This document shows, piece after piece, positions 1-64,000 of a stretch of DNA of 64,000 bases (positions are counted from its first letter, which is position 1; each line of letters starts with the position of its first letter). The DNA is from Bacteroidota bacterium (GTDB lineage Bacteria; Bacteroidota; Bacteroidia; Flavobacteriales; Flavobacteriaceae). The notes beneath the pieces are model-generated. The model was not told the origin of the DNA. It searched no databases and saw nothing but the letters and a program-made list of their open reading frames with translations. The DNA lies in the NCBI GenBank assembly GCA_043778105.1, contig JAYWGV010000061.1:5179-69178 (forward strand), read 5' to 3'. A program made the position numbers and the translations under genes.

Positions 1-1126
1 GCTGGTTCAAGAAATTAAAATCGGTGTTGTTGCCTGTGATAATAAACGAATTGATTCCCGCAACTTTATTATCATCAAAAACTTGTTTGAATTCTTGTGT
101 TGGCTGATAAAAAAGCAAAACATTATAATCTTGTAATGATTTCGCTTCAAATGGTTTAACTATTGTAACTTTTCGTTGAATATTGGTTTCAATTGCTCTT
201 TTCAATGCGCCAATATCAGGATGATTTATTGATGATATTATTGCAATATTAGTTTTTTGATCAATAACTTCGACCGCAAAATTTTTGGTATTGTTGTACT
301 TGTTTTTTTCATTTTCTGATGTAGAAATCGACGCTTTAAAAATTTGCAAACCAACATTGTTTGCTGGCAATAAAACATTAATAATTGCAGTTTTTTTTGA
401 TGGCGAAAACGAAACAGTTTGCGTTGCTAAAACCGATTTTCCTTGCGAAATATTAAAAATAGCATTAATCGACTTATTTCCAGAATATTGTAAAAATACT
501 TCTACTGGAAATTTATTTTTTTGAAAAGCATATTTATTGACATTCAATTGATTGATTTTTAAATCTAAAAAAGTCGTTGTATCGCCAACAATTACTGGAA
601 AAACTTTGTTATTTGAATCAAAACTATTAATAAAATCGTTACCCGAAGTTTGGTTTCCGTCGGTTATTAAAACGGTTGGAAAAGTTTTGTTTTTATTAAT
701 ACTTTTTAAATTCTTTGCAATTTTGTCAAGATTGGTTTGTTTTCCTTTGAAATTAACCGAATCTAAATCAGAAATTGATTGAAATTCGGAATCAAAACTG
801 TAAGTTTGAACATCGTATTTTTCAGCTAAATCTGCGTTTGATGTTAACTTTTTGTATATTTCTAATGCTTTTTCGTTTACTTTTAAGTCTAAAATTGAAC
901 TTGAATTATCAATTACAATTGGCAATGGCGATTTTACGGTTTCGAATGTTTTTCTTGAAAATATTGGATTTATTAATAAAATCAATATTCCAAAAATCGA
1001 AAGAAATCGAAATATAGATAAAATCCAAGTTATTTTATTTTTGGATTTATTTTTATAAAAATATTGATAAAATGATAATCCAAATGCGATTATTATCGAA
1101 AGAAAAATTAGTAGAAAATTTGACAT
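1..1126 (-). CDS. VWA-domain membrane protein, N-terminal part (ORF runs off the left edge; absent from the supplied ORF track)
   Basis: My own translation from ATG at 1126..1124 (MSNFLLIFLSIIIAFGLSFYQYF...) stays open for 375 codons to position 1. It has two N-terminal hydrophobic helices, a MIDAS-like DNSSS (PIVIDNSSSIL), and VLITDGNQTSG. The small + strand ORFs at 285-1058 are antisense to it. Confidence 0.6.
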   Translation of the reverse strand, partial: MSNFLLIFLSIIIAFGLSFYQYFYKNKSKNKITWILSIFRFLSIFGILILLINPIFSRKTFETVKSPLPIVIDNSSSILDLKVNEKALEIYKKLTSNADLAEKYDVQTYSFDSEFQSISDLDSVNFKGKQTNLDKIAKNLKSINKNKTFPTVLITDGNQTSGNDFINSFDSNNKVFPVIVGDTTTFLDLKINQLNVNKYAFQKNKFPVEVFLQYSGNKSINAIFNISQGKSVLATQTVSFSPSKKTAIINVLLPANNVGLQIFKASISTSENEKNKYNNTKNFAVEVIDQKTNIAIISSINHPDIGALKRAIETNIQRKVTIVKPFEAKSLQDYNVLLFYQPTQEFKQVFDDNKVAGINSFIITGNNTDFNFLNQ

Positions 1127-1131
1127 TGAAT

Positions 1132-1166
1132 AGTTTTCAGTTTTCAGTTACAGTTTTTCAGTTTTT
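1132..1166. repeat. heptamer-phased tract (AGTTTTC class)
   Basis: AGTTTTC AGTTTTC AGTTACA GTTTTTC AGTTTTT, 5 nt from the VWA gene start. Confidence 0.7.
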
Positions 1167-1232
1167 GGAGTTGAAAAAGCTTTAAAAAAATTAAATCCGA
1201 AATATAGTAAAAAATTGAATTGAAAGATAATT

Positions 1233-1341
1233 CCCTAGCCCTGATGGAAGGGAAAATCCTTTTTTTTAATCAATTGCCACGGGTTTAAACCCGTGGCAAT
1301 TGATTAAAAAAAAGATTGGAATGACAGCAGGAAATAGCTTC
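1233..1341 (+). repeat. family-A structured repeat, copy 1
   Basis: CCCTAGCCCTGATGGAAGGGAAAATCC-T8-AATCAATTGCCACGGGTTTAAACCCGTGGCAATTGATT-A8-GATTGGAATGACAGCAGGAAATAGC. It lies between the fabG stop and the VWA gene start. Confidence 0.8.
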
Positions 1342-1363
1342 TTAAAAATCTTAAATCTAATGA

Positions 1364-2110
1364 CTAAGTCAGCATTCCACCATCGACATTCAAGACTTGT
1401 CCTGTTACATAAGCGCTCATATCTGACGCCAAAAATACGCAAACATTGGCAACATCTTCGCAAGTTCCGCCACGTTTTAATGGAATTGCATCTCGCCAAC
1501 CTTGCACAACATCGTCGTTTAGTTTGGCTGTCATTTCGGTTTCGATGAATCCGGGTGCGATTGCGTTGCAACGAATATTGCGTGAACCAAGCTCAAGAGC
1601 GACCGATTTTGTAAAACCAATTACTCCAGCTTTTGAGGCCGCATAGTTGGTTTGTCCAGCGTTTCCTTTGACTCCGACAACCGAACTCATGTTGATTATT
1701 GAGCCTGAACGTTGTTTCAAGAATGTTTTTTGAATGGCTTTGGTCATATTAAAAACCGATTTTAGGTTAACGTTTATGACTTTGTCAAAATCTTCTTCGG
1801 ACATTCTCATTAAAAGATTGTCTTTGGTAATTCCAGCATTATTAATTAAAATATCTACAGTTCCAAATTCAGTTAATACTGCTTCTACAAATGTTTGTGC
1901 TTCGTTAAAATCGGCTGCGTTGGATTGATAACCTTTGGCTTTTATGCCTAAAGCATTCAATTCGGTTTCGAGTTGATTAGCCGATTCGACTGATGAACTG
2001 TATGTAAATGCTACATTTGCACCATGTTTTGCAAAAACTTCTGCGATTCCTTTTCCAATTCCGCGACTTGCACCAGTTATTATTGCAGTTTTTCCTTCTA
2101 GTAATTTCAT
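1364..2110 (-). CDS. fabG: 3-oxoacyl-ACP reductase (SDR)
   Basis: TGASRGIG Rossmann motif, NNAG, and the YAASKAG catalytic motif. At 248 aa it has typical FabG length. Confidence 0.9.
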   Translation of the reverse strand: MKLLEGKTAIITGASRGIGKGIAEVFAKHGANVAFTYSSSVESANQLETELNALGIKAKGYQSNAADFNEAQTFVEAVLTEFGTVDILINNAGITKDNLLMRMSEEDFDKVINVNLKSVFNMTKAIQKTFLKQRSGSIINMSSVVGVKGNAGQTNYAASKAGVIGFTKSVALELGSRNIRCNAIAPGFIETEMTAKLNDDVVQGWRDAIPLKRGGTCEDVANVCVFLASDMSAYVTGQVLNVDGGMLT

Positions 2111-2138
2111 ATATTTTTTAAATTTTATTTTCTATTTA

Positions 2139-2146
2139 CAAATATA
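2139..2146 (-). promoter_or_regulatory. -7 box TATATTTG (fabG)
   Basis: Matches the Bacteroidota sigma-A -7 consensus TAnnTTTG, 29 nt upstream of the ATG. Confidence 0.5.
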
Positions 2147-2152
2147 GGATTT

Positions 2153-2187
2153 GATATTAGATTTTAGATGTCAGATTTTAGATTTTT
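2153..2187. repeat. heptamer-phased tract (GATTTTA class)
   Basis: GATATTA GATTTTA GATGTCA GATTTTA GATTTTT, upstream of the fabG promoter. Confidence 0.7.
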
Positions 2188-2267
2188 TGTATGTATTAAC
2201 AAATTTATGCAAAAATCAAAAACTCCAACTTTTGGCCGGAGTTTTTTAATATTTCGAAATGTAATTT

Positions 2268-2696
2268 TTAGAATGCAACATTCCAACGAGGCAATTTGCC
2301 AGTTTCATCTAGATGCAATTGTAAAACTTGTCCTTCTACAAATGTTGGAATTACTTTGTTTTTGTCATTGAAAGTATCATACCAAAAAACTTCTAATCGG
2401 TCAATATTTTCGATTTTCATTTGTGCTGGCCAAGAATATTTTCTACCAGTTTTGGCAAATTGATGACCGTTAACGATTTTATCGAACATTCCGCCATTTT
2501 TGCTTTTTAAAGTACCGTCGTTTTGGATTGTTCCAGTTGAACTAACCATAATTAGTTCTTTTTTATCTTCTTTTACATCATAAACCAAGTAAACTCCAGA
2601 AACATTTTCTGAGGTATTACAAACTTTTTCTAAATCGTCATTTTGAGTAAACGAAAAGCTATTTTGATTCTTGAATTTTTTTAATTCTTTGTACAT
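2268..2696 (-). CDS. hypothetical protein, possibly GIY-YIG-like
   Basis: 142 aa. SGVYLVYDV...VSSTG, a later R, then E...KLPRWN loosely follow the GIY-YIG order. This is a weak call. Confidence 0.35.
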   Translation of the reverse strand: MYKELKKFKNQNSFSFTQNDDLEKVCNTSENVSGVYLVYDVKEDKKELIMVSSTGTIQNDGTLKSKNGGMFDKIVNGHQFAKTGRKYSWPAQMKIENIDRLEVFWYDTFNDKNKVIPTFVEGQVLQLHLDETGKLPRWNVAF

Positions 2697-2775
2697 ATTC
2701 TAATTTATTTGCCATTTCGTCTTTTGGAACGAGACCAAAAGCACAAAGTGAATTATTTGTTATTATTTTATAAAA

Positions 2776-2805
2776 TAAAAAGTCTCAATATTAAAACTGA
2801 GACTT
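2776..2805 (-). terminator. intrinsic terminator after ORF 2810..3910
   Basis: AGTCTCA / TGAGACT stem, followed by a T-run on the minus strand. Confidence 0.65.
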
Positions 2806-2809
2806 GTAT

Positions 2810-3910
2810 TTATATTTTAGATTTTATTTTTTTTGCTAACTTTTTAAAATCACTACCTTGAATGTTAAAAGTAAAAAATCCCTCTTCATGTTCTTTGTAT
2901 ATGATTTCACCAGTTTTGCCATTCACAACTTCAAAAAATTTCTGATTATTTATTTTAACATATCTTAAATAATAGAAATTTTTTTCTGAAAATATTTTTT
3001 CATCTAAATCTTTTTCAGATATAAATTCAAATTTATAAATATAATCTTCGAAAAGATTGCTAATCTCTTTTTCTGATTTTTGTTCGTCTTCAATTTTAAC
3101 AGGTTTGTATGTAGTTTTGTTATATTCAGGTATGAATAAAGTTTGTAGAGCCAAGTTTTTTAATTCATCAGTCGAAATTGGCTCTTGCATACCCATAAAC
3201 TCTTCGTTTGATATCAAATTATTAATTTTCTGAAAATTATTTTTTAAATACCCTAAAGTGTAGTTTTTATAGATTCTAGAATTAAAAACTTCTTTAATCC
3301 GATCATTCTCATATTTTGAATTTTTTAGTGTATCTCTACGAGCAGTGGAGAAACTACCGAAATTTGAGGAGATTCCACTATAAAAATATTCAACACGACC
3401 ATCTTTAAATTTATTATTAATTTTTTGTATAAATTCAGTATTAACAAAAAAATGTATTGCTCCAATATTGATTCTTGTGCTATAAATGAGATCGCTATAC
3501 GGTTTATTTGCTATTTTCAATTTTTCGATTTTTGTTTTATTTTTTTCATAATCATAAAAAAAGAACGTAATATCGTTGAAACTTTCAAAAACACGTCCAA
3601 CATCTCTGCAATAAGCACGTAACAGAGCGAAAGAGTACGTACCTTCTAAATAATCATCTAATTTGAAATCATATCTTGAAACAATTTTATAAGGAGTTAC
3701 TGTCCAATATTCCTTTAATATTTTATCATATTGATCTTTATGATAAACATCTGATAAAACAAAAATTGTTGTTGTTGATTTGAAATTTTTGAAAGTTTCT
3801 AAATCAAACTTTTTTAAATTTCTATCAACGTTTGAGCTTACAGTAACTTGTGCACCTACTCTTATCAAAAATAATAACAATAAGCAAATTAAAAATATTT
3901 TTTTTTTCAT
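2810..3910 (-). CDS. secreted hypothetical protein
   Basis: 366-aa ORF with an N-terminal signal peptide (MKKKIFLICLLLLFLIRVGAQ). I recognised no family motif. Confidence 0.6.
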   Translation of the reverse strand: MKKKIFLICLLLLFLIRVGAQVTVSSNVDRNLKKFDLETFKNFKSTTTIFVLSDVYHKDQYDKILKEYWTVTPYKIVSRYDFKLDDYLEGTYSFALLRAYCRDVGRVFESFNDITFFFYDYEKNKTKIEKLKIANKPYSDLIYSTRINIGAIHFFVNTEFIQKINNKFKDGRVEYFYSGISSNFGSFSTARRDTLKNSKYENDRIKEVFNSRIYKNYTLGYLKNNFQKINNLISNEEFMGMQEPISTDELKNLALQTLFIPEYNKTTYKPVKIEDEQKSEKEISNLFEDYIYKFEFISEKDLDEKIFSEKNFYYLRYVKINNQKFFEVVNGKTGEIIYKEHEEGFFTFNIQGSDFKKLAKKIKSKI

Positions 3911-3926
3911 AATTTAATTTAATTAT

Positions 3927-4799
3927 CTATCCCAAAACTTCTTTAACTTTTTTACCAATTTCTGCGGGAGAATCTACAACGTGAATGCCACATTCTCTCA
4001 TAATTCGTTTTTTGGCTTCGGCAGTATCATCTGCGCCACCAACAATAGCTCCAGCGTGACCCATTGTTCTTCCTTTTGGAGCGGTTTCGCCAGCTATGAA
4101 ACCAATAACTGGTTTGCGGTTTCCATCGGCTTTGATCCATTTTGCTGCATCAGCTTCAAGTTGTCCACCAATTTCGCCAATCATAACGATGCAATTGGTT
4201 TCTGGATCATTCATTAATAATTCAACTGCTTCTTTGGTAGTAGTTCCAATAATTGGGTCGCCACCTATACCTATTGCGGTTGTGATTCCTAAACCTTGTT
4301 TAACTACTTGGTCAGCAGCTTCGTAGGTTAGAGTTCCAGATTTAGAAACGATTCCAACTGTTCCTTTTTTGAAAACAAAACCTGGCATAATACCAACTTT
4401 TGCTTCTCCTGGCGTAATAATTCCTGGGCAATTTGGTCCTATTAATCTACAATTTCTTGTTTTGATGTATTCATAAGCTTTAATCATATCAGCTACTGGA
4501 ATTCCTTCGGTAATACAAATAATTACTTTGATTCCAGCGTCGGCAGCTTCCATAATTGCATCGGCAGCAAAAGCTGGTGGAACGAAAATAATTGTTGTAT
4601 CGGCTCCTGCTTTTTCTACTGCATCTTTTACAGTATTAAAAACTGGACGATCAAGATGAGTACTTCCACCTTTTCCAGGAGTTACTCCACCAACAACATT
4701 TGTTCCATATTCAATCATTTGCGAAGCGTGAAAAGTTCCTTCGCTTCCTGTAAATCCTTGAACAATTATTTTAGAATCTTTATTGACTAAAACGCTCAT
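3927..4799 (-). CDS. sucD: succinyl-CoA synthetase alpha subunit
   Basis: [20 protein letters not shown], and the MGHAGAI phosphohistidine loop. Confidence 0.92.
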
Positions 4800-4832
4800 A
4801 TAATTTTATTTTGGTTGTTTTTTTATTTGGTG

Positions 4833-4840
4833 CAAAAGTA
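4833..4840 (-). promoter_or_regulatory. -7 box TACTTTTG (sucD)
   Basis: TAnnTTTG match, 34 nt upstream of the ATG. Confidence 0.5.
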
Positions 4841-4884
4841 ATAAAAAGTTTTTAGATTTCGATTGCAGATTGACAATTTTCTAT

Positions 4885-5247
4885 TTATGCTAATTGACTC
4901 ATTTGGTAACCACGAAATAATTTTTCGTCTTTGATTTCCCAAATCACAAAAAAATTAGCCAATTTCATTTCTTCACGATAATTTTCAATTGTTTTTACTG
5001 ATAATGAATATTTAACCGAAACCATATTTTTATCGCATAAAAGATAATCAATCTTTGTTTTAGTTTTAATGTATGATTTTGCAATATTGGTTGTATAATC
5101 AATAATTCCTTGATAATCAAGTTTTAAGAATCCTGTACTGCCATTCCATTCTAATACAAATTCTGGATGCAAAAAAGTTTTTAGAACTTCGACATCTAAT
5201 AAAGCATTTGATTTATAAAAATCTTGAACTAATTTTTTTGGACTCAT
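4885..5247 (-). CDS. NTF2/SnoaL-like small protein
   Basis: 120 aa. The N-terminal pattern KLVQDFYKS...LHPEFVLEW is typical of SnoaL-like folds. Confidence 0.45.
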   Translation of the reverse strand: MSPKKLVQDFYKSNALLDVEVLKTFLHPEFVLEWNGSTGFLKLDYQGIIDYTTNIAKSYIKTKTKIDYLLCDKNMVSVKYSLSVKTIENYREEMKLANFFVIWEIKDEKLFRGYQMSQLA

Positions 5248-5248
5248 T

Positions 5249-6178
5249 TTACTTTAATTTTTGAAGAATTTCTGGTATTTTTTTAATATTTGCCATTTGT
5301 TTTAGCGTTTCACGAGATTCTTGAATTGGTGTTCCGAAATAAGATTTTCCTCCTTCAACAGATTTTGTTACTCCAGTTTGTCCCATAATTATAGCTTTTG
5401 TTCCGATAGTTATTCCACTTGTTGTACCAACTTGTCCCCAAAGTGTTACTTCGTCTTCGATAATCACGCAACCTGCAATTCCGGTTTGCGATGCTATTAA
5501 ACATTTTTTACCAATTTTTGTATCGTGACCAACATGAACTTGATTGTCAATTTTGGTTCCTTCGCCAATGGTTGTGTCGCCTGTAACGCCTTTATCTATA
5601 GTGCATAATGCTCCGATTCCTACATTATTTTCGATAACAACTCGACCACAAGAAATTAATTGGTCGAAACCATCAGCTCGTTTTTTGTAATAAAAAGCAT
5701 CGGCTCCAAGAATTGTTCCTGCATGAATAATAACATTGTCACCAATTATTGTGTTATCGTATATCGAAACATTAGAATGAATTAAACAATTATTTCCAAT
5801 TACAACATTATTCCCAATAAATGTATTAGGTTGAATTATAGTATTTTGACCTATTTTAGCTGAGCTAGAAATTGAAACATTTGAAAATTGAAACGGTCTA
5901 AAATGCCTAGTTAACTTATTGAAATCTCGAAAAGGATCATCTGATATTAACAATGATTTACCTTGAGGGCAATCAACATTTTTATTAATCAGAATTATTG
6001 TTGCAGCCGATTGCAAAGCTTTATCATAATATTTTGGATGATCTACAAACACAATATCTCCAGATTCTACTACATGAATTTCATTCATACCAAAAATGTG
6101 GAAATTGTCATCGCCAACATATTCGCAATTAAGTAAATTGGCAATTTTTTTTAATGTTTGTAGTTTTTCAAATTTCAT
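5249..6178 (-). CDS. lpxD: UDP-3-O-acylglucosamine N-acyltransferase paralog (LpxD2)
   Basis: LpxD-type N-terminal domain followed by left-handed beta-helix hexapeptide repeats. It lies in the lpx operon. Confidence 0.8.
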   Translation of the reverse strand: MKFEKLQTLKKIANLLNCEYVGDDNFHIFGMNEIHVVESGDIVFVDHPKYYDKALQSAATIILINKNVDCPQGKSLLISDDPFRDFNKLTRHFRPFQFSNVSISSSAKIGQNTIIQPNTFIGNNVVIGNNCLIHSNVSIYDNTIIGDNVIIHAGTILGADAFYYKKRADGFDQLISCGRVVIENNVGIGALCTIDKGVTGDTTIGEGTKIDNQVHVGHDTKIGKKCLIASQTGIAGCVIIEDEVTLWGQVGTTSGITIGTKAIIMGQTGVTKSVEGGKSYFGTPIQESRETLKQMANIKKIPEILQKLK

Positions 6179-6183
6179 ATTAA

Positions 6184-6206
6184 TTCCCCCTTTGGGGTTT
6201 AGGGGA
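6184..6206 (-). repeat. C5/G5 element, copy i
   Basis: The minus strand reads TAA(efp stop)-TCCCCTAAACCCCAAAGGGGGAA. It ends 5 nt before the lpxD2 ATG. Confidence 0.75.
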
Positions 6207-6773
6207 TTATTCTTTAACGCGTTCCATATAATTTCCAGAAGTTGTGTCTATTTTGATTTTGTCTCCTTCATTAATAAATAAAGGAACATTTACTTGAGCA
6301 CCAGTTTCTACAGTTGCAGATTTTGTTGCATTTGTAGCTGTATTTCCTTTAATTCCTGGTTCGGCATAGGTTACTTGCAACACTACTGATGCTGGCATAT
6401 CGACAGAAATTGGCAAATCGGTTTCGGTATTAATGCTAACCATAACGCTTTCTCCTTCTTTTAATAAATCTGGAGCATCAAGAATTGCTTTATTTAAGGA
6501 AATTTGCTCATAAGATTCAACATTCATAAAATGAAATAAATCGCCTTCTGGATAAAGAAATTGAAATTTATGATTTTCTACCCGAATTTCTTCGATTTTA
6601 TGCCCAGCCGAAAAAGTGTTGTCTAAAACTCTACCGTTAGACAAACTTCTTAATTTTGTTCTTACAAATGCTGGACCTTTTCCAGGTTTCACATGTAGAA
6701 ATTCTACTATTTTATATATATCATTATTGAACTTGATACATAATCCATTTTTAATATCTGATGTAGATGCCAT
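6207..6773 (-). CDS. efp: elongation factor P
   Basis: IVEFLHVKPGKGPAFVRTKLR is the canonical EF-P motif. Length is 188 aa. Confidence 0.93.
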   Translation of the reverse strand: MASTSDIKNGLCIKFNNDIYKIVEFLHVKPGKGPAFVRTKLRSLSNGRVLDNTFSAGHKIEEIRVENHKFQFLYPEGDLFHFMNVESYEQISLNKAILDAPDLLKEGESVMVSINTETDLPISVDMPASVVLQVTYAEPGIKGNTATNATKSATVETGAQVNVPLFINEGDKIKIDTTSGNYMERVKE

Positions 6774-6849
6774 TGTTTAAATTTAAGTCCAACCTATAAT
6801 TTAGTATTGGAATGTTATTGGTTTATTGTTTATATTTAATTTCAAGAAA

Positions 6850-6891
6850 TCTGAAGTCTAAAATCGTTAATCTATATTCTAAAATCTTATC
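6850..6891. repeat. heptamer-phased tract (TCTAAAA class)
   Basis: TCTGAAG TCTAAAA TCGTTAA TCTATAT TCTAAAA TCTTATC, in the lpxA-efp spacer. Confidence 0.7.
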
Positions 6892-7669
6892 CGCCAGTAT
6901 ATCCTTTCATTATTCCTCTGGACGAATTTCTAATAAAATCTATAATTTCGTCACGCTCTGGAGTTGCTTCCATTTCTGCTTCTATTATTCCGACTGCTTG
7001 TGATGTATTGTAATTTTTTTGGTATAAAATTCGGTAAATATTTTGAATCTCGGTAATTTTCTCGGTTGTAAAACCTCTTCTTCTTAATCCAACCGAATTT
7101 ATTCCTACATAAGATAATGGTTCTTTAGCTGCTTTTGTAAATGGCGGAACGTCCTTTCGAACCAATGAACCGCCTGAAATCATAGCATGATCGCCAATAT
7201 GAATAAATTGATGTATTGCTGCTAAACCGCCAATTACGGCATATTTTCCGACAATAACGTGACCAGCAAGCGCCACACCATTTACAATTATTGAATTATC
7301 GCCAATGTGACAATCGTGTGCAATGTGTGCTGTTGCCATGATTAAGCAGTTGTTGCCAATTGTTGTTTGACCAGATGCAACTGTTCCTCTATTAATCGTT
7401 ACGCATTCGCGAATTGTTGTATTGTCACCAATTACTGCTAATGAATCTTCGCCACCAAATTTTAAATCCTGAGGAACGGCTGATATTACTGCACCTGGAA
7501 AAATATTACAATTTTTGCCTATTCGTGCGCCTTCCATAATGGTTACATTTGATCCAATCCAGGTTCCATCGCCAATTACTACATTATTATGAATAGTCGT
7601 AAAAGGTTCAATAACAACATTTTTGGCAATTTTTGCGCCTGGATGTACGTATGCTAATGGTTGATTCAT
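6887..7669 (-). CDS. lpxA: acyl-ACP:UDP-GlcNAc O-acyltransferase
   Basis: Hexapeptide repeats and an LpxA C-terminal helical domain. Length is 260 aa. Confidence 0.9.
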   Translation of the reverse strand: MNQPLAYVHPGAKIAKNVVIEPFTTIHNNVVIGDGTWIGSNVTIMEGARIGKNCNIFPGAVISAVPQDLKFGGEDSLAVIGDNTTIRECVTINRGTVASGQTTIGNNCLIMATAHIAHDCHIGDNSIIVNGVALAGHVIVGKYAVIGGLAAIHQFIHIGDHAMISGGSLVRKDVPPFTKAAKEPLSYVGINSVGLRRRGFTTEKITEIQNIYRILYQKNYNTSQAVGIIEAEMEATPERDEIIDFIRNSSRGIMKGYTGG

Positions 7670-7671
7670 AA

Positions 7672-7706
7672 TTTCAGATTTCAGATTTCAGATTTCAGAT
7701 TTCAGA
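7672..7706. repeat. perfect tandem heptamer (TTTCAGA)x5
   Basis: Five exact units, ending 3 nt from the lpxA start codon. Confidence 0.9.
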
Positions 7707-7740
7707 TATGATATATTGAAATTTAAAATCTAAAATTAAT

Positions 7741-9129
7741 TTATTGTTTTTTCGCTATTTGTGCCATTAATTCAGCTTCGGCAACAAGTTTTCCATTTGC
7801 GTAGGCGTGTGCTTGCATGTGACAAATTCCGCGACGAATTGGTGTTATCAGTTCACATTTAAATGTTAAAGTATCGCCTGGCAAAACTTTATGTTTAAAT
7901 TTAACATTGTCGATTTTCATAAAAAATGTCAAATAATTTTCTGGATCTGGAACGGTACTTAAAACTAAAATTCCGCCAGTTTGCGCCATTGCTTCAACGA
8001 TAATTACTCCAGGCATAACAGGAGCTTCTGGAAAATGTCCTACAAAAAAACCTTCGTTCATTGTGACATTTTTCATTCCAACTACATGATTTTCTGACAT
8101 TTCTAGAATCCTATCGATAAATAAAAATGGTGGTCGATGTGGCAATATACTCATTATTTTATGAATATCCATCAATGGTTCAAGGTTTAAATCATAAACT
8201 GGCACATGATTTCTTTGCTCGATTTTTATTAATTTGGATAATTTTTTAGCAAATTGTGTGTTTACAAAATGTCCAGGTTTATTAGCAATAACTTTGCCTT
8301 TAATTCTTGTTCCAATTAATGATAAATCACCAATAACGTCAAGCAATTTGTGCCTTGCTGCTTCGTTTGGATAATGTAATGTTAGGTTGTCAAGAATTCC
8401 GTTTTCTTTGACAGAAATTTTATCTTTTCCAAAAGCCAGTTTTAAACTAGACATTGTTTTTTCGGAAATTTCTTTGTCGACATATACTATTGCATTATTC
8501 AAATCGCCACCTTTTATCAAACCGTTATCAAGCAAAGCTTCGAGTTCATGTAAAAAGCTAAAAGTTCTTGCATTGGCAATTTCTGATTTAAAATCTGATA
8601 TATTTTTTAAAGTAGCATTCTGAGTACCAAGAACTTTGGTGCCAAAATCGACCATTGTCGTTATTTGATAATCATCGCAAGGCATAACGAGAATTTCGCT
8701 GCCAGTTTCTTCATCGGTAAACGAAATATTTTCTCTTACTATATAAAATTTTCTTGCTGCTTCTTGTTCGACAACGCCAGCTTTTTCTATGGCTTCGACA
8801 AAATGAATTGATGAACCGTCCATTATTGGTAATTCAGATGCGTCAAGCTCTACTATAACATTGTCTAAATCGCAACCAACAAATGCAGCTAAAACATGTT
8901 CAGGAGTTTGAATTTTTACACCCAATTTTTCAAGATTTGTGCCTCGTTGCGTGTTTACAACATAATTGGCATCGGCCTCAATAATTGGTTGTCCTTCTAA
9001 ATCTGTTCTAACAAACGAAAATCCATTGTTGATTGGTGCTGGTTTGAATGTCATTTTGACAATTTTGCCAGTATGTAATCCAACACCAGAAAGCGAAATT
9101 TCGTTTTTGATGGTTTTTTGCTTAACCAT
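7741..9129 (-). CDS. lpxC-fabZ: bifunctional UDP-3-O-acyl-GlcNAc deacetylase / 3-hydroxyacyl-ACP dehydratase
   Basis: The N-terminal half is LpxC-like (GVGLHTG). The C-terminal half is FabZ-like (HFP..PVMPGV). This fusion is typical of Bacteroidota. Confidence 0.9.
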   Translation of the reverse strand: MVKQKTIKNEISLSGVGLHTGKIVKMTFKPAPINNGFSFVRTDLEGQPIIEADANYVVNTQRGTNLEKLGVKIQTPEHVLAAFVGCDLDNVIVELDASELPIMDGSSIHFVEAIEKAGVVEQEAARKFYIVRENISFTDEETGSEILVMPCDDYQITTMVDFGTKVLGTQNATLKNISDFKSEIANARTFSFLHELEALLDNGLIKGGDLNNAIVYVDKEISEKTMSSLKLAFGKDKISVKENGILDNLTLHYPNEAARHKLLDVIGDLSLIGTRIKGKVIANKPGHFVNTQFAKKLSKLIKIEQRNHVPVYDLNLEPLMDIHKIMSILPHRPPFLFIDRILEMSENHVVGMKNVTMNEGFFVGHFPEAPVMPGVIIVEAMAQTGGILVLSTVPDPENYLTFFMKIDNVKFKHKVLPGDTLTFKCELITPIRRGICHMQAHAYANGKLVAEAELMAQIAKKQ

Positions 9130-9132
9130 AGT

Positions 9133-10161
9133 TTATGATTTATTTTTAATTATTTTTTTTAATTCTTCTAATTCGGATACAATTTTAGGCAAATTTTTGA
9201 AATGTACATACGATTTTGCAAAATCATTGTAAGAAAATGTTGGACTTCCTTGCAAAACCTCATTGTCATTAATGTTTCGACCTACTCCAGATTGTGCTTG
9301 AATTCTTACATTATTGCCAATTGTTAAATGTCCTGCAATGCCAACTTGACCACCAATCATGCAGTTTTTGCCTATTTTGGTCGTTCCTGCAATTCCAGTT
9401 TGAGCAGCAATAACTGTGTTTTCTCCAATTTCAACATTATGAGCCACTTGAATTTGATTGTCAAGTTTTACTCCTTTTCTAATAATTGTCGAACCCATTG
9501 TTGCTCGATCGATTGTTGTGTTTGCACCAATATCAACATTATCTTCGATAATGACATTACCAATTTGTGGAATTTTGGCGTAACTTCCGTCGGGTTGTGG
9601 TGCAAAACCAAATCCATCGGCTGCAATTACTGCTCCAGAATAAATTTGACAATTGTTGCCAATTTCGGTTTCTGAGTGAACTTTTGCTCCAGCAAAAATA
9701 GTTACATTATTGCCAATTATTACATTATCGCCAATAAAACAATTTGGATGAATTTTTACATTATTACCTAAAAGAACATTGTTGCCAATATATGAAAAAC
9801 TTCCTAAATATAGATTTTCGCCATATTTTACGTTTTCTGAAATTATTGTGTGTGAATCAATTCCCGATTTATTATTTTTGGCTTGATTATAAAATTCTAA
9901 AATTTTGGCAAATGCACCATAAGCATCATCGACTTTTATTAGTGTAGTTTTTATTTCGTTTTCGGCAACGAATGTATTATTTACAATGGTTATTGACGCA
10001 TTTGTAGAATAAATATAATTTTGATATTTTGGATTGCTTAAAAAAGTCAAAGAACCATTAGTTCCTTCTTCTATTTTTGATAATTTATAAACCTCAGCAT
10101 TTGGATTCCCAATAACTTCGCCTTGAAGAATTTCCGCTATTTGAGATGCTGTAAATTTCAT
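9133..10161 (-). CDS. lpxD: UDP-3-O-acylglucosamine N-acyltransferase
   Basis: LpxD N-terminal domain plus hexapeptide repeats. I start it at [12 protein letters not shown] (10161), because a TATGTTTG -7 box overlaps the upstream ATG at 10173. Confidence 0.88.
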
Positions 10162-10166
10162 TATTG

Positions 10167-10174
10167 CAAACATA
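10167..10174 (-). promoter_or_regulatory. -7 box TATGTTTG (lpxD)
   Basis: TAnnTTTG match, only 5 nt upstream of the MKFT start codon. Confidence 0.45.
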
Positions 10175-10326
10175 AATAAAAATGAACTAATTTACAAGAA
10201 AAAAATTTTCCACAAAGTCAAAAATTCAAAAAAATTTAAATGTTGAATTATTTTCTTTAAAATTTATTGTAATTATTTTTTCTTTAAGATTTTGAGAGTT
10301 TGTAGCAAAAAAACTGAGTCAAATAT

Positions 10327-11550
10327 TTAAACTAAATTCTTTGGAAAACAAATATAATATTTTGTTACAACTTTAGATAACGCTTTTAGATTTAATTGAT
10401 CCGAAGCTTCTACGACATCTTCGACTGTATTGTTTTTCTTTAAAATTCTAATTGGCTCACTAATAGAACTGTAAGCCTGATTTATTATTTTCCCTTTAAA
10501 AATAAAATAATTAGCATCTTGAATTGAAATGTTTTCTTGTTTTGAAAATTTTTCTAGTAATTCGTTTTTTTCTTCGCTCGAAATTTTATCTTGACTCAAT
10601 TTTATTTTTAATAAATCTCGATTAATTATCATTTTAGATAATGAACTTAATATAAAATCATCGTTGGTTTGCCAAGATTTTAATGCGCTAATAATATCAA
10701 AATCATCTAATTGTGCGAATTTTTCTAATATTAAACCATCAAAATCTGACAATTCTACTTTATTTTGCATGAAATACATTAATGAATCGCTGCAAGTTAA
10801 AACAACTCCTTTTTGGGTTAATTCTTTAGCACGTTTTAGAATTTTAGTAAGAATTAATTCTGCTACTAAACTGGTTTTGTGCAAATAGGCTTGCCAGTAC
10901 ATTAATCTTCTTGCCATTAAGAATTTTTCGACCGAATAAATTCCTTTTTCCTCAATTACCAATATATCATCAACTACGTTCATCATTTGAATTAATCGCT
11001 CAGAATTTATATTTCCTTCATTGACACCAGAATAAAAACTATCGCGTTTTAAATAATCCATTCTATCCATATCTAATTGACTAGAAATGAGTTGTAACAT
11101 AAATTTTCGATGATAATCGCCTTTAAAAATCTTGATTGCCAATGCTAATTTATCATTAAATTCAAGATTTAATTTTTCCATAAATAGCAACGAAATTGAC
11201 TCGTGATTGACTTCTTCGACAATACTGTGTTCCATTGCGTGAGAAAATGGCCCGTGACCCATATCATGTAATAAAATAGCAATTAATAAGGCATTTTCTT
11301 CATCTAATGAAATTTCGACTTGTTTAAATTTTAGAATTTCGATAGCTTTTTGCATCAAGTGCATGCAACCCAATGCGTGATGAAACCTTGTGTGCGTTGC
11401 GCCAGGATAAACTAAATAAGACAAACCCATTTGCGAAATGCGACGCAATCTCTGAAAATAAGGATGTTGAACCAAATCGTAAATTAATTCGTTTGGAATG
11501 GTAATAAACCCGTAAATTGGATCGTTAAGTATTTTTCGTTTATTAATCAT
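10327..11550 (-). CDS. HD-domain phosphohydrolase
   Basis: HTRFHHALG...LLHDMGHGPFSH...DMDRMDYLKRD are HD superfamily metal-binding motifs. Confidence 0.8.
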   Translation of the reverse strand: MINKRKILNDPIYGFITIPNELIYDLVQHPYFQRLRRISQMGLSYLVYPGATHTRFHHALGCMHLMQKAIEILKFKQVEISLDEENALLIAILLHDMGHGPFSHAMEHSIVEEVNHESISLLFMEKLNLEFNDKLALAIKIFKGDYHRKFMLQLISSQLDMDRMDYLKRDSFYSGVNEGNINSERLIQMMNVVDDILVIEEKGIYSVEKFLMARRLMYWQAYLHKTSLVAELILTKILKRAKELTQKGVVLTCSDSLMYFMQNKVELSDFDGLILEKFAQLDDFDIISALKSWQTNDDFILSSLSKMIINRDLLKIKLSQDKISSEEKNELLEKFSKQENISIQDANYFIFKGKIINQAYSSISEPIRILKKNNTVEDVVEASDQLNLKALSKVVTKYYICFPKNLV

Positions 11551-11560
11551 TTTATTAAAA

Positions 11561-11635
11561 GACTTTTAGATACTAGACTGATAGATTTTAGACGATAACT
11601 CAAAGAATCTAAATTCTAAAATCTAAACTTTAAAA
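11561..11635. repeat. heptamer-phased tract with inverted halves
   Basis: A GACTTTTA GATACTA GACTGATA GATTTTA GACGATA block faces a TCTAAAT TCTAAAA TCTAAAC block. TAGATTTTAGA (11582-11592) is the exact complement of TCTAAAATCTA (11615-11625). Confidence 0.7.
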
Positions 11636-11643
11636 TTAATTTT

Positions 11644-13698
11644 TTACCAAATCACAACTCGATCTTTTTCATCTTGATACATTGGGCTTCCTTTTTTGAT
11701 ATTAAAAGCTTTTTGAAATTCTGGAATATTTGCCAATGGGCCATTGATTCTAAATCTTGCTGGTGCGTGAACATCGGTCATTAATTGGTTGGCTAACGCT
11801 TCTTTTTTAATGTTAATCATCCAAGCATAACCATAAGCCAAGAAAAATCTTTGGTCTGGATTAAGTTTTCCAATATTTTTTTTCTCTATGAATTGCGATG
11901 TTTTCTTAAAAGCTTCGTAGCCCATAATAACGCCACCTAAATCGGCAATATTTTCTCCTTGAGTTGCATCGCCATTTACAAATTTTTTAGGTAATGCTTC
12001 GAATTTATTAAATTGTGCAACAATTAATTTCGTTTTTGCCTGAAATTTAGTTAAATCTTCTTTCGTCCACCAATTATTTAAATTTCCGTTTTCGTCATAT
12101 TGACTTCCTTGATCGTCGAACCCATGCGTAATTTCGTGACCAAAAGTCGAACCACCAATTATGCCATAAAGTACAGCGTCATCTGGCATTCTGCCTTCGA
12201 AACCCGGAACCAAAATATTACAAGCTGGCACAACAATTTCATTATTACTTGAATTGTAATAAGCGTTGTAAGTTTGCGGTTGCATTCCCCATTCGTTTCT
12301 ATCAACTGGATTTCCGAATTTTTTTATCATATAATTGTAGTAATAATTATTGGCAGCCATAACATTTTTGCAATAAAAATTTTTATCAATTTTGATTGAT
12401 GATAAATCTTTCCATTGGTCAGGATAACCAACTTTCATTACAATTTTGTTAAGTTTCGATAACGCTTTTATTTTAGTTGGTTCACTCATCCAATCTAATT
12501 TTTTAATATGCTCAGCATAGACAGATCGAATGTTATTGCCAATTTCAAGCAATTTTTCTTTGGTGCCTTTTGGACAATATTCAGCAACATAAACTTGACC
12601 AATTAATTCTCCTAACGACGAATCGGTTTGCTCGACAATAGTTTTCCAACGTGGATTTTGGGTTGTAATTCCGTTTAGAATTGTCGAATAAAACTTAAAA
12701 TTTTGTTTTTCAATATCGCTACTTAAATAGGACGAATAGGAATTTAACAAATCCCATTTTAGATAGGTTTTCCAATCTTCGACAGAATATATTTTGATTA
12801 TTTTGTTTAAATTGGAATAAAATTCAGGCTGACCTACAATTACCGAATCGGCTTTTTGAATGCCGAGAACTGGAAAAATTTTGTCCCAAACTATGTTTGG
12901 TGTCAATTTATTTAATTGACCAATTGTCATTTTGTTGTAGTTTTTTATTGGATCACGAAGTGCTTCTAATTTACGAGATGATTTTGCTAATTCGGTTTCG
13001 AGTTTCATAATTAATTTCGCATTGGCCAACGAAGATTTTTCGTTGTTGCCAAGAAATTTATTCATTGCCTGTAAATGTTTTAAATATTCGGCTCGTATTT
13101 TGGTAGTTTGCTCGTCGGTATTGAAATAATAATCTCTTGTGCCAAGACCTAAACCGCCTTGAGTTAGAAAAATTGAGTGTTTGGTACTTATTTTATCGTC
13201 TTGACTTACATAAAACGAGAAAGCTGGATTTGCGCCTTTGGTATGCAAACTTGCCATTGTTGTTAATAAATTATCGACATTTGATATGGCATCGATTTGT
13301 GCGATTTCTAATTTTAATGGTGCAATTCCAAGTTTATTAATAGCAATTGTATCTATTCCTGATGAATAAAAATCGCCTATTTTTTGCTTATTTGAATTTT
13401 GTTCGGCGTTTTCCAGCGCAGATTTTTCGCAAATTTGTTTGACTTGATTGTTAATTGTGTCTTGAATGGTTCGAAATATTCCGTTGCTTTTTTCTGAATT
13501 TGGAATTGGATTTTTCTTGAACCAGCCACCATTAGCATACATAAAAAAATCATCTGCCGGATTAACTAATGTGTCACGATTGGTCGATAAAACATCGAGA
13601 GCATTTGGGTCGAATTTATTTTCTTTTTTGCAACTTACTAGAAATAAAATTAGAAGAATTGATAAATATTTAATTTTCATTTTGTTTTTTTTGTTCAA
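11644..13698 (-). CDS. M13 family zinc metallopeptidase (PepO/neprilysin-like) lipoprotein
   Basis: HEITHGFD zinc motif, ENIADLGG, and a lipobox (LVSC). Confidence 0.88.
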   Translation of the reverse strand: MNKKNKMKIKYLSILLILFLVSCKKENKFDPNALDVLSTNRDTLVNPADDFFMYANGGWFKKNPIPNSEKSNGIFRTIQDTINNQVKQICEKSALENAEQNSNKQKIGDFYSSGIDTIAINKLGIAPLKLEIAQIDAISNVDNLLTTMASLHTKGANPAFSFYVSQDDKISTKHSIFLTQGGLGLGTRDYYFNTDEQTTKIRAEYLKHLQAMNKFLGNNEKSSLANAKLIMKLETELAKSSRKLEALRDPIKNYNKMTIGQLNKLTPNIVWDKIFPVLGIQKADSVIVGQPEFYSNLNKIIKIYSVEDWKTYLKWDLLNSYSSYLSSDIEKQNFKFYSTILNGITTQNPRWKTIVEQTDSSLGELIGQVYVAEYCPKGTKEKLLEIGNNIRSVYAEHIKKLDWMSEPTKIKALSKLNKIVMKVGYPDQWKDLSSIKIDKNFYCKNVMAANNYYYNYMIKKFGNPVDRNEWGMQPQTYNAYYNSSNNEIVVPACNILVPGFEGRMPDDAVLYGIIGGSTFGHEITHGFDDQGSQYDENGNLNNWWTKEDLTKFQAKTKLIVAQFNKFEALPKKFVNGDATQGENIADLGGVIMGYEAFKKTSQFIEKKNIGKLNPDQRFFLAYGYAWMINIKKEALANQLMTDVHAPARFRINGPLANIPEFQKAFNIKKGSPMYQDEKDRVVIW

Positions 13699-13792
13699 AT
13701 TTAATTGATTTTATCGATTTTGCAATATTTTTAATTGTTTGTTATGTTTTGTTTAAAATCATTTCAAATATGCGAAAAACAATCCTAAATAA

Positions 13793-13870
13793 CCCTGATT
13801 GAAGGGAAAATCCTTTTAAATTTGCTTTTTTGGCAAATTTAAAAGATTGGAATGAAAAGCAGGAAATGCC
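13793..13870 (+). repeat. family-A structured repeat, copy 2
   Basis: Same arms as copy 1 (CCCTGATTGAAGGGAAAATCCTTTT ... AAAAGATTGGAATGAAAAGCAGGAAATGCC). The apical hairpin is different: AAATTTGC-TTTTTT-GGCAAATTT. Confidence 0.8.
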
Positions 13871-13943
13871 AAACCTGAAAAAGCCTAAACATTCGTTTCA
13901 GAAAATTTACAAAATTAATACTAATGATTTATTGAATAAGTTG

Positions 13944-13951
13944 TATTTTTG
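13944..13951 (+). promoter_or_regulatory. -7 box TATTTTTG (rimO)
   Basis: TAnnTTTG match, 32 nt upstream of the ATG. Confidence 0.5.
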
Positions 13952-13983
13952 CAGACTTTCTAAAATATCAGGAAATTAAATTT

Positions 13984-15285
13984 ATGAGAACTAAATCTTT
14001 AAAGAAGAATAAAATTAACGTTATTACACTTGGTTGTTCGAAAAATGTTTACGACAGCGAGGTTTTAATGGGGCAATTAAAAGCATCTGGAAAAGAGGTT
14101 GTTCATGAGCAAGAAGGCAATATTGTGGTTATAAATACTTGCGGTTTTATTGATAATGCCAAGCAAGAATCGATAAATACAATCTTGGAATATGCTGATA
14201 AAAAAGAACGTGGAATTGTCGATAAAGTATTTGTTACTGGTTGTTTATCAGAAAGATATCGTCCAGATTTAGAGAAAGAAATTCCGAATATTGACCAATA
14301 TTTTGGCACTACCGAGTTGCCAAGTTTGTTAAAAGCACTTGGCGCCGATTATAAGCATGAATTGCTAGGCGAACGCATAACGACAACGCCAAAAAACTAT
14401 GCTTTTTTGAAAATTGCCGAAGGTTGCGACAGGCCATGCAGTTTTTGTGCAATTCCCTTAATGCGTGGCAAACACGTTTCGCAAACCATAGAAAAATTGG
14501 TTAAAGAGGCGCAAGGTTTGGCAAGAGATGGAGTTAAAGAATTGATTTTGATTGCGCAAGACTTGACTTATTATGGTTTAGATATTTATAAAAAACGAAA
14601 TCTTGGCGAATTGCTAGAAGAATTGGTAAAAGTTGAAGGCATTGAATGGATTCGATTGCATTATGCTTTTCCGACAGGTTTCCCGATGGATGTTTTGGAA
14701 ATTATGAAACGTGAACCAAAAATTTGTAATTATATCGATATTCCGTTGCAACATATTTCTGATTCAATTTTAAAATCGATGCGTCGTGGAACAACTCGAG
14801 AAAAAACGACTAAATTATTGAAAGATTTTCGAGAAGCAGTTCCAGGAATTGCAATTAGAACAACATTGATTGTTGGTTATCCAGGCGAAACTCAAGAGGA
14901 TTTCGAGATTTTGAAAGATTTTGTTCAAGAAATGAAATTTGATAGAATGGGCTGTTTTGCTTATTCGCACGAAGAAAATACTCATGCCTATTTGCTTGAA
15001 GACGACGTTCCTGCTGATGTGAAGCAAAAACGTTCGGAAGAAATAATGGAATTGCAATCGCAAATTTCTTGGGATTTGAATCAAGAAAAAATTGGTCAAA
15101 CTTTTAAATGTATTATTGATAGAAAAGAAGGCACACATTTTGTAGGTAGAACCGAGTTCGATTCGCCTGATGTTGATAATGAAGTTTTAATCGATGCAAC
15201 GAAGTTTTTTGTAAAAACAGGAGAATTTGCGATGATAAAAATTGTCGATGCGACTGAGTTTGATTTATATGGCGAACCTGTTTAG
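13984..15285 (+). CDS. rimO: ribosomal protein S12 methylthiotransferase
   Basis: UPF0004 domain (LGCSKN), radical SAM CxxxCxxC (CDRPCSFC), and a C-terminal TRAM domain. Confidence 0.85.
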   Translation: MRTKSLKKNKINVITLGCSKNVYDSEVLMGQLKASGKEVVHEQEGNIVVINTCGFIDNAKQESINTILEYADKKERGIVDKVFVTGCLSERYRPDLEKEIPNIDQYFGTTELPSLLKALGADYKHELLGERITTTPKNYAFLKIAEGCDRPCSFCAIPLMRGKHVSQTIEKLVKEAQGLARDGVKELILIAQDLTYYGLDIYKKRNLGELLEELVKVEGIEWIRLHYAFPTGFPMDVLEIMKREPKICNYIDIPLQHISDSILKSMRRGTTREKTTKLLKDFREAVPGIAIRTTLIVGYPGETQEDFEILKDFVQEMKFDRMGCFAYSHEENTHAYLLEDDVPADVKQKRSEEIMELQSQISWDLNQEKIGQTFKCIIDRKEGTHFVGRTEFDSPDVDNEVLIDATKFFVKTGEFAMIKIVDATEFDLYGEPV

Positions 15286-15306
15286 GATTTTAGATTTCAG
15301 ATTTTT
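15286..15306. repeat. heptamer-phased tract
   Basis: GATTTTA GATTTCA GATTTTT, directly after the rimO stop. Confidence 0.6.
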
Positions 15307-15331
15307 TGATTAATTCATATAAAAAAAAATT

Positions 15332-15412
15332 TGACACGAATTTCACGAATTTTCACTAATTAAATTTGTTAAATTTTTAGATTAAGTTTTCAATTCGTGT
15401 AAATTCGTGTCA
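15332..15412. repeat. CACGAATTTCAC inverted-repeat element, copy 1
   Basis: TGACACGAATTTCACGAATTTTCACTAATT ... CAATTCGTGTAAATTCGTGTCA. The arms are about 20 bp with a 1-nt indel. Confidence 0.7.
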
Positions 15413-15490
15413 GTTTGTATTTTTACGATATTTTTAATACATGAATTTTTATAAATTTTCAAGAGAGATGTTTAATTAAATTTAAATAAT

Positions 15491-15973
15491 ATGTTCAAGA
15501 TTAAGATTTTAGTTTCGGTTTTTATAATTATTTTTTCAATAAATAATTTGTCGGCTCAGTTTGGGCAACAAGGTGGTGGTTTTGGTCAAAATGGCGTTAA
15601 TCGAGGCAGCCAAGGTGGTTTTGATAATATTGGACAACCATCAACACCTGATAAACCAAGCGAAATGACCGAAAAAGAAAAAAAACAAGCTGTTGATAAA
15701 ATTTTAGTCAATCTAAAAAAAGAACTTACGCTTGACGAATTGCAAGTTATTGGCGTTCAAAATGTTTTGTATGTAAATGTGACCAAGCAAGACAAATTGT
15801 TCAAAAAAGAAATTTCTCAAGAAGAGAAAATCATCGAAATGCAAGGAATTTCTGATAATACTGATAGAAAAATTATCGAATTTCTGAACAAAACCCAAAA
15901 AACAAAATATCTAGAATTATCTGCCGATAGAAAAGCAAAATTGCAAGAAATGGTCAATAAGATTAATAGGTAA
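15491..15973 (+). CDS. secreted hypothetical protein with a G/Q-rich N-terminal region
   Basis: Signal peptide, then a QFGQQGGGFGQNG low-complexity stretch, then a helical K/E-rich C-terminus. Confidence 0.55.
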   Translation: MFKIKILVSVFIIIFSINNLSAQFGQQGGGFGQNGVNRGSQGGFDNIGQPSTPDKPSEMTEKEKKQAVDKILVNLKKELTLDELQVIGVQNVLYVNVTKQDKLFKKEISQEEKIIEMQGISDNTDRKIIEFLNKTQKTKYLELSADRKAKLQEMVNKINR

Positions 15974-15987
15974 TTGGTATAGAATCA

Positions 15988-16021
15988 TAAAAAAAACTCG
16001 AAATTAATTTCGAGTTTTTTT
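15988..16021. terminator. bidirectional intrinsic terminator
   Basis: A9-CTCGAAATT/AATTTCGAG-T7, between convergent genes. Confidence 0.8.
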
Positions 16022-16025
16022 ATAA

Positions 16026-17084
16026 TCATTTTTTAAAATTATTAGAATCAACATCTTTCAAAAACGATATCAATCCCGAAAAATAGGTTTTTTGATCGTC
16101 ATATTGTGATAAGTGACTGCCATTTTCACAAAATAAAAATCGCCCGTTTTGAACTTGAGTTGCCATCCATTTCATATATTCAGGATCCATAGTATCGTGC
16201 TTGGCGCCAATTGTTAAAGTTGGAATTGTGAGTTCTTTTAATCTTTTAGAAACGTCCCAATTTTTAATGTAGGCATCGCCAGTTATTCCAAATTCACTAA
16301 AACCCTGCATAGAAACATAGACTTCATTATTAATATGTTTGAAACATCGGGTTATAGATTCTGGCCAATCTTTTTGTGGTTTTCTCAGAATATGTTCAGT
16401 GTAATAATATTCAAAAAGCAATTCGGTATATCTTGGATTTGCAAAATCGTTGTTTTTTTCAAGAGTCATGATTTCATCATAGACTTTTTTATCCATTTTT
16501 GGTCCTAAAACTTCTTGGGCATATTTGTTATATTCTGGAATACTCGCCATCATGTTCGAAATAATTAAACCTTTTAAGTTTTTTTGATATTTCAATGCAT
16601 AATCCATTGCAAGAATTCCGCCCCAAGATTGTCCAAGTAAATAAAAATTGTCTTTATTTAAATTTAAAGCAATTCTAACTTGTTCAACTTCTTCGACAAA
16701 ACGCTCGTTAGTCCAGAGTGATTTGTCTTTTGGCTGATCTGAATAATACGAGCCAAGTTGGTCATAATAAATAAATTCTATACTTTCTTGTGGAAAATAT
16801 CCTTCGAAACTTTCATATAATTCATGCGTTAATCCTGGCCCACCGTGAAGCAAAAGTACTTTTATTGTTGGATTATTGCCAATGCGTTTGGTCCAAACTT
16901 TAAAATCGCCTTTTGGAGTTTTTATTGGAATCATTTTTATTCCGCCAGTCCATTGGTCGTCTCGAGTTGAAAAATCTAAATAATTTTCTTTAACTAAATC
17001 GGCATTATTTTTCTTGCAACAAACCAAAGTTAATATTAGAATAATGTATAAAAGATTCTTTCTCATGTTGTTTTTAATTTTCAA
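16026..17084 (-). CDS. alpha/beta hydrolase, proline iminopeptidase family
   Basis: HGGPG oxyanion motif, GQSWGG nucleophile elbow, and a lipoprotein signal. Confidence 0.8.
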   Translation of the reverse strand: MKIKNNMRKNLLYIILILTLVCCKKNNADLVKENYLDFSTRDDQWTGGIKMIPIKTPKGDFKVWTKRIGNNPTIKVLLLHGGPGLTHELYESFEGYFPQESIEFIYYDQLGSYYSDQPKDKSLWTNERFVEEVEQVRIALNLNKDNFYLLGQSWGGILAMDYALKYQKNLKGLIISNMMASIPEYNKYAQEVLGPKMDKKVYDEIMTLEKNNDFANPRYTELLFEYYYTEHILRKPQKDWPESITRCFKHINNEVYVSMQGFSEFGITGDAYIKNWDVSKRLKELTIPTLTIGAKHDTMDPEYMKWMATQVQNGRFLFCENGSHLSQYDDQKTYFSGLISFLKDVDSNNFKK

Positions 17085-17881
17085 AATATTGTTTTGTAAT
17101 AGCCATAATTTTTAACCCAAATAGCACCATCATAAATTTCTCGATATCCTTTTAGATAAATTGATTGGTCAGAAATCCAAATAATTTTCTCAACTGCAAA
17201 TTTATCTGTACCAAATGATGCGAATTCGGTTAATAAATTTTCTGGCTTGCCGTTTTGATTGATTTTTAATAATCTTATTTCTGAATTTTGATGTTCATAT
17301 TCGGTATTGTGACAATAAACCAAAAATTTATTGTTTGGTGACGGAATCGGAATTTGAACCGATCCATCGCCAATAGAAACGATATTGTATTGAAAACCAG
17401 ATATTTTATCTATCAAAAACAACTCACTAAATCCCAAACTTTCAGAAACAGATGCATTTGTTAAAGCAAATAAATTTAGCTTGCCATAAAAACCAATAAA
17501 ATCATGTCCGCTCCAGCTTTCTTTGGCACCATAATTTTTATAAACTTTGAATTTTTCTAATTGTTGATTAATTTCTAAGTAAATGTAATTTTTATCTTGT
17601 TTGAAGTTAGATTTCTTAAAAAATAAAATATGGTTATCAATTTTTTTATATTCAAATTCTGAAACTGAATCAAATTTTAATTTTAGTTTTTGTTCAAAAT
17701 CTTCGTAGTAACCAATAGTTATTACATTGCTGGTTTTTAAGATAGTGTCTTTTACAAGTAAAGAATCTTGAGCTTGGATATTTTTATTTGAAATTAAATT
17801 TGTTTTTTTTACGCTAACAATTTTATCTTTTTTGCAAGAAAATAAAATTATCAAAACTAAAAAAAACAATAATTTTTTCAT
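17081..17881 (-). CDS. hypothetical lipoprotein
   Basis: Lipobox (LFSCKK). It overlaps the downstream hydrolase gene by 4 nt. Confidence 0.55.
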   Translation of the reverse strand: MKKLLFFLVLIILFSCKKDKIVSVKKTNLISNKNIQAQDSLLVKDTILKTSNVITIGYYEDFEQKLKLKFDSVSEFEYKKIDNHILFFKKSNFKQDKNYIYLEINQQLEKFKVYKNYGAKESWSGHDFIGFYGKLNLFALTNASVSESLGFSELFLIDKISGFQYNIVSIGDGSVQIPIPSPNNKFLVYCHNTEYEHQNSEIRLLKINQNGKPENLLTEFASFGTDKFAVEKIIWISDQSIYLKGYREIYDGAIWVKNYGYYKTIF

Positions 17882-17889
17882 TTTAAATT

Positions 17890-19662
17890 TTATCCATAAA
17901 TTTTATCAAACAAATCTTTGTATTTTTCAAGCACAAATTTTCGTTTCAATTTCATAGTAGGAGTAAGGTGACCACCATCTATTGACCAAATATCTGGCGT
18001 TAATTCTATTTGTTTTAATTGTTCCCAATTTCCAAATTTTTTATTAATTTCTTCAACTTCTTGGTCAATTCGTTCTTTAATTTTTGCATTATTTGCAATA
18101 TCTTCATTAGATTTTCCAACAGGAACATTGTGCATAACAGCCCATTCGCGAACAAAATCAAAATTGGGTTGAATAAATGCTGCTGGCATTTTTTGACCAT
18201 CGCCAATAACCATAATTTGCTCAATAAAACGAGATTGTTTCATTGCATTTTCTAACAATTGTGGTGCAATATATTTTCCGCCCGAAGTTTTAAACATTTC
18301 TTTTTTACGATCGGTAATTTTCAAAAAACCGTCGTTGTCAATTATTCCGATATCGCCAGTATGAAAATATCCGTCTTTAATTGCCTCATTAGTTAGTGTT
18401 TCGTCTTTGTAATAACCCATCATAACATTTGGTCCTTTGCAAAGAATTTCGCCATCGGTTGCTATTTTAACTTCTACATTTTTAATAACGCGACCAACAG
18501 TGCCAACTCTAAAACCGCCATTTCGCATGTCGTTTACCGAAATTACTGGCGATGTTTCAGACAAGCCGTAACCTTCCATAATATTAATATTTGCAGCAGC
18601 AAAAATTCTAGCAAGCCTTGGTTGCAAAGCTGCGCTGCCGTTAACAATAAGGTCTAATTTGCCTCCTAATCCTTCTTTCCATTTGCTGAAAATTATTTTT
18701 CTTGCCAGTTTTAGCTGTGTTTCATACCACCAACCATTGGCGCCATAAGGTTCATATTTTAATCCGAGTTCGACAGCCCAAAAGAAAAGTTTCTTTTTAA
18801 TTCCAGTCAAATCCGATCCTTTGGCTATGATTTTCTCGTAAACTTTTTCTATTAATCTTGGTACGCCTGTAAAAACCGTTGGATTAACCTCTTTAATATT
18901 TTCTGAAATTTTTTCTAACGATTCTGCAAAATAAATCGAACAGCCCATATATTGATATATATAAGTAATCATTCGTTCGTAAATATGACAAATTGGCAAA
19001 AAGCTCAAGGCACGACTTACGCCAGCTTCAAACGGAATTCTTTCTGATGAGTCTAACACATTCGAAACAATATTATTGTGCGACAACATTACGCCTTTTG
19101 GTCGACCTGTTGTTCCAGATGTGTAAATTATCGTAGCCAAATCTAGAGCATCAACACTATTTTTTCTATCATCGACAACGTCTTGGTTCGATTTATCTTC
19201 GCCAGATTTTAATAATTCTGACCAGTTTTTGCAACCTTCAATTTCGTTAAACGAATAAACTTCTATTAAACTTTCGACATTTTTTCTAATAGCATTTACT
19301 TTATTCAAAACTTCTAAATCAGATACAAAACAATATTTTGCCTCGCAATGGTTCAAAATATATTCATAATCTTCCGATGAAATCGTTGGATAAACAGGCA
19401 CGTTTTGCGCTCCAATTTGCAAAATACCAACGTCCATAATGTGCCATTCGGTTCTATTATTAGATGAAATAACTGCAATTTTATCATTTTTTTGAACGCC
19501 TAATTGCAACAATGCTCTCGAAATTGCATTGGCATTGTCTATATATTGCTGGTTTGAAGTTTTTTGCCAAACGCCATCTTGCTTGGTAACCAACGCATCT
19601 GGAAGATTGTATTTTTCTAGTTCGTAGTAGGCAAAATCGAATAATCTCGTTATAGTGGTCAT
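17890..19662 (-). CDS. long-chain fatty acid-CoA ligase (AMP-forming)
   Basis: IIYTSGTTGRPKGV AMP-binding motif and GYGLSET. Confidence 0.88.
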   Translation of the reverse strand: MTTITRLFDFAYYELEKYNLPDALVTKQDGVWQKTSNQQYIDNANAISRALLQLGVQKNDKIAVISSNNRTEWHIMDVGILQIGAQNVPVYPTISSEDYEYILNHCEAKYCFVSDLEVLNKVNAIRKNVESLIEVYSFNEIEGCKNWSELLKSGEDKSNQDVVDDRKNSVDALDLATIIYTSGTTGRPKGVMLSHNNIVSNVLDSSERIPFEAGVSRALSFLPICHIYERMITYIYQYMGCSIYFAESLEKISENIKEVNPTVFTGVPRLIEKVYEKIIAKGSDLTGIKKKLFFWAVELGLKYEPYGANGWWYETQLKLARKIIFSKWKEGLGGKLDLIVNGSAALQPRLARIFAAANINIMEGYGLSETSPVISVNDMRNGGFRVGTVGRVIKNVEVKIATDGEILCKGPNVMMGYYKDETLTNEAIKDGYFHTGDIGIIDNDGFLKITDRKKEMFKTSGGKYIAPQLLENAMKQSRFIEQIMVIGDGQKMPAAFIQPNFDFVREWAVMHNVPVGKSNEDIANNAKIKERIDQEVEEINKKFGNWEQLKQIELTPDIWSIDGGHLTPTMKLKRKFVLEKYKDLFDKIYG

Positions 19663-19753
19663 TTTTTTTAAGTTAATTTTAATGCAATTTATATAATAAA
19701 AATTTCATTCACAATATTTATTTAATTTTAAAATTTATTTAATGCTAATTTGG

Positions 19754-19761
19754 TATTTTTG
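19754..19761 (+). promoter_or_regulatory. -7 box TATTTTTG (LTA-synthase-like gene)
   Basis: TAnnTTTG match, 22 nt upstream of the ATG. Confidence 0.5.
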
Positions 19762-19783
19762 CAAAAAAAATAACTAAAAAAAT

Positions 19784-21736
19784 ATGTTGAAATTAATCAG
19801 GACAAATGAATATAAAGTACTAGCTTATAGAATTTTATTAGCCTATATTTTTTATTTTGTTGCTCGCATTTTGTTTTATACATACAATAGCGATTTTTTA
19901 AAAGTCGATTCATTTTCAGATTTTTTATTGCTTCAATATTATGGTTTGGCATTTGACACAACTGCAATTTTATATGTAAATTTATTATTTATAGTTTTTT
20001 CAATATTGCCTTTTTGGATTAACACAAAAGTTGGTTATCAAAAGTTTCTATTTTATTTTTATTTTACGACCAATATTTTTGTTTATTCTACTAATTTTAT
20101 AGATTTTATTTATTACAAATTCAGTCGTGTTCGCAGCACAACAGCCTCATTAGAAGTCGTTCAGCATGAAACCAATAAATCGAGTTTGTTTTTTAGTTTT
20201 ATGATTACCTATTGGCACGTATGGGTTTTACTCGTTTTATTGTCAATAATTTGGATTTATTTGTATAAAAAAGTAAAAATTGATTCCGCAGTAAAAATTA
20301 AGCTAATTCCTTATTTTGGATTTTCTATAATTTCATTCCTAATAATTGCTACATTAATAATTGGTGGCATTCGCGGCGGCGATTTTCAAAAATCTACAAG
20401 ACCAATTAATCTCGTCGATGCAGGAAAACATGTAAAGAAAATTAATCATTCTGATGTTGTGCTCAATACACCGTTTGCAATTATTCGAACTTTGTTTAGC
20501 AATAGTTTCAAAAAGCCAAATTTCACTGATGTGAATGAAGAAGTTATTGCACAAAAAGTGCAGCCTTTAAAACAATATTCTAATAATTCGCCATCAAAAC
20601 CAAATGTTGTATTAATTATTTTAGAAAGTTACAGCCGCGAATATATTGGTGCATTCAATTCGATTTTAAAAATTCCTGATTTAAAATCGCATGCACCATT
20701 TTTAGATTCGTTGTCGCAACACAGCATGATTTTCCCAAATGCTTACGCAAATGGGCGACAATCAATTCATGGCATGTCATCGGTTTTGGCAGGAATTCCA
20801 GCGTTTAAAGATGCATTTACATCATCGCCATATCCAAAACAAAAAATAGAATCGCTGGTTTCGACATTAGAATCAGAAGGTTATGAAACTTCATTTTTTC
20901 ATGGTGCTGCCAATGGTTCTATGGGTTTTCAAGGATTTGGAAATATTCTTGGAATAGACAATTATTACGGTCGAACCGAATTTAACGACGATTCGCAATA
21001 TGACGGTTTTTGGGGAATTTGGGACGAACCATTCTTGCAATTCATGAAAAATACTTTGGATAAAAAGAAAACACCATTTTTTTCTACTGTTTTTACCGTT
21101 TCGTCGCACGAACCTTTTAATATTCCTGAAAAATATAAAAATAAATTCAAAGAAGGAAAAATTCAAATGCACAAATGTGTCGAATATACCGATTATGCAT
21201 TACAACGTTTTTTTAACGAAGCCAAAAAATCGAGTTGGTTTAATAATACTATCTTTGTATTGGTTGCCGATCATGGAAATCAGGTTTTTTATGACGAATA
21301 CAACAAGCAAGTAAACAGATTTGCTGTTCCTATAATCATTTATAAACCAAACAGTAAATATATTGGAATTAATAACGATTTGGCGCAACAAATAGACATT
21401 TATCCGACAATTCTTGACATGATTGGTTATCAAAAACCTTTTAGAAGTTGGGGCAGGAGTTTGTTCGATAAAAAATCACAAGAGCCATTTGTAATTAATT
21501 CGACTGGCGATATTACTCAGTTTTTAAAGGGAAATTACATTTGCACATTCGACGGAAAAAAAGCAACAGGTTTTTATGATAAGAATGATTTGGGTTTAAA
21601 TACTAATCTTATTGCTAAACGAAATCAAGAAATGAACGATATTGAATTGCAATGCAAAGCGTTTATTCAAGATTATATGAACAAAATTGTTGATCGAAAA
21701 TTAGCCCAGCCCCCTAACCCCCGAAGGGGGAACTAG
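19784..21736 (+). CDS. LTA synthase/sulfatase-family membrane protein
   Basis: Five N-terminal TM helices followed by a sulfatase-like domain (ILESYS...ADHG). The last 9-10 codons (..AQPPNPRRGN) are supplied by the C5/G5 repeat element. Confidence 0.75.
   Translation: MLKLIRTNEYKVLAYRILLAYIFYFVARILFYTYNSDFLKVDSFSDFLLLQYYGLAFDTTAILYVNLLFIVFSILPFWINTKVGYQKFLFYFYFTTNIFVYSTNFIDFIYYKFSRVRSTTASLEVVQHETNKSSLFFSFMITYWHVWVLLVLLSIIWIYLYKKVKIDSAVKIKLIPYFGFSIISFLIIATLIIGGIRGGDFQKSTRPINLVDAGKHVKKINHSDVVLNTPFAIIRTLFSNSFKKPNFTDVNEEVIAQKVQPLKQYSNNSPSKPNVVLIILESYSREYIGAFNSILKIPDLKSHAPFLDSLSQHSMIFPNAYANGRQSIHGMSSVLAGIPAFKDAFTSSPYPKQKIESLVSTLESEGYETSFFHGAANGSMGFQGFGNILGIDNYYGRTEFNDDSQYDGFWGIWDEPFLQFMKNTLDKKKTPFFSTVFTVSSHEPFNIPEKYKNKFKEGKIQMHKCVEYTDYALQRFFNEAKKSSWFNNTIFVLVADHGNQVFYDEYNKQVNRFAVPIIIYKPNSKYIGINNDLAQQIDIYPTILDMIGYQKPFRSWGRSLFDKKSQEPFVINSTGDITQFLKGNYICTFDGKKATGFYDKNDLGLNTNLIAKRNQEMNDIELQCKAFIQDYMNKIVDRKLAQPPNPRRGN
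21708..21732 (+). repeat. C5/G5 element, copy ii
   Basis: AGCCCCCTAACCCCCGAAGGGGGAA, followed by C and then the TAG stop of the LTA-synthase-like ORF. Confidence 0.75.
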
Positions 21737-21772
21737 CTGCATAAACGCATAATTTAAAAATAATATTTTAAA

Positions 21773-22348
21773 ATGAAAAAGAAAATAGGTTTTTTGATAT
21801 TTGGAATAGTTTTAATATTCGTAGGAAAATATGTTTATGACATGAATATTAATCACAATTTTGAAACCATAACCGAAGGAAAAGTTTATAAATCGGGCGT
21901 AATTCCGCCTGACGAAATTGCTGGTTATGTAAAAGATTATGGCATAAAATCAATAATAGATTTGCGTTTTCCAGGAACTGATGATTTGGTTAATAATCCT
22001 GAAAATCCCGAAGAATTGAAAGCAGAAATTGCGGCTATTCAAAAAATTAAAGGTCTGAAATATTTTAATGATGGTTCGGATCAAGTTCCAAATCAAGAAA
22101 ACATTGATAAATTTCTTAAAATAATGGATGATAAAAACAATTATCCGGTTTTAATTCATTGCTATCATGGCGTTGGTCGTGCTGAATTATATTCGGCATT
22201 ATACAGAATTGAGTACGAAAATTGGTCGAATGAAGATGCAAGAAAAGGCATCAGGTTTTTAATAAAATGGGGTTCATTTGACGATGGAAAACCAAAAGGA
22301 GAATTCTTGAAAGCATATAAAACCAGGAAAGAATTGGGTTTAAAATAA
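21773..22348 (+). CDS. membrane-anchored protein-tyrosine/dual-specificity phosphatase-like protein
   Basis: CX5R P-loop (HCYHGVGRA). Confidence 0.7.
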   Translation: MKKKIGFLIFGIVLIFVGKYVYDMNINHNFETITEGKVYKSGVIPPDEIAGYVKDYGIKSIIDLRFPGTDDLVNNPENPEELKAEIAAIQKIKGLKYFNDGSDQVPNQENIDKFLKIMDDKNNYPVLIHCYHGVGRAELYSALYRIEYENWSNEDARKGIRFLIKWGSFDDGKPKGEFLKAYKTRKELGLK

Positions 22349-22349
22349 A

Positions 22350-22931
22350 TCACTCATCAAACATTTTAAGCAGATTTGTAATTGTGTTATAATTTCTAAT
22401 AGTTGCGATAACGTTTAATTTCTTTTCTATATAATTTTGGTCTAATTTGGTTTTTCCTGCGCCAGTTTCATATTTAATAAAAATTCTATTTGCATCAATA
22501 ACAGCTTCATCGGGTTTAAAATTGCTAATTTTCAAATCATTGATGTTTTCAGGTTTTAAAATCGATGAAACGAAAGCTACATATAATTTTTTAATATCAA
22601 TTTCTGGAATTTTAAGATATGGATTGTTTTCGAAGCACAATTCTAGATCTTTTTTTGAAATTACAATAATAGGAACATCATGACCAAAAGTTTTTTGGAT
22701 TTCTTGCTTAATGATAAAACCAATTTTCGCAGTACTTTCTTCATTAGTATCAATTAAAACATTTCCAGATTGAATATAAGTTCGCACGTTTTGAAAACCA
22801 ATTTTTTCTAGTGCAATTTTCAAAGCATCCATTTTTATCATTTTATTGCCAGAAACATTAATGCCACGAAGTAAAGCCAAATGAGTTTGCATTTTTTTTA
22901 AATTTGTGTAAAAATTATACTTTTTGGTCAA
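22350..22931 (-). CDS. DUF1697-type protein
   Basis: LLRGINVSGNK...VRTYIQSGNV is the characteristic pattern. Confidence 0.65.
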   Translation of the reverse strand: MTKKYNFYTNLKKMQTHLALLRGINVSGNKMIKMDALKIALEKIGFQNVRTYIQSGNVLIDTNEESTAKIGFIIKQEIQKTFGHDVPIIVISKKDLELCFENNPYLKIPEIDIKKLYVAFVSSILKPENINDLKISNFKPDEAVIDANRIFIKYETGAGKTKLDQNYIEKKLNVIATIRNYNTITNLLKMFDE

Positions 22932-22974
22932 ATTTACTAAAGTTTAGCTATTTTTGTTTAAAAAATATTCTTAA

Positions 22975-23166
22975 ATGAAATTCATAAACAAATTATTTAT
23001 TCCAATCATGATTCTCGCATTTTATTTTGCTTTTAGTGAACAAAATAAATCCAGTCAGAATATTTATATAATCATAATTGCATTGGCAATTTTTATGTTT
23101 GGTATGATGAAATTGAGTGCAAAAACGCCAAGTAAAAATAACGAAAACCAAGATGATAATGTTTAA
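22975..23166 (+). CDS. small two-TM membrane protein
   Basis: 63 aa with two hydrophobic helices. Its stop overlaps the Smr start (ATGTTTAA). Confidence 0.4.
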   Translation: MKFINKLFIPIMILAFYFAFSEQNKSSQNIYIIIIALAIFMFGMMKLSAKTPSKNNENQDDNV

Positions 23167-23713
23167 TATTGGCGATAAAGTTTCTGTTCTTGACGATGAT
23201 ATGGACGGAGTTGTGACAAAAATTAATGTCAACCAAATCACTATTGAAACCACCGAAGGTTTCGAATTGAATTTTCAAGCAAAAGAATTAATTAAAACAG
23301 GAAATTCTAATGATTTTAAAAATAGCATTGGCACATTTAATTCTAATGAAATAAAAAAATCTAAAGAAATTCCGAAACCAAGAAGTTTTGTAAAAGAAAA
23401 AAAAGTTAAAGAAATTCCACCACCAGAATTCGACTTGCACATCGAAAAATTAGTAAAAAACTTTCGTGGAATGTCTAATTATGAAATTCTAACATTACAA
23501 TCAGAAACTGCCAAAAGACATTTAGAATTTGCGATTAAAAACCGAATTCCAAAAATTGTTTTTATTCATGGAGTAGGCGAAGGTGTTCTAAAATCTGAAC
23601 TCGATTTTATGTTGGCTCGATACGAAAACATTGACTTCAAGGAAGGAAATTATCAAAAATATGGGCAAGGAGCAACCGAAATTTTTATTCGACAGAGTCA
23701 AAGTTTAAAGTAA
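23153..23713 (+). CDS. Smr-domain protein
   Basis: C-terminal Smr pattern: DLHIEKL...IVFIHGVGEGVLK. The start is probably ATG 23153 or 23159, not the GTG at 23117. Confidence 0.7.
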   Translation: MIMFNIGDKVSVLDDDMDGVVTKINVNQITIETTEGFELNFQAKELIKTGNSNDFKNSIGTFNSNEIKKSKEIPKPRSFVKEKKVKEIPPPEFDLHIEKLVKNFRGMSNYEILTLQSETAKRHLEFAIKNRIPKIVFIHGVGEGVLKSELDFMLARYENIDFKEGNYQKYGQGATEIFIRQSQSLK

Positions 23714-23720
23714 ATAGTTA

Positions 23721-24680
23721 TTATTCTAATTCTCCTAAATAAAACTTATCTCCCAATAAAAATTCACTGTTTCCTCTTTTAAATTTTACACCGACTAAAT
23801 AAAATTTATGGATGTAAAGATCGCCACTTTTGGTTGTTTCAACTTGAACTGATCCTGTTGTAGCTTTCCATTCTTGAGATAAAATTGGGTCAGTAATTGT
23901 ATATGAAGTTGCACACTTGTAATCGGCGTTACCAGTGAAATTTGTTGTAAAAATTCTGTAATACAGGTTATTAGTATCAGAAATAACTGAAATTCTTGGA
24001 TTATTTACAGATGTAATTTCATTTTGAATTAATCCAGCAACGTTATTATCAAATGAAATTAATGATGTAATTCCATTTTTAGAGGTCAAATTATTACTAG
24101 TTGGACATTTTTTGATTTTATCAGTAAAAACTTTAAAATCTAGTTTTTTAAATTCTGGTTTAAAATTACCAAATCTAAATTCTTCATAAAATTGTTCGCC
24201 CAATGGTTTTTTAAAAGTAATATTTTTAAATATAATTAAAAAATTATAACCATCAATTTCTTCGGCATTTGTGTTTTCGGTAGTTGCAGTGCTATTATTT
24301 TTAGATATTGTCGATGTAATTTCGATTGTTCCGCCAGTTGCTGTCCATTCTTCGACCAAACTCGGTGTTGCTGTTCCTGCATCGCAGACATTTGCGCCTG
24401 AAACTGCGCCACTATATGTTCTATATGTAACAGAAGCTTCGCTTCCAATGTTATAAATCCTTGGTTTATTTGCTTCCGTTTGATCTTCTTTGAATGGAAA
24501 GTCTTGTTTTATAATTTTTAAATATAATATTTCATTTCCTTTAATTTTGTAAACTGTTTGTGTATTGGGACATTGTGCGCCAGCAATACTTTCAAAAGTA
24601 ATTTCTTGAACAGCAACATCGCCATCATCACAAGCATTGATAATAAAAAATGATAAAAATAAAGCAATAAAAATTTTCAT
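23721..24680 (-). CDS. hypothetical lipoprotein
   Basis: MKIFIALFLSFFIINAC lipobox. I prefer the internal ATG at 24680. Confidence 0.55.
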   Translation of the reverse strand: MKIFIALFLSFFIINACDDGDVAVQEITFESIAGAQCPNTQTVYKIKGNEILYLKIIKQDFPFKEDQTEANKPRIYNIGSEASVTYRTYSGAVSGANVCDAGTATPSLVEEWTATGGTIEITSTISKNNSTATTENTNAEEIDGYNFLIIFKNITFKKPLGEQFYEEFRFGNFKPEFKKLDFKVFTDKIKKCPTSNNLTSKNGITSLISFDNNVAGLIQNEITSVNNPRISVISDTNNLYYRIFTTNFTGNADYKCATSYTITDPILSQEWKATTGSVQVETTKSGDLYIHKFYLVGVKFKRGNSEFLLGDKFYLGELE

Positions 24681-24758
24681 AAAAAACAATTTTTCACAAA
24701 AATAAGATTTTAAATTCATTAGCCAAGAAATTAATTTTCTATTAACATTACAAAATTA

Positions 24759-24766
24759 TATCTTTG
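24759..24766 (+). promoter_or_regulatory. -7 box TATCTTTG (cysteine desulfurase)
   Basis: TAnnTTTG match, 4 nt upstream of the ATG. I saw no clear -33 TTG. Confidence 0.4.
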
Positions 24767-24770
24767 CACA

Positions 24771-25892
24771 ATGAGAAAAGTATATTTAGACAACGCAGCG
24801 ACTACTCAAATTCGTCAAGAAGTTGCTACCGAAATGACCAAAGTAATGTTAGAAGATTATGGAAATCCATCATCGAACCACAGTTTTGGTCGAAGTGCCA
24901 AAAATTTACTAGAACTTTCACGAAAGTCAATAGCTAAAAATCTAAATGCAACTGCTCAAGAAATTATTTTTACATCTGGCGGAACCGAAGCCAATAATTG
25001 GATACTAAAATCGGCTGTTAGAGATTTAAAAATTCTACGAATTATTTCTTCTAAAATCGAACATCATGCAGTTTCATATACTATTGAAGCTTTAAAAAAA
25101 GAGTATAATATTCAAGTCGATTATGTTAAAATCAAAAATTGCGGAAATGTCGATTTGACACATCTTGTTGAATTATTATCGACAAATGTGCTAACATTGG
25201 TTTCCTTAATGCATGTCAATAATGAAATTGGAACAATGATAGACTTACAAAGAGTAGGTACAATTTGTCGTGAACATAATGCTTATTTTCATTCGGACAC
25301 AGTGCAATCATTAGGTAAAATTAAATTAGATTTAAAAGAATTTCCAATTGATTTTTTGGTTGCAAGTGCGCACAAATTTCATGGACCAAAAGGAATTGGT
25401 TTTGCTTATGTTAGAAAAGGAATTCCGTTGTTTCCGATTTTGGTTGGTGGCGAACAAGAAAAAGGGCAACGTGCTGGAACCGAAGGTTTGCACAATATTG
25501 TTGGAATGTCGAAAGCATTAGAAATTTCGATGGAGAAACTTGATTCAGAAACTGAATATATTCTAGATTTAAAGAATTATTGCATCTTAAAATTAAACGA
25601 AATTTATCCTGATGTGAAAGTTAATGGCGAAGAAACTTTTTATAATATAATCAATGCTTCGTTGCCAATTTCTAATGAAAAAGCAAGTTTAATGTTGTTT
25701 AATCTTGACATGAAAGGAATTGCAGTTTCGCGCGGAAGTGCTTGTCAGTCAGGTTCTAGCAAGCCATCGCACGTTTTAGCGGAAATGTTGAATGAAGCTG
25801 ATTTAGAAAAACCAAATCTTCGAATTTCGTTCAGTCATTATAACACCAAAGACGATATTGATTATTTAATCGATGTTTTGAAAACTGTGTAA
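24771..25892 (+). CDS. cysteine desulfurase (class V aminotransferase)
   Basis: SAHKFHGPKG PLP-lysine motif and the GSACQSG active-site Cys loop. Confidence 0.85.
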   Translation: MRKVYLDNAATTQIRQEVATEMTKVMLEDYGNPSSNHSFGRSAKNLLELSRKSIAKNLNATAQEIIFTSGGTEANNWILKSAVRDLKILRIISSKIEHHAVSYTIEALKKEYNIQVDYVKIKNCGNVDLTHLVELLSTNVLTLVSLMHVNNEIGTMIDLQRVGTICREHNAYFHSDTVQSLGKIKLDLKEFPIDFLVASAHKFHGPKGIGFAYVRKGIPLFPILVGGEQEKGQRAGTEGLHNIVGMSKALEISMEKLDSETEYILDLKNYCILKLNEIYPDVKVNGEETFYNIINASLPISNEKASLMLFNLDMKGIAVSRGSACQSGSSKPSHVLAEMLNEADLEKPNLRISFSHYNTKDDIDYLIDVLKTV

Positions 25893-25927
25893 AAATTTGA
25901 CGCAAATTTTCAATAATAGTTTAAAAT

Positions 25928-25964
25928 AAAAAAAAACTCAATTTCAAAGAAATTGAGCTTTTTT
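25928..25964. terminator. bidirectional intrinsic terminator
   Basis: A9-CTCAATTTC-AAA-GAAATTGAG-C-T6, between the cysteine desulfurase gene and dnaN. Confidence 0.8.
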
Positions 25965-25976
25965 ATAAATATTGAA

Positions 25977-26001
25977 TTCCCCCTTTGGGGGTTAGGGGGC
26001 T
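25977..26001 (-). repeat. C5/G5 element, copy iii
   Basis: The minus strand reads TAA(dnaN stop)-AGCCCCCTAACCCCCAAAGGGGGAA. Confidence 0.75.
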
Positions 26002-27120
26002 TTAATTATTAATCATAACTGGCATAACCAACATTGTAACCAATTCGCCATCTTCTAAACCATCAACTGGAGTTAAAATTCCTGCACGATTTGGCAAAGA
26101 CATTTCCAACATAATCATATCAGATTGTAAATTATTCAACATTTCAAGCAAAAATCTTGAATTGAAGCCAATTTGTAAATCGTCACCTTGGTAATCACAA
26201 GTCAATCTTTCTTCGGCTTTGTTAGAATAATCAATGTCTTCGGCAGAAATATTCAATTCTGCACCAGCAATTTTTAAACGAATTTGGTGCGTAGTTTTGT
26301 TAGAGAAAATTGCGACACGACGAACCGAACTTAAGAATTGAGAACGATCAATCATTAATTTATTTGGATTTTCTTTAGGAATAACGGCTTCGTAATTTGG
26401 ATATTTGCCATCGATTAATCGACACATTAACAAGTAATTATCAAACGAAAAAGTAGCATTCGAGTTGTTGTATTCAATTTTTATTTCCGCATCAGATGTT
26501 CCAAGAATACTTTTCAAGATATTCAATGGTTTTTTTGGCATAATAAAATCTGCAACTTCCGATGCTTTTACATCAGTTCTTGCATATTTCACTAATTTAT
26601 GTGCATCAGTGGCAACAAAAGTCAAGCCTTCTGGCGAAAACTGAAAGAAAACACCTGACATTACTGGACGCAAATCATCGTTTCCAGCAGCAAAAATTGT
26701 TTTGCTAATTGCAGTTGCCAAAACATCAGCTGGAACTAGAGTTGTAGATGGTTCATCAAGATTTACCGATTTTGGAAATTCTTCTGCGGCAGCATAAGCA
26801 ACTGCATATTTACCTGAATTAGAACTAATTTCTATTGTATTATTTTCTTCGACAGTAAAAGTCAAGGGTTGTTCTGGAAATGTTTTCAAGATTTCTAACA
26901 ACAATTTTGCAGGAACAGCAACGCTTCCTGTGCTTGCCGAATCGATTTCTAGGGTTGCCGACATTGTAGTTTCAAGATCCGAAGCCGAAACTGTCAATAA
27001 AGTTTTATTTAATTCAAATAGAAAATTATCTAGAATTGGCAACGTGTTGCTGCTATTGATAACGCTTCCTAATACTTGCAATTGCTTCAATAAGTACGAA
27101 CTTGATACAATGAATTTCAT
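26002..27120 (-). CDS. dnaN: DNA polymerase III beta sliding clamp
   Basis: 372 aa with the typical three-domain clamp pattern (LPILDNFLFE..., ...MPVMINN). Confidence 0.9.
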   Translation of the reverse strand: MKFIVSSSYLLKQLQVLGSVINSSNTLPILDNFLFELNKTLLTVSASDLETTMSATLEIDSASTGSVAVPAKLLLEILKTFPEQPLTFTVEENNTIEISSNSGKYAVAYAAAEEFPKSVNLDEPSTTLVPADVLATAISKTIFAAGNDDLRPVMSGVFFQFSPEGLTFVATDAHKLVKYARTDVKASEVADFIMPKKPLNILKSILGTSDAEIKIEYNNSNATFSFDNYLLMCRLIDGKYPNYEAVIPKENPNKLMIDRSQFLSSVRRVAIFSNKTTHQIRLKIAGAELNISAEDIDYSNKAEERLTCDYQGDDLQIGFNSRFLLEMLNNLQSDMIMLEMSLPNRAGILTPVDGLEDGELVTMLVMPVMINN

Positions 27121-27168
27121 ATTTAATATAATTTATTTTGTCGTAAATAGTTTGAAATTTACAGATTG

Positions 27169-27176
27169 CAAATATA
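27169..27176 (-). promoter_or_regulatory. -7 box TATATTTG (dnaN)
   Basis: TAnnTTTG match, 48 nt upstream of the ATG. Confidence 0.45.
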
Positions 27177-27217
27177 TCTTAATCTAATTAGAATTAAAAA
27201 TTTTATTTGAATAATAT

Positions 27218-27805
27218 TTATACCTTGTAAAAAACATCTTCAAGTGCAATTTTTAAATCAGGAAATAAAGGACTATTAATATTTTCATCTTCCGATTGAG
27301 GCTTTAAACCTATGTATTCACCATTTCTTAGCGTATAAATTAAGAGTAATTTTTCAAATGGTTCAATCAACCAATATTCTAGAACTCCGGCTTCTTGATA
27401 CAATTTGAATTTGGTATCGACATCGTGTTTGCTATTATTTGGTGAAATAATTTCTACAATCAAATCTGGAACACCATTACATCCTTTTTTATCTAATTTA
27501 GTTTCGTCACAAATAATACACAAATCTGGTTGAACAACAGTTGAATCTTTTTTTTCTGATTGAATTGGCAATCTGACATCAAACGGAGCTTGAAAAACCC
27601 TACAAGGTTTCCTTTTTAAATTTTCATAAAAACAACCTGTCAAATTATTAGAAATTGTCTGATGCATCATACTTGGTGCTGGACTCATCTTTAAAATAAA
27701 TCCTTTTATAAGTTCTACTCTTTCTTGAAATTGCCATTTCAAATAATCAGAATAACTATAAGTTTGGGTTAAATCTAAATCAGATAAATTATAAACTATT
27801 GACAT
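27218..27805 (-). CDS. Uma2 (DUF820) family endonuclease-like protein
   Basis: PDLIVEIISP...K...YQEAGVLEYWLIEP is the PD-(D/E)xK Uma2 signature. I prefer ATG 27805 over the TTG at 27826. Confidence 0.75.
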   Translation of the reverse strand: MSIVYNLSDLDLTQTYSYSDYLKWQFQERVELIKGFILKMSPAPSMMHQTISNNLTGCFYENLKRKPCRVFQAPFDVRLPIQSEKKDSTVVQPDLCIICDETKLDKKGCNGVPDLIVEIISPNNSKHDVDTKFKLYQEAGVLEYWLIEPFEKLLLIYTLRNGEYIGLKPQSEDENINSPLFPDLKIALEDVFYKV

Positions 27806-27856
27806 TGATGCTAATTTTAAAAACAAATTTAATGAATAAATTAGAATAAAATACTG

Positions 27857-29539
27857 CTACTTCGAATATTTTCGCTTCCGCAGATAAGTAAATAATAAGC
27901 CAAAAACCGTTAAAATAACCAACGGAAAACCAACTGCTATGAACTGATTGCGACCATAATTTTTAAAAACTTTTTCTTTATCAAGTAACGGAATTGATAC
28001 ATCTTTGCTTCGAATATTGATTAATCCGTTATCGTCCAACAAAAAATTCACACAATTCATAATGAATTCTTTGTTGCCATAAACATTATTTGTCCATTTA
28101 TCAAAACCTAATTCTAACGGATTTCCGTCTTTATCTATTTGATTTTTAATGACATCACCATCGGCAACAACAATCATTTTATTGTCGATTTTGCTTTGTC
28201 CAACAAATGAATTATCGTCAAACGGCAAAACACGATTGTTGAACATCGACGTAAATTTGCCTTCTAATAAAACTGCGACAGGCAAATTTCCTTTATTAAA
28301 ATATTCAGATTTATCAGATTTTTCTTCAACCATATTCAAATTTATTTGAACTGGAGCACCAACTTTTTTAGAATATTCTGATGAACGAAGTAATATTGTT
28401 TTCTTCAAATCATTTTTTAATAATTCAATCGGATTGGCAAATTCAAATTTTATGCCATCGATGTTTTTCACAATTGGATGTTCGGTTTCTGGATAAATAA
28501 ATGGCGAAAATTTCCAGAAATATTGTTGGTATTCAGTTTTGCTTCCTTGCTCGCCAGTAGCTAGTTTTATTGGAATGCATTGTTCGTCTTTTATCAATTC
28601 TGGATTCATTCGAATGCCATATTTGAAAAACATTTCATTCAAATTCAAATCATTTGGAAATGCCAAAGTAGTTCCGGTTTGGTTTAAATCTTCCATTTCG
28701 GCATTGACATTGTCCAATAACCAAAGAGTTTTTCCGCCATTTACAATAAACTGATCTAGAACTTGCTTTTCTTCGTCGGTAAATTTTTCTCTAGGTTTTG
28801 CAATGATTGCCAAATCATAATATTTCAAATCTTTAGCCGTTTTTACAGCATTTTTAGAAACCGAATCTAAAGTAAAAGGTGCAATAAAATAATTTTCTTT
28901 TACTGTTTTTAAAAAATCGCCAATTTCACGTTGTTGCAATTGTTCGTTTCCGAGAATTACTGCTATTTGCTTTTGTTTTTGAACAGAAATCGTATTTATT
29001 GCATTCGCAAAAGCATATTCTAAATGTTGCACCGAACTTACAACTTTATCGGCTGTCGATGCGCCCAACATATTTTTTAGCAATTGAACTTTAATTTCTT
29101 GGTCTTTATATCGAGCAATCGCCCAAGGAAAAACCATTGTTTGCTCTTGTTTTCCTTTATCGTCAACAGTTATTGAAATCGGAGTTAAACCTTTATTGAA
29201 TAATTCTCGACTTTTGGATTGGCTTTTTTCTTTATCGGCCAACGGATCAATAAACTGAAAAATCACATTCGAATTTCGAGCTTTGAATTCTTGCAATAAT
29301 TGTTGTGTTTCGGTTTGCAATTTCTTGAATTCGCTAGGAAAATCTCCTTCCAAATAAACATCTACATATAAAGGTTCATCAATATTTTTGACAATATTAA
29401 GTGAGGTTTCTGATAATGTATATCGATTGTCTTGCGTTAAATCGAAACGAAGAAAAAACTGACTTCCTAATAAATTGATTATGATAACAATAACTATCGT
29501 AAGCAATAATTTTTGGATATTTTTTGAGTTGTTTTGCAT
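27857..29539 (-). CDS. gldG: gliding-motility ABC transporter accessory protein GldG
   Basis: N- and C-terminal TM anchors around a large periplasmic domain, immediately downstream of gldF. Confidence 0.8.
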   Translation of the reverse strand: MQNNSKNIQKLLLTIVIVIIINLLGSQFFLRFDLTQDNRYTLSETSLNIVKNIDEPLYVDVYLEGDFPSEFKKLQTETQQLLQEFKARNSNVIFQFIDPLADKEKSQSKSRELFNKGLTPISITVDDKGKQEQTMVFPWAIARYKDQEIKVQLLKNMLGASTADKVVSSVQHLEYAFANAINTISVQKQKQIAVILGNEQLQQREIGDFLKTVKENYFIAPFTLDSVSKNAVKTAKDLKYYDLAIIAKPREKFTDEEKQVLDQFIVNGGKTLWLLDNVNAEMEDLNQTGTTLAFPNDLNLNEMFFKYGIRMNPELIKDEQCIPIKLATGEQGSKTEYQQYFWKFSPFIYPETEHPIVKNIDGIKFEFANPIELLKNDLKKTILLRSSEYSKKVGAPVQINLNMVEEKSDKSEYFNKGNLPVAVLLEGKFTSMFNNRVLPFDDNSFVGQSKIDNKMIVVADGDVIKNQIDKDGNPLELGFDKWTNNVYGNKEFIMNCVNFLLDDNGLINIRSKDVSIPLLDKEKVFKNYGRNQFIAVGFPLVILTVFGLLFTYLRKRKYSK

Positions 29540-30264
29540 TACAATTTAGAAGATTTTAGTTTGTAAACTGTCAATAATAAAAATACAAATGTCACGCTCG
29601 AAAAATACAAAACATCACGGGTATCAATCACGCCACGACTCATAGATTTAAAGTGATAATCCATTCCAAATGATGCGATTAAGTTTTGTATGAATGGCAA
29701 ATAATTTGCAATTCCTTGAAATCCAAAGTAAAAAATAAAACACAGAAAAACAGAGATTATAAACGCAACTATTTGATTATCTGATAGCGTTGAAGTAAAA
29801 ATTCCAATTGCGCTGTAACTTGCAATTAGAAATATTAATCCGAAATAAGATCCAAATGTACTACCTAAATCAATATTGCCTTCTGGATTTCCTAAACTAG
29901 AAATCACGAGTATATATATATAGGTAGGAATTATTGCAATGAAAATAAGTAACATTGCGCCTAAAAATTTTCCGTTTACAATTTGCCAAAGACTCAACGG
30001 TTTGGTCAATAACAATTCTAAAGTTCCTAATTTCCTTTCATCAGAAAAACTGCGCATTGTTACGGCTGGAATCAAAAAAATCAAAATCCAAGGTGAAATA
30101 GTAAAAAACGGAGTCAAATCGGCAAAACCTGAATTCATAATGTTGTATTGCCCATCGAAAACCCACAAAAATAATCCGTTGATAATCAAGAAAATCGCTA
30201 TAACCAAATAGCCAATTGGCGACCCAAAAAATGATTTTATTTCTCTAAGAAGTATTGCTTTCAT
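29539..30264 (-). CDS. gldF: gliding-motility ABC-2 permease GldF
   Basis: Six-TM ABC-2 permease beginning MKAILLREIKSFFGSPIGY. It overlaps gldG by 1 nt. Confidence 0.8.
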   Translation of the reverse strand: MKAILLREIKSFFGSPIGYLVIAIFLIINGLFLWVFDGQYNIMNSGFADLTPFFTISPWILIFLIPAVTMRSFSDERKLGTLELLLTKPLSLWQIVNGKFLGAMLLIFIAIIPTYIYILVISSLGNPEGNIDLGSTFGSYFGLIFLIASYSAIGIFTSTLSDNQIVAFIISVFLCFIFYFGFQGIANYLPFIQNLIASFGMDYHFKSMSRGVIDTRDVLYFSSVTFVFLLLTVYKLKSSKL

Positions 30265-30308
30265 AAATTTTTTTTAATTTCTAAAAGTATAAGTTTATCA
30301 TAAAATGA

Positions 30309-30316
30309 CAAATTTA
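30309..30316 (-). promoter_or_regulatory. -7 box TAAATTTG (gldF)
   Basis: TAnnTTTG match, 44 nt upstream of the gldF ATG. This means gldFG have their own promoter downstream of the cassette. Confidence 0.45.
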
Positions 30317-30325
30317 GGTTCTTTT

Positions 30326-30907
30326 TTATGTTTTTAGCTTCCTATCTTTACAATTGATGCTTTTTTTATCTAATAAACAAATTATGAATAATGGAGATAA
30401 ATAGGTGTAATAATCTAGTCCATCAACAAAATTTATTTTTTCTTTTATTATATGATTTTCTTGTAAATCAGGTAGATTTTCATCTGCTCTAAAATAAATA
30501 AAAGGGAATTTTCCCGAATCTGTTAGATTTAATTTTTTTAAGAATTCTATCCAAACTCCAATTTTCCATTTAATTGATTCTGGTCTTTTTGCAATAAATA
30601 ATTCTCTCAATTCGTTAAAATATTTCAAGCTTCTTCTGTCTAAAAAATCTAATAAGTCATCTTTATTTATTTGCAAATCTGAATATTCAACAATGTCATA
30701 ATCATTTTGATAATGTTTAAAACCCCATCTTTTTGCAGCTTGTAAATTTTCTTCCCATAAATAGAAACCTTCGCCTAAAAAAGGCATAGATATTTTTCCA
30801 AACTCATTCTTTTTTATTAAAGATTTAAAAGGAGCCTCTTTTAATATGTAGGCTGGTTGTCCTTTTTTGCAAGTATGCTGGTAGGTATATAAAACAAAAT
30901 TACTCAT
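30326..30907 (-). CDS. 193-aa protein of unknown function (candidate effector/toxin of the SecB-like cassette)
   Basis: Its start overlaps the stop of the SecB-like gene by 8 nt (ATGAGTAA). The coding DNA is very AT-rich. Motifs are VLYTYQH and FLGEGFYLWEENLQAAKRWG. Confidence 0.6.
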   Translation of the reverse strand: MSNFVLYTYQHTCKKGQPAYILKEAPFKSLIKKNEFGKISMPFLGEGFYLWEENLQAAKRWGFKHYQNDYDIVEYSDLQINKDDLLDFLDRRSLKYFNELRELFIAKRPESIKWKIGVWIEFLKKLNLTDSGKFPFIYFRADENLPDLQENHIIKEKINFVDGLDYYTYLSPLFIICLLDKKSINCKDRKLKT

Positions 30908-31307
30908 TATCCAAATCGATCAAAGTTTCAATTAATTGTTCTTTATGACTTGATAAATTTAAAGTTGGTAATGTAATTGTATCAAAACCGCTTAACGAAG
31001 TAAAAGATGACACAAAGCTTCTAATATAAGGAAATACAATCGCTGGACCATTAACAGAAAGAAAGTTTAAAAGCAATTGTTCATCTTCAGTGTCATATTC
31101 AAAAATACCTACGCATAGCATTTTTAAATTAAAATCGTTTTCTGTATCAAATATTTTTAAATCAATATTGATATGAAACTGCTTATTTTTTCTGCTGATT
31201 ACTGCTTGTGGTATAACTTCAAAAATATTTTCTGGTTGATCAACTTGAACTTTCTCAAATAAAAAATTGGGAACAACAAAGTTTACAAAATTTAATTGTG
31301 ATTTCAT
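30900..31307 (-). CDS. SecB-like chaperone
   Basis: CVGIFEY...NGPAIVFPYIRSFVSSFTSLSGFDTITLPTLNL aligns by eye with the E. coli SecB core AGIFSI...[32 protein letters not shown]. Confidence 0.7.
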   Translation of the reverse strand: MKSQLNFVNFVVPNFLFEKVQVDQPENIFEVIPQAVISRKNKQFHINIDLKIFDTENDFNLKMLCVGIFEYDTEDEQLLLNFLSVNGPAIVFPYIRSFVSSFTSLSGFDTITLPTLNLSSHKEQLIETLIDLDNE

Positions 31308-31309
31308 AT

Positions 31310-31603
31310 TTACTTATTTTTTTGTTTTAAAAAAAAAAGGACCTTATTTAGGTCCTGTTTAATGTTTTCTTTTAAATTTATTGATTTTCTTTCTTGTTTA
31401 TCAAAAAACTTAAATAATTCAAATTTTTTGTATTTATTGGATAAGTAATTATGGAAATTAATATTGTCATTAAACAAAAAACTTTCTTGTTCAATTTCAT
31501 AACTATCAAATTCTTTCATAATATTATCTAATTCAATAGCCGATATAGATTCGACAAATCTTTTATTTAGTTCTAAAGACTTTGTCATTACACTAGAATA
31601 CAT
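31310..31603 (-). CDS. 97-aa protein of unknown function (first gene of the SecB-like cassette)
   Basis: A 97-codon ORF in DNA of roughly 20% G+C. Its stop lies 2 nt before the SecB-like ATG. Its last 15 codons contain a terminator-like hairpin. Confidence 0.5.
   Translation of the reverse strand: MYSSVMTKSLELNKRFVESISAIELDNIMKEFDSYEIEQESFLFNDNINFHNYLSNKYKKFELFKFFDKQERKSINLKENIKQDLNKVLFFLKQKNK
31329..31356 (-). terminator. terminator-like hairpin plus U9-10 tract inside the 3' end of the 97-aa ORF
   Basis: The minus strand reads AGGACC-TAAATAA-GGTCCT followed by a T-run. It ends 22 nt upstream of the SecB-like ATG. Confidence 0.55.
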
Positions 31604-31767
31604 AATTTTATATTTTTAATTAGAAATTTTATTTTACAACTCTAACTATTTGATTCAAATTTGAAATAAAAAGATACTTTAATTTGTAATATTTTTAATT
31701 CTATACAAAAATACAATTTTCTTTTAATTATCCAAATAAAAATTAAAAGCTTATTTTTAGAAAAACT

Positions 31768-32064
31768 TTAAACCAAACTAACTAACTTATCAACCGACCA
31801 AGCTTCTGGTTTTGCGTTAAATAATGCTTTTGTAAATTTCCAAACCTTGCCAAAAAGTTCAGATTTTCTGTAATTTTCTAAATCATTTTCGGTTTCCCAA
31901 TAACTATATGTAAAAAAAATATTCGAATCATTTTTATCTTGGTACAATTCTAACAAACGGTTTCCAGGCGAATTTCGTATTTTTTCTTTATTAAATTCAA
32001 AATTTTCTAAAAAAGCAGGAATATGCTCTTCATGAAAACTCATTTTAACTATTCTAACAAACAT
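31768..32064 (-). CDS. antibiotic-biosynthesis-monooxygenase (ABM)-like small protein
   Basis: 98 aa with a ferredoxin-like ABM pattern (VRIVKMSF...FTYSYWETENDLENY). Confidence 0.6.
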   Translation of the reverse strand: MFVRIVKMSFHEEHIPAFLENFEFNKEKIRNSPGNRLLELYQDKNDSNIFFTYSYWETENDLENYRKSELFGKVWKFTKALFNAKPEAWSVDKLVSLV

Positions 32065-32067
32065 AAT

Positions 32068-32274
32068 GATTTTAGATTTTAGATTAACGATTTTAGATTT
32101 CAGATTATAAACTGAAAACGAAACTGTGACTGAAAACTGAACACTAAATAACTGAACACTGAAAACTGAACACTAAATAACTGAACACTGAATACTAAAT
32201 ACTGAACACTAAATACTGAATACTAAATACTGAACACTGAACACTAAACACTGCCTACTGAACACTGAAAACTA
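32068..32274. repeat. ~205-bp degenerate heptamer array
   Basis: Six GATTNNA units are followed by about 22 units of type (G/A)AA(C/T/A)ACT, such as GAACACT, AAATACT, GAATACT and GAAAACT. Confidence 0.85.
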
Positions 32275-33088
32275 TTGAAACAACATCACGATAATTCAGT
32301 CCTAACAAACTATTGGCCGATCCAACTGTTGCTGTATTGCTTCTATAAATTGCAATTTCAAGAAAACCAGCTTCGTTAAAAACTGCTAACATAGAACTTT
32401 CGTAATATTTCAGTGGATATTTTCCTGAAGCCGCAATATCAGAATATTTTGCAAAGATGGTTTTAATGTTTTTATTTTTAAAATTTATTTCAAAACTTCT
32501 GCTTTTTTGAGCATCTTCGAATATTTTTTTAGAAATGTTTGTTACTGCATTTCCATAATTATCAATATAATTTACCATTCCTTTTAAAGTTTTGCCATCG
32601 TCAGAAATTGTTGTTTGCAATTCGGTTATTTGCTTTAGCGCACTAATTTCTTTTCCAATAACATTTAATGTTCCGCCTTTTGCAATATGACAAGCCACTT
32701 TTACAAATACTTCAATATCAGTAGGAATTGATGGAAAACGGTCGTGAATATTAATTTCAAAAATTTTATCGGCTACGATTTTCTGAGTTAAAATTGAAAG
32801 AATTCCATTATCAGAACCAATAAAAAACTGATTGTTCCATTCTATTGCAACATGACTATTTTCTGAATTTTGTTCGATATCGATTGCAATTATATGTACA
32901 GTTCCATTCGCAAAACTCGAATATGAAGCACCAATTATATAACCCGCTTCCGAAATATTAAAAGGATCAATTTGGTGCGAAATATCAACAATCTTAGCTT
33001 CTGGAAATTCAGAATAAATTTTCCCTTTCAAAGCACCAACAAAATGGTCTTTGAGCCCGAAATCGGTCGTAAGAGTAATTATTGACAT
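32255..33088 (-). CDS. SAM hydrolase / SAM-dependent halogenase family (DUF62)
   Basis: ITLTTDFGLKDHFVG N-terminal signature. The last ~6 codons read into the heptamer tract. Confidence 0.75.
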   Translation of the reverse strand: MSIITLTTDFGLKDHFVGALKGKIYSEFPEAKIVDISHQIDPFNISEAGYIIGASYSSFANGTVHIIAIDIEQNSENSHVAIEWNNQFFIGSDNGILSILTQKIVADKIFEINIHDRFPSIPTDIEVFVKVACHIAKGGTLNVIGKEISALKQITELQTTISDDGKTLKGMVNYIDNYGNAVTNISKKIFEDAQKSRSFEINFKNKNIKTIFAKYSDIAASGKYPLKYYESSMLAVFNEAGFLEIAIYRSNTATVGSANSLLGLNYRDVVSIVFSVQ

Positions 33089-33131
33089 AAAATTGTTTAT
33101 AAATAAATCGAAATTGGTCGTTTTAATTTCT

Positions 33132-33139
33132 TAAATTTG
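33132..33139 (+). promoter_or_regulatory. -7 box TAAATTTG (phoH)
   Basis: TAnnTTTG match, 51 nt upstream of the start. Confidence 0.4.
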
Positions 33140-33190
33140 ATGCAAAGCTAATAATTTAAAAACAATTTTTAACCACTAAATAAATCCCAT

Positions 33191-34141
33191 TTGAACGAAA
33201 GAACAATCGAGCTCATCGACATCGCTCCAAAAGAATTTTGGGGCGCACAAGACACTCATCTTGAAACAATTAAAAAGTATTATCCGAAATTAAAAATTGT
33301 TGCACGCGGCACAACAATAAAGGTTTTTGGCGAAAAAGAAGAATTAAACGAGTTCGAAACTCGATTTCAACGAATTATGTTGCATTTTACTCGATATAAT
33401 AATATCGACAATAATGTAATAGAACGTGTTATTTTAACCGATTCTCGCGAAGTTCAAAAAATGGCCGATTCTGATCGAATTTTGGTTCACGGAGTTGGCG
33501 GAAAAATCATAAAAGCAATGACACCCAACCAGCAATTGTTAGTCGATACGATTAATAAATGCGATATGGTTTTTGCCGTTGGTCCAGCTGGAACTGGAAA
33601 AACTTACACAGGTGTCGCAATGGCAGTCAAAGCCTTGAAAGACAAAACTGTCAAGAAAATTATTTTGACACGACCAGCAGTAGAAGCAGGCGAAAATCTC
33701 GGTTTTCTACCAGGAGATATGAAAGAGAAACTCGATCCATACATGCAACCATTATATGATGCATTGCGTGACATGCTGCCCAACGAAAAACTCGAAGATT
33801 ACATTTTAAAAGGCATTATTCAAATTGCGCCATTAGCATTTATGCGTGGTCGAACGCTCGATAATGCATTTGTAATTCTTGACGAAGCACAAAACACAAC
33901 CCATTCGCAAATGAAAATGTTCTTGACCAGAATGGGGAAATCGGCCAAATTTATGATCACGGGAGATCCAGGGCAAGTCGATTTGCCACGACGCACAATT
34001 TCTGGATTGAAAGAAGCACTTTTAGTACTAAAAGACATCGAAGGAATCGGAATTATTTATCTAGACGATAAAGACATAGTACGCCACCGTTTGGTCAAAA
34101 AAGTAATCGATGCTTACAAACAAATTGAGAATAACGATTAA
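33191..34141 (+). CDS. phoH: PhoH-family ATPase
   Basis: Walker A GPAGTGKT, ILDEAQN, and GDPGQVD. The apparent start codon is TTG. Confidence 0.88.
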   Translation: MNERTIELIDIAPKEFWGAQDTHLETIKKYYPKLKIVARGTTIKVFGEKEELNEFETRFQRIMLHFTRYNNIDNNVIERVILTDSREVQKMADSDRILVHGVGGKIIKAMTPNQQLLVDTINKCDMVFAVGPAGTGKTYTGVAMAVKALKDKTVKKIILTRPAVEAGENLGFLPGDMKEKLDPYMQPLYDALRDMLPNEKLEDYILKGIIQIAPLAFMRGRTLDNAFVILDEAQNTTHSQMKMFLTRMGKSAKFMITGDPGQVDLPRRTISGLKEALLVLKDIEGIGIIYLDDKDIVRHRLVKKVIDAYKQIENND

Positions 34142-34179
34142 AATTTTTTAGAAACGAAAGATTAGGCATTTTCAGCAAT

Positions 34180-34275
34180 GGCATTTCCCGCTGCTATTCC
34201 AATCTTTTTATAAATTACCACGGCTTTAATGCCGTTGTAATTTATAAAAAGGATTTTCCCTTACATCGGGGTTAA
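34180..34275 (-). repeat. family-A structured repeat, copy 3
   Basis: Reverse orientation. The arms are conserved, and the apical hairpin is ATAAATTACCACGGC-TTTAAT-GCCGTTGTAATTTAT. Confidence 0.8.
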
Positions 34276-34323
34276 TCGAGATTAATTTTCGCATTTTTTT
34301 ATGTCTTAAAATTAAATTAATAT

Positions 34324-34350
34324 CCTAACAGGTTTTCAAAACCTGTTAGG
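34324..34350. repeat. 27-nt perfect palindrome
   Basis: CCTAACAGGTTTT-C-AAAACCTGTTAGG, followed by TATTTTTAT. It could act as a + strand terminator. Confidence 0.7.
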
Positions 34351-34360
34351 TATTTTTATA

Positions 34361-34423
34361 AAAACTAAAAACTAAAAACTAAAAACTAAAAACTAAAAAC
34401 TAAAAACTAAAAACTAAAAACTT
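34361..34423. repeat. perfect tandem heptamer (AAAACTA)x8 plus one partial unit
   Basis: Exact tandem units, about 130 nt upstream of the amylase ATG. Confidence 0.9.
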
Positions 34424-34551
34424 ATCAAAACTATATCGTTTTCTAAAACTATTTTTATTCATAAAAGCATCAATTTAGTGATTTTTTCATAAGTTTATAC
34501 TGTGAAATTAACCAAATTCACAAAAACTAACCAAAAAAAATATAAATTTTT

Positions 34552-35985
34552 ATGAAAAATCAAATTATTAAATTATCATTATTTTCAATGATTCTATGCT
34601 TATCTTCTTGTAATAAAGACGAAAACACTAATATCTCATCAGATAATGGAGAATCAAAGGTAGTAGAAATTACAACTCACACCGGCGAACCATTCACAAC
34701 CGAAATCAATAAAGTTAGTGGATTAAGTTCAAAATATGTTGACAATCCTGGTGGTGGCGTAATGATGCAAGCTTTCTATTGGGATTGTCCAGCTGGTGGA
34801 AATTGGTGGAACAATATTGGCAGCAAAGTTGTTGATTGGGGCAATGCAGGAATCGGAGCAATTTGGTTGCCACCAGTTTCTAAAGCCCAAAATGGTCCTT
34901 TCTCAATGGGTTATGACCCAACCGATTATTACGATTTCGGAAACTTCAATCAAAACGGAACAACCGAAACACGTTTTGGATCCAAAACCGAATTGGTATC
35001 ATTAATAACCAAAGCACATACCGAAAATATTAAAGTTTACGCCGATATTGTCATCAATCACAACAGTGGCGGACAATCAGAAGCAAACCCGTTTACTGGC
35101 GGAACAACTTACACCAATTTTAATGGTGTAGCTTCAGGAATGTTCAAGCGTTCGTACAACGATTTCTATAAAAATTCTGTCGGTAATAATGATGAAGGAT
35201 CTTTTGGAGGATTTCCAGATTTATGTCACGCCAAACCTTATGTGCAAGATTGGCTTTGGAAATGCGCCGATGGAGTAGGGAAGTACTACAAAAACACAAT
35301 GAAATTCGACGGTTGGAGATTCGATTTTGTTAAAGGTTTTGGAACTTGGGTTGTTAGAGACTGGAATGCAAACGTAGGTGGTTTTTCTGTAGGCGAACTT
35401 TGGGATGGCAATGCTGCTGTTTTAGAAAATTGGGCAAATGCAGCCAATAGCACCGTTTTTGATTTTTCTACCTATTATAAAATGGACGAAGCATTCGACA
35501 ATAATGACCTAAACAGATTAAGCGATGATATGCTTTGGAAACGCAATCCATACAAAGCAGTAACATTTGTAACGAACCACGACACTGATGTAATTTATAA
35601 AAAAATGTTAGCTTACGCTTATATACTAACCCACGAAGGTTATCCAACTATTTTTTATCGTGATTATGAAGAATGGCTTGATAAAGCAAAATTGAATAAC
35701 CTGATTTGGATTCATAATAATAGAGGAACTGGAAACACATCGAACCTTTGGACTGATAATGATGAGTATATAGCTCGAAGAAATGGTTACAACGGAAATC
35801 CTGGATTGGTCGTTTATATTAACAATTCTAACTTTTGGCAAGAACGTTGGATAGATACCAATTGGGCAAATACCAAAATTAAAGATTATACAGGCAACTC
35901 GACTTGGCAACCAACAACTGCAGGCGACAAACGAGTAAAAATTCAGGTTCCACCAAATGGATATTCTATTTGGTCTCCAATCTAA
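34552..35985 (+). CDS. GH13 alpha-amylase lipoprotein
   Basis: DIVINHN, GWRFDFVKG, GELWD and FVTNHD are the four GH13 conserved regions. Lipobox is LSSC. Confidence 0.88.
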   Translation: MKNQIIKLSLFSMILCLSSCNKDENTNISSDNGESKVVEITTHTGEPFTTEINKVSGLSSKYVDNPGGGVMMQAFYWDCPAGGNWWNNIGSKVVDWGNAGIGAIWLPPVSKAQNGPFSMGYDPTDYYDFGNFNQNGTTETRFGSKTELVSLITKAHTENIKVYADIVINHNSGGQSEANPFTGGTTYTNFNGVASGMFKRSYNDFYKNSVGNNDEGSFGGFPDLCHAKPYVQDWLWKCADGVGKYYKNTMKFDGWRFDFVKGFGTWVVRDWNANVGGFSVGELWDGNAAVLENWANAANSTVFDFSTYYKMDEAFDNNDLNRLSDDMLWKRNPYKAVTFVTNHDTDVIYKKMLAYAYILTHEGYPTIFYRDYEEWLDKAKLNNLIWIHNNRGTGNTSNLWTDNDEYIARRNGYNGNPGLVVYINNSNFWQERWIDTNWANTKIKDYTGNSTWQPTTAGDKRVKIQVPPNGYSIWSPI

Positions 35986-36012
35986 TACTTAAAATTAAGA
36001 ATTAAAGTTATT

Positions 36013-36039
36013 AAAGCTGTCATTAATTGATAGCTTTTT
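36013..36039 (+). terminator. intrinsic terminator after the amylase gene
   Basis: AAAGCTGTCA-TTAAT-TGATAGCTTT (one G-U pair), followed by T5. Confidence 0.65.
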
Positions 36040-36161
36040 AATTTAAAGAAATAATGTACTATAGTTTTTCACTATTAATCATTAAATTATATGATAGTTT
36101 AAATGATTTATAATTAATAAATTCATTAACTTTGAATTAACAATTGTTTATAAAAATATTT

Positions 36162-36785
36162 ATGAATACCATCAATAATACTTTTCCTTCATTTTCAAAT
36201 TCTTTGATAGAAGCTGTTAAAAAAAATTCGACAAGTCATACTTTCAATTCTGGAGAAATCTTAATGAAGACTGGACAATTTATAAAAAGTACAGTATTAG
36301 TTTTAAACGGAAAAATAAAAATTTACAGAGAAGGCGAAGATGGAGGAGAATTTTTAATGTATTATCTTCATCCAGGACAAGCTTGCGCGTTGTCAATGAT
36401 TTGTGCTATTCGCAGTGAGGCAAGTCAAATTATGGCAAAAGTCGATGAAGATGCCGAATTGTTAATGATTCCATTAGAATTAATGGACAAATGGATGTTG
36501 GAACATAGATCTTGGTATGAATTTGTTTTAGGAACCTATAGAAGTAGGTTTGATGATATTCTTGAAGTTGTCGATAATATTGCATTTAGAGGAATGGATG
36601 AAAGATTAGATTTTCATTTAAAAAGAATATTTACGGCAACTGGTTCAAGAATAATAAATTCATCTCATCAAGAAATTGCCAATGAACTCAATACTTCGCG
36701 TGAGGTAATATCTCGATTATTAAAAAAAATGGAACAACTTGGAAAAGTTAAATTAAATAGAAATCAAATCGAATACATAAAATAA
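36162..36785 (+). CDS. Crp/Fnr family transcription regulator
   Basis: cNMP-binding-like beta-roll followed by a C-terminal HTH (SHQEIANELNTSREVISRLLKKM). I prefer ATG 36162 over the TTG at 36144. Confidence 0.8.
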   Translation: MNTINNTFPSFSNSLIEAVKKNSTSHTFNSGEILMKTGQFIKSTVLVLNGKIKIYREGEDGGEFLMYYLHPGQACALSMICAIRSEASQIMAKVDEDAELLMIPLELMDKWMLEHRSWYEFVLGTYRSRFDDILEVVDNIAFRGMDERLDFHLKRIFTATGSRIINSSHQEIANELNTSREVISRLLKKMEQLGKVKLNRNQIEYIK

Positions 36786-36792
36786 ATAGTTA

Positions 36793-36808
36793 TGTGATAA
36801 ATGTTACT
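36793..36808. promoter_or_regulatory. imperfect CRP/FNR-type box upstream of the tauE-like gene
   Basis: TGTGAtaaatgTTACT. Its centre also lies 36.5 bp upstream of the G of AACATTTG (36830-36837). Confidence 0.5.
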
Positions 36809-36856
36809 GAAATTTAGATAATTATTTTCAACATTTGCAACATAAATTAATTAAAA

Positions 36857-37654
36857 ATGGAATATGTTGGTTTTTTAATGTCAATATTAATTGGAATAAC
36901 ATTAGGCATTTTTGGTAGTGGCGGTAGCATTCTTGCCGTGCCAGTTTTTGTATATTTATTTGGAATTACTCCAATTACAGCAACATTATATTCATTATTT
37001 ATTGTTGGATTTACAACTTCTATTGGATCAATTTCCTATTTTAAAAACAATTTAATTAATTTTAAAATTGTAATGTTTTTTGGTATTCCTTCAATAATTT
37101 TTGTTTTAATTTCGAGAAAATTAGTACTTCCTAATATTCCAGATATTTTATTTATTTTTAGTAGTTTTACATTTTACAAAAATACAGCAATTATGATTTT
37201 ATTCGCTGTTTTAATGATTTTCGCATCATATTGTATGATTAAAAAAGGCGTCGAAAATATTATTCCTAATGTCGATTTCAATAAACCAAGTTATTCACTA
37301 TTAATTTTTCAAGGTTCATTTGTCGGATTTCTAACAGGATTAGTTGGTGCTGGTGGTGGATTTTTAATCATTCCAGCATTAGTAATTTTTATGAAATTAT
37401 CCGTAAAAGAAGCTATTGGCACATCACTAGTCATAATTTGTTTAAATTCTTTGATTGGTTTTTTAAGCGATTTTGGAAATAATTTGATAGAATGGATTTT
37501 TTTGTTTAAGTTTTTACTTTTATCTATATTAGGAATTTTCATAGGATTTGCAATTTCTAAAAAAATAGAAAGCGATAATTTGAAACCTTATTTTGGTTAT
37601 TTTATTCTAATTATGGGAATATTTATTGTCATAAAAGAACTTTTTTTTAAATAA
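36857..37654 (+). CDS. TauE/SafE-family sulfite/anion exporter
   Basis: Eight-TM protein with duplicated GxGGG motifs (GIFGSGGSIL, GLVGAGGGFLI). Confidence 0.8.
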   Translation: MEYVGFLMSILIGITLGIFGSGGSILAVPVFVYLFGITPITATLYSLFIVGFTTSIGSISYFKNNLINFKIVMFFGIPSIIFVLISRKLVLPNIPDILFIFSSFTFYKNTAIMILFAVLMIFASYCMIKKGVENIIPNVDFNKPSYSLLIFQGSFVGFLTGLVGAGGGFLIIPALVIFMKLSVKEAIGTSLVIICLNSLIGFLSDFGNNLIEWIFLFKFLLLSILGIFIGFAISKKIESDNLKPYFGYFILIMGIFIVIKELFFK

Positions 37655-37664
37655 TTTTGTGTAT

Positions 37665-37680
37665 TGTGACTTTTATCACA
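37665..37680. promoter_or_regulatory. CRP/FNR-type box TGTGA-N6-TCACA upstream of the MBL-rhodanese gene
   Basis: TTGTGActtttaTCACAA is a perfect palindrome. Its centre lies 36.5 bp upstream of the final G of the TATTTTTG -7 box. Confidence 0.65.
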
Positions 37681-37701
37681 ACATCAAACGATTATTAATA
37701 T

Positions 37702-37709
37702 TATTTTTG
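37702..37709 (+). promoter_or_regulatory. -7 box TATTTTTG (MBL-rhodanese gene)
   Basis: TAnnTTTG match, 19 nt upstream of the ATG. Confidence 0.5.
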
Positions 37710-37728
37710 TAGAATAATTAACTATAAA

Positions 37729-39138
37729 ATGAAAATAGAACAAATTTATACTGGATGTTTGGCTCAAGGTGCCTATTATATCACTTCGGAAAACGAAGCA
37801 ATAATAATCGATCCGTTAAGAGAAACCAAACCATATCTTGAAAGACTTGATCGAGATAATGTTACTCTTAAATATATTTTCGAAACTCATTTTCATGCAG
37901 ATTTTGTTTCAGGTCATTTAGATTTGAGTTTGCAAACTGGAGCATCAATAGTTTATGGTCCAAATGCAGTTGCAGATTTCGATTTTATTTCAGCTACCGA
38001 TGGTCAAATATTTAAAGTTGGCGATATTTCTATAAAAGTTTTACATACTCCAGGACATACAATGGAAAGTACAACCTATTTGCTAATTGATGAAAACGGT
38101 AACGAAAATGCGATTTTTTCTGGCGATACACTTTTTATTGGCGATGTCGGAAGACCAGATTTAGCTCAGAAATCGGCATCAATGACTCAAGACCAGTTGG
38201 CAGCAAAATTATTTCATTCGTTAAGAACAAAAATAATGACTTTGCCCGATAATGTTTTGGTTTATCCAGCTCATGGTGCTGGCAGCGCTTGTGGCAAAAA
38301 CATGAGCAAAGAAACTTTTTCGACAATTGGCGAACAAAAATTGAATAATTATGCGCTTAGAGCCAATATGACCGAAACCGAATTTATAAAAGAAGTTACC
38401 GATGGTTTATTGCCACCACCAGCTTATTTTGGAATGAATGTAGCAATGAATAAAAAAGGTTCTCAAAGTTTTGATAATGTGCTAAATAAAGGAATGACAC
38501 CTATTAATGTTCTTGATTTCGAAAATCTTGCAGAACAAAATAATGCTTTGATTCTTGATACTCGAAACAGTGCAGATTTTTCTAAAGGATATATTCCGCA
38601 ATCTATAAACATTGGCATTAGTGGCGATTTTGCTCCTTGGGTTGGTTCATTAATTGGCGATGTAAATCAAGCAATTATTCTTGTTACAGAAATCGGAAAA
38701 GAAGAAGAATCTATAACCCGTCTAAGCAGAGTTGGGTTCGATAATTTAATAGGATATTTAGATGGCGGATTTCAGGCTTGGCGAAACGCTGATCAAGAAA
38801 TCGATACCGTTCATAGAATATCTGCAGACCAATTTGCTAATGAAGCCAATACGCAAACCAGTCGAATTTTAGACATTCGTCGCAATGGCGAATATGAAGC
38901 CGAACATGTTGATGAAGCATTTAGCAGACCTTTGGCCAATATTAACAATTGGATAAAAGACATTAATCCTAATGAACATTTTTATATGTATTGTGCTGGT
39001 GGATATCGAAGTATGATTGCCTCTTCAATTTTACAAGCTAGAGGCTTTAGAAATTTTACCGAAGTCGATGGCGGTTTCAATGCTATTGCAAAAACTAACA
39101 TTCCAAAAACTAACTTTGTTTGTCAAAGTAAAATTTAA
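37729..39138 (+). CDS. MBL-fold persulfide-dioxygenase-like protein fused to two rhodanese domains
   Basis: THFHADFVSG metallo-beta-lactamase motif and HTPGHT. The C-terminal rhodanese has a CAGGYRS active-site loop. Confidence 0.8.
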   Translation: MKIEQIYTGCLAQGAYYITSENEAIIIDPLRETKPYLERLDRDNVTLKYIFETHFHADFVSGHLDLSLQTGASIVYGPNAVADFDFISATDGQIFKVGDISIKVLHTPGHTMESTTYLLIDENGNENAIFSGDTLFIGDVGRPDLAQKSASMTQDQLAAKLFHSLRTKIMTLPDNVLVYPAHGAGSACGKNMSKETFSTIGEQKLNNYALRANMTETEFIKEVTDGLLPPPAYFGMNVAMNKKGSQSFDNVLNKGMTPINVLDFENLAEQNNALILDTRNSADFSKGYIPQSINIGISGDFAPWVGSLIGDVNQAIILVTEIGKEEESITRLSRVGFDNLIGYLDGGFQAWRNADQEIDTVHRISADQFANEANTQTSRILDIRRNGEYEAEHVDEAFSRPLANINNWIKDINPNEHFYMYCAGGYRSMIASSILQARGFRNFTEVDGGFNAIAKTNIPKTNFVCQSKI

Positions 39139-39172
39139 TAAATTTATAAAACCTAATTTAAAAATTCCTACT

Positions 39173-39517
39173 ATGTTCAAAAACTTATTTAAATTTACAT
39201 TTCTTAGAAAAATTCGTGTCAGAAAAGATGACACCGACGAAAACGATTTAAAATCAATCATTAAAAATGGTGCTTTTTTGGTTGATTTAAGAACCGAAGG
39301 CGAATTCGAACAAGGTCACGTTCCGGGATCAATGAATATTCCGTTAAATACTTTAGGGAGAAATCTAAATCTTTTCAGAAACAAAAAACATATTGTTGTT
39401 TGCTGTTTTAGTGGCAACCGTAGTGGTTTTGCCAAAGATGTTTTAGAGAAAAAAGGTTTTACAAACGTTATTAATGGTGGCGCTTGGGAAGAAATCTATA
39501 AATTAATAAACAGTTAA
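39173..39517 (+). CDS. single-domain rhodanese sulfurtransferase
   Basis: VDLRTEGEFEQGHVPGSMNIP and the CCFSGNRS active-site loop. The upstream part of the track ORF overlaps the preceding gene and is probably not translated. Confidence 0.8.
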   Translation: MFKNLFKFTFLRKIRVRKDDTDENDLKSIIKNGAFLVDLRTEGEFEQGHVPGSMNIPLNTLGRNLNLFRNKKHIVVCCFSGNRSGFAKDVLEKKGFTNVINGGAWEEIYKLINS

Positions 39518-39527
39518 TACTACAATT

Positions 39528-40097
39528 ATGACAATAATCGAACTTTTAAAACAACCTTGGCCTTGGTACATCGCTGGACCATTAATTGGCCTTGTTGCGC
39601 CAGCACTTTTATTAATCGGAAATAAATCTTTTGGAATAAGTGCTTCGCTTAGACATACATGTGCAATGTTTATTCCAGCTCGAATTCCTTTTTTTAAGTA
39701 TGCTTGGAAACGTGAAATGTGGAATATGGTTTTCGTTCTAGGAATTTTACTTGGCGGAATAATTGCATCAATATATTTAATAAATCCAAATTCGATAATA
39801 ATTACGCCCGAATTAAGATCAGATTTAGCAGGTTATGGAATTACCGAAATTGACGGCTTGTTGCCCAATCAACTTTTTTCTTGGGAAAGTTTGCTAACTC
39901 TGCGAGGATTTTTAATGATGGTTGTCGGAGGATTCATGGTCGGATTTGGCGTGAGTTATGCTGGCGGTTGTACAAGCGGACACGCAATCTTAGGAATTTC
40001 GAATTTGCAATGGCCATCATTAGTAGCAACTTGTTGTTTTATGATTGGCGGATTTATAATGGTAAATTTTATTTTACCTTACATACTTTCACTTTAA
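39528..40097 (+). CDS. YeeE/YedE-family sulfur-compound transporter subunit
   Basis: YAGGCTSGHAILG conserved Cys loop and a multi-TM topology. Confidence 0.8.
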   Translation: MTIIELLKQPWPWYIAGPLIGLVAPALLLIGNKSFGISASLRHTCAMFIPARIPFFKYAWKREMWNMVFVLGILLGGIIASIYLINPNSIIITPELRSDLAGYGITEIDGLLPNQLFSWESLLTLRGFLMMVVGGFMVGFGVSYAGGCTSGHAILGISNLQWPSLVATCCFMIGGFIMVNFILPYILSL

Positions 40098-40109
40098 TAT
40101 TTTAAGAAA

Positions 40110-40772
40110 ATGGGAAATATAATACACGATAATATTCAAGGTGTTGACTTGAATGAATATTCAGATAAAAATCAAGAAGTTGTTACCGAAACTTCAACTG
40201 ATAGTAAAGTTGCAACTACTTTAAAATTGAAAGAAGGTTACGACGAAATATTAGACGAATTTGGAGACGAATTTGAAGATATTGATTTCGAAGCAGAGTT
40301 TCAAAAAGCACGCCCTTATGATTCTTGCAGCGTAAACGTTAGCAAAATAGATGACAAATGGTACCATTATGTCGTTTATGGAATAATCGGAATGTTGTTC
40401 GGAATTTTATTCATTAAAGCCGAAATTATCAGTTGGTACCGCATTCAAGAAATGTTCAGATTAGAATCTTTTCACATGTATGGCGTTATCGGAAGTGCAG
40501 TTATGGTTGGATTAATTTCAATATTTATAATTAAAAAATTGAAACTAAAAACCATTCACGGCGAAGAAATTATTTATCAAACTAAAACATTCAATAAAGG
40601 TCAAATTTATGGTGGATTATTGTTCGGATTGGGTTGGGGAATTACAGGCGCATGTCCTGGTCCACTTTTCGCACAAATTGGCACTGGATCGCTGGTTGTT
40701 GTAGTTACTTTAATTGCCGCAATTTTAGGAACCTGGATTTATGGAATCGTAATTGAAAAATTACCAAGATAA
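40110..40772 (+). CDS. YedE-like (second half) membrane protein with an ~85-aa acidic N-terminal extension
   Basis: The C-terminal ~135 aa carry WYRIQEMFRLESFHMYG and GACPGP motifs. There is no in-frame alternative start between codon 1 and the first TM helix. Confidence 0.7.
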   Translation: MGNIIHDNIQGVDLNEYSDKNQEVVTETSTDSKVATTLKLKEGYDEILDEFGDEFEDIDFEAEFQKARPYDSCSVNVSKIDDKWYHYVVYGIIGMLFGILFIKAEIISWYRIQEMFRLESFHMYGVIGSAVMVGLISIFIIKKLKLKTIHGEEIIYQTKTFNKGQIYGGLLFGLGWGITGACPGPLFAQIGTGSLVVVVTLIAAILGTWIYGIVIEKLPR

Positions 40773-40790
40773 TCATATTTATACAATAGA

Positions 40791-40823
40791 AAGGCTGCTC
40801 ATTTTTAGAGGCAGCCTTTTTTT
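40791..40823 (+). terminator. intrinsic terminator after the YedE-like gene
   Basis: AAGGCTGC...GCAGCCTT stem, followed by T7. Confidence 0.7.
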
Positions 40824-40840
40824 CATTATAATATTATTGG

Positions 40841-41257
40841 TTACAAATTTTCTTCGACAAAATCTTCACAAAACATTTTAATCATTTCTCTTACAGTCAA
40901 AAACTGAAAATAAATTTCATCTTCGGTGCCTTCAGTAATTGATGGATCTGGAAAATCATAATGAATTTTTACAGCATTCGAATTGAAAATTGGGCAACTT
41001 TCCTTGGCATTGTCACAAACCGTGATAACAAAATCAAAATTAATATCAAGATATTCATTGACATTATTCGAAGTATTTTTCGAAATATCAATATCATCTT
41101 CCATCATGATATCTATAGCTTTCTGATTAATTGCATGATTTTTTGTGCCAGCCGAATAAATTTTTACTTTAGAACTATCAGTTAAATTTTCTAAATAACC
41201 TTGCGCCATTTGACTTCTGCAACTGTTTCCTGTGCATAGAACTAATATGTTTTTCAT
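40841..41257 (-). CDS. arsC: arsenate reductase, LMW-PTP type
   Basis: LCTGNSCRSQMA P-loop. I prefer the start MKNILVLC at 41257. Confidence 0.8.
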   Translation of the reverse strand: MKNILVLCTGNSCRSQMAQGYLENLTDSSKVKIYSAGTKNHAINQKAIDIMMEDDIDISKNTSNNVNEYLDINFDFVITVCDNAKESCPIFNSNAVKIHYDFPDPSITEGTEDEIYFQFLTVREMIKMFCEDFVEENL

Positions 41258-41412
41258 AATATTGATTAATTTTTGATGCAAATTTAGTTATTTTATACAA
41301 TATAAACAATTCTTAAATTTTTTATCATTTATAATACATGCAATTTTTTTAAGAAATAAAATGCAAATTAATATTAAAACAATTTTACTTTGAGTTTCAT
41401 AATAATCTAAGT

Positions 41413-41420
41413 ATTTTTGT
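41413..41420 (+). promoter_or_regulatory. -7 box TATTTTTG (purC)
   Basis: TAnnTTTG match, 41 nt upstream of the ATG, with a TTTG about 21 nt further upstream. Confidence 0.5.
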
Positions 41421-41461
41421 ATTTCTAATTTACATATAAAGTTAATTTTAGTACAAATAAA

Positions 41462-42412
41462 ATGAACACAATAACTGCAACCAATTTCAATTTCCCGAAT
41501 CAAAAATCAGTTTATCGAGGCAAAGTTCGTGAGGTTTACAATATTAATGATGAACTTCTGGTCATGGTTGCAACCGATAGACTATCGGCATTTGATGTTG
41601 TTTTACCAAAAGGAATTCCATACAAAGGACAAATTTTGAATCAAATTGCCACAAAATTTATGGAATTGACCCAAGACATTGTTCCAAATTGGCTCATTGC
41701 AACTCCAGATCCAAACGTCGCAGTTGGACATTTGTGCGAACCTTTTAAAGTCGAAATGGTTATTCGTGGTTATCTTTCTGGTCATGCTGCTCGTGAATAT
41801 GCTCTCGGAAAAAGAACAATTTGTGGAGTTGCAATGCCAGAAAATTTAAAAGAAAATGATAAATTCGAAAATCCAATAATTACTCCAACAACCAAAGCCG
41901 ATAATGGCAGTCATGACGAAGATATTTCACGTGAAGCAATTCTTGAAAATAAAATAGTTAGCGAAAAGGATTATTTAATTCTTGAAAAATATACCAGAGA
42001 TTTATTTCAACGTGGAACCGAAATTGCCTTATCACGTGGATTAATTTTGGTCGATACTAAATATGAATTTGGTAAAACCAAAGACGGAAAAATTGTTTTA
42101 ATTGATGAGATTCACACGCCAGATTCATCAAGATATTTCTATGCTTATGGTTATAAAGATCGTCAAGATTTAGGCGAAGAACAAAAACAATTGTCCAAAG
42201 AATTTGTGCGTCGTTGGTTAATTGAAAATCATTTTCAGGGTTTAGAAGACCAACAAATTCCTGATATGAACGAAGAATACATAACATCAGTTTCGGAAAG
42301 ATACATAGAGTTGTATGAAAATATTCTTGGAGAAAAGTTCGAAAAAGCTGATTTATCGAATATTAATGAACGAATCGAAAAAAATGTTTTGGAGTATTTA
42401 GCTAATAAATAA
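41462..42412 (+). CDS. purC: SAICAR synthetase
   Basis: YRGKVREVY...ATDRLSAFD...LVDTKYEFG motifs. This is the 316-aa long form. Confidence 0.9.
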
Positions 42413-42427
42413 AAAAACATTCAAAAA

Positions 42428-42967
42428 TTATTTTTCTAAAATTATTTTTAAATCATCCAGACTTTTTTGCATGTCATTGCCTAGAATTTTCTCTATTCCA
42501 ATTAATGGCATTAAAGCATTAAATGGATAATCAGTTTTTCCTGAAAAACTCCAAGTCACATTTGTTGAATTGTCGGATATTTTTTCGGTTTCCATAAACG
42601 CGGTCGATATTGATTCCATTGGTCTTTTGAAACGAATTTCCATATCGAAACGCTTATCTTCTTGTATTTTTGTAATTTTTTGTGTTCCAGCTCCAACATT
42701 TTTATCTTGGCTGTCCCAACTCGATTCGAATCCAATTGTTGCATCTTGTCCTGAATAAGTTTTCACAGATTTTGGATCTTTTTTATTCCAAACGCTGTAC
42801 TTATCTTGGTTTTTCAGGAATTTTATATATTTAAAAACGCTATCATTAGGTTTATTTATGATTATATTTCTGGTTATTGTATATTTAGTATCCAAAAACA
42901 ATCCTACGACCAAAAAAATTGCTAAAACCAATAGCAAAACCATTCCAATTCTTTTTAATACTTTCAT
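42428..42967 (-). CDS. SRPBCC/START-like membrane-anchored protein
   Basis: N-terminal TM helix followed by a pattern like polyketide-cyclase/SRPBCC folds. Moderate confidence. Confidence 0.5.
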   Translation of the reverse strand: MKVLKRIGMVLLLVLAIFLVVGLFLDTKYTITRNIIINKPNDSVFKYIKFLKNQDKYSVWNKKDPKSVKTYSGQDATIGFESSWDSQDKNVGAGTQKITKIQEDKRFDMEIRFKRPMESISTAFMETEKISDNSTNVTWSFSGKTDYPFNALMPLIGIEKILGNDMQKSLDDLKIILEK

Positions 42968-43007
42968 TTTTTTTAATTTTTAATTTAAACAAATTTATGA
43001 ATTAAAA

Positions 43008-43868
43008 TTAATTTACAAATTCAATAATTTGTTTTAGAACATGATCATCATTCAAAATTTTCCTGTGACCCAAACCTTTAGTAATAATTAATTTTCCGTT
43101 TATAAAATGTTTTGCAATCTCTTTTGCATCATTAACTGGTATTTCGTCGTCATTTTCGTCATGAATAACTAAAATAGGAATTTCAATTTTTGACACATTA
43201 TTATATGACGAAAGTGAATCCATCGATTTATTGTATTTTTTCTCAAAATAAAGCCTTAATAATTCAACCTGCTTCGGCTTCATTTTAACTTTTTCAATAA
43301 AATCTATAAAAATGTCTAAAACAATATTTGCTGAACCAATTGTTACTATTTTATTGGTTATCATGCCATAATTTACAGCATTCAACAATGCCATTCCTCC
43401 AAGGGAATGACCAATAACAGCATCAAAAGGACCAAATTTTCTGTCAATTTCCAAAACCGATTCGATAAATTCGACCATAATCGTATTTTTTCCTAGCGAT
43501 TTTCCATGAGCTGGCGCATCAAAACTAATTGTCGAATAATCATTTTTTACTAATTCGTCTGCAATTTTATAAAGTTGCGTGCCACGACCAGACCAACCGT
43601 GAACCAATAATATTTTTTTTGGACTTTTGCCATATTCATAAACAACAACTTTTTTGTTAATCGACGGAATATTTAGCTCACTTTGCACAGAATTTTTGTC
43701 CATATCGACTTCACGATGCGGAATTTTATATTTTATCGGATTTGTAAAAAGTTTACTAGCATATAAAGTTGCCAGTTTTGTTGATAAAAATTCAAAGAAT
43801 TGACCAGTTTTTATTATATATTTAGGAATTTCGTTTGGTTTTGGCTTTTTTGAATTATTTTTTGACAT
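43008..43868 (-). CDS. alpha/beta hydrolase
   Basis: HGWSG oxyanion region and GHSLGG nucleophile elbow. Confidence 0.75.
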   Translation of the reverse strand: MSKNNSKKPKPNEIPKYIIKTGQFFEFLSTKLATLYASKLFTNPIKYKIPHREVDMDKNSVQSELNIPSINKKVVVYEYGKSPKKILLVHGWSGRGTQLYKIADELVKNDYSTISFDAPAHGKSLGKNTIMVEFIESVLEIDRKFGPFDAVIGHSLGGMALLNAVNYGMITNKIVTIGSANIVLDIFIDFIEKVKMKPKQVELLRLYFEKKYNKSMDSLSSYNNVSKIEIPILVIHDENDDEIPVNDAKEIAKHFINGKLIITKGLGHRKILNDDHVLKQIIEFVN

Positions 43869-43945
43869 TTTGATATTAATTTTCGTGCAAGTTAGATTAT
43901 TTAATTTTTTTTATTAAATTTCGCAATCTTAATTAAAACTTAAAA

Positions 43946-45883
43946 ATGCAGAATCAAACTAGAATCGTAATCGAAAATGTGTTGCCTCAACTTGACAATG
44001 GGGCGTTTTTTATAAAAAGAATTATTGGGCAAAAAGTCGAAGTTTCAGCAGATATTCTTGCTGACGGACACGATGTTATGGAAGCCGTAGTGCAATTCAA
44101 ACACGAAAATGATAAAAAATGGAACGAAGTTCGAATGAACAAATTACCGAATGATAGTTTCGAAGCTACTTTTCAAGTCGATAAACAAGGTCATTATAAT
44201 TATTTTGTTGAAGGTTGGATTGATTATGCTTTAAATTGGCAATACGGAATTGGAAAGAAAATTCAAGATAACCAGAACGTAAAATCAGAATTGTTAGAAG
44301 GTATTGAATATTTGAAACCATTATTAAAGAAAGCTTCAGCATCAGAAAAAAAATATTTAGAAACATTAGTAAAATTATTTGCTGACGAAAAAAGTTACGA
44401 TAAATCGATTACAGAAGCTGTTTCGAACGATTTAAAATCAATTTTCTTGAATTATCCCGATAAATTCCTAGCCAATCAATCAGAAGATTTGCAGGTTTAT
44501 GTCGATAGAAAAAAAGCATTATTTAGCACTTGGTACGAATTTTTTCCACGTTCATCAAAAGGAACACAAGAACACGGCACTTTTAAAGATTGCGAAGCCT
44601 TGTTACCAAGAGTTGCCAAAATGGGTTTTGATACGCTATATTTTCCTCCAGTGCACCCAATTGGCGAAGTAAATCGTAAAGGAATCAACAACGCAACTGT
44701 TGCCAAAGAAGGAGAATTTGGTTCACCTTGGGGAATTGGCTCGCAATATGGCGGACACAAATCGACTCACCCAAAATTGGGAACTATCGAAGATTTTAAA
44801 TCCTTAGTTCAAGCTGCAAAAGCAATGGATATTGAAGTTGCAATGGATTTTGCAATGCAAGTTGCACCCGATCACCCTTATGTTAAAGAATTTCCGCAAT
44901 GGTTCAAGTGGCGACCTGATGGAACAGTTCAATATGCAGAAAATCCTCCAAAAAAATACCAAGATATTCTACCTGTATATTATGAAACTGCAGATTGGAA
45001 AAATCTATGGAAAGAATTGCTAGATTGTGCTTTATTTTGGGTTGAAAAATGCGATGTAAAAGTTTTTAGAGTAGATAATCCTCACACCAAACCTTTTTAT
45101 TTTTGGGGTTGGTTAATTGCCGAAATCAAGAAAAAACATCCAGATGTTTTGTTTCTTGCCGAAGCTTTTACACGTCCGAAAATTATGCATCAATTGGCTA
45201 AACAAGGTTTTACGATGTCATATACTTATTTTACGTGGAGAAATTCCAAAGCAGAATTGATAGAATATGTAACCGAATTGACCAAAACCAATCAAAAAGA
45301 ATTTTTCCGACCTAACTTTTGGCCAAATACGCCAGATATTAATCCTTATGCTTTGCAAGGTGCAAACGAAGCAACTTATCTGCAAAAATATTTCTTGGCA
45401 GCAACATTAAGCTCATCAGTCGGAATTTATGGACCAGTTTTCGAGCACATGATTTCTAATCCAATTCCTGGAAAAGAAGAATATATGGATTCTGAAAAAT
45501 ACCAAGTTTGTGAATATGATTGGCAAAAAGAAAATAAGTTAATGATTTTAATTGGACGAATTAATCGCATTCGTAAAGAACAAGAATCGTTGCAACAAAC
45601 CACGAATATTGAGTTTTGCGATACAACTTCCGATCAATTAATGGCATATTACAAGTATGATGATACTCGTGAAAACGAAACTTTAATGATTGTAAACCTC
45701 GATGCGCATTACGCTAAACAAGGTAATGTCAAATTGCCATTGAAACATTTAGGAATTCAAAATGGTCAATCAATTCGTGTTCACGATTTAATCACTGGAA
45801 ATAGTTATATTTGGGACAACGAATGGAATTATGTCGAGTTGCATCCAACTTTGCCGTTCCATTTATTTAGAATAGAAAAATAA
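43946..45883 (+). CDS. glgE: alpha-1,4-glucan:maltose-1-phosphate maltosyltransferase
   Basis: The N-terminal domain RIVIENVLPQLDNGAFFIKR is typical of GlgE. The GH13 catalytic region includes FRVDNPHTKP. Confidence 0.85.
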   Translation: MQNQTRIVIENVLPQLDNGAFFIKRIIGQKVEVSADILADGHDVMEAVVQFKHENDKKWNEVRMNKLPNDSFEATFQVDKQGHYNYFVEGWIDYALNWQYGIGKKIQDNQNVKSELLEGIEYLKPLLKKASASEKKYLETLVKLFADEKSYDKSITEAVSNDLKSIFLNYPDKFLANQSEDLQVYVDRKKALFSTWYEFFPRSSKGTQEHGTFKDCEALLPRVAKMGFDTLYFPPVHPIGEVNRKGINNATVAKEGEFGSPWGIGSQYGGHKSTHPKLGTIEDFKSLVQAAKAMDIEVAMDFAMQVAPDHPYVKEFPQWFKWRPDGTVQYAENPPKKYQDILPVYYETADWKNLWKELLDCALFWVEKCDVKVFRVDNPHTKPFYFWGWLIAEIKKKHPDVLFLAEAFTRPKIMHQLAKQGFTMSYTYFTWRNSKAELIEYVTELTKTNQKEFFRPNFWPNTPDINPYALQGANEATYLQKYFLAATLSSSVGIYGPVFEHMISNPIPGKEEYMDSEKYQVCEYDWQKENKLMILIGRINRIRKEQESLQQTTNIEFCDTTSDQLMAYYKYDDTRENETLMIVNLDAHYAKQGNVKLPLKHLGIQNGQSIRVHDLITGNSYIWDNEWNYVELHPTLPFHLFRIEK

Positions 45884-45890
45884 AAAAGTT

Positions 45891-46034
45891 ACCACGAATT
45901 TCACAAATTTTCACTAAGATTTTGTTTCAAATTGTAAAATTATATTAATTTAAAAATTCGTTAAATTTCTTGACAATTTCAATTTGTGTTAATTTGTGAA
46001 ATTTGTGGCTAAAAAAAGCTGTGAAATTCGTGGA
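45891..46034. repeat. CACGAATTTCAC inverted-repeat element, copy 2 (composite, three arms)
   Basis: ACCACGAATTTCACAAATTTTCACTAAG ... AATTTGTGTTAATTTGTGAAATTTGTGG ... CTGTGAAATTCGTGGA. It fills the glgE-mak spacer. Confidence 0.7.
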
Positions 46035-46047
46035 CAAAAAAAAGTGT

Positions 46048-47676
46048 ATGAAAGATATTAAAATTAACGAAGATGCATTTCAAAATCCATTTGTTTTCAA
46101 AACAGATTGGAAAGTCGCATTCGAGGACCAAGAATTTGTAAAAGTTTTTTCTTCGGATATTCTAGAAAGTTATATTGTTAACAAACGTTGGTATGGAGGA
46201 AAAGCCAGTACTTTGAAGTATATCGAAGTCGTTGATTTTTTCAAAATGACTTCTAAAAAAAATACCTATTATGGTGTCTTGCTAGAAGTAAATTTTAAAG
46301 AAGCATTTTATCAGCATTATTTTATGCCAATTTCGTTTATGAAAGAAGACGAATTGGACACGAATACTGTAATTGCTCCAGTAAAAATGAACGGAATTGA
46401 AGGTTTTCTTGTTGATGCTTTGCACCAAGAAGATTTCAAGAAACTTTTATTTGATAAAATTGTAGCATCAGGCGAAAAAACCAACGACAAATTAAAATTC
46501 CATAAAGGACAGAAACTTATTGACAAAGAATATGTTTCGTCAAAATTTATGGGCGTCGAACAAAGCAACACCTCAATAATTTATAACGGAACGTTGGTCT
46601 TGAAAATTTTCCGTCGCATATATATTAGTACAAATCCAGATTATGAAATTTCACGTTTCTTGACCGAACGAATGGATTTCAAATCATCGCCAGCTTATAC
46701 TGGAAGTATCAGTGTTGAGTTATCTGAGGGAAAAATTACACTTGGATTAATGCAACAATTGGTTCCAAATCAAGGCGATGCTTGGGAATTTATGCTAAAA
46801 GAAGTCGATGGAATTTTTGACAACTTGAAAACCAAGAAAATCAAAATCCCAAAATTGCCTCAAGTCGAAATGTTTAAACGGCTAAAAATCAATGAAGTTC
46901 CTCACGAAATTATCGATTGGGCAGGTTTAAGTATTTTTATGCGCATTCATACATTGGCAACTCGAACCGCCGAAATGCACATTGCTTTAGGCAGCGACAT
47001 TCACGATACAGCCTTTACACCAACGACTTATAACGGCGATTACACCGTTTGGTTAAAAAATAGATTGACTTATCAGTTTCAAAATCGACTGAATATTCTA
47101 GAAAACAATCTTCATAAATTGGACGGATTAGCATTAGAACTAGCAAATAAATTTCTAGATAATAAAAAAGAAATCCGAAAACTATTCCTAGATTTCGATT
47201 GGACAAAAATGAAATCCGAACGAATACGAATTCACGGCGATTATCATTTAGGACAAGTTTTGGTTTCTGGAGACGATTTTTGGTTGCTCGATTTCGAAGG
47301 CGAACCAGAATCGACAATCCGTGACAGAAAAGTAAAACAACCACCATTAAAAGACGTTGCAGGAATGTTTCGCTCATTTCATTATTGCATTTACGCAACA
47401 ATTTTCAATAACAAAGACAAATATCCATACGAACAAGAAGAATTATTTGCTGCGGGCGAAGTTTTATTCAAATATTTTGTTGGCGTTTTCTTGAGAACTT
47501 ACACAGATGTTGCCCAAGCAGGCAACCTGAATATTGGTTACAAAAACGAAATCGATTTTTTCTTAAAATATTGTATTCTCGAAAAAGCAGTTTACGAATT
47601 GGGATATGAGTTGAATTCGCGACCACGTTGGGCAGTGATTCCATTGACAGGAATTGCTAGTATTATGGAGTATTAA
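46048..47676 (+). CDS. mak: maltokinase (Mak/Pep2-like) with N-terminal cap domain
   Basis: Kinase catalytic loop IHGDYHLGQVL and the DFEGEP metal-binding motif. The real start is probably ATG 46048, because the first 15 track codons lie in a repeat element. Confidence 0.75.
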   Translation: MKDIKINEDAFQNPFVFKTDWKVAFEDQEFVKVFSSDILESYIVNKRWYGGKASTLKYIEVVDFFKMTSKKNTYYGVLLEVNFKEAFYQHYFMPISFMKEDELDTNTVIAPVKMNGIEGFLVDALHQEDFKKLLFDKIVASGEKTNDKLKFHKGQKLIDKEYVSSKFMGVEQSNTSIIYNGTLVLKIFRRIYISTNPDYEISRFLTERMDFKSSPAYTGSISVELSEGKITLGLMQQLVPNQGDAWEFMLKEVDGIFDNLKTKKIKIPKLPQVEMFKRLKINEVPHEIIDWAGLSIFMRIHTLATRTAEMHIALGSDIHDTAFTPTTYNGDYTVWLKNRLTYQFQNRLNILENNLHKLDGLALELANKFLDNKKEIRKLFLDFDWTKMKSERIRIHGDYHLGQVLVSGDDFWLLDFEGEPESTIRDRKVKQPPLKDVAGMFRSFHYCIYATIFNNKDKYPYEQEELFAAGEVLFKYFVGVFLRTYTDVAQAGNLNIGYKNEIDFFLKYCILEKAVYELGYELNSRPRWAVIPLTGIASIMEY

Positions 47677-47708
47677 TTTTTTTTTGAATTTATCTTGAAT
47701 TTATTTCA

Positions 47709-47820
47709 GGAGCTATTTCCCGCTTTCATTCCAATCTTTTTTATTTTTCAATTGCCACGGGTTTAAACCCGTGGCAATTGAAAAATAAAAAAGGATTTTC
47801 CCTTCAATCGGGGCTAGGGC
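47709..47820 (-). repeat. family-A structured repeat, copy 4
   Basis: Reverse orientation. Its apical hairpin core CAATTGCCACGGGTTTAAACCCGTGGCAATTG is identical to copy 1. Confidence 0.8.
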
Positions 47821-47874
47821 ATTGGCTTTCAAAAGAAATTTTATTTTTAAAATGAAATTCAATTTTTAAAATTT

Positions 47875-47882
47875 TACATTTG
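47875..47882 (+). promoter_or_regulatory. -7 box TACATTTG (antitoxin/toxin pair)
   Basis: TAnnTTTG match, 17 nt upstream of the ATG. It is preceded by two ATTTTTAAAAT direct repeats (47843-47853 and 47862-47872). Confidence 0.5.
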
Positions 47883-47899
47883 TATAAATAAAAGCTATT

Positions 47900-48190
47900 A
47901 TGACAACAATCACAATTAACGGAAAATCAAAAGCTGCTAAAACTTTATTAGATTTAGCCAAAATTCTTGCTGTAAAAAATAGTGGAATTAGCGTTGAAAA
48001 TGATAATGATTTACAAGATGAAATTGTTGCAAACAATATTAAAGGTTATCCAATTTCAAAAAATGAATATATAAGTTTAGTAAATGAAGCCGATGAAAGA
48101 ATCTCCAATGGAATTTATACATCTTCCGAAGATTTAGATGAAGAAATTAAAACTTGGGATGATCAAAGTAGAAAAAGTAAAATGGGATAA
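47900..48190 (+). CDS. antitoxin-like small protein (partner of the ParE/RelE-type gene)
   Basis: 96 aa. It has its own TACATTTG -7 box 18 nt upstream and overlaps the toxin reading frame by 32 nt. Confidence 0.55.
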   Translation: MTTITINGKSKAAKTLLDLAKILAVKNSGISVENDNDLQDEIVANNIKGYPISKNEYISLVNEADERISNGIYTSSEDLDEEIKTWDDQSRKSKMG

Positions 48191-48458
48191 TCAAGCTAAG
48201 GCAGATTAAAAATTGATTTTCGAATACATCAAGTTAGATTCTTTACAAAATGCAAAAAAAGTAATAAATGAAATTGTTTCACATTCTAAATCTATAAAAT
48301 TTGTTGAACAATATCAAGTTGATGAATTTCTTGGAGAACCTTTCAGAAGAATGATTATTAGCCATTATAAAATTGTTTACAAAATTCATTCTGAAACCGA
48401 AATAAGAATTCTTCAGATATTTGACACCAGACAAAACCAATTAAAATTAAGAAAATAG
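48159..48458 (+). pseudogene. ParE/RelE-family toxin gene interrupted by an in-frame TAA at codon 17
   Basis: The frame from ATG 48159 reads MIKVEKVKWDNQAKAD*KLIFEYIKLDSLQNAKKVINEIV...ILQIFDTRQ. The stop at 48207-48209 sits where ParE proteins have Leu (TTA). The track ORF 48213.. is the truncated remainder. Confidence 0.7.
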
Positions 48459-48467
48459 CTCATTAAT

Positions 48468-50378
48468 ATGAACCAAGTAACCCCACATTCCCTATTAACT
48501 GACTTTGATATCAATCTTTTCAAAGCAGGAAAACATTTTCGATTGCACGAAAAACTAGGCGCGCACATTCTAGAAGTCAACGGCGTGAAAGGCGTATATT
48601 TTGCAGTTTGGGCACCATCTGCCAAAGCCGTCGATGTTATTGGCGACTTCAATTATTGGGTCGAAGGCGAACACAAACTCAACGTTCGTTGGGACGGATC
48701 GGGCATTTGGGAAGGATTTATTCCAGACGTTCAAAAAGGTTCGACCTATAAATATTTGATAACATCGAACAATCAAAATATTAAAACCGAAAAAGCAGAT
48801 CCATTTGCCAAATTGTGCGAACATCCACCAAGAACAGCATCCGTTGTTTGGGATTTAGATTACAAGTGGAAAGACAATTCGTGGATGAAATCCCGAAAAG
48901 ATAAAAACGGATTAGACAAACCTTACTCGGTTTACGAAGTACATTTGGGATCTTGGAAACGCAATTCTGAAGGAAATTTCTTGACTTATCTTGAATTTGC
49001 CGAAGAATTAGTGCGTTATGTCAAAGAAACAGGCTTCACTCACGTCGAGTTTATGCCAGTAATGGAATATCCTTATGATCCATCTTGGGGTTATCAATTG
49101 GTTGGCTATTTTGCGCCAACTTCACGATTCGGAAAACCGCAAGATTTCATGGTTCTTGTTGATAAACTGCACCAAGCCGAAATTGGAGTAATTTTGGATT
49201 GGGTGCCATCTCATTTTCCAGATGATGCGCATGGTTTAGGTTTTTTCGATGGCTCAAATTTATTCGAACATCCTGACAGAAAAAAAGGTTATCACCCAGA
49301 TTGGAAAAGTTTGGTTTTTAATTATGGTCGCAACGAAGTTCGTTCGTTCTTGATTTCAAATGCCATTTTTTGGTTGCAACATTACCACGTTGATGGTTTG
49401 CGAGTTGATGCTGTTGCTTCAATGTTATATCTTGATTATTCAAGAAATGATGGCGAATGGGAACCAAATATGTATGGTGGAAATGAAAATCTAGACACAA
49501 TTAGTTTCCTAAAAGATTTCAACGAAGCCGTTTATTCTAATTTCGAAGGCGTTCAAACAATTGCTGAGGAAAGTACAAGTTTCCCGATGGTTTCTCGTCC
49601 AACATCAATTGGAGGTTTAGGTTTCGGAATGAAATGGATGATGGGTTGGATGCACGACACACTGCAATATTTCCAAAAAGAACCAGTTTATAGAAAATAC
49701 CATCAAAACGACTTGACTTTCTCAATGACTTATGCATTTACCGAGAATTTTATGTTGCCATTGTCTCACGATGAGGTTGTGTATGGCAAAAAATCTATAG
49801 CCAATAAAATGCCAGGTGACGAATGGCAGAAATTTGCCAATTTACGTTTGCTTTATGGTTATATGTTTACACATCCAGGAGCAAAATTATTGTTTCAAGG
49901 TGCAGAATTTGGGCAATCTCGTGAGTGGAATTTCGAGGCAAGTCTCGATTGGCATTTGCTAGAATTTGGTTATCACAAAGGAATAAAAGCTGTAATTACC
50001 GATTTGAATGCATTATACAAAACCTATCCAGCACTACACGAAAAACAATTCAACGCCGATGGTTTCGAATGGATAAATTATTCAGACCATCAAAATGCAG
50101 TTATGTCTTATATCCGTCATGGCAATAATGCAAAAGATTCGGTTGTCGTTGTTTGCAATTTCACACCAGTTGTTCGTGGCGATTATAGAATTGGTTTACC
50201 AAAAAAAGGAAAATTAATAGAAATTTTCAATTCCGATGAAACCAAATATGCTGGAAGTGGTGTTTCGAACGAAAAACCAATAAAAATCGATTCAGAATCA
50301 TGGAATGGTAGAGCATTTTCAGCAGCATTAGTTTTGCCACCATTATCGGTTGTGGTTTTTAAAATTTCTGATAAATAG
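48468..50378 (+). CDS. glgB: 1,4-alpha-glucan branching enzyme
   Basis: GLRVDAVASMLY, AEESTSFP, and LSHDEVV motifs. Length is 636 aa. Confidence 0.92.
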   Translation: MNQVTPHSLLTDFDINLFKAGKHFRLHEKLGAHILEVNGVKGVYFAVWAPSAKAVDVIGDFNYWVEGEHKLNVRWDGSGIWEGFIPDVQKGSTYKYLITSNNQNIKTEKADPFAKLCEHPPRTASVVWDLDYKWKDNSWMKSRKDKNGLDKPYSVYEVHLGSWKRNSEGNFLTYLEFAEELVRYVKETGFTHVEFMPVMEYPYDPSWGYQLVGYFAPTSRFGKPQDFMVLVDKLHQAEIGVILDWVPSHFPDDAHGLGFFDGSNLFEHPDRKKGYHPDWKSLVFNYGRNEVRSFLISNAIFWLQHYHVDGLRVDAVASMLYLDYSRNDGEWEPNMYGGNENLDTISFLKDFNEAVYSNFEGVQTIAEESTSFPMVSRPTSIGGLGFGMKWMMGWMHDTLQYFQKEPVYRKYHQNDLTFSMTYAFTENFMLPLSHDEVVYGKKSIANKMPGDEWQKFANLRLLYGYMFTHPGAKLLFQGAEFGQSREWNFEASLDWHLLEFGYHKGIKAVITDLNALYKTYPALHEKQFNADGFEWINYSDHQNAVMSYIRHGNNAKDSVVVVCNFTPVVRGDYRIGLPKKGKLIEIFNSDETKYAGSGVSNEKPIKIDSESWNGRAFSAALVLPPLSVVVFKISDK

Positions 50379-50381
50379 TTT

Positions 50382-50428
50382 TTAATTCTACCCTGTCAGG
50401 GTTTTAAACCCTGACAGGGTAGAATTAA
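50382..50428. repeat. 47-nt perfect palindrome after glgB
   Basis: TTAATTCTACCCTGTCAGGGTTT-T-AAACCCTGACAGGGTAGAATTAA. The arms are 23 bp, and no U-tract follows on either strand. Confidence 0.8.
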
Positions 50429-50492
50429 ATAATCAACAATAACGTTTGCGTAAATGTTAATAAAATTCAAATAGAAAACTTACAATAAAATG

Positions 50493-50500
50493 TATATTTG
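50493..50500 (+). promoter_or_regulatory. -7 box TATATTTG (GH31 gene)
   Basis: TAnnTTTG match, 21 nt upstream of the ATG. Confidence 0.5.
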
Positions 50501-50521
50501 AAGTTCAGAAATTTTTAAAAT

Positions 50522-52921
50522 ATGATTACAAATACCGAACTCGAATACAAAGGCGATTTATATCCATCGAAAATAACTTCATTCGAAAAAGACAACGACA
50601 GCTACTTATTTCATACTGATAATAATGTAATTCTTAAAGTTACTGTATTAAGAGACAGCATGATACGTTTTCGTTATACAGCCAAAGGATATTTTAGTAA
50701 CGATTTTTCGTATGCTATTGACAAGAAGCACAATCACGGTTATAACGAACTCGATTTTAAAGAACACGCCGATTGTTATCATATAAAAACCAGCAAAGTT
50801 GTTTGCCAAATCAATAAAGTTGACACTAGAGTTTCTATTTATGACCTTCAAGGAAATGTAATTCTCGAAGACGAATTGGGTTTTCATTGGGAAGAAAGTT
50901 ACGAATTTGGAGGCAACATTGTCAAAATGAGCAAAGCATCTCGAGAAGGCGAATGTTTTTATGGTCTGGGCGATAAAGCAAGTCATTTGAATTTGAAAGG
51001 AAAACGCCTAGAAAATTGGGCAACCGATCAATATGCATTTGCAAAAGATCAAGAACCTTTGTATAAATGTGTGCCTTTTTATATTGGTTTACACAACAAA
51101 AAAACCTACGGAATTTTCTTCGACAACACTTTTAGAAGTTATTTCGATTTTAGTCACGAACGTAGAAATGTAACCAGTTTTTGGGCCGATGGTGGCGAAA
51201 TGAATTATTATTTCATTTATGGTCCAAAAATGCAAGATGTCGTTACGACATATACCGATTTGACTGGAAAACCAGAATTGCCACCGCTTTGGGCACTAGG
51301 ATATCACCAATGCAAATGGAGCTATTATCCAGAAGCCAAAGTCAAAGAGGTTGCAGCAAAATTTAGAGAATTGCAAATTCCTTGCGACGGAATTTACCTC
51401 GATATAGATTATATGGAAGGTTTTAGATGTTTCACTTGGAGCAAAGAATATTTTCCAGATCCAAAAAGAATGGTTGCCGAATTGGCTGCCGATGGTTTCA
51501 AAACTGTCGTAATTATTGATCCAGGAATAAAAATTGATAAAGATTATTGGGTTTATAATGAAGCTTTAGAAAAAGATTATTTTTGTAAACGTGCCGATGG
51601 TCCATACATGAAAGGAAAAGTTTGGCCTGGCGAATGCAATTTTCCCGATTATACCAACCCAGAAGTTCGAGAATGGTGGGCTGGATTGTTCAAAGAATTA
51701 ATTTCTGATATTGGTGTAAAAGGAGTTTGGAATGATATGAACGAACCAGCAGTTATGGAAGTTCCAACCAAAACTTTCCCGCTTGATGTGCGCCACGAAT
51801 ACGACGGAAATCCATGTTCGCATCGAAAAGCGCATAATATTTATGGCACTCAAATGGCGCGTGCAACTTACCACGGCGTAAAGCGATTTGCTTATCCAAA
51901 ACGACCATTTATTATTACACGATCTGCTTATTCAGGCGCACAAAGATACACATCGTCTTGGACTGGCGACAACATTGCAACTTGGGAACATTTATGGATT
52001 GCCAACGTTCAGGTGCAAAGAATGTCCTTGTCAGGAATGGGTTTTACAGGAACCGATATTGGCGGTTTTGCCGAGCAACCAACTAGCGAATTATACACAC
52101 GTTGGATTCAGTTAGGCGTTTTTCATCCGTTTTGTCGCACACATTCATCGGGCGATCACGGCGAACAAGAACCTTGGGCATTTGACGATGAGGTAATTAA
52201 CATAACTCGAAAGTTCGTAAATCTTCGTTATCAATTGCTACCTTATTTATACACAATGTTTTGGCAATATATCGAAGAAGGAATTCCGATGTTAAAATCT
52301 ATTGTATATTATGACCAAGACGATATTCAAACGCATTATCGAACCGACGAATTTGTTTATGGAAATCAGATTTTAGTTTGTCCAATTTTAGAACCTAATT
52401 CCTTAGGTCGAAGAATGTACATTCCTCGTGGCAATTGGTACAATTATTGGACAAACGAATATGTTTCGGGCGGAAAAGAAACTTGGGTCGATACACATTA
52501 TGACGAAATTCCAGTATTTGTAAAAGAAGGAGCAATGATTCCTAAATATCCTGTACAACAATATGTTGGCGAATTAGAAATTACAGAACTGACTTTAGAT
52601 ATGTATTTTAAACTAGGTAAAGAAACATCAGTTGTCTATGAAGATGCACAAGACGGCTACGATTACAAGAAAGGACGTTTTTGTCTTACAACATTCAAAT
52701 TAACGGGAAAAGACAAAGACTTAGTGATTCAAAAACACATCGAAGGAAAATTTGAAACTTCTTATGAAAATTACAAAATAAATTTTATTGGAATGCCATT
52801 TAAAATTGCAAAAATTTATGTCGATAATGAGCAAATTAAATTCGATAAACTTCAAGTAAATACCGATAATGTGTTATTGATAGATAAACATTTTACTTCT
52901 TTACATATTATAGGAGAATAA
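50522..52921 (+). CDS. GH31 alpha-glucosidase
   Basis: GVWNDMNEP nucleophile region and the WTGDN motif. Confidence 0.88.
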   Translation: MITNTELEYKGDLYPSKITSFEKDNDSYLFHTDNNVILKVTVLRDSMIRFRYTAKGYFSNDFSYAIDKKHNHGYNELDFKEHADCYHIKTSKVVCQINKVDTRVSIYDLQGNVILEDELGFHWEESYEFGGNIVKMSKASREGECFYGLGDKASHLNLKGKRLENWATDQYAFAKDQEPLYKCVPFYIGLHNKKTYGIFFDNTFRSYFDFSHERRNVTSFWADGGEMNYYFIYGPKMQDVVTTYTDLTGKPELPPLWALGYHQCKWSYYPEAKVKEVAAKFRELQIPCDGIYLDIDYMEGFRCFTWSKEYFPDPKRMVAELAADGFKTVVIIDPGIKIDKDYWVYNEALEKDYFCKRADGPYMKGKVWPGECNFPDYTNPEVREWWAGLFKELISDIGVKGVWNDMNEPAVMEVPTKTFPLDVRHEYDGNPCSHRKAHNIYGTQMARATYHGVKRFAYPKRPFIITRSAYSGAQRYTSSWTGDNIATWEHLWIANVQVQRMSLSGMGFTGTDIGGFAEQPTSELYTRWIQLGVFHPFCRTHSSGDHGEQEPWAFDDEVINITRKFVNLRYQLLPYLYTMFWQYIEEGIPMLKSIVYYDQDDIQTHYRTDEFVYGNQILVCPILEPNSLGRRMYIPRGNWYNYWTNEYVSGGKETWVDTHYDEIPVFVKEGAMIPKYPVQQYVGELEITELTLDMYFKLGKETSVVYEDAQDGYDYKKGRFCLTTFKLTGKDKDLVIQKHIEGKFETSYENYKINFIGMPFKIAKIYVDNEQIKFDKLQVNTDNVLLIDKHFTSLHIIGE

Positions 52922-52961
52922 AGAAAAATTTTGATTAATTTTGAATTAAAAAACATCAAAA

Positions 52962-53789
52962 ATGAAAAAATTTAAAATATTAGCATCATTTGTAATAATT
53001 GCAATTGCTTTTTCTTGCGCAACAAATCCTTTTACAGGACAAAAAACTATGGCGTTGGTTCCAGATAGTCAGATATTTCCATCTGCATTTGCACAATATG
53101 GACAATTTTTAGCTGAAAATAAAGTCATTTCTGGAACTAAAGATGCCATTCGTGTTGAGAATATTGGTACAAAAATTAAAGTTGCAGCCGAAAGATATTT
53201 GACTGCAAATGGTCATCCAGAATATTTACAAAATTATCAATGGGAATATAAATTGGTCGAAAGTAAAGAAGTAAACGCTTGGTGTATGCCTGGTGGAAAA
53301 ATTGTAGTCTATTCTGGAATTCTCCCAATTATGAAAGACGATTCAGGAATGGCAGCCGTTATGGGTCACGAAGTTGCACACGCATTGGCCAATCACGGTC
53401 AGCAAAGGATGAGCGCCGGAATGTTGCAACAACTTGGTGGCGTGGCAGTTGGAGTTGCGGTTGGAAGCAAAAGTCAAGAAACACAAGAAATGATAATGCA
53501 AGCCTACGGAATTGGCACACAAGTTGGAGGAATGTTGCCTTTTAGCCGTGCGCATGAAAGCGAAGCCGACATGATTGGACTAACTTTAATGGCAATTGCG
53601 GGTTACAATCCTGAAAGTGCAGTTGCAATTTGGGAAAGAATGTCTTCTGGTTCAGGCGGAAAACAAGCACCAGCAGAAATTATGAGCACACACCCAGCCA
53701 ATGAAACTAGAATTGCTAATTTAAGAAATTTAATTCCTACTGCGAAAGCCGAAGCTGCAAAATATGGTGTTAAAACCTTTAAACAATAA
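52962..53789 (+). CDS. M48 family metallopeptidase lipoprotein
   Basis: HEVAHAL zinc motif, a downstream ESEAD, and a lipobox (FSC). Confidence 0.82.
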   Translation: MKKFKILASFVIIAIAFSCATNPFTGQKTMALVPDSQIFPSAFAQYGQFLAENKVISGTKDAIRVENIGTKIKVAAERYLTANGHPEYLQNYQWEYKLVESKEVNAWCMPGGKIVVYSGILPIMKDDSGMAAVMGHEVAHALANHGQQRMSAGMLQQLGGVAVGVAVGSKSQETQEMIMQAYGIGTQVGGMLPFSRAHESEADMIGLTLMAIAGYNPESAVAIWERMSSGSGGKQAPAEIMSTHPANETRIANLRNLIPTAKAEAAKYGVKTFKQ

Positions 53790-53812
53790 TAAGTTTTTTA
53801 AAATAATATAAG

Positions 53813-53843
53813 TCATTTCAATTTTTGGAATGATTTTTTTTTT
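53813..53843 (+). terminator. intrinsic terminator after the M48 peptidase gene
   Basis: TCATTTC-AATTTTT-GGAATGA (one G-U pair), followed by T10. Confidence 0.6.
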
Positions 53844-53865
53844 GAATTTTTTAAATAATATTAGA

Positions 53866-55158
53866 ATGAACAATTTACATAAAGGAAGTAAAAAGTTGAC
53901 AAATGCTTGGGCATTTTACGATTGGGCGAATTCGGTTTATACTTTAGTCATTATATCGGCAATTTTCCCGCTGTTTTATGCCAGTTTATTCACTAAAGAA
54001 AACCCAAATGTTGCTGTTTTTGGAACAACAATTTCCAATACGGCTTTAATTAGTTTTATTACGGCTTTTGCATTTTTGGTTGTTGCAATAATTTCGCCAA
54101 TTCTTTCAGGAATAGCCGATTATATTGGTAATAAAAAACGATTTTTACGAATTTTTTGCTACATTGGTTCTGCTTCATGTATTGGATTGTACTTTTTCGA
54201 CAAACAAAATATTTACTTAGGATTATTGTTCTACTTTTTTGGATTAATTGGATATTGGGGAAGCATAGTTTTTTATAATTCTTATTTGCCAGACGTCGCA
54301 TTTAAAGATCAGCAAGACAGTTTGAGTGCCAAAGGTTATTCTATGGGATATGTCGGAAGCGTTATTTTACTTTTAATTTGTTTGTTTTTAGTTATTGGAA
54401 AAGAAGGTCAAGAAGCAGTGCAAGCCATGCGATTATCATTTTTATTGACAGGAATTTGGTGGTTTGTTTTCGCTCAGTATACGTTATATCATTTGCCGAA
54501 AGGCAATCATAGTGAGAAAAAGATAACAAAAGCAGTTTTTTTTAATGGATTCAAAGAATTGCGAAAAGTTAAAAATCAGCTATTTGAGAATTTAATATTA
54601 AAAAGATATTTAATTGCTTTTTTCGTATTTAGTATGGCAGTGCAAACAGTTATGCTTGTTGCAACCTATTTTGGCGAAAAAGAAATCTTGTGGGAATCTG
54701 ATTCTCAGAAAACTATGGGTTTGATTGTGAGTATTTTAGTAATTAATTTAATTGCAGTTTTAGGTGCAGTTTTAACATCGAAAGCATCAAATAAATTTGG
54801 AAACATACCAACTTTGATTGTTGTAAACGGCATTTGGGTAGCAATTTGCATTTGCGCTTTTTTTGTAACATTACCCATTCATTTTTATATAACTGCAGGA
54901 TTTGTAGGTTTGGTCATGGGTGGCATTCAGGCCTTGGCAAGATCTACTTACTCTAAATTTTTACCAGAAACCGATGATACAGCTTCGTTTTTTAGTTTTT
55001 ATGACGTAACCGAAAAAATCGGAATTGTAATCGGAATGTCTATCTACGGAATTATTGATGAGGTAACAGGTTCGATGAGAAATGCAATTCTTTTTCTAGG
55101 ATTATTTTTTGTAATTGGACTAATATTATTGTTTAGAGTTCCAAAAAAAAGTATATAA
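53866..55158 (+). CDS. MFS transporter (UMF1/Atg22-like)
   Basis: AWAFYDWANSVY N-terminal signature and about 12 TM helices. I prefer ATG 53866, because a terminator hairpin covers the ATG at 53830. Confidence 0.75.
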   Translation: MNNLHKGSKKLTNAWAFYDWANSVYTLVIISAIFPLFYASLFTKENPNVAVFGTTISNTALISFITAFAFLVVAIISPILSGIADYIGNKKRFLRIFCYIGSASCIGLYFFDKQNIYLGLLFYFFGLIGYWGSIVFYNSYLPDVAFKDQQDSLSAKGYSMGYVGSVILLLICLFLVIGKEGQEAVQAMRLSFLLTGIWWFVFAQYTLYHLPKGNHSEKKITKAVFFNGFKELRKVKNQLFENLILKRYLIAFFVFSMAVQTVMLVATYFGEKEILWESDSQKTMGLIVSILVINLIAVLGAVLTSKASNKFGNIPTLIVVNGIWVAICICAFFVTLPIHFYITAGFVGLVMGGIQALARSTYSKFLPETDDTASFFSFYDVTEKIGIVIGMSIYGIIDEVTGSMRNAILFLGLFFVIGLILLFRVPKKSI

Positions 55159-55184
55159 AATTTAAACCTAAAATTTTATAAAAT

Positions 55185-55220
55185 AAAAAAATGCGTTCTC
55201 AATTACAAGAACGCATTTTT
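55185..55220. terminator. bidirectional intrinsic terminator
   Basis: A-run, then AATGCGTTCT-CAATTACA-AGAACGCATT, then TTT. It lies between convergent genes. Confidence 0.75.
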
Positions 55221-55241
55221 ACAATCTAACTATTCAATAAA

Positions 55242-55976
55242 CTAACCTTTTTTTATATTTCCAGATCCAGAAACTTTTGTATCTTTAGATTTTGGATCAC
55301 CAGAATAAAAAATATCGCCAGAACCAGAAACTCTTGCGTTCAAATTTTCAGAGCAATTCACACGAATATCGCCTGAACCAGAAATTCCGACTTCGACATC
55401 TTTTGTCATTAAATCATTGGCAGAAATATCGCCTGAACCCGAAATTTTTGCAACCAATTTATCTGATTTTCCTTTCAATCGAACGTCGCCCGAACCTGAT
55501 AATTTTGCTTCGACTTCGCTAGCATCAACATCAATATTCAAATCGCCAGAACCTGACAATGTTGCTGTAAATTTTTCAGTTTTTATCTGGTTTTTTGTAT
55601 TAATATCGCCTGATCCAGATAAATTAACAGCAGAAATTTTGTCGAATGGAACTGTAATCAAAATTTTATTACCACGACTAACTTGTAAATTCTTGCCTTT
55701 TTCTTGATAAATTTTCAAAACATTACCTTCAACTTCTACCTTAATATAAGGCAATAAATTTTCTTCGGCTTGAACCGAAATATTTCCTTCTTTTCCAGCA
55801 ACCAAATCAACATCAAAATATCCTTGAAGTTTTATCTCGTCGTATTCGGCTGTTGAACGATTTTCAGTTTTTTGGTTGCCGTTGCCTTTGATTTTTTCGC
55901 CCATCCAAGATTGAGCATTCGATAAACTTGTTGCAAATAAAGTTGCAAATACTAATAATTTAATTGATTTTTTCAT
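55242..55976 (-). CDS. DUF2807 / head-GIN-domain beta-helix protein
   Basis: Signal peptide followed by seven SGSGD(I/V/L) repeats about 20 aa apart. Confidence 0.7.
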   Translation of the reverse strand: MKKSIKLLVFATLFATSLSNAQSWMGEKIKGNGNQKTENRSTAEYDEIKLQGYFDVDLVAGKEGNISVQAEENLLPYIKVEVEGNVLKIYQEKGKNLQVSRGNKILITVPFDKISAVNLSGSGDINTKNQIKTEKFTATLSGSGDLNIDVDASEVEAKLSGSGDVRLKGKSDKLVAKISGSGDISANDLMTKDVEVGISGSGDIRVNCSENLNARVSGSGDIFYSGDPKSKDTKVSGSGNIKKG

Positions 55977-56023
55977 AAAATAATTTTTAAAGTTTGTTAT
56001 TGTTGTACTATAAATGTTTCAAA

Positions 56024-56052
56024 TCTATAAGTCTAAAATCTAAAGTCTAAAA
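56024..56052. repeat. heptamer-phased tract
   Basis: TCTATAAG TCTAAAA TCTAAAG TCTAAAA, overlapping the stop of ORF 56047..57105. Confidence 0.6.
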
Positions 56053-57105
56053 CTTCTTCACTAAATTAATATTGCCATACATCGACGAAATGTTTAGCTT
56101 ATTCATTCCTTTTTGTTTGTAAAAACCATTGTATTGTTTGCTTGTATTTGTAATTTCTTTATTAGAATATTCAAACTCTGAATCAAGTTTTATGTTGCCA
56201 TATTTTGCAGATAAATCAAAATCGAAAGCAAAATTTGCATCAAATCCTATAGAAATATCCGAATAACCTGAATCTATCAAAATATTATTTGCCTTTTCAG
56301 AAATTGTTCCAATAACTATTTTGCTGTATTGTGTTTCGACTTGCAAATTGTTCGATATTTCGCCAATATTCAAAGCCATGTAATTGCCTGAACCAGTAAG
56401 ATTATTAACTTTATCAAATTTTAATTTCCCGTAATTCGAGTCATAAATCAGGTTTTGACAACTAGCAATATTAACGTCAGTATAATTGGTATCTATTTTT
56501 AAATTTGATACATCATTAATCGTTATTCCTGAATATTTCGCTTCGATTATTCCATTTTTAATTAATTCTATGGTCGATTTCGGACAATATGCCAGTTCAA
56601 TTTTCGAACTATTGCCATTCATTTTTGCCAAAACTATTTTTCCATAGGCGCAATCTATATCAAGATTTCCTTGAATATCATCACAAAAAATGCTTCCATA
56701 TTTATTAGTCAATTTCACACTGCCGTTTTTTGGAATTTTAATCACATAATTAATTTCCATACTATTGGTATTTCCATTATTATAAAAATTAGAATCTTCG
56801 ATAACAGTTTTCGCAGAAACCAAATTGGTAAAAGCATCAATTTTTACATCAATACCTTCAATGCGGCGATTGACCCATTTCTCGCTATCGCCAGAAACTT
56901 TTATCAAAATGTCTAGCTCGATTTTATCTTCATTCCAAGTCGAAACCGAAATATTTCCATAAGCATTGTCAATATTTATTCCAGCATCAGGTTTTACCAA
57001 ATAGGCTTTATTAATGACTTTTTGTTTGACAAATGGTGGCTCTTCATTGATTGAAAATCCCATAATCGGAATCATCAATGCCAATAAACTATATAATATT
57101 TTCAT
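56047..57105 (-). CDS. DUF4097-like repetitive beta-helix protein
   Basis: Repeated (K/N/M)YG(N/K/S)I.L units. It overlaps the anti-sigma gene by 17 nt. Confidence 0.6.
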   Translation of the reverse strand: MKILYSLLALMIPIMGFSINEEPPFVKQKVINKAYLVKPDAGINIDNAYGNISVSTWNEDKIELDILIKVSGDSEKWVNRRIEGIDVKIDAFTNLVSAKTVIEDSNFYNNGNTNSMEINYVIKIPKNGSVKLTNKYGSIFCDDIQGNLDIDCAYGKIVLAKMNGNSSKIELAYCPKSTIELIKNGIIEAKYSGITINDVSNLKIDTNYTDVNIASCQNLIYDSNYGKLKFDKVNNLTGSGNYMALNIGEISNNLQVETQYSKIVIGTISEKANNILIDSGYSDISIGFDANFAFDFDLSAKYGNIKLDSEFEYSNKEITNTSKQYNGFYKQKGMNKLNISSMYGNINLVKKF

Positions 57106-57625
57106 TTGATATATTTTTTATTTTTTCATTTTCCTCTATATGCGACATTACATTTTGCAAAAATGACATTCTGGTTTGCAAATTGGCAATCAATGCCATG
57201 ATTAACGATTTATTTTCACCATTATGCTGCAATTCAATAACAATATTTTGATAATCAACATCTAAAATTTTCATTTGCTTTAAAGCATCTTGAATAATAA
57301 TTTCGTTTGCTGGCGATTTTTTTTCTTTGATTTTAATTAGTTCTTTTTCGATTAAAACTGTAAAAATCGAATCGGTTTGACGTGTTTCCACAGATGCAAA
57401 TTCTAGATTTTTAGGTTTTTGGTTATTATTATATAAAAAAGAGATTCCAACTATCAATAATAATGAAGCCGCAACAGCAAACGGAATAAAATAGTTTCTT
57501 TTTGATTTTTTGTTTTGTAATTTATTCAAAAACACATCTTTATGATTCGAGTTTAATTCGTTTAGATCCCAATTTTTTTCATGTTTTTGGAATAATTTTT
57601 CTAGATTATCATTTTCATTTTTCAT
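57089..57625 (-). CDS. anti-sigma factor-like single-pass membrane protein
   Basis: Starting at MKNENDN (57625) gives an ATGA overlap with the sigma gene stop. It has one central TM helix. Confidence 0.6.
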   Translation of the reverse strand: MKNENDNLEKLFQKHEKNWDLNELNSNHKDVFLNKLQNKKSKRNYFIPFAVAASLLLIVGISFLYNNNQKPKNLEFASVETRQTDSIFTVLIEKELIKIKEKKSPANEIIIQDALKQMKILDVDYQNIVIELQHNGENKSLIMALIANLQTRMSFLQNVMSHIEENEKIKNISNENII

Positions 57626-58176
57626 ATTTCTTCTAATTTTTTTCTTAAACTGTCTTTTGCTCGACTTAATGTTGTTCGGCAATTGGCATAACTAATATTT
57701 AGAATTTCGCAAATCTCCTCTTGGTCATATCCTTCAATAAAAAACAATGTTAAAACCATTCTGTAATTGTCTTTTAAATTGTTAATTGTTTCTAAAACCT
57801 GATTGACTTTTAAATCATTAAAATCAGAATTATCGACTAAATTTTCATTATTTTCTTCAATTTTGTATAGATTTTTTTCGAAATCTTCAAACTGAAATTG
57901 ATTGTTTTTCTTATAAAAATCTATACTATAATTAACAATTATTCGTTTTAACCAAGCACCAAAAGCAACTTCTTGTTTATAAGAATCAATTTTAGTAAAT
58001 GCTTTCAAAAAACCTTCTTGCATGACATCTTGCGCAAAATGTTCGTCTTTTACAATTCGAAACGCTACATTATACATCGCCTTGCAATAGCGATTGTAGA
58101 TTTCGAATTGGGCTTTCTGATTTTGTTTTCTGCAAAGCGCAACTAATTCTTCTATATTTTGATTCGTACAGTTCAA
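57622..58176 (-). CDS. ECF-type RNA polymerase sigma-70 factor
   Basis: Region 2 (DVMQEGFLKAF...WLKRIIVN) and a region 4 HTH (EEICEILNISYANCRTTLSRAK). Confidence 0.85.
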   Translation of the reverse strand: MNCTNQNIEELVALCRKQNQKAQFEIYNRYCKAMYNVAFRIVKDEHFAQDVMQEGFLKAFTKIDSYKQEVAFGAWLKRIIVNYSIDFYKKNNQFQFEDFEKNLYKIEENNENLVDNSDFNDLKVNQVLETINNLKDNYRMVLTLFFIEGYDQEEICEILNISYANCRTTLSRAKDSLRKKLEEI

Positions 58177-58274
58177 AAAGTTAGTTTAGTTTAATTAAAA
58201 GACTGTCACTTTTATTTGGTGTTACAGTTTAATGTAAAAATACTTGAAAATTTTTTTATGAATGAGGTTTTTTA

Positions 58275-58282
58275 TATATTTG
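58275..58282 (+). promoter_or_regulatory. -7 box TATATTTG (lipoprotein 58297)
   Basis: TAnnTTTG match, 14 nt upstream of the ATG. Confidence 0.45.
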
Positions 58283-58296
58283 AAAAAAATATTTTA

Positions 58297-59286
58297 ATGA
58301 AATATAAATTTTTAGTTTTAAAAATCTTTTTACTGATTTCATTTTTGGCTTTTTATTCATGTAATATTGAACCAATTGATCCAAAAGTTCAAACGAACCA
58401 AACTTCAATTGCTAATACGCCAACGGTCGTTCCAGAAGTTGTCGTTCCGGTATTGCCTGTTTTTAAAGTTAATTTCGATGCGCAGGTTTTTGCAGCTACT
58501 AATATTGTTGCAGTTAAAGGCATAAATGGTTTTTATACAATAAGTGGTTTAGCGACTGCCAACGGAATTACACGAAAAATTTCGATTTATTTTTCTGATA
58601 TTGCAAATAATGAAAATACAACTGGACTGCTCGAACCAAACGAGTTGGGCAAAGGTTTAATATCGTATAATTTAAATTCTGGTTTAACTCAAAATAATGT
58701 TTTTAAATCGCACAATAAAGCTTTGCCAACGTCAACAACTGGTTCAATTAAAATTTTGAATAACGACACATCTAAAAATTTAATATCTGGTATTTTTAAC
58801 GCAACAGTTTATTTATATGATGTAAATACCAACGAATTAATTGGCTCTAAAGTTTTATCAAATGGTATTTTTACGAATATCGAATACCAAAATAATGCTC
58901 AAAATCCCGATAATAATACTTTTTTCGCAAAAGTTGACGGATTAGATTTTGTTGAAGATGCAATCGATGTTGTTAATGTGCAATCGTCTGGTTTCCCAGA
59001 TAGCATTAGTATTACTGCCAAAAAAACATCTGGCGAAAAAATAATTTTATCTATTAATAAAGATTTAGTTGCCAGTACATATAATATAACTGGACCTTTG
59101 AACAGTGATTTAGTTTCTGGAAAATATTTTATAAATAACTCATTATATTATGCCAATTCTGGAAATGTTATAATAACCAGCAAAACTGCAACTCGTGTTG
59201 CTGGAACATTTCAATTTATTTCGTCAAGTACTTTAAATACTAATACCCAAAATATTTCTCAAGGGTCATTTGATGTCAACTACTAA
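58297..59286 (+). CDS. hypothetical lipoprotein
   Basis: MKYKFLVLKIFLLISFLAFYSC lipobox. A TATATTTG box lies 14 nt upstream of this ATG. Confidence 0.55.
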   Translation: MKYKFLVLKIFLLISFLAFYSCNIEPIDPKVQTNQTSIANTPTVVPEVVVPVLPVFKVNFDAQVFAATNIVAVKGINGFYTISGLATANGITRKISIYFSDIANNENTTGLLEPNELGKGLISYNLNSGLTQNNVFKSHNKALPTSTTGSIKILNNDTSKNLISGIFNATVYLYDVNTNELIGSKVLSNGIFTNIEYQNNAQNPDNNTFFAKVDGLDFVEDAIDVVNVQSSGFPDSISITAKKTSGEKIILSINKDLVASTYNITGPLNSDLVSGKYFINNSLYYANSGNVIITSKTATRVAGTFQFISSSTLNTNTQNISQGSFDVNY

Positions 59287-59296
59287 AACTTAAGTA

Positions 59297-60145
59297 ATGA
59301 AAAACATTAAAATTTCTATAAGTATTTTACTTTTGATATTTTTTTATTCGTGTACAGACGAAAAAATTGATCCAATCGTAAAAATTCCAACCGATGCGAA
59401 TAATCCAACTAATGTTATTTTAGATCCAAATAATCCATCAAACCCGATTGCTGGCGAACTTTTTATAACAAATCCGTCGAATGATTATTTTCCGATGGCT
59501 GTCATGAATAAATGGAATTATGATACTAAAACCAGCACCAAAGAATTAAAAATTCTTTCCGATAAAACTATCGAAGCTGTCAAATATTTTAAACTTAATG
59601 AACCAATAATTGACACAAAAAGCATCGGCGACTTCTCAAATACTGATATAACTTGTTATGTTCGGAAATTATCAGGCGATTATTATCAACGAATAAATAT
59701 CAATAGACCAGAAAACTACACGCCGCCAGAAGGTGGAAATTCTGGTGTTTCTGTAAAATCAGGAATTGTTATTCAGCCGTTCGAAGTAAAATTTTTTAAA
59801 GAATCTGTTGCAGTTGGTCAATCATTTTTAGAAACTAAAACTCTTGACCAACTTGAATCTAAGACGGTCACAATTATCGAAAATGGATTGCAAGTAACTC
59901 GCACGAGGCATGTAACATCTTATCCAGTGCTAAAATATACCGTCGAAGTTCTTGAAAAGAAAGAAAATCAATTTGTAAACAAAATTCGAACCACAATCAT
60001 TAAAACTAAATTGACCAATAATTTAAATTCAGATGTGACCTTTTATTGGTTTGCAAAAAATATCGGATTAATTCGTCAATCGAATGAAAATGATTCGAGC
60101 GAAGTTATAGATTTTTTAGAAATAAAAACATTTAGCTTTTTTTAA
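59297..60145 (+). CDS. hypothetical lipoprotein
   Basis: Lipobox (FFYSC), followed by an intrinsic terminator. Confidence 0.55.
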   Translation: MKNIKISISILLLIFFYSCTDEKIDPIVKIPTDANNPTNVILDPNNPSNPIAGELFITNPSNDYFPMAVMNKWNYDTKTSTKELKILSDKTIEAVKYFKLNEPIIDTKSIGDFSNTDITCYVRKLSGDYYQRININRPENYTPPEGGNSGVSVKSGIVIQPFEVKFFKESVAVGQSFLETKTLDQLESKTVTIIENGLQVTRTRHVTSYPVLKYTVEVLEKKENQFVNKIRTTIIKTKLTNNLNSDVTFYWFAKNIGLIRQSNENDSSEVIDFLEIKTFSFF

Positions 60146-60164
60146 TGTCAGTTAAATAGAAAAA

Positions 60165-60191
60165 ATCCGTCTATATGGCGGATTTTTTTTT
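60165..60191 (+). terminator. intrinsic terminator after lipoprotein 59297..60145
   Basis: ATCCGTC-TATAT-GGCGGAT (one G-U pair), followed by T9. Confidence 0.7.
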
Positions 60192-60290
60192 CTGGTATAA
60201 TCATTGAATATTTTTAGATAATTTTTTAAATCACAAATTATTATTTGTCAAAATAATATAAATCAAATAGTTAAAATATTTAACAATAAT

Positions 60291-62744
60291 ATGTCACAAC
60301 ATAAAATATTTACAATTGACAATATGTCACTTCAAGAAATCGACTCAGATTCAGAATTAATTCCACTTTTGACTCGAGAAGACGAAGAAGAAATGAACAA
60401 CGAAGCGTTACCAGAAAGTTTATCAATTTTGCCTTTGCGCAATACAGTTTTATTTCCAGGCGTAGTTATTCCAATAGCTGCGGGTCGCGATAAATCTATA
60501 AAATTAATCAACGATGCCTATGCAGCTGGTCAATTAATTGGAGTTGTTGCTCAGCTAGACGAATCTGCCGAAGATCCTGGTTTTAATGATGTTCATAAAA
60601 TTGGCACAGTTGCTAGAGTACTTCGTGTTATTAAAATGCCAGATGGCAATATTACTGTAATTCTTCAAGGAACCAAACGTTTCGAAATCAACGAATTTGT
60701 TCAAGAAAACCCTTATTTGATTGCAACTATTAACGAGGCAAAAGAAAAACGTCCCGCAAAATCTGATTCAGAATTTAACACAATTGTCGATTCTCTAAAA
60801 GATTTAGCAATAAACATTATCAATATTTCTCCGAATATTCCAACCGAAGCTACATTTGCAATAAAAAATATTGAAAGCAAACCGTTTTTAATAAATTTTG
60901 TGTCTTCGAATATGAATTTAGAAGTCAAAGACAAACAAGCACTTTTGTCAATGAATATTCTAAAAGACCGCGCAATGGAAACCTTGCGTTTCATGAATGT
61001 TGAATTTCAAAAATTAGAATTAAAAAACGATATTCAATCTAAAGTTCGATTTGATTTAGACCAGCAACAACGTGAATATTTCTTAAATCAGCAAATAAAA
61101 ACCATTCAAGAAGAATTGGGTGGCGCATCGCAGGAACAAGAAATTAGCGAAATGCGAACCAAAGCCTCATTGAAATTATGGGACGAAAAAACAGGTCAAC
61201 ATTTTGAAAAAGAATTGTCAAAATTGCAAAGAATGAATCCAAATGCACCCGATTTTGGAATGCAACGCAATTATTTAGAATTGTTTTTGGATTTGCCATG
61301 GAATGAATTTTCCAAAGATAATTTTGATTTAAAAAGAGCTCAGAAAATTCTTGATCGTGATCATTTTGGATTAGACGATGTTAAAAAAAGAATGATTGAA
61401 CATTTGGCAGTTTTAAAATTGCGAAACGATATGAAATCTCCAATTTTGTGTTTAACTGGTCCTCCTGGTGTTGGTAAAACCTCGATTGGCAAATCGGTTG
61501 CCGAAGCTTTAGGTCGAGAATATGTTAGAATTTCGCTTGGCGGATTGCGGGACGAAGCCGAAATTCGTGGACACAGAAAAACTTATATTGGTTCAATGCC
61601 AGGACGAATTATTCAAAGTTTAAAGAAAGCCAAAACTGCCAATCCAGTTTTTGTTTTGGACGAAATCGATAAATTATCAAATAGCAATCATGGTGATCCA
61701 TCATCGGCTTTATTAGAAGTTTTGGATCCAGAACAAAACAAAGAATTTTATGATAATTTCTTAGAAGTTGGTTTCGATTTATCGAAGGTAATGTTTATTG
61801 CAACGTCGAATAATATGGCAAATATTCAACCAGCGTTAAAAGACAGAATGGAAATTATAACAATGTCTGGCTATACAATCGAAGAAAAAGTCGAAATTGC
61901 CAAACAACATTTAATTCCAAAACAGTTAAAAGAACACGGATTAACTGCCAAAGATTTAACAATTGGCAAGAAACAATTAGAAAAAATTGTTACAGGTTAC
62001 ACACGTGAATCAGGTGTTCGTGGATTAGAAAATAAAATTGCACAAATGATTCGAAATGCAGCCAAATCTGTAGCTATGGAAGAATCATATAATTTAAAAG
62101 TAGAAGAAAAAGATATTTTATCAGTACTTGGTGCTGCAAGACTAGAAAGAGATAAATCTGAAAGCAATGATGTTGCTGGCGTTGTTACCGGTTTGGCTTG
62201 GACATCAGTTGGTGGCGATATTTTATTTATCGAATCACTAATTTCTCCAGGAAAAGGAGCAATGACAATTACCGGAAATCTTGGAACTGTAATGAAAGAA
62301 TCGGCAACAATTGCGCTTGAATACATTAAAGCAAATGCTGAATTACTTGGTATAAATCCTGAAATTTTACCTAAAAACAACATTCACATTCACATTCCTG
62401 AAGGTGCAACTCCAAAAGATGGACCAAGTGCTGGAATTGCTATGTTAACTTCTCTAGTTTCTTTACTAAAACAAAAAAGAATTAAGAAAAATGTTGCAAT
62501 GACAGGCGAAATTACTTTGCGTGGAAAAGTTTTGCCAGTTGGCGGAATTAAAGAAAAAGTTTTGGCTGCCAAAAGAGCCAATATTAAAGAAATTATAATG
62601 TGCGCCGAAAATAAACGAGATATTGACGAAATTAAACCCGAATATCTCGAAGGATTGACTTTTCATTTTGTAAAAGAAATGTCAGAAGTTTTGGATTATG
62701 CTATTACAAATGAGGATGTTAAAAACGCAAAAACATTAAGTTAG
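60291..62744 (+). CDS. lon: ATP-dependent Lon protease
   Basis: LON N-domain, Walker A GPPGVGKTS, and the protease motif PKDGPSAG. Confidence 0.93.
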   Translation: MSQHKIFTIDNMSLQEIDSDSELIPLLTREDEEEMNNEALPESLSILPLRNTVLFPGVVIPIAAGRDKSIKLINDAYAAGQLIGVVAQLDESAEDPGFNDVHKIGTVARVLRVIKMPDGNITVILQGTKRFEINEFVQENPYLIATINEAKEKRPAKSDSEFNTIVDSLKDLAINIINISPNIPTEATFAIKNIESKPFLINFVSSNMNLEVKDKQALLSMNILKDRAMETLRFMNVEFQKLELKNDIQSKVRFDLDQQQREYFLNQQIKTIQEELGGASQEQEISEMRTKASLKLWDEKTGQHFEKELSKLQRMNPNAPDFGMQRNYLELFLDLPWNEFSKDNFDLKRAQKILDRDHFGLDDVKKRMIEHLAVLKLRNDMKSPILCLTGPPGVGKTSIGKSVAEALGREYVRISLGGLRDEAEIRGHRKTYIGSMPGRIIQSLKKAKTANPVFVLDEIDKLSNSNHGDPSSALLEVLDPEQNKEFYDNFLEVGFDLSKVMFIATSNNMANIQPALKDRMEIITMSGYTIEEKVEIAKQHLIPKQLKEHGLTAKDLTIGKKQLEKIVTGYTRESGVRGLENKIAQMIRNAAKSVAMEESYNLKVEEKDILSVLGAARLERDKSESNDVAGVVTGLAWTSVGGDILFIESLISPGKGAMTITGNLGTVMKESATIALEYIKANAELLGINPEILPKNNIHIHIPEGATPKDGPSAGIAMLTSLVSLLKQKRIKKNVAMTGEITLRGKVLPVGGIKEKVLAAKRANIKEIIMCAENKRDIDEIKPEYLEGLTFHFVKEMSEVLDYAITNEDVKNAKTLS

Positions 62745-62799
62745 AAAACTTTCAAAAATAAAAAATTTTAATTATAATTTTTTTCTTAAAGAAACGTTA

Positions 62800-62807
62800 T
62801 ATCTTTG
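62800..62807 (+). promoter_or_regulatory. -7 box TATCTTTG (porQ)
   Basis: TAnnTTTG match, 17 nt upstream of the ATG. Confidence 0.5.
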
Positions 62808-62824
62808 AATATTTAGAAAAATAT

Positions 62825-63847
62825 ATGTTTAAAAAAAATCTTTTATTAGTCGCTTTCTTGATTTGTAGTAATTTTTATGGACAAATTGGTGGTCAATCGG
62901 TATATCAATTTTTAAGTTTGGTCAATTCGCCTAGACAAGCAGCTTTAGGTGGTAAAATTGTAACTTTTAATGATGATGATGTAAACCAGTTTCAGTTCAA
63001 TCCTGCTTCGATTAATAAAGAAATGAGCAATAGAATTGGTGTAAATTATGGAAGCTATTTTGGCGAAATAACCTATGGAACTGCTGCTTATGCATATAAT
63101 TTTAAAAACGATAAAACTTTTGCAATTGGCGCAACCTACATAAATTATGGTCAATTTGATGGTTACAATCAGTTTGGAAATGCAACCGATAATTTTTCGG
63201 CAAGCGAAGCCGCAATTTCAGTAGGCTATTCTCATTTAATTCCAAATACAAATGTCAAAGTTGGATTAAATGCCAAAATAATTAATTCCTCATTCGAAAC
63301 CTATAATTCTGTTGGCGCAGCAGCCGATTTAGGTTTTCTATATTTCGATAAAGAAAGCAATATTAATTGGGCTTTAGCGATTAGAAATGCTGGTGCTCAA
63401 ATTACAACCTATAATGGCACAAAAGAAAAACTTCCAACCGAAATTATTTTTGGAGTTTCCAAAACTCTTGAAAACATTCCAGTTCGTTGGCATTTAACAT
63501 TAGAAAATTTGCAACAATGGCAAGTTGCTTTTGCAAATCCAAATAGGGCAGTAGCTGGAATCGAAGGCGATGTTACGCCAGAAAAAGTCTCGTTTTTGAA
63601 CAACGCTTTGCGACATGTTTTGTTTGGAGTTGAACTTTTTCCTAAAAAAAGTTTTAATTTAAGATTAGGATATAATTTCCGCCGAGCCGAAGAATTGAGC
63701 ATTGTTGATCAACGCAATTTTTCAGGAATTTGTCTTGGTTTTGGATTAAAAGTGAATAAACTAAAATTCAATTATTCTTATTCTAGATATACGCTTGCAG
63801 CAAATACAAGTCTATTTGGTTTGACAATAAACTTGAATGATGAATAA
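62825..63847 (+). CDS. porQ: type IX secretion system outer-membrane protein PorQ
   Basis: The N-terminus QIGGQSVYQFLSLVNSPRQAALGG is typical of PorQ-family beta-barrels. Confidence 0.65.
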   Translation: MFKKNLLLVAFLICSNFYGQIGGQSVYQFLSLVNSPRQAALGGKIVTFNDDDVNQFQFNPASINKEMSNRIGVNYGSYFGEITYGTAAYAYNFKNDKTFAIGATYINYGQFDGYNQFGNATDNFSASEAAISVGYSHLIPNTNVKVGLNAKIINSSFETYNSVGAAADLGFLYFDKESNINWALAIRNAGAQITTYNGTKEKLPTEIIFGVSKTLENIPVRWHLTLENLQQWQVAFANPNRAVAGIEGDVTPEKVSFLNNALRHVLFGVELFPKKSFNLRLGYNFRRAEELSIVDQRNFSGICLGFGLKVNKLKFNYSYSRYTLAANTSLFGLTINLNDE

Positions 63848-63848
63848 T

Positions 63849-63914
63849 GACTTTTAGACATTAGACTATTAGACATTAGATTATAGACATTAGATTTACA
63901 GACGTCAGATTTAA
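63849..63914. repeat. heptamer-phased tract
   Basis: GACTTTTA GACATTA GACTATTA GACATTA GATTATA GACATTA GATTTACA GACGTCA GATTTAA, directly after the porQ stop. Confidence 0.7.
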
Positions 63915-64000
63915 AAATTAAGCTGTCTCCCTGAGCGCAGTGGAAGAGTTTATAATTAACAAGAAACAAATTCTTTTGAAAAAAATTACAATAGCAATCG

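Follow-up and report, generated by a model that had tools for sequence, protein, structure and literature searches.

A probable CmdTAC (PD-T4-9) family cassette with a rotated gene order in Flavobacteriia

Three co-directional open reading frames (ORFs) of 97, 135 and 193 amino acids, described in an earlier first-pass annotation, are present on the minus strand of the window (the whole stretch of 64,000 nucleotides that was analysed). The ORFs and their associated elements are as follows.

31310-31603, minus strand: 97-aa ORF, putative antitoxin (ORF call)
30900-31307, minus strand: 135-aa ORF, SecB-like chaperone, CmdC-like (PADLOC and Pfam match)
30326-30907, minus strand: 193-aa ORF, CmdT-family ADP-ribosyltransferase-like toxin (PADLOC match)
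31328..31356, minus strand: hairpin AGGACCUAAAUAAGGUCCU with a U10 run after it, resembling an intrinsic terminator and located within the antitoxin ORF at its 3' end (terminator scan)
31706..31713, minus strand: Bacteroidota-type -7 promoter-like TAnnTTTG motif (TATTTTTG) (pattern search)

The chaperone ORF begins 2 nt past the antitoxin stop codon (TAA-AT-ATG) and its own stop overlaps the start of the toxin ORF by 8 nt (ATGAGTAA); both junctions had been pointed out in the first-pass annotation and both are found in the sequence. The overlap suggests translational coupling of chaperone and toxin, by which translation of the toxin would be made dependent on that of the chaperone. The cassette is located between housekeeping genes, with gldF/gldG-type ABC-2 genes (as annotated earlier) and dnaN downstream and an ABM monooxygenase gene upstream, and no phage, mobile-element or defence genes are present beside it in this window. 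The motif TATTTTTG is situated about 100 nt 5' of the antitoxin start, within a 164-nt AT-rich intergenic region (31604-31767). A TAAATTTG motif, which had been taken as a promoter of gldF, does exist 5' of that gene at 30316..30309 (pattern search). However, with a frequency of about 1 per kb on each strand of the window, TAnnTTTG is too common to count strongly, so that both TAAATTTG and TATTTTTG are weak evidence as promoters. The cassette has a G+C content of 24.6% and the window a median of 31.4%, which places the cassette in the 2nd percentile among windows of the same size. The dip noticed earlier is thus real, but the contrast drawn with gldG was overstated, as this gene has 31.3% G+C and not about 40%.

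The gene order of the cassette is antitoxin-chaperone-toxin (A-C-T), whereas that of canonical CmdTAC is toxin-antitoxin-chaperone (T-A-C). The middle position of the chaperone, remarked on earlier as unusual for a toxin-antitoxin-chaperone (TAC) module, is therefore confirmed. In our survey the family has three states, as T-A pairs that lack a chaperone, as T-A-C loci and as A-C-T loci; among 121 chaperone-containing loci, A-C-T order is found in 30 (in two Bacteroidota clades) and T-A-C in 91. At least 11 different, unrelated genomic contexts share the conserved A-C-T triad, and since the three ORFs are kept together in more than 10 such contexts, they are genes and not chance ORFs. Gene-neighbourhood analysis, proposed earlier as a check on whether the triad forms a unit, thus shows that it does, and that this unit is mobile, moving from one genomic context to another, unrelated one. 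The low G+C percentile of the cassette also speaks for mobility. Among the contexts are integrative elements that carry integrase and relaxase genes, and one relative adjoins other candidate defence genes (ThiF/Multi_ubiq/BubE). No empty site was seen: where strains share an identical ABM protein, the cassette is always there.

On its profile matches, the 193-aa protein is a member of the CmdT family (PD-T4-9_A). It matches the PADLOC model PD-T4-9_A (PDLC04068) with an E-value of 8.5e-17 over residues 8-190 (profile positions 6-174 of 187) and PDLC04069 with an E-value of 7.5e-9. PD-T4-9_A is the model of CmdT, the toxin that ADP-ribosylates mRNA in E. coli CmdTAC. These matches do not agree with the first-pass annotation, in which this protein was an unrecognised partner and both flanking proteins were compared only with HigBA, MqsRA and HicAB; CmdTA had not been considered. 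Profile search places 430 clusters in the toxin family, and all 136 diverse members that were sampled match PD-T4-9_A. The protein carries an H-Y-E triad (H11, Y49 and E143), in agreement with the H-Y-[E,D,Q] triad of diphtheria-toxin-type ADP-ribosyltransferases. The family pattern is H / Y / D-or-E: in an alignment of the 136 members, histidine is present at the H11 column in 126, tyrosine at the Y49 column in all 136, and an acidic residue at the E143 column in 122 (98 D and 24 E). CmdT has been reported to contain an H-Y-[E,D,Q] triad and to be inactive as the catalytic Y41A mutant (PMC11618068). Y49 probably corresponds to Y41 of ECOR22 CmdT, a link made via the PADLOC HMMs and not by direct alignment.

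The AF2 model of the toxin is of very high confidence (pLDDT 96.8). A Foldseek search of the PDB with this model gave nothing at E <= 1e-3; the best matches, all weak (TM 0.34-0.46), were of the ART superfamily, namely the RES-type toxin 8gug_A (E 0.039), PARP1 and MbcT, and they lend weak structural support to an ART fold. In the CmdT study, too, superposition succeeded only poorly, with an rmsd of 6.9 A on exotoxin A. The best Foldseek match in BFVD was a phage polyvalent protein (E 9.5e-4). The toxin profile gave no meaningful match among PDB sequences, and Pfam, NCBIfam and PHROGs contain nothing for this protein. A word-indexed search with the toxin-family alignment returned 39 matches, none of them from E. 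coli. By tblastn, the toxin has no match in phages and only partial Acinetobacter and Psychrobacter matches in plasmids.

The first-pass annotation had recognised the middle protein as SecB-like, and profile searches bear this out. The 135-aa protein matches Pfam SecB (PF02556) with an E-value of 6.9e-9 and 36.2 bits, over the gathering score of 26, and the chaperone-family profile finds only SecB chains in the PDB, in nearly full-length matches (1fx3/1ozb at 4.2e-6, 1qyn and 5jtl at about 9e-5). PD-T4-9_C, the PADLOC model of CmdC, matches with an E-value of 2e-18. The protein is not a housekeeping SecB of protein export, because its scores are far below the cut-offs of the NCBIfam SecB equivalogs (at best 36.9 bits against 143 for NF004392, and 31.4 against 102.8 for TIGR00809). 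In PHROGs, unannotated families match the chaperone and no other protein of the cassette.

The 97-aa protein has no family in Pfam, PADLOC, NCBIfam or PHROGs. Profile comparison, however, reveals a CmdA-like N-terminus, so that the earlier description of this partner as unrecognised does not hold. With hhalign, its family aligns to canonical CmdA over residues 6-38 only, a marginal match (probability 72%, E 3.4e-5), and HMM cross-matches between this family and canonical CmdA N-termini gave 5.5e-5 and 6.2e-5. The N-terminal motif KSLE..F.E....EL....D is common to both. The PADLOC model PD-T4-9_B does not match the 97-aa protein; this model also misses 6/8 canonical Bacteroidota CmdA. The AF2 model has a mean pLDDT of 49.5, with helices at residues 3-19 and 22-41 and the remainder below 50. 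This N-terminal helix pair is followed by an aromatic-rich C-terminal half (YKKFELFKFFD ... KVLFF) which ends in ...KVLFFLKQKNK (...VLFF in relatives), without an Ala-Ala tail. Published CmdA has two N-terminal helices, a disordered tail and a highly variable sequence (PMC11618068), and E. coli CmdA requires a C-terminal Ala-Ala ClpXP degron. The profile comparisons thus give weak support for the 97-aa protein as a putative, divergent CmdA-like antitoxin.

Because the toxin and the chaperone fall in the CmdT and CmdC families and the N-terminus of the 97-aa protein is CmdA-like, the cassette is best explained as a gene-order variant of the published CmdTAC. We consider it likely to be a CmdTAC (PD-T4-9) family toxin-antitoxin-chaperone abortive-infection system with its order rotated to A-C-T. 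The earlier proposal of a TAC module built on a SecB-like chaperone is thereby supported; the suggestion that it was a new TAC-type addiction or phage-defence module holds in so far as phage defence is the most likely role, but not in so far as it implied a new type. Systems have been called where CmdT and CmdC lie within two genes (PMC11618068), and here the chaperone gene adjoins and overlaps the toxin gene. An earlier rule was CmdT, a second ORF and then a SecB-like chaperone (PMC9519451), which differs from the order found here. A SecB-like chaperone accompanies a toxin-antitoxin pair, as in TAC systems generally, but in the middle and not last, and the Ala-Ala (ssrA-like) ClpXP degron is absent from the 97-aa protein.

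Homology to E. coli CmdTAC suggests how the cassette may work. The 193-aa protein would act as an NAD+-dependent ADP-ribosyltransferase on single-stranded mRNA, halting translation, while the N-terminal helices of the 97-aa protein would bind and neutralise it and a SecB-like tetramer would hold the aromatic-rich C-terminal half of the antitoxin. When a phage infects, one of its freshly synthesised structural proteins may compete for the chaperone; the antitoxin would then be lost, the toxin freed, translation blocked and the infection aborted.

Two other readings of the cassette as a whole have to be weighed. One is that the 97-aa ORF is not the antitoxin but a regulator or an unrelated small protein, the toxin being neutralised by the SecB-like protein alone or by an unannotated product. 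The missing library family, the marginal CmdA similarity and the low-confidence AF2 model would fit this. However, the gene co-occurs and co-diverges with both partners in every window-type locus; in all of these it is kept directly 5' of the chaperone gene, the same place as CmdA in T-A-C loci. As the CmdA motif is shared and the PADLOC B model misses most canonical CmdA too, we regard this reading as very unlikely. The other, somewhat less remote but still improbable, is that of a stress-responsive or addiction TAC without a role in phage defence, as in the original view of M. tuberculosis HigBA1-SecB, which would stabilise its own DNA segment. The housekeeping neighbours in this window, with no defence or mobile-element genes among them, are in line with it. 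The same goes for the relatives on integrative elements that encode a relaxase and an integrase, as such elements would profit from addiction. Against it, both experimentally tested CmdTAC systems defend against phages and one relative adjoins the ThiF/Multi_ubiq/BubE genes; moreover, addiction and defence can go together.

A further feature of the cassette is the hairpin in the antitoxin ORF, which resembles a terminator; the stop codon of this ORF follows 25 nt downstream (31312-31310). The RNA fold is stable (-14.3 kcal/mol, z -4.15), none of 200 shuffles being equally stable, and it has no family in Rfam. Among relatives within the window clade the stem shows compensatory changes; between clades the stems are unrelated in sequence, and hairpins are carried by at least 4-5 separate clades. 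Residues past the U-run are not conserved and shift with T8/T9/T10 length among near-identical strains. Across the 121 non-redundant chaperone loci, 63 have only an encoded -AA tail on the antitoxin, 45 only a hairpin, 3 both and 10 neither (Fisher p about 9e-20 for the exclusion, with phylogeny ignored), so that 66/121 CmdA sequences carry the tail. An independent replication set gave 36, 22, 2 and 4 in the same order. The stop codon comes after the stem, 2-58 nt downstream of it, in each of the 45 loci with only a hairpin. Hairpins are present in 25 of the 30 A-C-T loci against 20 of the 91 T-A-C loci. Chaperone-less T-A loci have no hairpin (0/25) and an -AA tail in 3/25. The encoded tails, with the consensus N-K-N-[FY]-[IAL]-[LKN]-A-A, resemble the end of the ssrA tag. 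A relic of an operon-end terminator of T-A loci was rejected as the origin of the hairpin because the chaperone-less T-A loci are without one. Transcriptional slippage on the T-run into an -AA frame was ruled out by reading the alternative frames. No tmRNA gene is present in the window, so the tag of the host is not readable.

The most likely effect of the hairpin and U-run is that some of the transcripts would end after the antitoxin, so that antitoxin message exceeds chaperone and toxin message; an antitoxin message without a stop codon would also result. What this might serve can be read in two ways. It is quite possible, though we stop short of calling it probable, that the hairpin is a mere intra-operon attenuator or translation-coupled terminator, which sets the antitoxin:chaperone:toxin ratio or, should translation fail, silences the genes that follow. 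The hydrophobic ...LFF tail read from the T-run would then have arisen incidentally, or would be another kind of aggregation or degron element. The terminator-like anatomy and stability of the hairpin fit this, and so does its enrichment in A-C-T loci, where stopping after the antitoxin favours antitoxin over toxin; the position within the ORF would allow suppression by a translating ribosome, and TAC antitoxins without a ClpXP degron do exist, such as HigA of E. coli NT1F31, which ends in Leu-Pro. Attenuation alone, however, leaves unexplained both the near-absence of loci with hairpin and -AA tail together and the absence of stop codons 5' of the hairpin, and in T-A-C loci a terminator before the chaperone would reduce the component of which each complex needs 4 copies. 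In the second reading, the hairpin would programme a non-stop antitoxin mRNA, at whose 3' end the ribosome stalls and tmRNA adds ...LAA, supplying in trans the ClpXP degron that other CmdA encode as Ala-Ala. A terminator ahead of the stop codon is the classical route to ssrA tagging (Keiler, Waller and Sauer 1996). This second reading draws on the near-exclusive distribution in both sets of loci, the rarity of either element where the chaperone is lacking, the position of the stop codons, the stems that differ between clades yet vary in a compensatory manner within the window clade, the unconserved residues after the U-run and the likeness of the encoded tails to the ssrA tag. On the other hand, termination at the hairpin is a prediction from sequence, and chaperone and toxin need read-through transcripts, which would also yield untagged antitoxin and so weaken the logic of tagging. 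As the NT1F31 HigA shows, some TAC antitoxins function without ClpXP; the statistics ignore phylogeny, though at least 4-5 clades have hairpins; and literature searches found no precedent. We therefore hold tmRNA tagging to be doubtful; it would refine and not replace the explanation of the cassette as a rotated CmdTAC. Equally tentative is its general form, by which chaperone-dependent CmdA might exist in two interchangeable designs, one with an encoded ssrA-like ...AA and one, to which the window would belong, with an in-ORF terminator that gives a purposeful non-stop mRNA and a tmRNA degron in trans.

With these results an anonymous cassette of Flavobacteriia can be placed in an experimentally understood anti-phage family. 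CmdTAC would extend to the rotated A-C-T order, and order-based detection (toxin, ORF, chaperone) would miss such loci. The hairpin-or-Ala-Ala pattern is a testable lead on engineered antitoxin instability in TAC systems. If tagging by tmRNA were true, it would be a natural use of trans-translation built into a toxin-antitoxin or immune switch and a new cellular way of attaching a degron, with the firing of the system tied to transcription-translation coupling and ribosome rescue.

The closest known system is CmdTAC (PD-T4-9) of E. coli ECOR22 and O112ab:H26 (Vassallo et al. 2022, PMC9519451; Vassallo et al. 2024, PMC11618068; Mets et al. preprint, 10.1101/2024.02.24.581848). Both of these systems defend against phages. 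There, the toxin is neutralised by antitoxin and chaperone together and ADP-ribosylates GA in single-stranded RNA, and abortive infection is triggered by a phage capsid protein. The cassette resembles it in the toxin family (PD-T4-9_A HMM, H-Y-[D/E], about 190 aa), in the SecB-like chaperone family (PD-T4-9_C HMM), in having a small antitoxin of variable sequence whose N-terminus is helical and whose C-terminal half is poorly ordered, and in being a compact, mobile three-gene operon. It differs in its order (A-C-T against T-A-C), in an antitoxin with an in-ORF terminator-like hairpin and U-run in place of the Ala-Ala degron, and in its host, being from Flavobacteriia and not prophage-borne here.

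Bacteroidota relatives with the hairpin in canonical T-A-C order (for example L030, L044, L049, L060 and L073) are likewise chaperone-dependent CmdT systems without an -AA tail. Their antitoxins also end in an FF tail encoded by the T-run after A-tract, stem, loop and stem, the peptide KKDSE...SESFF being the translation of the hairpin; apart from gene order, they differ in their stems, which are longer (10-12 bp) and unrelated in sequence. M. tuberculosis HigBA1-SecB(TA) (Rv1955-Rv1957) and E. coli MqsRAC and HigBAC, the latter two of which have been shown to defend against phages, share a SecB-like chaperone that controls the antitoxin via an aromatic-rich C-terminal chaperone-addiction region. 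However, their toxin and antitoxin families are unrelated (HigB- and MqsR-type RNases against the ART-like toxin here), and their chaperone gene comes last, not in the middle. Chaperone-less CmdT-CmdA pairs (about 25 loci, mainly in Saprospiraceae and Cytophagales) encode a toxin of the same family, and a CmdA-like ORF immediately follows the toxin gene. Unlike the cassette, they have no SecB-like gene within +/-4 kb, no hairpin and almost no -AA tails, and they are presumably ordinary two-gene toxin-antitoxin modules.

The cassette comprises three co-directional minus-strand genes, for a putative antitoxin (A), a SecB-like chaperone (C) and a toxin (T), which are present in the ORF listing and the sequence with the junctions described in the first-pass annotation. 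A terminator scan adds one further element:

31310-31603, minus strand: putative antitoxin ORF, 97 aa
30900-31307, minus strand: SecB-like chaperone ORF, 135 aa
30326-30907, minus strand: CmdT-family toxin ORF, 193 aa
31356-31328, minus strand: terminator-like hairpin AGGACCUAAAUAAGGUCCU followed by U10

The stop codon of the 97-aa ORF is separated from the next ATG by 2 nt, an 8-nt overlap (ATGAGTAA) joins the 135-aa to the 193-aa ORF, and these junctions suggest translational coupling. The cassette is preceded by an ABM monooxygenase gene, and every strain with an identical ABM protein retains it; downstream lie gldF/gldG-type ABC-2 genes, a Uma2-family gene and dnaN. The only terminator-like site found by the scan in 30000-32200 is the one within the antitoxin ORF. 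With none in the interval from the toxin stop to gldF (30265-30325), cassette transcripts may run into gldF/gldG, barring stops invisible to the scan. The gldG-dnaN interval is a small variable spot near the cassette. The Uma2-family gene (PF05685, putative restriction endonuclease; 27218-27826, minus strand) occupies it here and in L089 (L numbers denote the loci compared); in L003 it is missing and dnaN directly follows gldG, and another gene, of 276 aa, stands there in L090. The dip in G+C noticed earlier is real (24.6% against a window median of 31.4%; 2nd percentile among stretches of the same size) but far smaller than the hand counts implied, gldG itself being at 31.3%.

Recognition of the cassette as a SecB-centred toxin-antitoxin-chaperone (TAC)-like module was correct. 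The 135-aa protein exceeds the gathering score of Pfam SecB (E 6.9e-9) and falls far under every NCBIfam cut-off for housekeeping SecB. A PDB search with its family profile returns SecB chains only, near full length (1fx3, 4.2e-6), and PADLOC matches it to PD-T4-9_C (2e-18). The partners, held to be unrecognisable, can in fact be placed: the 193-aa protein matches PD-T4-9_A (8.5e-17, residues 8-190) and the 97-aa protein is probably a divergent CmdA. PD-T4-9 was renamed CmdTAC by Vassallo et al. (PMC9519451, PMC11618068). CmdT is a diphtheria-toxin-type ADP-ribosyltransferase that blocks translation and whose target is adenine N6 in GA dinucleotides of single-stranded RNA. The antitoxin CmdA is a small protein with a pair of N-terminal helices ahead of a disordered tail with an LAA end, and CmdC is a SecB-like tetramer shielding CmdA from ClpXP. 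New T4 capsid protein draws CmdC off; CmdA is then degraded, which releases CmdT (PMC11618068).

A word-indexed search finds 17 close relatives of the 193-aa protein and an exhaustive profile search 430 clusters at 50% identity. PD-T4-9_A is matched by all 136 sampled family members, whose alignment has invariant G47, Y49 and G62, histidine at position 11 in 126 and D or E at position 143 in 122. On this alignment H11-Y49-E143 corresponds to the H-Y-[E,D,Q] triad reported for CmdT. The spacing H11-Y49-W61-E143 resembles that of diphtheria toxin (H21-Y54-Y65-E148). The AlphaFold2 model is very confident (pLDDT 96.8). Foldseek finds nothing significant for it in the PDB; the weak top matches (RES toxin 8gug_A, PARP1, MbcT) are ART-superfamily proteins, and among viral structures the best matches (E 9.5e-4) are to phage polyvalent proteins, a type known to bear ART-PolyVal domains. 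The structural matches are thus compatible with a possible ART fold. Assignment to the CmdT family rests on sequence profiles rather than on direct alignment to an experimentally characterised CmdT. P0122, one family member, was assembled from a eukaryotic transcriptome (eukprot TRINITY contig) and is most likely bacterial contamination.

The 97-aa protein has no match in any profile library searched. This says little, because the PADLOC B model fails on 6 of 8 canonical Bacteroidota CmdA sequences and CmdA is described by the CmdTAC authors as highly variable (PMC9519451, PMC11618068). An HMM of canonical CmdA, built from 40 ORFs situated between T and C, matches window-type family members (L005, 5.5e-5), and the window-type HMM matches the canonical CmdA of L071 (6.2e-5). 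By hhalign, residues 6-38 align with the canonical CmdA N-terminus (probability 72%, E 3.4e-5), and AlphaFold2 (mean pLDDT 49.5) predicts helices at 3-19 and 22-41 and models the remaining residues at low confidence. The C-terminal half is rich in aromatics (YKKFELFKFFD ... KVLFF), a known currency of chaperone-addiction regions, and may bind the chaperone. An in-frame stop cuts the antitoxin ORF of L008 (5301-5575) after 42 codons (…EKVNY, stop, FYGYESF…), while its chaperone and toxin genes appear intact. A sequencing error, decay of the system or some other restraint on the toxin could explain this.

The triad is kept as a unit and is mobile: it recurs in unrelated genomic contexts, none of which includes the flanking genes of the window, and identity among relatives declines in the order C > T > A. 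The cassettes of L001 (6870-12582) and L006 (1-8003) adjoin a tyrosine integrase and a relaxase, which places them on an integrative mobilisable or conjugative element. That of L001 has further neighbours suggestive of a defence island, namely ThiF, Multi_ubiq and BubE-family genes and an M78 peptidase. The L007 cassette is amid small unknown ORFs, and further relatives occupy other chromosomal sites.

We surveyed 80 genome, 19 viral and 80 metagenome loci encoding CmdT relatives with locally built T, C and A profiles and mechanical ORF calls. In these sets, skewed to Bacteroidota because similarity to the window protein determined the ranking of candidates, 91 non-redundant loci have the canonical order T-A-C, 30 the order A-C-T of the window and 25 T-A alone, the locus containing no SecB-like gene. 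The last form a large clade, mainly of Saprospiraceae, Cytophagales and Chitinophagales, with a CmdA-like ORF downstream and no SecB-like gene within +/-4 kb (L029, L031-L034, L036-L038, L040, L042, L048, L050, L051, L053, L054, L057, L058, L077 and others); they are apparently CmdTA pairs independent of a chaperone. The A-C-T loci fall into two distinct clades in an unbootstrapped NJ tree of T, a Flavobacteriia type including the window and a Bacteroidales type, each nested among T-A-C lineages. This suggests, as far as such a tree can, that the rotation arose more than once.

The hairpin sits within the 3' end of the antitoxin ORF, 25 nt ahead of the stop codon (-14.3 kcal/mol, z -4.15), and matches no Rfam family. 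It is conserved with its T-run at the same position in all window-type relatives, while the stem varies (GGACC/GGTCC; GAAC/GTTC in L010; GAGCTC/GAGCTC in L011). Across 11 aligned sequences, pairing holds in 90.9% of cells and 4 of 7 pairs show two-sided changes (slid controls, 0). Hairpins of unrelated sequence occupy the same site in the Bacteroidales A-C-T clade and in a subset of T-A-C loci; in the T-A-C subset the peptide KKDSE...SESFF is the translated A-tract, stem, loop, stem and T-tract. T-run length (31328-31337; same site in L002/L003, L090 and L092) varies as T8, T9 or T10 between near-identical strains, shifting the antitoxin C-terminus to FF, FFKTKNK or FFLKQKNK before the stop; A and C of L090 are otherwise 100% identical. 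Residues past the T-run are not conserved.

Among 121 chaperone-containing loci, 63 antitoxins have an -AA end without hairpin, 45 a strong hairpin without -AA, 3 both and 10 neither (Fisher p ~9e-20, a statistic that ignores phylogeny; a stricter cut-off of 3 or more G-C pairs is passed by 3.9% of random 85-nt segments). The independent second locus set alone gives 36, 22, 2 and 4, respectively. The hairpin type makes up 25/30 A-C-T loci and a minority, 20/91, of T-A-C loci; hairpins occur in 0/25 chaperone-less T-A loci (-AA in 3/25 of these), and the stop codon is downstream of the stem in 45/45 hairpin loci. The encoded -AA tails (consensus N-K-N-[FY]-[IAL]-[LKN]-A-A) resemble the ssrA tag end. 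Rare antitoxins of L100 (IMGVR_UViG_2065487000_000011; ...FTLDFFYLAA read directly after the T-run) and L024 (Moraxellaceae MAG) combine hairpin, T-run and -AA tail and may represent a transition between the two designs.

A partial or translation-sensitive terminator setting antitoxin above chaperone and toxin is the more probable explanation a priori. It accounts neither for the exclusivity with -AA nor for a stop codon never upstream of the hairpin. Both would follow if the hairpin deliberately yields a non-stop antitoxin mRNA, to whose product tmRNA may add the ...LAA degron in trans. Against this second reading, read-through transcripts must yield untagged antitoxin too. TAC antitoxins independent of ClpXP exist (E. 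coli NT1F31 HigA), and our literature search found no precedent for a tmRNA-supplied antitoxin degron.

By homology of toxin and chaperone, the cassette belongs to the CmdTAC family, and by the same homology it would work like CmdTAC: the toxin would ADP-ribosylate mRNA, the antitoxin neutralise the toxin and the chaperone stabilise the antitoxin until a phage structural protein titrates the chaperone, with abortive infection as the likely outcome. The window system is called by the 2024 rule (T and C within two genes; PMC11618068) and missed by the 2022 rule (order T, ORF, C; PMC9519451). We regard it as a variant of CmdTAC, not a new TAC type, that departs from type CmdTAC in its gene order, in an antitoxin without the Ala-Ala degron and in the terminator-like element contained in the antitoxin ORF.

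Follow-up and report, generated by a model that had tools for sequence, protein, structure and literature searches.

The ERIC/IRU and REP/BIME sequences of Enterobacteria are short imperfect palindromes that lie between genes. A genome has many of them, pointing either way and frequently placed right after a stop codon; mRNAs include them by co-transcription, and insertions at fixed internal points account for their size variants. The PATEs, which derive from IS200/IS605, and the attC sites of integrons are likewise imperfect hairpins with a variable centre, recognized as single strands, and conserved unpaired bases mark one of their two strands.

The Flavo-1 family (RF01705) was introduced by Weinberg et al. 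(2010, Genome Biol 11:R31), who rated it a probable RNA ("y") with covariation and a variable-length stem, did not consider it cis-regulatory, counted 239 representatives, and commented only that almost all of them occur in Flavobacteria. In a review, it appears among the most abundant of the sRNA families recovered computationally by homology, with no function given. From the outside inward, the RF01705 architecture comprises a 3-bp outer stem, a bulged A, 2 bp, a 3x3 purine loop, a 2-bp helix, a second 3x3 purine loop, 4 bp, a bulge, and an A/U-rich stem of variable length. The transcriptome of Flavobacterium psychrophilum (Guerin et al. 2021) is the sole experimental look at the family that we found in the literature. 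In that study, 128 Flavo-1 occurrences were not accepted as bona fide RNA features; the copies were described as "indistinctly sense or antisense" of transcribed regions, with many outside them, and no functional clue was offered.

We analyzed a stretch of flavobacterial DNA of 64,000 nucleotides (the window), in which the original prediction had described a four-copy element and had named Flavo-1 as a family to search for. A search of the 64 kb with Rfam cmscan at the gathering threshold (42 bits for RF01705) returned exactly four matches, all of them to Flavo-1 and none to any other family: c1 at 1233-1338 (+), 59.1 bits; c2 at 13787-13870 (+), 66.2 bits; c3 at 34180-34277 (-), 43.1 bits; and c4 at 47712-47819 (-), 60.1 bits (E value, 1.3e-10). 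Each of the four covers model positions 1-76 of RF01705. In a permissive Rfam scan, psRNA14, mir-4889, and Phe leader also touched the copies, far below threshold; these were rejected as generic long-hairpin matches. A covariance model of our own recovered the same four and no extra ones from the window, and the R1 model scored c4 at 88.5 bits and c3 at 70.2 bits. The 17-nt 5' arm, GAAGGGAAAATCCTTTT, occurs four times in the window at no more than one mismatch, while 0 of 100 dinucleotide shuffles of the window contained four matches, even at three mismatches, and chance was rejected as an explanation. Read on a common strand, the consensus of c1 to c4 is CC(C/T)G-AU(U/G)-(G/U)AAGGGAAAAUCCUUUU-hairpin-AAAAGAUUGGAAU(G/A)...C(G/A)GG. 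As for the taxon, identical proteins are encoded by contigs of GCA_043722475.1 as well as by metagenome contigs, and among the matches listed, the titles of loci that carry these arms name Flavobacterium, Kaistella, and Halpernia, in keeping with an occurrence in the Flavobacteria/Bacteroidota. Because all four sites exceed the curated RF01705 threshold, they belong to a known family, and it is essentially certain that they are Flavo-1 copies. The presence of four copies at the predicted places was thus confirmed by both cmscan and the covariance model, while the implied novelty is not upheld because Flavo-1 has been in Rfam since 2010; the finding is a rediscovery of a family that Rfam already annotates at these sites.

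The repeat units proved longer than the limits originally given for them. Alignment of c1 with c4 extends c4 to 47704-47832 (-), and alignments likewise place c1 at 1220-1346 (+), c2 at 13766-13908 (+), and c3 from about 34141 to 34298 (-). In the cmscan alignment to the Flavo-1 consensus, the 5' arm of c4 (47787-47811, -) reads CCG-A-UU-GAAGGGAA-AAUC-CU-UUUUUU and holds both paired segments and a purine-rich loop strand; the 3' arm, AAAAGAUUGGAAUGAAAGCGGG, lies at 47719-47740 (-). Between the arms, the apical module (47736-47793) is a perfect palindrome of 29+29 nt, CTTTTTTATTTTTCAATTGCCACGGGTTT/AAACCCGTGGCAATTGAAAAATAAAAAAG, with 100% complementarity, and its core is also present in c1. The 3' tail of c4, AAAUAGCUCCUGAAA (47704-47718, -), corresponds to the GCUCC plus A-run that is conserved in the flank profile of 116 copies and lies beyond the segments that the Rfam model pairs.

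Two subfamilies are represented in the window. c1 belongs with c4, carries the same apical palindrome, and is 88% identical to it over 129 nt in pairwise alignment; the tips of the two are identical over 32 nt, and their loci are unrelated and 46 kb apart. c2, in which the apical hairpin is short and the 3' tail longer, groups with c3 (73% identity over 159 nt), in which the apical hairpin has one mismatch. Three entirely different, perfectly paired apical hairpins had been reported; instead, c1 and c4 share one, the tip of c3 (ATTRCNACGG...CCGTGGYAAT) is a diverged homologue of it whose single mismatch is A.G on the model strand, and that of c2 is a short relative. The claims made for the stems, by contrast, were correct: c1 and c2 have CCCTG/CAGG as the outer stem, where c3 and c4 have CCCCG/CGGG; at the inner pair, c1 and c3 have G-C, and c2 and c4 have U-A. 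The RF01705 architecture is present in all four cmscan alignments with a single departure, the 2-bp middle helix between the purine loops, which is G.U plus G.A in c1 to c4 and is therefore not a canonical helix. Both strands form very stable folds: the model strand of c4 folds with a minimum free energy of -47.6 kcal/mol (z = -9.1), and the opposite strand with -46.6 kcal/mol (z = -7.8).

A larger sample was obtained by scanning GTDB genomes with the exact two-arm pattern. This yielded at least 107 loci of 8 kb each, mostly from Flavobacterium, with some from Kaistella and Halpernia and a few from MAGs binned elsewhere. The window and the loci listed together provide a sample of at least 116 copies, and an alignment was made of 112 sequences from about 70 genomes. 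The 5' arm is invariant in the 112 copies, among the matches listed; this invariance is partly ascertainment, because most of the 112 copies were fetched by the exact two-arm pattern, which includes that arm. In the flank profile of the 116 copies among the matches listed, conservation spans from CCUAGCC at position -13 to the GCUCC plus A-run tail at about +27, and none was detected upstream of -13 or past about +27.

The 112-sequence alignment, again from the matches listed, supports the fold by covariation. Paired cells amount to 91.9%, compared to 76.9% in shuffles, and the covariation score is 0.379, compared to 0.086 in shuffled alignments (0 of 500 reach 0.379) and at most 0.093 when the partners are slid. 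All four Watson-Crick combinations occur at pair 9-108 (CG in 42 copies, UA in 32, AU in 15, and GC in 9), pair 13-104 is AU in 55 copies, GC in 37, and UA in 11, and double changes are present at eight pairs. The middle helix is noncanonical (G.U plus G.A) in 110 of the 112 listed copies of the window subfamily; it covaries in diverged copies (GCC/GGC, ACC/GGU, AC/GU, and AU/AU), which were found by covariance model and so were unselected for exact arms. The Flavo-1 fold is real. Several additional pairings were considered and rejected. In the long-tailed copies, neither a larger conserved fold nor an outer closing helix gains support from RNAalifold, which supports the main hairpin alone, and the mutual information between the flanks reflects subfamilies rather than pairing. 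A 3-bp AGC/GCU pairing had a single supporting double change (TAACC with GTTTC), which is ambiguous when the tail of c2 and c3 is aligned to the short tail. By eye, only about 7 of 20 copies have an alternative helix in which a downstream UCCUG pairs with the 3' strand of the outer stem.

We then considered where the copies lie. As predicted, all four in the window are intergenic; they are spaced 12 to 20 kb apart among housekeeping genes. The 3' end of c4 is 36 nt past the stop codon of an open reading frame at 46003-47676 (+), c1 is 26 nt past the stop codon of an SDR gene at 1364-2110 (-), and the 3' side of c3 adjoins the stop codon of phoH at 33191-34141 (+). Each of these three copies is antisense to the gene named, and the Rfam model strand of each runs opposite to the co-directional flanking genes. 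The fourth, c2, is located between a divergent pair, an M13 peptidase gene (-) and a MtaB/RimO-like radical-SAM gene (+). Its orthologue in Flavobacterium flavipigmentatum (L005) is 77 nt upstream of the same radical-SAM gene, the proteins being 89% identical; in both loci a -7 box, TAnTTTTGCA, stands between the element and the start codon, and a canonical terminator abuts the 5' end of the L005 element. Since c2 and its orthologue are both upstream of the promoter box, the element is conserved there in a spacer outside the mRNA.

In the larger sample, open reading frames were called by simple long-ORF heuristics. Among the matches listed, 1 of 116 copies falls inside an open reading frame, and relative to the flanking frames, 39 copies are tandem and antisense, 26 tandem and sense, 15 convergent, and 14 divergent. 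In 49 of the 65 tandem contexts listed, the copy is nearer to the preceding stop codon than to the next start codon (P = 5e-5), with median distances among the matches listed of 29 nt from the stop and 104 nt to the start, whichever the orientation. The Bacteroidota -7 box, TAnnTTTG, was found within 77 nt upstream of 8 of the 116 copies listed; with both strands considered, the counts are 8 and 7 of 116, with no excess over control strands.

Position just past stop codons, at a median of 29 nt among the matches listed, is what would be expected if the elements terminated transcription of the preceding genes or served them as terminator-like hairpins at the 3' end. In addition, the opposite strand carries AUUUUCCCUU after the hairpin, and a simple scan calls c2 terminator-like. 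However, an intrinsic terminator consists of a GC-rich hairpin followed by a U-tract, and in Flavo-1 the order on both strands is U-run, hairpin, A-run; no U-tract follows the model-strand hairpin, and the U-rich stretch on the opposite strand is weak. The same genomes do use canonical terminators made of a GC hairpin and a T-run, such as the one directly upstream of the L005 copy. In F. psychrophilum, moreover, transcripts read through the element within operons at loci 0001 and 0006, and the 3' segment of proC runs about 90 nt beyond it (Guerin et al. 2021). Given the read-through and the order of the runs, the element is not an efficient terminator. We reject this explanation as very improbable, in agreement with the view in the original prediction that these are not ordinary terminators.

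A further question is whether the elements are genes, or parts of transcripts, that act as RNA. On this explanation, the purine-loop strand would give a structured RNA, either a protein-binding or catalytic RNA or a cis-acting element of untranslated regions, and copies that point the wrong way or fall outside transcripts would be nonfunctional by-products. Several observations fit. Covariation is strong in every stem. On one strand only, the model strand, both sides of the internal loops are conserved and rich in purines; the loops are of the GNA/GNA type, like tandem sheared G.A motifs in RNA. The model strand is thermodynamically favored in 105 of the 116 copies listed, a count that is not of independent cases, since the arms are shared; among the same listed copies, G.U-type mismatches outnumber A.C-type mismatches by 24 to 12, again in copies with shared arms. 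Compensatory changes are found between orthologues, from A-U to U-A in the outer stem (L070 and L069) and from GCC/GGC to ACC/GGU (L156 and L163). These changes at orthologous loci suggest selection for pairing in place, for which a purely selfish or neutral repeat would have no need; gene conversion could mimic such selection. The one-strand loops, the G.U of the middle helix, the excess of G.U-type mismatches, the better folding of the model strand, and the compensatory changes keep a strand-specific function in play, be it as RNA or as single-stranded DNA.

The published transcriptome bears on both sides of this question. Of the first seven F. psychrophilum loci in the data of Guerin et al. 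(2021), three have an antisense copy and two a sense copy, and at the other two the copy is not within a transcribed region. The two sense copies are inside a 5' region or in the independent transcript Rfp7, so that some copies are indeed expressed in sense, and Weinberg et al. rated the motif "y" with covariation. At the three antisense loci, the operon or 3' segments are expressed and the model strand is near background in the liquid-culture samples; at loci 0001 and 0006, specifically, the model strand is at background and it is the opposite strand that is expressed (Guerin et al. 2021). Probe signals of F. psychrophilum Flavo-1 copies rise together on agar, as do those of tRNA and of many low-level features, and cross-hybridization is likely. 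Against an RNA gene also stand the absence of a promoter box, of any conserved upstream element, and of a terminator downstream, the fact that tandem antisense copies (39) are at least as common as sense copies (26) among the matches listed, the antisense placement of three of the four window copies, the position of c2 and its orthologue upstream of a promoter, and the lack of a functional clue for Guerin et al. We consider a strand-specific RNA function for a subset of copies a serious rival, albeit a doubtful one. Of the two options that the original prediction had offered, a structured RNA or a REP-like element, a strand-specific RNA gene is the weaker: copies without a promoter box, in both orientations and antisense in three of four cases in the window, have sense, antisense, and untranscribed counterparts in the published transcriptome. 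Orientation independence, the lack of a promoter, and the post-stop position, together with the gain, loss, and swapped tips described below, suggest that the label "Gene; sRNA" is misleading.

Comparison with relatives indicated that copies come and go. In 80 syntenic loci of related flavobacteria (LpxC/FabZ 81 to 90% identical; 1.11 Mb), 8 copies were found, versus 4 in the 64-kb window; in loci known to hold one copy, about 16 further copies were found in 0.74 Mb. The c1 site, in the spacer between the SDR gene and the next gene, is empty in 16 related genomes. Conversely, two relatives (L111 and L112) have a copy in the SDR leader, just after a conserved -7 box, where there is none in the window or in 13 fully read related loci. 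L119 is filled and L124 has 19 nt at the same site, and from this pair it follows that the A-run belongs to the element. Filled and empty sites are too diverged for exact insertion junctions to be placed, and only the right-hand limit, including the A-run, was located. Many copies are old, each shared at one locus by four or five species, and no polymorphism was seen within species, every same-species contig examined keeping its copies. Short Logan contigs break inside c4, as they do at repeats. Copies are singletons, except that two occur, kilobases apart, in only 5 of the 107 8-kb loci listed.

The hairpin tip is an exchangeable module. Of 14 orthologous sets, 8 include at least one species in which the arms are unchanged but enclose an unrelated apical hairpin, as with ATCCGCCGCGGCGGAT and ATTGTTTTTTCTACAAT in L010 and L050. 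A small number of tip types turn up repeatedly, at unrelated loci and in unrelated genomes alike, and one 30-nt tip insert is found both ways round (L076 versus L081 and L086). Palindromes of the tip type are also free-standing: in the window beside c3 (34323-34351) and after glgB (50379-50431), and elsewhere in L008, in L049, where three stand in a row beside a Flavo-1 copy, and in L105. In L040, a palindrome of a free-standing type serves as the tip of a Flavo-1 copy, and L051 has a related one, by eye. Tips that are swapped, recurrent, and free-standing imply that exchange between copies is frequent. Such exchange could also homogenize the arms.

Gain and loss between relatives, along with the near identity of c1 and c4 at unrelated loci, raise the possibility of an actively mobile, nonautonomous element, in which a folded single strand of DNA, the purine-loop strand, would be the substrate moved in trans by an HUH/Y1-type enzyme, much as in REP/RAYT systems or IS200/IS605-derived palindromic elements. 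The element forms one imperfect hairpin in which the asymmetric loops are conserved and the stems covary, a form that suits this explanation, as does the lack of target-site duplications and of terminal inverted repeats beyond the hairpin; to our knowledge, IS200/IS605 and REP elements also lack both. RayT-annotated genes have been reported in the related genus Chryseobacterium. However, an all-versus-all blastp comparison of 896 open reading frames from the 107 loci listed found no Y1 or other transposase, and no other gene, recurring beside the copies, a screen that a single-copy gene could escape. The copies are singletons instead of inverted doublets, the GTAG box is absent, and no matches to Flavo-1 were found in viral contigs. 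Orientation shows no bias with respect to the local GC skew of the 8-kb loci (50 positive and 59 negative among the matches listed; P = 0.56), in a test of low power that is confounded by gene strand. The age of many copies and the uniformity of same-species contigs likewise speak against ongoing movement, which we consider unlikely.

Fragments of insertion sequences, their terminal repeats, or a classical cut-and-paste MITE would also be multicopy, intergenic, and palindromic, and contigs would break in them as the short Logan contigs do inside c4. These explanations are contradicted by the flanks and by the stems. No consistent flanking direct repeat of at least 5 nt was detected, the best pair of offsets accounting for 7 of the 116 copies listed; no transposase was found beside any copy; conservation stops at -13 and about +27; and the stems covary instead of presenting one fixed terminal sequence. 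We reject this origin as scarcely credible.

The four window copies are best understood as members of a scattered DNA repeat and not as four small-RNA genes. The explanation that we favor, at about even odds (a probability of roughly 0.5), is that Flavo-1 is a REP/ERIC-like dispersed intergenic hairpin repeat of Flavobacteriia that is transcribed passively and whose purine-loop strand is read by a putative factor. It builds on what was observed directly in the copies, namely, their identity, structure, covariation, position bias, and modular tips, the absence of an orientation bias, and gain and loss between genomes. The unit is an imperfect palindrome of 80 to 160 nt whose short outer stems are kept paired by compensatory change. 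Its two internal loops are rich in purines and invariant on one strand, and it also has an A/U stem, a tip that can be exchanged, and the GCUCC plus A-run tail. It has neither a promoter nor a terminator of its own, sits in either orientation, and lies mostly about 30 nt past a stop codon, or else follows a terminator and precedes the next promoter. Copies are present or absent at equivalent sites of relatives and exchange sequence with one another, spreading probably by copying and gene conversion. According to this explanation, transcription would be passive, the element forming part of a neighboring mRNA that determines which strand is represented, and a very stable hairpin in that mRNA could affect its processing or decay. 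The conservation of purine-rich loops on one strand implies a factor that reads a folded single strand; such a putative protein may recognize the purine-loop strand as folded single-stranded nucleic acid.

It is conceivable, although we propose it tentatively, that Flavo-1 exemplifies a Bacteroidota-wide class of nonautonomous hairpins that are not sRNAs and are copied as a folded single strand by a putative enzyme. In that event, the two purine loops may be the recognition signature, and the apex may be a docking site that captures or exchanges free-standing palindromes centred on GGTTT/AAACC, such as those at 34323-34351 and 50379-50431, while old copies might have been domesticated as mRNA-structure elements. 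The "orphan RNA motif" of 2010 would then be a new REP-like system of nested, modular palindromes. The weight of the present finding is modest and lies in the rank of Flavo-1 among the most abundant of the Rfam "sRNA" families, in the evidence that this label is misleading, and in the consequence for annotation. If our favored explanation is correct and Flavo-1 is truly REP/ERIC-like, flavobacterial annotations list around a hundred spurious sRNA genes each.

Among described systems, the Flavo-1 family itself is the closest. c1 to c4 have its stems, bulged A, two purine-rich loops, and variable apical stem, come from the same taxon, and are multicopy and intergenic, as is the family. They differ from RF01705 in the G.U plus G.A middle helix of the window subfamily, in a repeat unit that outruns the model with its GCUCC plus A-run tail and the longer 3' tails of c2 and c3, and in a genomic context that does not support the Rfam type "Gene; sRNA." PATEs and attC sites resemble Flavo-1 as imperfect hairpins with conserved unpaired bases on one strand, a variable centre, and no target-site duplication. 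Flavo-1, however, has neither the LE/RE pair of a PATE nor, in the 107 loci listed, a tnpA or tnpB gene close by, and it lacks the cassette array and the integrase that accompany attC; the R''/L''...L'/R' cores of attC, with GTTRRRY, are absent from c1 to c4, the sequences of which were inspected in full. The terminal inverted repeats matching an insertion sequence and the target-site duplication that define a MITE are lacking as well.

The comparison with REP elements is divided. A REP is a palindrome of 20 to 40 nt with a 5' GTAG box, whereas the Flavo-1 unit is 80 to 160 nt long with CCUAGCC as its 5' flank; REPINs and BIMEs are inverted doublets, whereas Flavo-1 copies stand singly; and, where a REP system has a cognate RAYT (Y1 transposase) gene flanked by its repeats, no RAYT-like family recurs as a neighbor in the 107 loci listed, in a screen that could miss a single-copy gene. 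With neither GTAG nor the doublet organization, true membership in REP/RAYT fails. The original alternative of a structured RNA or a REP-like element thus holds in that the fold covaries and the behavior is REP-like, but not as regards GTAG and doublets. Flavo-1 has no sequence relationship with ERIC or REP, and its purine loops and strong covariation are more like those of an RNA motif than of a typical REP. It shares with them an intergenic location, many copies, either orientation, and a frequent position 3' of genes (49 of the 65 tandem contexts listed), and by this analogy its resemblance to REP/RAYT appears to be functional, not familial.

Perfect palindromes with GGTTT(N)AAACC at the center, such as TCCTAACAGGTTTTCAAAACCTGTTAGGT, stand alone outside Flavo-1 at 34323-34351 and 50379-50431 in the window, as well as in comparison loci from other genomes: L008 (6337-6365), L105 (6930-6964), and L049, in which three of them, spaced about 80 nt apart, lie within 7226-7416. 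The apical hairpins of the window copies c1 and c4 and of the Flavo-1 copies in L034, L040, and L083 are of the same type as these free-standing palindromes, as is, judged by eye, that of L051, and several of the palindromes are adjoined by a Flavo-1 copy. The GGTTT(N)AAACC palindromes may represent a second small family of palindromic repeats.

Other sequences lie within or beside some Flavo-1 copies. In two copies from different genomes (L051, 1857-1946; L112, 10731-10801 plus about 30 nt downstream), a small G+C-rich hairpin, CCTRYCTRCCGNCAGGCAGG, interrupts the 3' arm or tail and looks like one more tiny nested element. Two further copies (L011, 470-555; L073, 1783-1865), from different loci and different genomes, carry the same unrelated sequence, GGAGTTCAGTGAAYTTCRTTT, in place of the 5' outer stem, CCUAGCCCNGAU, which suggests a recurrent chimera of Flavo-1 with another repeat. 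An alignment of L119, L124, L168, and L138 shows another palindromic intergenic repeat, GTGATTTCTC...TCGAAATGACAA, at 2960-3010 in L119 and approximately 2660-2720 in L124; it lies in the spacer that, in L119, has a Flavo-1 copy as well.

The intergenic DNA of the window also holds many tandem arrays with a period of 7 nt, usually upstream of genes, at 1132-1165, 2153-2186, 7671-7707, 11606-11636, 32068-32106, 32129-32273, 34359-34422, 56021-56052, and 63854-63894. Their units include TAAAAAC (9 copies, 100% match), ATTTCAG (5.3 copies, 100% match), and ACTGAAC (20 copies), and related arrays are present in the orthologous spacers of relatives. Short tandem duplications occur at two sites in the vicinity of c4: a 19-nt unit, TTTAAAATGAAATTCAATT, is repeated 2.4 times at 47827-47872, between c4 and a small open reading frame (ORF; 47900-48190), and a 25-nt unit is present twice at 45995-46053, at the start of the ORF at 46003-47676.

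The 96-aa gene adjoining c4 is carried by three short Logan/ENA contigs (L196, L197, and L198) that end 33 to 82 nt into the element, as would be expected if assemblers break at the Flavo-1 repeat; MAG assemblies may therefore underrepresent its copies. In the orthologous loci L052, L063, and L103, the Flavo-1 tail (...AATTGCTGCTCCTAAAAAAA) is followed, about 15 to 25 nt downstream, by a -7 box (TATTTTTG or TACTTTTG). The TTG of the tail lies about 19 nt upstream of this box, so the promoter of the gene that follows may take its -33 part from Flavo-1.

Copies in L033, L040, L047, L061, L077, L099, L106, and L068 (2102-2192) have the same Flavo-1 arms and different flanks; only two of them, in L040 and L061, score high enough to pass the Rfam threshold. 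In L033, a MAG contig binned as Bacteroidota, two matches to Acido-Lenti-1 (RF01687), barely over threshold, lie on the minus strand (3434-3478 and 6496-6540), one of them upstream of the Flavo-1-like copy, at a distance of about 90 nt, within an 860-nt stretch devoid of genes and rich in other repeats. Inspected by eye, the different-flank copies show a putative outer helix, GCGTTA...TAACGC, and, on the 3' side of the main hairpin, a putative mini-hairpin with the sequence GGCCGAAGGC or one like it, which suggests a form with a three-way junction. Weinberg's original Flavo-1 alignment also contains copies of this type.
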